The notes under the pieces were generated by a model that did no database searches, was not told where the DNA came from, and saw only the letters and a list, made by a program, of their open reading frames with translations. This document shows, one piece after another, positions 1-64,000 of a DNA stretch of 64,000 bases. A program made the translations under genes and the position numbers. Position 1 is the first letter of the stretch; each line of letters starts with the position of its first letter. The stretch is from Magallana gigas. Taxonomy: Eukaryota. The stretch covers positions 5,952,001-6,016,000 of the forward strand of contig NC_088859.1 of NCBI RefSeq assembly GCF_963853765.1, written 5' to 3'.

Positions 1-13313: not shown

Positions 13314-13392
13314 AGGCACTTGTTTCTGAGAAAAAAAATTACCCTATAGTATAATAATACAGGGTGAATTTTTTTCTCAGAAACAAGTGCCT
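13314..13392. repeat. About 32-bp inverted repeat with a 15-bp spacer (mini-MITE/hairpin)
   Basis: aggcacttgtttctgagaaaaaaaattaccct ... agggtgaatttttttctcagaaacaagtgcct. Confidence 0.8.
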
Positions 13393-15580
13393 GTGGTCTT
13401 GATGATGGGAAAGTAGAAATAAAATGTTATAAATGATAATTCGAGACAAATTATTCCGTTCAGACCACAGATGCTTGGTTCTCCTTCAAAATGACAACAT
13501 TATACAAAACTCTTGACTTTTGACAAGATCTATTTCGACGGAATTCAAGAAAAATATGTCTTGTAGTTGCCTTGAAATTTTCTGATTATCTGTCGTCAGA
13601 TAAATACGTGGCGGTCGTAATGTAAAATTGTGATCGTCGTTTATTTGCGAATGCGCTCGATATTAGCTGGATAATGAACACCTCCACGACGCGAGACACC
13701 AGCTTGTTACTGCTGCAATTTCCTTTTTATAAAGAATCTTATAACGGCTCCGATTTTATATAACATTGGGTCTTCATGGTCCCCCCAACCCCCACCCCGA
13801 ATTTTATGATTTGGGGAAAAAAAATTTGCTTGTCAAGATTTCTGAGGATTAGTGTCCCCCCCCCCCCCTCCCCCCCCCCACCACTTTCAATTTGCTTCCG
13901 ACGCCACTGTACATAGCATTAAGAAAAAATGGGGCGGGTCGGATAAATTACACGCCCAATCTTTGAAAATGTAGTTGTGTAGTACATGTACTCATAAATG
14001 AAGCTTCTTCTAGCTTCGGAAAGAATAGCAGAAGAGTTTGAAACGGGCTACCCAGAGAATAGATGTATATCATCTAATGAATATGAAAATAAGACAAAAA
14101 ACAACTTGATTAAATCACAATGTTCAATTCATGTAGTTTATACTAAGAAGTCTTTTTTTTATCTAGCTCTTTTATATACAAGAAAGGAATTTGAAAAAAA
14201 AAATAGTCGTTCTCTGTAAAACGCCATAACAAGCTTACATCTAGCGATCTCTTATATTTCTTTATGTAGGCTGTCTTAATTGAAAATTAAAAATCTCTCT
14301 TTAAAGTCTCTTTAAATTAAATCCAACGTAATCGCAGTTTTCATTAAAACTTCGATATGCTTAGAAATGCAACCGCATATAAATTTAATAAAGTGCAGCG
14401 ATTCTGTTATTTTAGAATAAGAATTTATGCATGCAACGTTGCACGTGCGTATCTATGGCACCAAGCAGTTTCTGTAAGGACCTTCACCCCTATGCACGCT
14501 AAAATCCAAAAGGAGGGCTTTCGGGCTTTCAAAAGTCGGCAGTATGTCGTTTATTAATAAAAACAATATTTTGGTTTTGAATTTTTTATATCTTTTTAGT
14601 ATCTGGAGCAGAAAGAAATTATCAAAAGAAATAAATAGCGTCTAAAACTTAATAAAGTTTTCTATTATTACATTACGACTTAATTGTGAATTAATATTCT
14701 GGAACTTCCAACTTGCACTTTTCTTTAAACTTGAAATGTTTACTAGCGCTTTTAACAAGAACGCGTTCTTGAAGGGCTCTTTCCTGAAGTAGGCAAATAA
14801 GATCGCATGCCTTTGTACATGTATGCTGTTTCGCGTAATTACCATTACTTTCATTATTATATGAAAAAGAGGGTTTTTTCCAATTATAACACAAAAAAAT
14901 TGTTTTGTGTGGCGTTTTCCTTTACTTGTGTTCTTAAACTGAATAACCCTGTTTCCCTGTTGGGAAGTTTAAAAACTTGCTTATTGTGTTTACTTCTAAC
15001 AATATTCATATGAAAACAGTTCGTCTTAAAAAAAATTGCTTTACCCGTTCATGTTCAAGCGTGTTACAAATTCCACTCAAATTCTAATGAAATGTTTGAA
15101 GACGCTTTGTGTACATTGGGAAATAATTGGGACAAAAATAAGGGGATTAAAATATTAATTCTAATATTGACCTGACTTAAAAAAAACCCAGCGAATGTTT
15201 AATCGCAATCCTTCCACGGACTAATTAAAAAAAAGCTTATATTACATGCAGAGAGCAAACGGATTAATTGAATGGTAGACAAAAACGAAACCAGACGTAA
15301 CACAGAGTATGAATCAATCGAAAAGTTGTTTTTTGATGGACAAACGTATTGCATCATCAGGAACAAGCAACCTTTGGACTCTACGAATGCTATGATGCAA
15401 GGTCTCCAAAACATCACGTGGGTATATACCGGTATAAGGAACGAGTTCTGATTGGTGTATTGCACCACACCCCCAGCAGTTTCTTCGCACATCTTTTGTG
15501 AAAATAACAAATTTTTACCTTATGCCGATATCAAGTGTTCCATAGTTGCTATGTGCTAACGGACGAAAGTTCTACAAACA

Positions 15581-17778
15581 ATGTGGATTTTTGGCATTTT
15601 CTCGTTGTTTTGTGTTTTGCCCTGCAGCTCGTTTTTCTTGTCAGAACTACTATGGACTGATAGCAGTGAAACAGAAAAACGCGGCAATGAAACAACTGAT
15701 GAACTTAAGACGCTGAAACAGCAAAATGCTACATTCAATGGGAGTATTGACCTTATCAAAAATGCAGACAACTTTACCGAAGAGAGTAATATCTCTAGAG
15801 AACAATCAAGTACAAGTGCTGCACTCACTGTTACTCCCCCGGGAACGAATACAACAGAAAATGTAACAGAGAATACAATAGAACATCATGATACAGCGGA
15901 CAAGGAAGAAGAGCAAAAGGCAGAGGAACGAATGCACATGGAGTACATAAAAAGGCAGCTAATGGCTAAATTGCGCCTTTCCTCCGCGCCCGTGTCCAAG
16001 AGTGACGCGTCGGTCCTGCCCCTAGCGGAGTTGGGGAGGGGTTTCCTTCAGACCCAGCATGACCAAGGACAAAAGAAATACAAGCCGCATCACTTCTACG
16101 CCAAGGCGCTGCAAATCTACGTCATCGGAAACGACGGTAAGTGCCATTTTCTATTTTTCTTTTTAATGATATTCATTTATCCAATACTTTGAGTGTATTT
16201 TGCAAGTGAAATATTTTATTTTAAATCGTGATTTGATTTTACGTTTCAGTCAAGGATCGTAAGCAAACTTTATAATATTTGTCCTATATGTGTAACCCTT
16301 TGACAACAAGAGGTTGCATTTAACCAGTTTTAACAAGATACGGTTCCGTATTATAACTTTGTGTTACACTTCACTGTATACTTCTGTCCGATTCCGTCAA
16401 ATCACTTGTTTATGTGCAATGTTTAATCAGAATAATCTTCTATTTTCCATTCTAATATCATGGTTATAATGAGGGTACATATAATTGGAATCACTGTTGT
16501 TTTTCCACTAGCAAAAGCGTTAAAATTGACATTTTGTTTTGATGTTTTATCGGTACTTTAAGCAAGCAACTAATTCTTGACTATTAAATCTAACAAGAGA
16601 AGTGTATAATAAGCAAAAACTCATCGTAGATAGATAGAAAATTCATATCACACTTGAGACAACTTTTCAAAATACGTTTTCACTCATGCTACGCGTGCGT
16701 TAAAAAGCGTGCCTCGCTCGTTGTTAGACAATAAGATATATTGCGATAGACCATAAAAAAAAACGTTCAATTTCTCTAAAAATATTGTTAACATATGTAG
16801 AAAAAATATTCATGAACCAATAGTTTCAAAGAATTTTGCTATTCTTCCTCAGAAACGGAGAACTGCAGTTACCGGAAGTCGGCCGGTTGCTACTATTTTG
16901 ACGTCAACGGAAAGGTGCCAGCCAGTGATGTCCAAAAAGCCGAGCTGTGGATCTATAAACTCTTCTACCACCGAGATCCAGTGGTCCAGACTTTTGTTGT
17001 ATCGGAACTCGGAAGAACCAACAGAGCGGAACGGAAGGTCCGTCCACGCAACATCATAAATAGGTTCGAGACCAAAATTAAGCACGGTTGGCTGAAAATT
17101 GACGTCACAGAGACAGTTGTGCGGTGGCTACAAAAACCCGCTAGGAACGATGGGATATCTATACTGTGTAAAGGATGTCAAAGAAAGAATCACAAGACAA
17201 TATTTAGTTCTAAATATGATTCCATGCCATTCCTGGCAATAACAACTAGAAAAAGTCACAGGAGTCGACGCTCAAAGCGGTCTGCGCCTGTGGCATGTTC
17301 CCTTGGATATGAGGGGTGTTGTTTGGCGCCTCTAGAGATCAACTTTGACGAAATCGGTTGGACTGGAATTATAGCTCCTAAAAAGTTGAACTATGCTTAT
17401 TGCAAAGGCTCATGTAATGGTAGGTGTTAGCTCTGTTGAATTTCTTTATTGACACTGTTTACAGTGTCGGCTAATTGTAAAATACATCTATAGCAGCATT
17501 TTTTTTTGTAAATTCATAGGTATTTTACAAATAAATATACTAAATACACGAAACAATATTTGTTTATTTCAGACGAAATCGACGCTCACAGTAATCACAG
17601 CAAAATGGTACAAGAGTACCGATACTCTAATGTCGCAACAGACAAAGAAAGGCGGGAAATGACGCCATGTTGTGCCCCAATATCGTTTTCCGCGCAGTCA
17701 ATGTTAATAAGGATCGATTCTACAGTAATCCATCAGAATATCCCAAACCTGATACCGACTGCGTGCGGGTGTCTGTGA
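15581..17778 (+). CDS. TGF-beta superfamily ligand of the activin/inhibin-beta/myostatin/TGF-beta (9-Cys) type, 3 exons, 442 aa
   Basis: Exons 15581-16136, 16853-17419, 17573-17778 (1329 nt). Signal peptide MWIFGIFSLFCVLPCSS; prodomain motifs YIKRQLMAKLRL, AELWIYK, GWLKIDVTETVVRW; furin site RSRRSKR at 17260-17280; 114-aa mature domain with pattern C-CC-CxGxC-CC-CGC. Confidence 0.92.
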
Positions 17779-19216
17779 TGGTGTTTGGACGGTGACAAAT
17801 AAGGATATAGGGCAAGCAACGATCAATGCAATTAAACTACGATCAAGCCATTATTTTTATTTGTTTTCTATGAAAATAATTATTGTTACCATTGTTACGG
17901 AGTAAACATGATAGTATATGTATCACAAATCCTCAAAAATATAGAACATTTAAAACTCGATATTTTTTATATTGACCTTGTGTGTAGATGACACTTTCCA
18001 ACTACTAGCTGCATCTTTTGGTCTGTTATGACAATCGGCTAACTTCGAGAGGATTTTCATTTTCGTAGAAACGTTGACGGTGGAATTTTGAGAATATCTA
18101 CATTTACATGTAGGATGTTATTTTGTTTGTTGATTTTCATGTAAATAAATTAAAATTCTTTGTAGATGCATGTGTATATATTTTTTTACCATAAGCTCGT
18201 GCGTTATAAACAATACCTTTGGTCAGCACTGCTACACATTTGAGGCAATATTCGGTATGCTGATGTACCCGACTTTAAGTTGTGTCTACTTTTTTTTTTC
18301 AGCAGCCGTGTTTCGTTATCAAGAAATGTATTTGATCGGAAAGGGTGTGGGGGGGGGGGATAAACTTTGTTAAAGAGAGGTCAAATCTCGAGATGGTTCA
18401 ATTTTCATCTATTAATTAATAATACCTAAGTAAAAAAAAATAGCAAGAAAAAAAAGATAAATGATATAAGTTGTGTGCTTGTGAAATATTCTTGAGGGAG
18501 ATTTAAAACGCCAATCCATCAACAAACTCATCCATAAGAAAGTTGCATTAAAGGAGTTGCTATACAAGCTTAAAAATGACTAAATTTAAAATCTCCCTCA
18601 GTTAAAGTTACAGTCCATAAATTTCAGTAATAAATTTATTTATATAATCATATTACAAACAAAATGCATTAAATGATTTATTTTATTATACAATTAGTTT
18701 CTAGAAAGAACCAGCTTTCTTAATCACATGATGACGTAGACAAATACACCGGTACATATGTACCCAGTTTATGAGAGTTTATTAAATTTTAACTAGGTCC
18801 TAGGGTTTTTAAATTTCTAAGCTACATTGTACTTAAGTCTGATTTGTTTGTGTTAAAAAATGATTTAAGAATGTTAATCTCATGGCAGAAATGGTAGAAT
18901 ACAAACGTCTGCGTTTGAAAGTTAAATGACAACTGGACGGAATTATGAGAAGTAAAATTTGTACAAAGACCTTGATACGCTGTCAACAAATCTGGGCTCT
19001 TATGATTCAACAAAAATGACAGATAATGATTCATGGGCATAGTTTTCCCACTCTTCTGCTATAAAGCCTGCTGTTTTCCAGGGGTTTTATTGTGCTGTAC
19101 TTGACAACAGCAAGGTCATGATCGAAGGTGCTAGATTGTTGCTGAGTAGGAGAGATTTCTATCATTCCTAAAAGTACATTAGGGGAGAATGTTATACATG
19201 TAGTGCGCGACCCTTT

Positions 19217-22200
19217 CTAGGATGCCTTTGCCTTGGCTTCTTCTTTCTGTGCTGTCAAGTCCTCCAATTCTTCAATCATAGCAGATGCCTGCAGAACAAG
19301 GATGCTATTGTTATGGCTCAAATTTCAGTCATTGCAAAATAATCAAGTGCTTATTTTTTAAATAATTTGAAAACAATGGATTGAGAACTTTGATATATGG
19401 ATCAAGTCAATCATACAGATTAAGAGATTAATCCTTTGGAAATGTTCACGTATTTGTAAATCACTTTGATGATTTACTCCAGTATTTTAGAACTATAAAG
19501 CTTGATTTTTTTTAACCAATCAGCGACTAAACCACTTTTTTAAAAAATGTATAACAATAAAAAAGAGAAATACACAAAAACTAGTTGGATAAAAAAATAT
19601 ATAAATAAAATGTATTGTTAATTGGATAAAAAGCAGGCATGTTCTAATTAAGTTAGATTAATGTATACACATATTACACAAAATGTCCTTTATTAAATAT
19701 GATTTAACAGTAACTTTCAAAGCAAAAATCAAAAGTCTATACCTGGCATATACTAGTATTTTGGCAATGAGAAAAGTTGCATTACCAAATCTTTTCATAC
19801 TCATTATAGATTTATAACAGTTTGTAATACTTATATTTATTATAATATTATTAGTTCAAATGTTATTCTCCATTCTGAATAACTTTTTTGCATAGTATTC
19901 CAGTATTTACTTTTCTTTAAGGTGTATTGCTTAAGAATTTCATAATTCTAATGGAAGTAAATCCAAGAAGTTTTAATGTTTTTCTTTTTTGAAGAGAGAG
20001 GATGGCTGCAAAATATTCACAAATTTCATTAAGAATTTATTTCTTTGATCCAACCATCTAAACATGAAATTCAAATAAAGGCTAATGATTAATTTTTTTG
20101 TTTAATACCAATACATGTACATGAAGTTATGAAAGCACTATATGTATTATACTATACATTTAAGGTCTTGTAGACTTACTTACCCACACATAAAAAGTAG
20201 CAGCCCCAGCTGACACGTCCCTGACCTCTTCAAGGTCAAACTCCTCTAACAAGGCCTTTGCTCTTTTTGCAGGAGCTACAGGAATTTTTTCTGGCTTGCA
20301 TTCAATGCAGCGACGCTTCAAGCTTTCTTTTCCTGTTTTTCCGACCAAGGCTTGTACAGATTTCCAGATCTGATATTGAAAACATTAATTCAAATGAATA
20401 AACACCCTACTTTTAACAAATACATTTGTAACTTGCAAAAAGTAAACTGCTCATAATTATTGTGTATGTATGAACCAACTGAATACAGAACCTTCGTTTC
20501 TTTTTCCTGGTGGCCTAGCAACAAGAAAGTTGCAGTCATGACCTTATGAACCACAGCTGGAGGATTCTGGTAGCTTCTGATCTCAGCCACAGTTGCCTGC
20601 TTCAGCTCCAAGATCTCGTGGCGGATACGCTCCAGTCGTTTCAGCCGTGTCAGCAGTTTAGAAGCCTCGCCCAGTTCCTTGGCCAAAGGGACTTCAAGAC
20701 CATGCTTCTTGATTGCATTAATGGCCTTCTCGAGTTCTTCTAGTTCTCGCTTTGTCATAGCACGTTTCAGATCTACGGTACAAAAAAAGTGACTGTAGTC
20801 TTCAGAAAAAAATATATAAATATAATTGTTTAATGTAAAGTGTGCAAACTTCTGATGATTAAAACGTACCTTATCTTTTACTATTTTATGCAAATCATAA
20901 TTTTAGAATATCAAATTTTAGACAGATTTGAAAGATACCACAGCATAATCACAATTTCTAGAATTAATATAATCTATCCTCATTTCCAAGGAAATTGATT
21001 AAGATGAAATATAACAGGAGCACTTACCGTCTCTGACAAGGAGTTCCTTCAGAATTTTCTCTGCTTTGACCAGGTCCATATCTGTGTCCTCCAGCTTCTC
21101 CTTCTTGAACTCAGTAATGTTGTAGTCCAGCTGGTAGCGGTCTCGACTTTTGATGGCCACTTTCAAATTATACCTCAGCTTCCTATGTCTCTCATCTATC
21201 ATCCAATGTAAAATACAGACACTGAGCAAACACAAAATTCAAATCAAACTCAAGTCAGCAACTATGATACATTTATGTATTCATCTAAATTAATCAAATG
21301 GAGTAAAACTTTAAATTGATAGGACTTTAGTATTAATCTATCATTCCCTTCTAGTAAGATCAAGAAAATATGAAACCCAATACATGGGCTCTTCTTAAAT
21401 TTGGAATGTTTAGGAAATCTTCCATTATGGACCTTGTTTGATTATCTGTTGATATTCATACTGACCTTGTAACCTTTTGCGTAACCTCTTGGCCTCTTCT
21501 TCAGATCCCCCTTTGTTTTTCAGTTTATCCAACTCTTCCTTAGTCTTTTTCTCCTTCTCTTCTGCATCCTACAGGGTATGACAGTTAAGTTTGAAATTAT
21601 GAAGCTTAATGTACCTTTCGTTTTAATTTATGAAACTTTTTTTTTTAAACATCTACTATTCTGATTTATCAAGTTTCAACTTGACTATTGAAATCAACTT
21701 CACTAGGGAGTTAAAATATGAAATTCTCCTTAAGGGATTTTTAAAACACTTAATCAATTATGGACCCATAGTATATTCTCCTCAAAGCAATAAAAATTTT
21801 GGAGCATTTTTTTTTCCTCTGTTGATAAGTTGAACTCATCAGATTTATTTTCCCGGACCTTTGCGAGTTTCTCCACATCTTTGTACAACTCCTCTTCCTC
21901 TTTCTTTCTTCTTTCCTCTTCCTCCCTCTGTTTTTTCTCCAACTCCCTTAATCTTTCAGATTCCTTTAAATAATTTACAAAACAAATTATTATAAGGTTG
22001 TTGCAATAAACACATTGAAAGTATAAACTTCACGTGCTGTACTTTAAACAGTCTGATTAAAACCTCAGCTCTCTATCTACAGTCAGACCGCTGCATGATT
22101 TAATGAAAATTCATAATTACAGGTATACATGTAGCTTATTGCTATTTTTACAATGCTGAAACTGTTACCTCTTCTTCTTCCCTTCTTCTTCTTTCTTCCT

Positions 22201-25200
22201 CCTCTTGTTTACGCCTCTCTGAACAAAAGTAATGCAAAAACAGAGTATCAGTAAAATTGTCAAAGGGCTGCAACTCTATTATAGTAGATGCTTATTATTT
22301 TCAATTACACTTATACTGGTATATATATTACATTCTGAAAAGGAAAGCTATCTGATTATTAAATTAACATATGCAAATGAATGGCAACATTTTTTTATTA
22401 TCTTTCTATATTTATATTTCTTTCCATGGAAAATGTAAGACGAACTTAAGATTTAAAACAAACAAACCATCAAGTTTACATCTTTTTCATTCATCAATGA
22501 CAAATATATATATAAGAAAAATGGAATGCAAAGTAAATGATAAATAAATAGAATTCTGCTTAGATAGCTGAATTATATAAAAGAAAGAAATAATTATATG
22601 TTGTATTGATTCAGGTTTTTTTTTCCTGGTAAAATATCTAAATGTACAGTCCCCAAAACATTCTACTTTCCCACTTGAGCTGTTGTACGGTGAGTTAACG
22701 ATGAGCCCATTCTGAGCGAACGGTGAGTGCACTCTGAGCCAACAGTTAAATGATGAGGAAACACAGAGCACAAACATAAGCACAAAGGAATAATGAACGC
22801 ATAGTGAATGCACCAGGAACAATATGTGAATGTTATGTGAGCGCAAGATGAACGATTTATTTGGTGTGCCTCAGGAGTTGTCCTTACATTGTGTTTCGTC
22901 GGTTATAAAAAAAAAATAGTATGTATTGTTATGAGCCTAAATATAATATTATTTGATAGATCGATAAGTGAACACTGAACGAAGGTGAGTGCAAAGTAAA
23001 CGCTTTGTGAGCGCATGCTGAATGCACGGTGATCGCAAAATGGAGTAGAGTGGAGAGCACAAGTGAACGCACTGGGAGCGATGGTGAACCCACAGAATAA
23101 TTGGAAAGTAGAACATTTCAGAGACTGTACCTTTTATATGATGTATTTTCAACATTCACCCACAAATTCACTTGTGCAAATCTAGCGTCTGTAATAAATT
23201 ACTTTTACAAATACACAATATTAACGGCCATTTATATTTGGATGATAAGAAAATGGTAATTGAGGCTTGGATTTAGAAAGACATCAAGTACAGTACATTG
23301 TAAAGAGACTGTGATAATTATATATAAATTCTGTGTACATATAATTGATGCATGCATGGAATTTCTGATACTTTGACCTCTCTTCTTGTCATCAGGCATA
23401 TCGGTATATATCACAACTGTCAAAAAAACATTACACAAAATACACTGTTATTTGTAACCCTGACAAATTCTACGAAGCAAGCAAATAAAAAAAAATAAAA
23501 AATATACAAGTGCATAATAGTGAGGTCCCAGAATTTTCCAAAAAATAAAATGATTACTTGTGCTTTGGATACATTTTAATTTTATGTATTGAACCATCCC
23601 ATTTCATTCAGATATGTTGCATACAAAGTGTTGGCATGCCACACTTCATTCATATAGCATTAAAAGAAACACATCAATTAAATGCTGCATTAATTGACCT
23701 CTTTCTCGATCCTTCTCCTTATCTTCCTCCATATTGCTGATGTCTTCCTCATCAACAATGGCTGTTGTCATAGTTTATAATACAGTATTCTTTTTTAAAA
23801 TAATTAGTAAAATCAGTAGTTCATATCTGTCAATAAATTAGTATTGTCAGTTATTATTCTTTTTAAGCAGCTTTTGAATGTTAATCAAATCTATGTATTG
23901 AAATGATAAAAAGATGTTTTTTAAACATGTTTTAGACAGTGACTCACCTTCATCCTCAAGTTGTCTCTTTCTTCGCAATTCTTCATTTCTCTTTTGTTCC
24001 TTAAAAAAGAAACACATTCATTTTTTAATGAGCAACTCAATAAGGCATAATAATGAATAATACCAGAAGATAATTGCAGATGAAGTATTGTTGCTGTACA
24101 TTATTTGTGATTCATATGGATAGCTAATACATCTAATACTTTAGATAGTATAGTGCTGGAGCACCATACTAGTGATGAGAGCATTTACAATATTGGTAAA
24201 GAAGAAAGATATTTCAAAGATTATAGCATATACCTCATCTTGTCTCCTCCTCTCTTCATCTCTCTTTTTCTTTAACCTCGCCACCTCCTCCTCTGCCAAC
24301 CTTTCTCTCCTCATTAGATCTGGAATATAATATTTAATCTGGTAAATTACATCTACATATACAATTAATGGAGAGAGAAAGAATGAAACAGATAGGAAGG
24401 AGAGAGTATGAATTTTATACAATAATTCATCATCACCCATTCATACCAGCCTTTAAATGTGACAAATGAAACAAAAAAAATCACCTTCTCTCTCCTTTTC
24501 CTCTTCCATTTTCTCTGACTGAAGATCCAGTCGATTGGGAATATTGCATAACATGACTTCTATTTCAGCAAATGCCACAGGACTGCCAGGAACAGGTCGA
24601 CATTTAACAAACTCATCCCACTTCTTCTTGGAGAAATGACGGCCATGAACAGTCTGAACAAACCACCTACAACACATAATGTGTAAAAGACCAAAATTCA
24701 TTCTTCAGTCTTGAATTCTAAAGACTAAACCATCACTGAAAATTAGCTCACATTCTTATTACCTGTACTTCAAATTTTCACTAACAAAATGAAATACTGT
24801 AGAAGCAGAAATATTCATTGAGGATTTAATTTCATTATTTTCATTGGCAGTAAAAATCAACATACTTAATTCATGACAAATTTTTACCCCAAATATAAAT
24901 GAATACAAAGAGATTATGATATGACAAAATTAAATGCCAAAGAAATCTTATTTCGTTTAAAAACAACAAAATTTTGACCCAACAAAAATATGTGCTTCTA
25001 CATTATATTACCAATATCGGTCATTGACCGAATTTGTTAATAGTTAAATATAATCACTGAGCTTCATCCTGTGATATTGTATCCTTATGGTTCACATCAA
25101 TCATGGAAAACTCCCATCTGAAATCCTGAATCAGGAAGAATCGTCGGTCCATTTCCTGAAGGAGGTTATACAGTTCCGAGGGCTCGCAGTAGCTGCCATG

Positions 25201-25949
25201 TATACAAGCATATTTCATGGACTCCATAACCTACAAAATATTATTTCAAAACTATTAAATCTATTAAACATTGAATTGTTAATTTTAATTTAGTAAAAGA
25301 AAGATTCCAATGGTAAAAGAAAACTTATATTCATTTTATCTCAATTAATTGAATAAATATTTATACAGAAGTCTGAATTAAAGATCCATGCCAATATAAC
25401 TTTGTGCATTCCACAGGATGGTTCAATAACAATGTTTACATCATAAAATACATCTTTTAAATAGAAAAATTCATCAAAGTCTAATGGTGTTTTATTATAA
25501 AAAGCACAACAAGTAATCAATTACAACAAAGTTCTTTGGTTTAGCTTTCACTTATGCCAACCTGAAGATTTACACAAATCTCCACATTTGATATAATTTT
25601 AATATCCAGTAAACAATTTAAATTTCTCTAATATACAACCTGTATTTTTCTGTCATCATTGTTATTTGAAAGTTATTTTAATAATGTTTGACCTCCAATT
25701 CAGATACTGTATTTTTTACAAGCCAAATAGAAAATCTCCATCTGCATGTATGCATAAATTTTAAGCTATATATACATTCATAAAAAATTACTACACAATT
25801 TCACTTGCCTGTGGTAAACTGATACCCCCCATGCGTAGGTCTCCGTGCAGAATCTGCATCTGTATGGGAGACAAGTTCCCTTTCCCATCTGTGTCATAGT
25901 TATTGAATATGGTTTCCAGAACCACTCTCTCATCTAAGAGACCACCCAT
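19217..25949 (-). CDS. Uncharacterised protein: N-terminal EF-hand-like region, E/R/K-rich helix, C-terminal dynein stalk/microtubule-binding-domain-like module, about 566 aa
   Basis: Coding exons 25809-25949, 25058-25230, 24485-24666, 24234-24319, 23948-23999, 23699-23761, 23378-23416, 22169-22218, 21859-21963, 21466-21568, 21028-21195, 20492-20772, 20184-20369, 19217-19288 (1701 nt, phases consistent, one GC donor). EF-like loops DTDGKGNLSPIQ and DVNHKDTISQDE; motif AEIRSYQNPPAVVHKVMTATFLLLG. The start codon and the 63- and 39-nt exons are less certain. A probable non-coding first exon ends at the donor at 26648. Confidence 0.8.
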
Positions 25950-26548
25950 GTTTATATATTCACTTAAAAAAAAAATGACATCATCAACATCATTTAATTG
26001 TTGTTAAGAATACATATCAGCATAACACATTTGAAATATTTATTTCAATGCTATCTTTATACAATAAAGACATAATATACTCTCTTCTTTGAACACTTAA
26101 ACTATTCACTCAAATTCTAAGAGTACCTTTACATATCAAGTTTTCTAATATATTTGATTGGGAAAAAAAAACCAAATCTCAGTTTTAAAACATTTTTGAT
26201 TTCACATTTTGACAAAAATCAAAGATGATATTAGATTTATTTGGCATTCTTAATAAATGCTGAAATAACATTTTAGTCATCTTGTCATTTATTTATAGAT
26301 TTAGTACTTCAAACACAACCGGATATGATGGCATATCAGATATAGATGGTTGGAAATTCATTATTAAAACATGCCATTTAAGAAGCATATAAAACCGTAT
26401 ATTGATTATCATATAACAATTTGAAAACTGAAAGTTTTCAATGAAAAATAAAATGAAGGGTAAATTTTGAAATGCGTTTGGAGCATATAGCTTAACACTG
26501 CTTAATGTATAACATTTAAAACGCAACGATTTATTGTATTTCTTACAC

Positions 26549-26641
26549 GAATAAATTGCTAAACGTTGCTAGTCTAAATTATATCAAAAACACTGAATAA
26601 ATTGCTAAACGTTGCTAGTCTAAAGTATGTCAAAAACACTG
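26549..26641 (+). repeat. 46-bp direct repeat x2
   Basis: gaataaattgctaaacgttgctagtctaaa at 26549 and 26595. Confidence 0.85.
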
Positions 26642-26647
26642 TTTTAC

Positions 26648-39741: not shown

Positions 39742-40789
39742 TGTACAATTTGGTATAGCGATTCAACTAACGTTTTCAACTTGTGCTGCGATTATGCAAT
39801 TTGTTCGCTTTTTATAGACGATCTACCGCACGGTTGGATAGGGATGAGTTATCTGAGAGTTAAACAAACTTGTCTACCCGATATAATGTCGGGATTTCAA
39901 GAAAACCGAATTCGCAGAAAATACAGTTTAGAAAAAAGTTGAGTTAAAAATTGTGATTAATCAAAGATAATGAAGAATTTAGAAGTTTAAAGTGGAAACA
40001 CAATCAGATGTATACAAACTTAAATCACCGGTAATTTTAGAAATAAAACACCTTAACCAAGTGAAATGAAATATTGCTCTGAATGAATTAGACACCGAAA
40101 CAAGACAAAATAGTTAACAAGATTCGCATTTGAATAAGAAACAAAGTCGAGAATCCACCCGGTCTGATTTCAATATATCCCCAACACCTGCCGTCAGAGA
40201 AAGATGCGTCTTTTCAGTTGACATAAATTTAGAGGTAGTCTCGACTGAGATTCGGCTCAGTTTGATGTTTGGACGAACTCTGTGAAGCTTCAAACCGAGC
40301 CGAAAATCGGCCCATATAAGGATTGTTGCAAAAGCGCAACAACGCAATTACTAGTATACAATACGCTATTGCGCTAACGCGAGCTCACCCAGAAGGAATG
40401 TATTCATATATTATATATTTCAGATAAATTCATGGTTCCCAAAACGTAATATTGAAAATGACCAAATAAAATTTTTTTTTAGAAATTCCTCGATATATAT
40501 GAGTGCTCCGTTCTGCGTCTCAGGCGCAAACACGGCAGATCACAAACAAACACAGAATAGAATGGCTTTACATTCTCTTAAATGTGCAAATATCAGTTGC
40601 TCCCGAATAAAAGAACAGGTATAATGACTGTAAAATTCTGTCAAGTTTTTGTGTAAATAAAGGAAGACTCTTTTCCAGCTCTCAAAAAAGCAAGATGGAA
40701 ATACTATACATTACCGTATCGCATGGGGTATTACACAAAGCCAATTATGAAATCCTATCCTGATAACTTTGTTACCGAGATTCTTGAAA

Positions 40790-40791
<2 letters not shown>

Positions 40792-40848
<57 letters not shown>
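40792..40848. repeat. (CT)n microsatellite
   Basis: Uninterrupted TC run. Confidence 0.95.
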
Positions 40849-40851
<3 letters not shown>

Positions 40852-42399
40852 TTTTGACGAATGTAAGGCACATATATAAATGCATGCACACTAAAAGACT
40901 AATAGTTGCGCAATATTTTTGCCTTACATGTGAACCTCGATCACAACGAAACGATGGTTCCTAGAGTCAGTATTTACTCAGAGTACTGGAGAGAAACTTA
41001 AGCTTCCTGGTACCAATGCCGTAATGTACTCAATTCCACGGGAAAACACTAGTATTCAACAGGCGTTTACCTATTATGAAATTTAAAGGATAGCACAGAC
41101 ACCAAATCAAATTTTAGAAATTCAATTGATCGACTTAAACCGCCGATGGAAATTAATTTAAATTAATTTCCAATCAATTACACATACCGATGGTTATTGA
41201 TGAACCCTGCATCCAATTTTACAGTGGATATACACATGTATATACTGGGGTTTTTTTATTTTGTTTGTTTTGGGGTTTTTTTTTTTTGGGGGGGGGGGGG
41301 GGGAGGGGGGTATTTTAATTCTTTGTATTTACGCCACACATTGCAAGTAATGGTTTTATCCCAAAACTTTTGGGATATAATCATTACTTGCAATGTGTGG
41401 CGTAAATACCTTTTGGGCCAAAAGGTATAAATTTTATACGAGTAAACCGATCCGACCCTGGATCATTAGCCAATATAAGGGAGGAACTCTCGCGAACAAC
41501 ATGTAACACGATAACCCTTATAGCGTTACTAGATCCTTCAATTTGGGTTTGCTAGGGTAGAAAGCAGTGGATTTGACTTGGGTAATAGTTTTTTTTTCAT
41601 AAAAAAGTGCATACTTTCACATAGATGCAGGTCGTCCATCCGAATTTTTCAGACCGGGGGGGGGGGGGGCTACAGGCCTGCAGCAAACCTTAACATAAAT
41701 ACTTCCTTTGGTGTCGATTATTGTAGAACTTCATAAAATATGTCTAAATATCATCTAAAACATTAACTGAAATTCCGACCACCACCACCAACCCCTCCAC
41801 CCCAATACTCCGCTTATAGTATACATAGCAGTACATTGATGACAATGTTTTAGGTTTGGTATAAAACAGTGTGGTGTCAGTGCTGCACCACTGATTACAT
41901 TATGTTGTGATATCAGTCAATTATTATCTATAAGCGCTTAAAATACATCTTCTCAAAACGTGCAGTTTACAAAAATCTCGATGTTTTGGTGGGTTCTCAC
42001 TATACGTAGCAACAGCGGTTGTACAGTATTTTCATCCAACTTGTAATACTACACGATATCGTACTATACACGAGACTATATACCATCAAGATATTAATAT
42101 CAATGCAACAGATCAAAATACCAACATGACATCAATGCTTTTTAATCCATTATGCCGTTTTGATACCGATCTATACCATTGCGATAACATATGGCTATTC
42201 CACCAAATAAAACACTCGTCTGATATTTTAGTATTGCTATTGGATATTGAAATTACAACTGTGATATCAATGTTGTATATATGTATGTCAGATACCAAAC
42301 AAAACTAAACCATCAAATACTGTGCTGTTATATAACTATTGTTTGTACTACTGTAGCATCACTGATTATTGATATCTTGCATCACATTAATATCGATAT

Positions 42400-43370
42400 C
42401 ATACTGTTACTAGGACACTGTTGTGATATAAGTTTTAAACCATTGTATTCATCATTGTAATATCAGTGTTATACCATCGTAGTTATCATTGTGACGTCAG
42501 TGATATACCATTGTATCCATCATTGAGTTATCAGTGATATACCATTTAATTTATATTGTGACATTTTTATACCATTTTATTTATCATTATGATATCAGTG
42601 TTATATCATTGTATCCATAACTATGACATCTGTGTTAAATCATTGTGTTCTTCATTTTGATGTCAGTGTAAAACAATTGTATTCATCATTGAGACATCAG
42701 TGGTATACCATTGTATCCATCATGGTGATGTCAGTATCATACCATGGTATCAAACAGTGTGATATCAGTGTTATACCATTTTAATCATCATTGTGATATC
42801 AGTGGTATACTATTGTATCCACCATTGTTATTTCAGTGTTCTACAATTGTATCCATCATTCTGAAATCAGTGTTATACATTGTATACATCAATTGTGGTA
42901 TCAGTGTTATACCATTATATTCATGGTATACAAATGTATTCATCACTGTAATATCAGTGTTTAACATTGTATCTATCATAGTGTATAACTGTTATTCCGT
43001 TGTATTCATTACTGAGATAATATAAGTGTTATACCAATGATTGTATTCATTATTGTAATATCAGTGGAATACCATTGTATTTATCACTGTGATATCAGTG
43101 GTATACCATTGTACTCATTGCTGTTATATCAATGTTATACCATTGTATCCATCATAGTGATATCAGTGTTATACCATTGTATTTATCATTAAGATATCAC
43201 TTTTATACTTTTGTATTTGTCATATTGATATCAATTTTATACCATAGTATTTATCATTGTGATTCAGTGTTATACCATAGCATTCATCAATGTATTAACA
43301 TTGTATTCACTATTGTGATATCAGTGTTATACCATTGTATTCATTTTTGTGATACTGGTGTTATACTACT
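42400..43370 (+). repeat. 34-bp minisatellite array, roughly 28 diverged units
   Basis: Consensus cattgtgatatcagtgttataccattgtattcat; cagtg landmarks at 42464, 42498, 42532, 42664, 42698, 42732, 42766. Confidence 0.85.
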
Positions 43371-43755
43371 TTATTACATACTTAGTAATAAATACAGGTT
43401 TTTTGCACATGTGATACAGATGACATCACAAAATCCGTATCGGCCTCCGGGGCTGATACAGGTTATCAGCCCTCCAGGGCTGATACGGATCCGTATCACA
43501 CCCCTTGCAGAACTCCTCTGCCCTTTTTCGCTTTGGCATTTTTGCATGTTTACAGACGAAAAATAAAACATTTTCAGTAACAGTCGACATTTTTAAGTGC
43601 AGTTGAAAACTTCAAATGCTAGCAAATGTTTTAAAGCTCATATTTTTATCAAATACATGTACATGTCCAGACTTTTTTCAAATGATATGAATAATCAATT
43701 TGTTCAAGTTGATTGGTTTTCTTTTAAAATTTATTACTAAGTATGTAATAAATAT

Positions 43756-43892
43756 AATAATAGATACCCTTTTCCATATCACAGCTTGTATCAGCCCTCG
43801 ACCAATATCAACCCTCGGGCCTTCGGCCCTTGGGCTGATATTGGAGTCTCGGGCTGATACAAGCTGTGATATGGAAAAGGGTATGTATTATT
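43756..43892. repeat. Long palindrome/hairpin with a perfect 34-bp outer stem
   Basis: 43764-43797 is the exact reverse complement of 43851-43884; the inner region is also largely self-complementary around a ttc loop. Confidence 0.9.
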
Positions 43893-44926
43893 CTCTATGT
43901 ATTAAATTCATCATTGTTATATCAGTCAGGTTTGACACATCAAACCAGATCCATGCAAGAATAAGTTGACATTTTTTTTATTTCCTGACTTCATGATCTA
44001 CATTGTAGATATATGATTATGTAGATATTTGCTGCAATAATGTAGCCATCTCCGATTTTTTTTATATCTGATGTTTACTTTGCCTGAATGGTAGCTTATG
44101 CTATATAAATCCATAGACAATTTTGGAAAAAATAGCTGGGTATTGAATATACACAGAACAAGCTCACAGGAAGCAGAACAGAATAGAATTTTTGCTTTAC
44201 ATAATACATGCATGTGGCATTACATTACATTACATGGCATGTAATTCATATTGAGTTAATGCACTGAAGTAGCAATTCTTGAGTTTTTATGTTTTTATGA
44301 TTATACCTAAGAATATTGTATTCTTAAAAACCAAGTAAGAATCATGTAACTTAATACAATGCCTTCATCAGAAACATAAAAGTTGCATAATTATAACCTT
44401 ATAGGAAACCCAAGGTTATAGTCTGTTCAACTATCTTCAATGGCTTTTAACAATGAAACACCACTACAAGAAGTAAAGAACCACTCTATCTAGCAGGGAT
44501 AAATAAATCATTAGCACTTGACATTAAAATATTTCATATTCAAAGGTAGAATTTCTTTTTTTAAAACATAAGGGCGTACAGATAAAACGCATTTGGTAAA
44601 TATATAAGTAATATATTTGGCCATGTTTTTCTTTAAGCATTTTTGGTGGAAAACCCACTTCTGCTATTGAGTACACTGCTACGTATTATTTGTATATAAA
44701 TAAGAATGGAGACATTTAGAAATACCTGAATTCAAATCCACTAGAACTGAAAAATCATTTTTCCGCCACATATTGCACACGCTGAATATAACACGCTTAC
44801 AGTAACAATCTTAACACCAGGCTTTGAAATTATTAATTACATTATTGGTATAAAAAATTATTGCTCCACAAACTAAAACCAATATTTTCAAACACAGAAA
44901 AAACCTTGCTCTTTATATCATTGATA

Positions 44927-44931
<5 letters not shown>

Positions 44932-44957
<26 letters not shown>

Positions 44958-44958
44958 A
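44932..44958. repeat. (CT)n microsatellite
   Basis: Short TC run. Confidence 0.9.
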
Positions 44959-45424
44959 TATTTGTGTTTATCAATCTATACTTAGATACATGCAAGTGCC
45001 ATAAGGTTATTAAACTGTTAATCCTGACAATCCACAGTACAATTTAACCTATGGCAAGTCCAGCTCCCACAGTAAAACCTTTGGCAAGGAACTGAACAAC
45101 AGTTACTGTAAATTCCAATTAATTGTTCTCTGGATACCAAAATAAAAACATGTCAAAATCATAACAAGGTACACTTTTTTTTATCTCTTTCAAAAATAAA
45201 TAATTATATATAAATGTACCAGGTATAAACTATATATAAATATGTGACATCACACAGAACAATGCAATGACTTGTAATAAAATGTCTAGAGTGAAATCTA
45301 TATTCTGGACCACGGACAGATTGACACACAAGAACTGGTCTCTACTGGATGATTCTGAGGGAGGGAGAGGGGGCCGGGGTGTTGACTGATGTGGATGGAG
45401 GGGGCGGGGGTTATTTGGACGGCC

Positions 45425-48400
45425 TCAGGTTCCAGCATAGCTGATCAGACACAGAGGCATGACCTGTGAGATGTTATAAACGATATATTCCTCATTGTAG
45501 ACCATATCACCCACTCCCTGTGAAGTATGAAGACGACCGGGTGTCTGAAAGAAATCAATGGGAAAAGTCAGAAATACTGGTACGTGAAAGAAATCAAAGG
45601 GGAGTCAGAAATGTGAGCAAAAAAAAATTAGCAAAAATGAGTTGTTTACACATTTGAAAGCGTTGCCAATATATGGGTACTTTATTTATTTGGATGATAA
45701 AACTTTATTATGAGTTCTTTTTGCCTGACAAAAGAATCAAAGAAAGCAATAAATTTTTCCACAAAATGGGTTCTGACTTACAATGATGGAATCAAACTCC
45801 GGACTACTGGGGGATTTCCGGGTTTTATCCTGTTTGCTGACTGTCTCAATGTTACCTAGGCCAACCTCCACAAGGAGAATTTTCTCATGCTGAAAAATTA
45901 ATTTAACAAATACATCTATTTCATCCATAAAAATATTTTTGTGATATCTGAGAAAAAGACTGAATGCAAAAATTTGTCTTGTTTGAAGAATTGTGAGCTA
46001 TTTCTTCCTTAATTAAATCATATATTACATTGTGAATTTCAAATTTCTAGTGCACAAAGCCCTCCAAAATTGTAGAATCCCTTAAGTGGTGTGGTCACAT
46101 TTAAGATATTTTTTGTTGAATGTATTACGAATGTGTTACGAATGAATAATAAACCCTTAAAGTAGCAATACCCTACAAATTAACCCTAATTTTCTTGTTT
46201 TAAACTTAAAAAAAAGCTGCACATTTTCAAGGTTTCAATATTTTAATTCATTCAAAAGAATAAAAAGAGTTTTCAAGGTTACATCACCAATGCTCATCTT
46301 TCAATGTAAATTTTTTTCAATTATTATCATAGAAAAGTTATATTATAATTAAGAAAGAAACATTGTCTGGTCACCAATTCATATGTGCAATGTACATGTA
46401 TTCACTTGCAGGTAAATGACATTAAGTACATGGGCAATAGACAACACTCACTGCAGAAAACTGCGCAGCTTTAGAAGGATACTTGGAAAAATATAACCCT
46501 CGTCCAAATTCCCCAAACACAAAATCTGTAAAGAGAAAAATAATAGTTTAAGTTCCACTTCTTGATTGTCAGTGTTACGTACATAAGAATGTCTGGGGGG
46601 ATGCAGTGCTAAATACATGTCTGGTGTTTTTAATACCAGTTTTATTGCCGCCCTTAACTTGATGACAATAGTCACAAAGCTTAACTGCTTGTTAAATACA
46701 ATGCATATACACGTAATTCTAAACATTCAAAGACACCATTTTGGATTACATGCATTGTTCAAAGTGACAAATGTTTCAATACACTTCTCATCTTTCAGCA
46801 AGTGTTGAATTTTAACAATGAAAATCTTATCTTTCAACACAATAGACTTACAACTCCCCTAAATTAGCATACCCGTTCCTGCCGAACCCATTTCTGAGGA
46901 AAGTTGTATTCTTTCTATTCAAAGTTTTATGTGTTACTTTACAATGAAATAGTTTTTGTAAGATTCCTAAAGCATTTACAAAATAAAAGAAACATTACAA
47001 ACACATGTAGCTTTACTTTGCTTTATTTTATACATCACATTGTGTAACATCTATACTATTGTACCCCAGTCCATCCAAAGAAAATGAATGTTATAACTGC
47101 TTAAGGTGGAATGGGACACCTCCATATTAAGATTCACTTTCCATTTAATTATACAATACAAGTGAAAAGCTGTCAATGTGACAGCAAACCGTGTTTTCAT
47201 TTATGTATCCATAATCCATGTCAACTCGTATCCAGTGAAATGAAGTACCCTATATGCAATATTTTGCCAAAAAATGACTAAGTTCAAAAGCTGGGTTTTT
47301 TTCATAAATTATCAGAAATCAAAATCCTAGCAATATGCACACCTCTAATATAAGTACAATTGATTTGCGAAAGAACAACTTCTTATCTTGAAAACTGTAG
47401 GAGGAGTTATCCGTACAATGAGGGTACCCAAAATGCAATATTTTGCCAAAAAATGACTAAGTTCAAAAGTTGGTATTTTTTTCATAAATTATCGGAAATC
47501 AAAATCCTAGCAATATGCACACCTCTGATATATGTACAATTAATCTGCAAAAGATCAACTTCGTTTCTTGAGAACTGTAGGAGGAGTTATCCGTTCAATG
47601 AGGGTATCCTATATGCAATATTTTGCCAAAAAATGACGAATTTCAAAAGTTGGTATTTTTTTCATAAATTATCGGAAATCAAAATCCTAGCAATATGCAC
47701 ACCTCTGATATATGTACAATTGATCTGCAAAAGAACTAATTCCTATCTTGAAAACTGTAGGAGGAATTATCCATACAATGAGGGTACCCTTTTGGCAGCC
47801 GCCCGCCCACCCATCCGCCATTTTCACCATTTTAATAACCCGATTTTTCCGTTGGAAAACCCGGTTAAAAATCATGTGTAATTTCATAATTCTTTTTCTT
47901 TCCAAAACTTGTAATCCAACAGCGTAGCGCAGTGGGTTAGAGTATTAGCTATGCAGCTGTGAGTCATGAGTTCGATCCCGTGTTGAGTTTTATCAATTTT
48001 ACCTTTCCAAAAAATTTTTAAAAAACATATTCTGGTCAAATATTGTAAACATTTGAAAATCATAAAATGGTGAAAGTATTTTGAGTATAATGTACTTTTA
48101 TCCACATTAATAATGATCGGTGTCCATACCACCTTAAATCAAAAAATAAAATAAAATGCAATCAATTTGAATCATAACAGCAGGTAAAGTACTTCAAAGA
48201 CCTCAACTCCAGACATTGAAAATTCTAGGAACTGTCCTCTAGCTGAGACACTTATTCATAGTTGATGGGTTTTTACTTCCAATTCTTTCAAGCATCGATG
48301 CATTATAACAAGACACTTGTGTATTCAATTGTCAATTTAAATCTTGACTATATTTTCCTTGAAACCAACAATCAATACCCAGGTACACGCCTAATTTACA

Positions 48401-50472
48401 CTGAATCATAATGTAATCGTGTGACATAATCACTGCCTCAATCTTATGATGCATCATTAAAATTTCTGACCTTGCTCTTTGATGCTGTTTTTGGACTATG
48501 TCTAAGCTATCACAACGATCAAATCATTATCTGACCTTGCTCTTTGAAGCCATGTTTGATGATGTCGTTCAGTCTCTCGGGGTGCTCTAGACCCCCACAG
48601 AAATAGAGGTCGGCAATCAAGGTTGGTTCCTTCATTCTCTTGATCTGCTCCCTATATTTCTCCACATAGGAATCGGTCAATGTCGCCTGTCAAAAGACAC
48701 ACAAATCAGTTAATTGCTACTAGAAAATTCAAAACAATTAACTTAGTTACATTATATAAAAACCAGTAAAAAAATTGTGGATTTTTTCCTAAAAAATAAC
48801 TAGAACTTTGAAGAATGTAAAAATCTATCAATTTAAGAGAAAACAAAGCAAGATAATTTTTCCTCAATTAAGGGTCAACTTTGATTAATCACAAAATCAA
48901 GGTAGCTCGAATGCCTGAAACCTTCACAAATAAATGAAACTTATTTTAAAAATCAACGCTATTCACTGTTTGAGAAACAAAGTTATAATGAAACATGATC
49001 AAAACAAACTGCATCCATTAAGAATTTAAGTCATTTGAACAAAGTCAATTGAAAGTTCAATAGCTTTCCGGTTGTCTACTAATCCCTTAATCATCAACAT
49101 AAAAGTTTTTTAAAAATGCCTTGACATTATTGATATACCATATATCAGTTTTTTTCCATGTTATGTTTTTTTCCTCAAATCAGTTTTCACTATTTCAAAG
49201 TCTTAATGAAAATATAATTCATGGTTGTTTAAACCTGTGAAGTAAGAGGGAAAAAAATACCTGTATTCATAATTTCCATTCTTAATAATGAAAAATTTGG
49301 ACAATGAGACCATTTACATGATTTCCACAATGTGAAATAATTACCGATAATTTTTTCTGAGATGCAAAAAATTATAGATCAATAGATCATGAATCGTTAA
49401 ATATACCAATAGGCTAATTAGGTCTGACAGGTATAATTAGACATTGGTTTACACAGGAAACGTAACCACTTCAATTAGCTTGTCAATGCAGTTTATGCTA
49501 ATTTATTTTCAGTGATTCAGAAATTGTCATAAACAAAGCGGCAATTGGATATACACATGAAATAAAACTGATAAAAGGTATGCTATGAAAATCTTAAGAA
49601 ATCTGAGTAATTGACAGTGATATATATAATGTATTCTTTTACAGGAAAAACCTGTTAAAGTATTACACACAGCAAGTAACTTAACAAAACTTGATATATT
49701 TATTTTCTCAAAAGTTATATTAAAAGTTTTTTTTCTCTCAGATATCACAGACTAAGATACTTGCAAATAGATAATCTGACACACCAACCTTAGAAATAGT
49801 TGTGACTTCATAACTCCCCTTGATTTGTGGGTCTAATTTCATTCCTTTCTTGAATTGTTCCGTTACATCGTAGAAGAATGCGGCATCCTTCATGTGGTCG
49901 TATGGTTCTCCTTGCTTCTTATTTCTTGTTGTTGGGAATGACATGTATTGGCTCTCATCTTTTAGGAACAGTCAAATTCAATTACATTTCAATTTTGTAC
50001 TGCATGAATATAGTAAAACATAGATTTAGCAAACATGCATATAAATAAGAAAAATATGTCCCTATTCTTAAAATGTACCATTAAACTCTACAGACATACT
50101 GTAAACCAATTTTTATTTTATAGCGCAAGAAATCTTTTCAAGGTTTGTGAAAGCTGCCTCGTCATCACAATTCAATATTTTCTGCCACGAACCAATCCTC
50201 AAAAGTAAATGAAATTTTATTTTCAAGATTTTAAACTATAATTTAATGATCACAAAAGTTAGTCATTGCAAACCGCAGATTATCTCTGGTAAATTGCAAA
50301 ACAAAAACATTGCAAATAAAAGTTGGTTTACAGTTATTATTGTAACAAATTACATCAAAAGCAGAACATGCTATAAATTGATATAATCAGACACACAGCA
50401 CATATTCAAAACCACATTTGATGCTCCTCTACATATTTTAAATTTGTTCATTTTAGCTAGAGCAATATTAAC

Positions 50473-50506
<34 letters not shown>

Positions 50507-51627
50507 GAACAATAGGTATGATAAAGTCAGCTTAATGGAGTCATAATACAAACAATCTGGACAATGTACAATAAGATATGTAGATCCTGTATAAATAAAA
50601 TCCATTTTTCCCCCTGGATATTCTTATGTTTATAATCATTAGTCCCTTTTCCAACAGGATGATTTTATAGTCATATCACTTGTTGAGTATTGCAGTTCTC
50701 AAAAAGATCCTTAACAATTGTTTATATATTGGATATAAAGCTACATCAAACTCTGAACCTTCTTGTGAGGCCGAAGAATTGTCCTGGAGCCAAAGTCTTA
50801 ACAATTATAAAGAATCATCTGGCTGATTAGTTTCTGAGAAGAAGATTTTTAAAAATTTACTCTATATATTCCTATGTAAAACTTCGACCCCCCATTGTGG
50901 CCCCACCCTACCCCCGGGGGTCATGATTTTCACAACTTTGAATCTACACTACTTGAGGATGCTTCCACACAAGTTTCAGCTTTCCTGGCTGATTAGTTTC
51001 TGAGAAGAAGATTTTTAAAGATTTACTCTATATATTCCTTTGTAAAATTTCGACCCCCCCCCCCCCTTGTGGCCCCACCCTAACCCCCGGGGTCATGATT
51101 TTCACAACTTTGAATCTACACTACTTGAGGATGCTTCCACACAAGTTTCAGCTTTCCTGGCTGATTAGTTTCTGAGAAGAAGATTTTTAAAGATTTACTC
51201 CATATATTCCTTTGTAAAACTTCGACCCCCCATTGTGGCCCCACCCTACCCCCGGGGGTCATGATTTTCACAACTTATAATCTACACTACCTGAGGATGC
51301 TTCCACACAAGTTTCAGCTTTACTGGCTGATTAGTTTCTGAGAAGAAGATTTTTAAAGATTTACTCTATATATTCCTATGTAAAATTTCGACCCCCCCCC
51401 CCCTTGTGGCCCCACCCTAACCCCCGGGGTCATTAATTTCACAACTTTTAATCTACACTACTTGAGGATGCGTCCACACAAGTTTCAGCTTTCCTGGCTT
51501 TCTGGTTCTTGAGAAGAAGATTTTTGAAAATATCTCGAAATTTTTCATTAATGTCTAATTATCTCCCCTTGAAAACGGGTGTGGCCCTTAATTTTCCCAA
51601 CTTTGAATCCCCTTTGCCTAAGGATGA

Positions 51628-51659
<32 letters not shown>

Positions 51660-64000: not shown

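What the first reader, a model, noticed from the sequence alone, without database searches (positions are those of the whole stretch)
19217..25949. Stand-alone dynein microtubule-binding-domain-like module on a charged helix with EF-hands
Seen: the C-terminus ILELKQATVAEIRSYQNPPAVVHKVMTATFLLLG..IWKSVQAL..EEFDLEEVRDVSAGAATFYVWASAM follows the dynein heavy-chain stalk tip pattern as I recall it (EIKSYxxPPxxVxxVMxAVCILLG..W..F.PE.V..VS.A...LC.WV.AM). There is no AAA ring. It is preceded by a long E/R/K-rich single-alpha-helix-like rod and two EF-hand-like loops (the first has Gln at position 12). Inference: a possibly Ca2+-regulated, motor-less microtubule tether or spacer, plausibly ciliary or sperm-flagellar.
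Basis: partly seen in the sequence, partly recalled or inferred. Interest (0 to 1): 0.75.

Follow-up and report, generated by a model that had tools for sequence, protein, structure and literature searches.

The report
Motor-less dynein microtubule-binding-domain protein, oyster
This oyster gene encodes a 553-residue protein, conserved across invertebrate animals but mislabelled "trichohyalin", whose tail is a true relative of the microtubule-gripping tip of the dynein motor yet has no motor attached; this suggests a portable microtubule anchor that I could not find described in the literature.

Summary
Window 19217-25949 (minus strand) holds a 13-exon GT-AG gene. Its 553-aa product is identical to XP_011437088.3 ("trichohyalin isoform X2", Magallana gigas). 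RNA contigs and reads confirm the introns.

The last 179 residues are homologous to the dynein stalk tip plus microtubule-binding domain (MTBD):
- A 58-sequence family profile hits only dynein heavy chains in the PDB (58 of 58, best E 2e-11).
- The AlphaFold2 model (pLDDT 96.6) matches dynein stalk and MTBD structures at Z 14-17, then drops to Z about 5 for unrelated folds.
- No AAA+ domain is in the gene or the window.

Upstream lie a calmodulin-like four-EF-hand domain and a 168-aa rod that is 72% charged and looks like a single alpha-helix; cassette exons vary its length. The two loop-like EF-hands are non-canonical across the family (Lys at position 5, Gln at position 12). Ca2+ control is therefore doubtful.

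The module is portable. It also ends hillarin/KY-like proteins, and about 17 loci in this genome carry it. No vertebrate, arthropod or nematode member was seen.

Microtubule binding, and any ciliary location, remain inferred. Verdict: a real, unannotated, motor-less MTBD family, probably a static microtubule tether. Interest is moderately high.

The parts
25809..25949 (-). Exon 1 (aa 1-47): start codon at 25949-25947; EF-hand 1 with loop residues 19-30
   Evidence: model identical to P0184. RNA joint 25230|25809.
25058..25230 (-). Exon 2: EF-hand 2 (degenerate) and EF-hand 3 with loop residues 92-103
   Evidence: Joints 25230|25809 and 24666|25058. AF2 and Foldseek indicate a calmodulin/centrin/penta-EF-like fold.
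24485..24666 (-). Exon 3: EF-hand 4 (degenerate) and the start of the charged rod (from about aa 151)
   Evidence: Joints 24666|25058 and 24319|24485.
24234..24319 (-). Exon 4: E/R/K-rich rod
23948..23999 (-). Exon 5: E/R/K-rich rod
23699..23761 (-). Exon 6: 21-aa cassette exon in the rod, present in the 553-aa isoform and skipped in the 532-aa isoform
   Evidence: Joint 22218|23948 skips it in all four runs. The 532-aa isoform P0174/P0249 lacks it.
23379..23417 (-). Alternative 13-aa cassette exon in the rod (566-aa isoform P0195)
   Evidence: tblastn of P0195. Joint 23416|23948 in run X7.
22169..22218 (-). Exon 7: rod
21859..21963 (-). Exon 8: rod
21466..21568 (-). Exon 9: end of the rod
21028..21195 (-). 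Exon 10 (aa 319-374): basic helical unit that resembles the helical lead-in of exon 11
   Evidence: pI 9.0. The likeness between the two units was judged by eye only.
20492..20772 (-). Exon 11 (aa 375-468): helical lead-in, CC1 (about aa 405-429), MTBD helices H1 and H2, including the E-I-R-S-Y-x-x-P-P signature
20184..20369 (-). Exon 12 (aa 469-530): MTBD helices H3-H6, with the invariant Trp470, a conserved basic patch (K479, K482, K486, R487), and the S-x-G-A-A..F..W motif
   Evidence: The intron position before this exon is shared by the paralogues in the genome.
19217..19288 (-). Exon 13 (aa 531-553 plus stop): return helix CC2
   Evidence: The loose end at 20183 in RNA runs reads into this exon. 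The AF2 helix runs through aa 522-552.

Best explanation
The gene encodes a non-motor protein of four parts. They are a calmodulin-like four-EF-hand head (aa 1-150), a charged single-alpha-helix-like rod (aa 151-318), a short helical region (aa 319-404), and a homologue of the dynein stalk tip (aa 405-553). The rod would span about 25 nm if fully helical, and cassette exons adjust its length. The stalk-tip homologue is a roughly 25-residue antiparallel coiled coil carrying the six-helix MTBD.

Shown here: the gene model, its expression and splicing, homology and fold identity with the dynein MTBD, absence of any AAA+ ring, and portability of the module.

Inferred: the module binds the microtubule lattice as dynein's MTBD does, through its basic face, but statically. 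With no long stalk and no ATPase, nothing can shift the coiled-coil registry. On this reading the protein is a passive tether that holds the EF-hand head a fixed distance from the microtubule. The same module would target other effector domains (hillarin/KY transglutaminase-like, CARD) to microtubules in the paralogues. The EF-hand head probably serves as a protein-docking domain rather than a Ca2+ sensor.
For: Gene and transcript:
- The 13-exon model equals XP_011437088.3.
- The junctions are seen in RNA runs from independent studies, and strand-specific reads place the RNA on the minus strand.

Homology:
- The A1 family profile against the PDB gives 58/58 dynein hits, best E 2.2e-11. It covers profile positions 4-162, including isolated yeast and mouse MTBD chains.
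- Pfam MT (PF12777) is matched by 43/58 family members at E<=0.1.
- The A1 profile also picks out loci in this genome that the dynein stalk (PF12777) and AAA_8 (PF12780) models match as well (E 5e-7).

Fold:
- AF2 pLDDT 96.6, pTM 0.89.
- VIA-align Z 17.4 (5ayh), 16.8 (3err), 14.8 (6kjo), 14.4 (6rza) and 14.2 (6rzb, microtubule-bound), then a drop to Z about 5.
- Foldseek aligns the yeast MTBD at 2.1 A over 116 columns.

Signature and charge:
- Invariant or nearly invariant E438, Y442, P445, G461, W470, S521, G523, A524, F527 and W530 align with residues of the dynein heavy chains aligned here.
- The MTBD core has net charge +4 and pI 9.2. Basic positions R440, K479, K482, K486 and R487 are conserved.

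Portability:
- The same roughly 170-aa unit ends KY/hillarin-like, CARD-containing and multi-copy proteins.
- About 17 loci carry it in this genome, with a shared intron position.

Precedent: a non-dynein microtubule-associated protein modelled in a cryo-EM structure of a Toxoplasma intraconoidal microtubule (8-nm repeat) has the same fold (9ya2_L, Z 10.3, rmsd 3.0 A over 124 residues; PMC12819142).

Rod: 72% charged, 0.38 opposite-charge i/i+4 pairs per residue. The linker is 142-347 aa long in orthologues.
Against: - No binding experiment or complex prediction was possible.
- The window's own protein scores below Pfam's cut-off for PF12777 (20.2 against 24 bits). The six-frame PF12777 scan of the genome did not list the locus.
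- By my hand alignment of the H6 region with the mouse dynein-1 sequence, which I recalled from memory, dynein's H6 arginine (Arg3382) falls on an Asp, with an Arg one residue earlier. The contact set may therefore differ. In one search the residue just before the conserved Val-Ser is Lys in the two dyneins aligned there and Asp in the family.
- Two other non-dynein proteins with this fold sit in radial spokes without touching the lattice: RSP2 (7jtk_C) and probably EFCAB5 (9fqr_Xl). The fold alone therefore does not prove microtubule binding.
- The family was not found in vertebrates, which have motile cilia.
Confidence: 0.6

Rival explanations
1. The MTBD-like module is a protein-protein docking domain inside an axonemal or other cytoskeletal complex, as the same fold appears to be in radial-spoke proteins RSP2 and EFCAB5. 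On this reading it does not bind the microtubule lattice. The protein would be a structural strut of such a complex.
For: Non-dynein chains 7jtk_C (Chlamydomonas radial spoke 1, Z 12.7) and 9fqr_Xl (bovine sperm 96-nm repeat, Z 11.0) share the fold. AFDB Swiss-Prot hits are RSP2 430-594 and EFCAB5 1314-1477. EFCAB5 is described as a stalk protein of radial spoke 3 that bridges to RS2 (PMC11779644). The family-specific basic patch G-K-T-G-K-E-S-L-K-R-R includes three residues that dynein lacks in the alignment.
Against: Sequence similarity is to dynein MTBDs themselves (E 2e-11, about 20-24% identity). RSP2 and EFCAB5 are detectable only by structure, at 10-15% identity. The H1 signature that contacts tubulin in dynein is the most conserved part of the module. 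The module is fused to many unrelated N-terminal domains, which suits a generic target such as microtubules better than one specific partner.
Confidence: 0.22
2. The protein is a Ca2+-switched microtubule tether. Ca2+ binding to the EF-hands would change microtubule affinity or partner binding.
For: The N-terminal domain has a calmodulin/centrin/penta-EF-like fold. Pfam EF-hand_6 passes its cut-off on the isolated domain (27.6 against 25 bits). In the oyster protein, EF3 keeps Asp1, Asn3 and Glu12.
Against: Position 5 is Lys in both oyster loops and is most often Lys across 43 orthologues. Position 12 is Gln in 31/43 (EF1) and 27/43 (EF3). Position 3 of EF1 is not conserved. EF2 and EF4 lack ligand patterns. 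Purifying selection is evidently not on the Ca2+ ligands.
Confidence: 0.12
3. The likeness is an artefact. It would be either a decayed fragment of a dynein heavy-chain gene, or a chance resemblance of coiled-coil and low-complexity sequence.
For: The full-length Pfam scan does not report PF12777. Public databases name the protein only by its composition. Exon 12 alone finds no dynein in the PDB.
Against: The reading frame is intact, with canonical splice sites and abundant spliced RNA. The same architecture is conserved from ctenophores and sponges to amphioxus and tunicates. The profile E-value is 2e-11 with only dynein hits. The globular six-helix fold is matched at Z 14-17, not merely a coiled coil.
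Confidence: 0.02

Closest known systems
Dynein heavy chain stalk tip / microtubule-binding domain (Pfam PF12777 'MT'; PDB 3ERR, 5AYH, 6RZB, 6RZA, 6KJO)
   Same: A six-helix globular domain at the tip of an antiparallel coiled coil. The signature residues are shared: E-I-[RK]-S-[YF]-x-x-P-P in H1, Leu-x-Gly ending H2, Trp opening H3, and S-x-x-A..W in H6. The charge is basic. Profile E is 2e-11 and Z is 14-17.
   Different: There is no AAA+ ring and no linker. The coiled coil is only about 25-30 residues per strand, whereas the dynein stalk is far longer (its Pfam model has 344 positions), so ATP-driven registry sliding is impossible. There is a three-residue insertion and a conserved basic patch after H3. 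The module stands at the C-terminus of a 553-aa protein. The window's protein scores below Pfam's gathering cut-off (20.2 against 24 bits).
Hillarin / KY-like (transglutaminase-core plus Ig-like_KY) proteins of invertebrates carrying the same C-terminal module (for example P0045, P0008, P0082, P0248 'hillarin-like')
   Same: They carry the same roughly 170-aa module at 40-50% identity. The about 17 paralogous loci in the oyster genome share the intron position within the module; their N-terminal domains were not examined.
   Different: The N-terminal parts are entirely different: a transglutaminase-like core and KY Ig-like repeats, sometimes a CARD, instead of the EF-hand head and charged rod.
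Non-dynein proteins with an MTBD-like fold: Chlamydomonas RSP2 (7jtk_C), mammalian EFCAB5 (probably 9fqr_Xl), T. brucei FAZ1, and a Toxoplasma intraconoidal-microtubule MAP (9ya2_L)
   Same: The same helical fold at Z 10-13 or TM 0.56-0.66. All are flagellar or microtubule-associated.
   Different: Only 10-15% identity, and none was found by sequence search. Their architectures differ (DPY30, GAF and others). They are not orthologues of this family. The two papers I searched (PMC11779644, PMC12819142) do not describe these domains as dynein-like in the passages retrieved.
ER/K single-alpha-helix (SAH) spacers, as in myosin X, myosin VI and caldesmon (from established knowledge)
   Same: 72% charged residues, dense i/i+4 Glu-Lys/Arg pairs, few hydrophobic residues, and variable length.
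   Different: No experimental evidence here for a monomeric helix. The length is tuned by cassette exons.
Calmodulin / centrin / penta-EF-hand proteins
   Same: A four-EF-hand fold. Foldseek E is about 1e-4 to centrin, calmodulin, sorcin and ALG-2.
   Different: The Ca2+ ligand positions are not conserved: Lys at position 5 and Gln at position 12. The domain is covalently attached to a rod and an MTBD.

Membership tests
Dynein stalk/MTBD (Pfam PF12777 MT) | Score at or above Pfam's gathering cut-off (24 bits) | tested here: not met
   P0184:375-553 scores 20.2 bits, E 3.5e-4, on profile positions 100-207. The full-length scan reports nothing. Some family members pass (P0032, 26 bits), and 43/58 match at E<=0.1.
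Dynein stalk/MTBD (Pfam PF12777 MT) | Significant profile-level sequence homology to solved dynein MTBDs | tested here: met
   The A1 profile against the PDB gives 58/58 dynein hits, best E 2.2e-11. Isolated MTBD chains 6kjo and 6kio score 1e-10.
Dynein stalk/MTBD (Pfam PF12777 MT) | Six-helix MTBD fold on an antiparallel coiled coil | tested here: met
   AF2 pLDDT 96.6. Z 17.4 to 12.2 against ten dynein stalk or MTBD entries, with unrelated folds at Z about 5 or below.
Dynein stalk/MTBD (Pfam PF12777 MT) | Conserved core signature in H1, H2, H3 and H6 | tested here: met
   Alignments. Invariant and near-invariant columns.
Dynein heavy chain (the motor) | MTBD inserted between AAA4 and AAA5 of a six-AAA+ ring, on a long stalk | tested here: not met
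   The protein is complete at 553 aa. No PF12780 hit lies in the window; the nearest is 0.5 Mb away. Pfam finds no AAA domain.
Dynein stalk/MTBD (function) | Binds the alpha/beta-tubulin intradimer groove | not testable with these tools
   The tubulin genes found in this genome that I inspected are split by introns, and the complex tool needs unaltered sequences.
EF-hand Ca2+-binding proteins | EF-hand fold (paired helix-loop-helix) | tested here: met
   AF2 pLDDT 93.9. Foldseek hits centrin, calmodulin and penta-EF proteins at E about 1e-4. EF-hand_6 scores 27.6 bits on aa 1-165.
EF-hand Ca2+-binding proteins | Canonical 12-residue loop with oxygen ligands at positions 1, 3, 5 and Glu/Asp at 12 | tested here: not met
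   Oyster EF1 has Lys at position 5 and Gln at 12. EF3 has Lys at 5. Across 43 orthologues, Gln at position 12 occurs in 31 (EF1) and 27 (EF3), and Lys is the commonest residue at position 5.
ER/K single alpha-helix | High charge density with i/i+4 opposite-charge pairs and low hydrophobicity | tested here: met
   aa 151-318: 72% charged, 14% hydrophobic, 0.38 pairs per residue.
ER/K single alpha-helix | Stable monomeric helix in solution | not testable with these tools
   This needs circular dichroism, SAXS or analytical ultracentrifugation.
Trichohyalin / caldesmon / golgin (the database names) | The families' own domains (S100 head of trichohyalin, caldesmon domain, and so on) | tested here: not met
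   Pfam scans of P0184, P0007, P0010 and P0025 report none. The names follow composition only.

The most novel reading that the evidence does not exclude
The dynein microtubule-binding domain also exists as an autonomous, portable domain in non-motor proteins across Metazoa. It is found from ctenophores and sponges to amphioxus and tunicates, appears lost in vertebrates and ecdysozoans, and is expanded to about 17 genes in oyster. On this reading the EF-hand/rod/MTBD protein is its conserved single-copy prototype. It would be a natural, registry-locked MTBD that tethers cargo domains to microtubules without ATP. It would bear on how dynein acquired, or donated, its track-binding tip.
Probability: 0.45. 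Interest if true: 0.75.

Novelty: new variant of a known kind. Interest (0 to 1): 0.66.

Why it matters
Dynein's MTBD is generally treated as a part peculiar to the motor, its affinity set allosterically by the AAA+ ring through the stalk. Consequences if this is a widespread motor-less version:

- It offers a natural minimal MTBD with a fixed coiled-coil registry for studying affinity and lattice recognition.
- It adds a class of microtubule-associated proteins in most invertebrate phyla, including fusions to hillarin/KY transglutaminase-like and CARD domains.
- It opens the question of whether the module was exapted from a dynein gene or is an older, independent domain.
- It corrects dozens of misleading "trichohyalin-like", "caldesmon-like" and "golgin-like" annotations.

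Tried and rejected
- **PF12777 six-frame scan of the genome.** The locus was not listed, because the exon-wise signal is too weak. This was superseded by profile and fold evidence.
- **Exon 12 alone against the PDB.** Only chance hits to ribosomal protein S18.
- **Single-exon Pfam scans.** Sub-threshold only.
The library is limited, so this is not proof of absence.
- **Earlier scan notes.** Nothing found.
- **Orthology with EFCAB5.** Rejected: the architecture differs and the likeness is only at fold level.
- **Decayed dynein fragment.** Rejected.
- **N-myristoylation of the Met-Gly start.** Considered and rejected. Most orthologues read M-G-E-L, and the oyster has Asp at position 6. Both violate the PROSITE PS00008 pattern as I recall it.
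- **Complex prediction with tubulin.** Not run. The alpha- and beta-tubulin loci I inspected (from the hits) lack an uninterrupted full-length reading frame, and joined exons are not 'unaltered' sequences.
- **Affinity state.** The model fits the low-affinity yeast MTBD (6kjo) better than the high-affinity one (6kjn): rmsd 2.8 A against 6.3 A (VIA-align) and 2.1 A against 3.2 A (Foldseek). I do not lean on this, because a predicted model may simply echo training structures.
Full report
**1. What is in the sequence**

The window is AT-rich animal DNA with no N runs. Each is flanked by AG and GT.

Guided by a database homologue, I assembled 13 exons with canonical splice sites. They give 1,662 nt and 553 aa, with no mismatch to P0184. 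P0184 is XP_011437088.3, "trichohyalin isoform X2 [Magallana gigas]". The window is therefore Pacific oyster, at G000:C7:5952001-6016000.

**2. It is one expressed gene**

RNA runs hold 0.23-0.34 of the sampled words of the 6.7-kb stretch, which is about the exonic share. I laid three RNA runs and one probable RNA run, all from different studies, on 20000-25980. Joints with CT..AC ends appear at 11 exon junctions, which equals GT..AG on the minus strand. The exon 12 to exon 13 junction lies outside the laid stretch; the loose ends at 20183 read into exon 13.

- In the stranded poly-A run, the first mates lie on the plus strand, as expected for a minus-strand RNA.
- All four runs carry a joint that skips the 63-nt exon 6 (joint 22218|23948), which gives the 532-aa isoform.
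- A second 39-nt cassette (23417-23379) is joined in one run.
- The 532-aa protein is found on well over 200 assembled transcript contigs of about 2.1-2.2 kb.

**3. The C-terminus is a homologue of the dynein stalk tip and MTBD**

- Exon 11 alone (93 aa) against the PDB returns 22 dynein heavy chains among 23 hits at E<=10. They align at the end of CC1 and at H1/H2 (best E 0.0027, DNAH2).
- An exhaustive search with that exon found 517 representatives at E<=1e-3.
- The whole roughly 170-aa unit is conserved as a block in more than 120 fetched proteins.
- A 58-sequence alignment (A1), searched as a profile against the PDB, gives 58 hits, all dynein. The best E is 2.2e-11. It covers profile positions 4-162 and includes the isolated yeast and mouse MTBD chains.
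- Pfam's MT model is hit by 43/58 members. The oyster protein reaches only 20.2 bits against a cut-off of 24.
- In a full-length scan the hit disappears, and a six-frame scan of the genome missed the locus. This explains why public records name the protein only by its composition.

AlphaFold2 on A1 gives pLDDT 96.6 and pTM 0.89. The model has a helical lead-in, a 25-residue CC1, six short helices and a 31-residue return helix.

- Foldseek's top hits are dynein stalks and MTBDs. The yeast MTBD aligns at 2.1 A over 116 columns.
- VIA-align gives Z 17.4 (5ayh), 16.8 (3err), 14.8 (6kjo), 14.4 (6rza) and 14.2 (6rzb). There are thirteen chains at Z>=8, followed by a drop to about 5.
- A dynein heavy-chain gene 0.5 Mb away on the same chromosome aligns by eye, helix for helix, with the oyster module.

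The family's invariant and near-invariant positions are E438, Y442, P445, M453, L460, G461, W470, G481, S521, G523, A524, F527 and W530; most of them align with the same or similar residues in the dyneins compared here.

**4. No motor**

The protein ends at 553 aa and Pfam finds no AAA domain in it. The AAA_8 model, which marks AAA4 just before the dynein stalk, has 82 matches in the genome but none in the window.

**5. The rest of the protein**

*EF-hand head.* Residues 1-165 fold with pLDDT 93.9 into eight helices. They match centrin, calmodulin and penta-EF-hand proteins at Foldseek E about 1e-4. The family profile hits EF-hand proteins weakly.

The loops are non-canonical in a conserved way. 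In 43 orthologues, position 5 is most often Lys. Position 12 is Gln in 31 (EF1) and 27 (EF3). Position 3 of EF1 varies freely. Glu-to-Gln at position 12 is the textbook way to kill a calmodulin site, so I rate Ca2+ sensing as unlikely.

*Rod.* Residues 151-318 are 72% D/E/K/R and 14% hydrophobic, with dense i/i+4 opposite charges. That is the composition of an ER/K single alpha-helix. The spacer between head and module is 142-347 aa long in orthologues. In oyster its length is altered by the two cassette exons.

*Helical region.* Residues 319-374 form a basic helical unit that looks, by eye, like a repeat of the lead-in to CC1. I did not test this.

**6. Distribution**

The full architecture is found in the following groups:
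- molluscs, a brachiopod, annelids, nemerteans and a bryozoan;
- hemichordates, echinoderms, amphioxus and tunicates;
- an orthonectid, cnidarians, a sponge and ctenophores.

Names are always compositional or "uncharacterized". No vertebrate, arthropod or nematode protein appeared in either list. This is suggestive, not proof.

The module alone also ends other proteins:
- KY/hillarin-like proteins with a transglutaminase core and KY Ig-like repeats;
- one protein with a CARD domain;
- one with laminin-EGF repeats;
- proteins with several copies of the module.

The oyster genome has about 17 loci with the module, including two tandem clusters of five. All share an intron at module position about 93-95.

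**7. How it most likely works**

*Shown:* a motor-less protein with a dynein-type MTBD on a stubby coiled coil, joined by a long charged rod to an EF-hand-fold head.

*Inferred:* the module binds microtubules. Four observations fit this.
- The core is basic (net +4, pI 9.2).
- The basic residue of the H1 signature is 90% conserved as Arg/Lys.
- There is a family-specific conserved basic patch (K479, K482, K486, R487).
- The domain is fused to many unrelated partners, as expected of a generic targeting domain.

With no long stalk and no ATPase, the affinity cannot be cycled, so it should act as a static tether. If helical, the rod would hold the head about 25 nm from the lattice (168 residues at 0.15 nm each, my arithmetic).

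*Caveats:*
- By my hand alignment with the mouse dynein-1 H6 sequence as I recall it, dynein's H6 Arg (mouse Arg3382) falls on an Asp here.
- The same fold occurs in radial-spoke proteins that do not touch the lattice: 7jtk_C, and 9fqr_Xl, which is probably EFCAB5.
- On the other side, a Toxoplasma intraconoidal-microtubule MAP has the fold while sitting on a microtubule with 8-nm periodicity (9ya2_L, Z 10.3).

I put microtubule binding at about 0.6, a non-lattice docking role at about 0.2, and Ca2+ switching at about 0.1.

**8. Comparison, novelty and score**

The module is a relative of the dynein MTBD by profile sequence homology, signature residues and fold. The protein is not a dynein, because the defining AAA+ ring is absent, and the oyster protein itself falls below Pfam's cut-off. 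Ten literature searches that ran found nothing describing this family or a stand-alone dynein MTBD. Some automatic annotations do label short proteins "dynein heavy chain coiled coil stalk domain-containing". I therefore class it as a new variant of a known kind.

I score interest at 0.66. The structural and evolutionary point would surprise dynein specialists and is directly testable. The function itself remains inferred.

Noticed in passing
window 24792-25002 (inside intron 2 of the gene): RNA depth is very high, up to about 1,900 in run X3, on both strands. Many loose ends lie at 24792-24795, 24841 and 25001. It looks like a copy of a dispersed repeat or transposable element that is expressed elsewhere.
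   Followed up: no
window 22508-23977 (the long intron region between exons 7 and 5): Low-depth contigs (about 19x) in runs X1 and X7 cover the intron continuously, with many substitutions and small indels relative to the window. This could be unspliced RNA or DNA carry-over from a different haplotype.
   Followed up: no
G000:C8:46.78-47.36 Mb (outside the window): At least ten tandem copies, 20-60 kb apart, each carry both AAA_8 (PF12780) and MT (PF12777) exons. This is a tandemly amplified array of dynein-heavy-chain-like genes or gene segments.
   Followed up: partly
G000:C6:5.798-5.830 Mb and G000:C7:51.51-51.55 Mb (outside the window): Two tandem clusters of five loci each carry the same MTBD-like module, with the same intron position as the window's gene. 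Singles lie on C3, C6 and C7.
   Followed up: partly
PDB chains 9ya2_L, 7jtk_C and 9fqr_Xl: Three non-dynein chains share the MTBD fold at Z 10-13. They come from a Toxoplasma intraconoidal-microtubule MAP, Chlamydomonas radial spoke 1, and the bovine sperm 96-nm repeat. The two papers read do not mention a dynein likeness in the passages retrieved.
   Followed up: partly
G000:C7:6493970-6496761 (0.5 Mb from the window): A conventional dynein heavy-chain gene (AAA_8 180 bits, MT 336 bits) lies on the same chromosome arm as the motor-less gene. Nothing suggests the proximity means anything.
   Followed up: no
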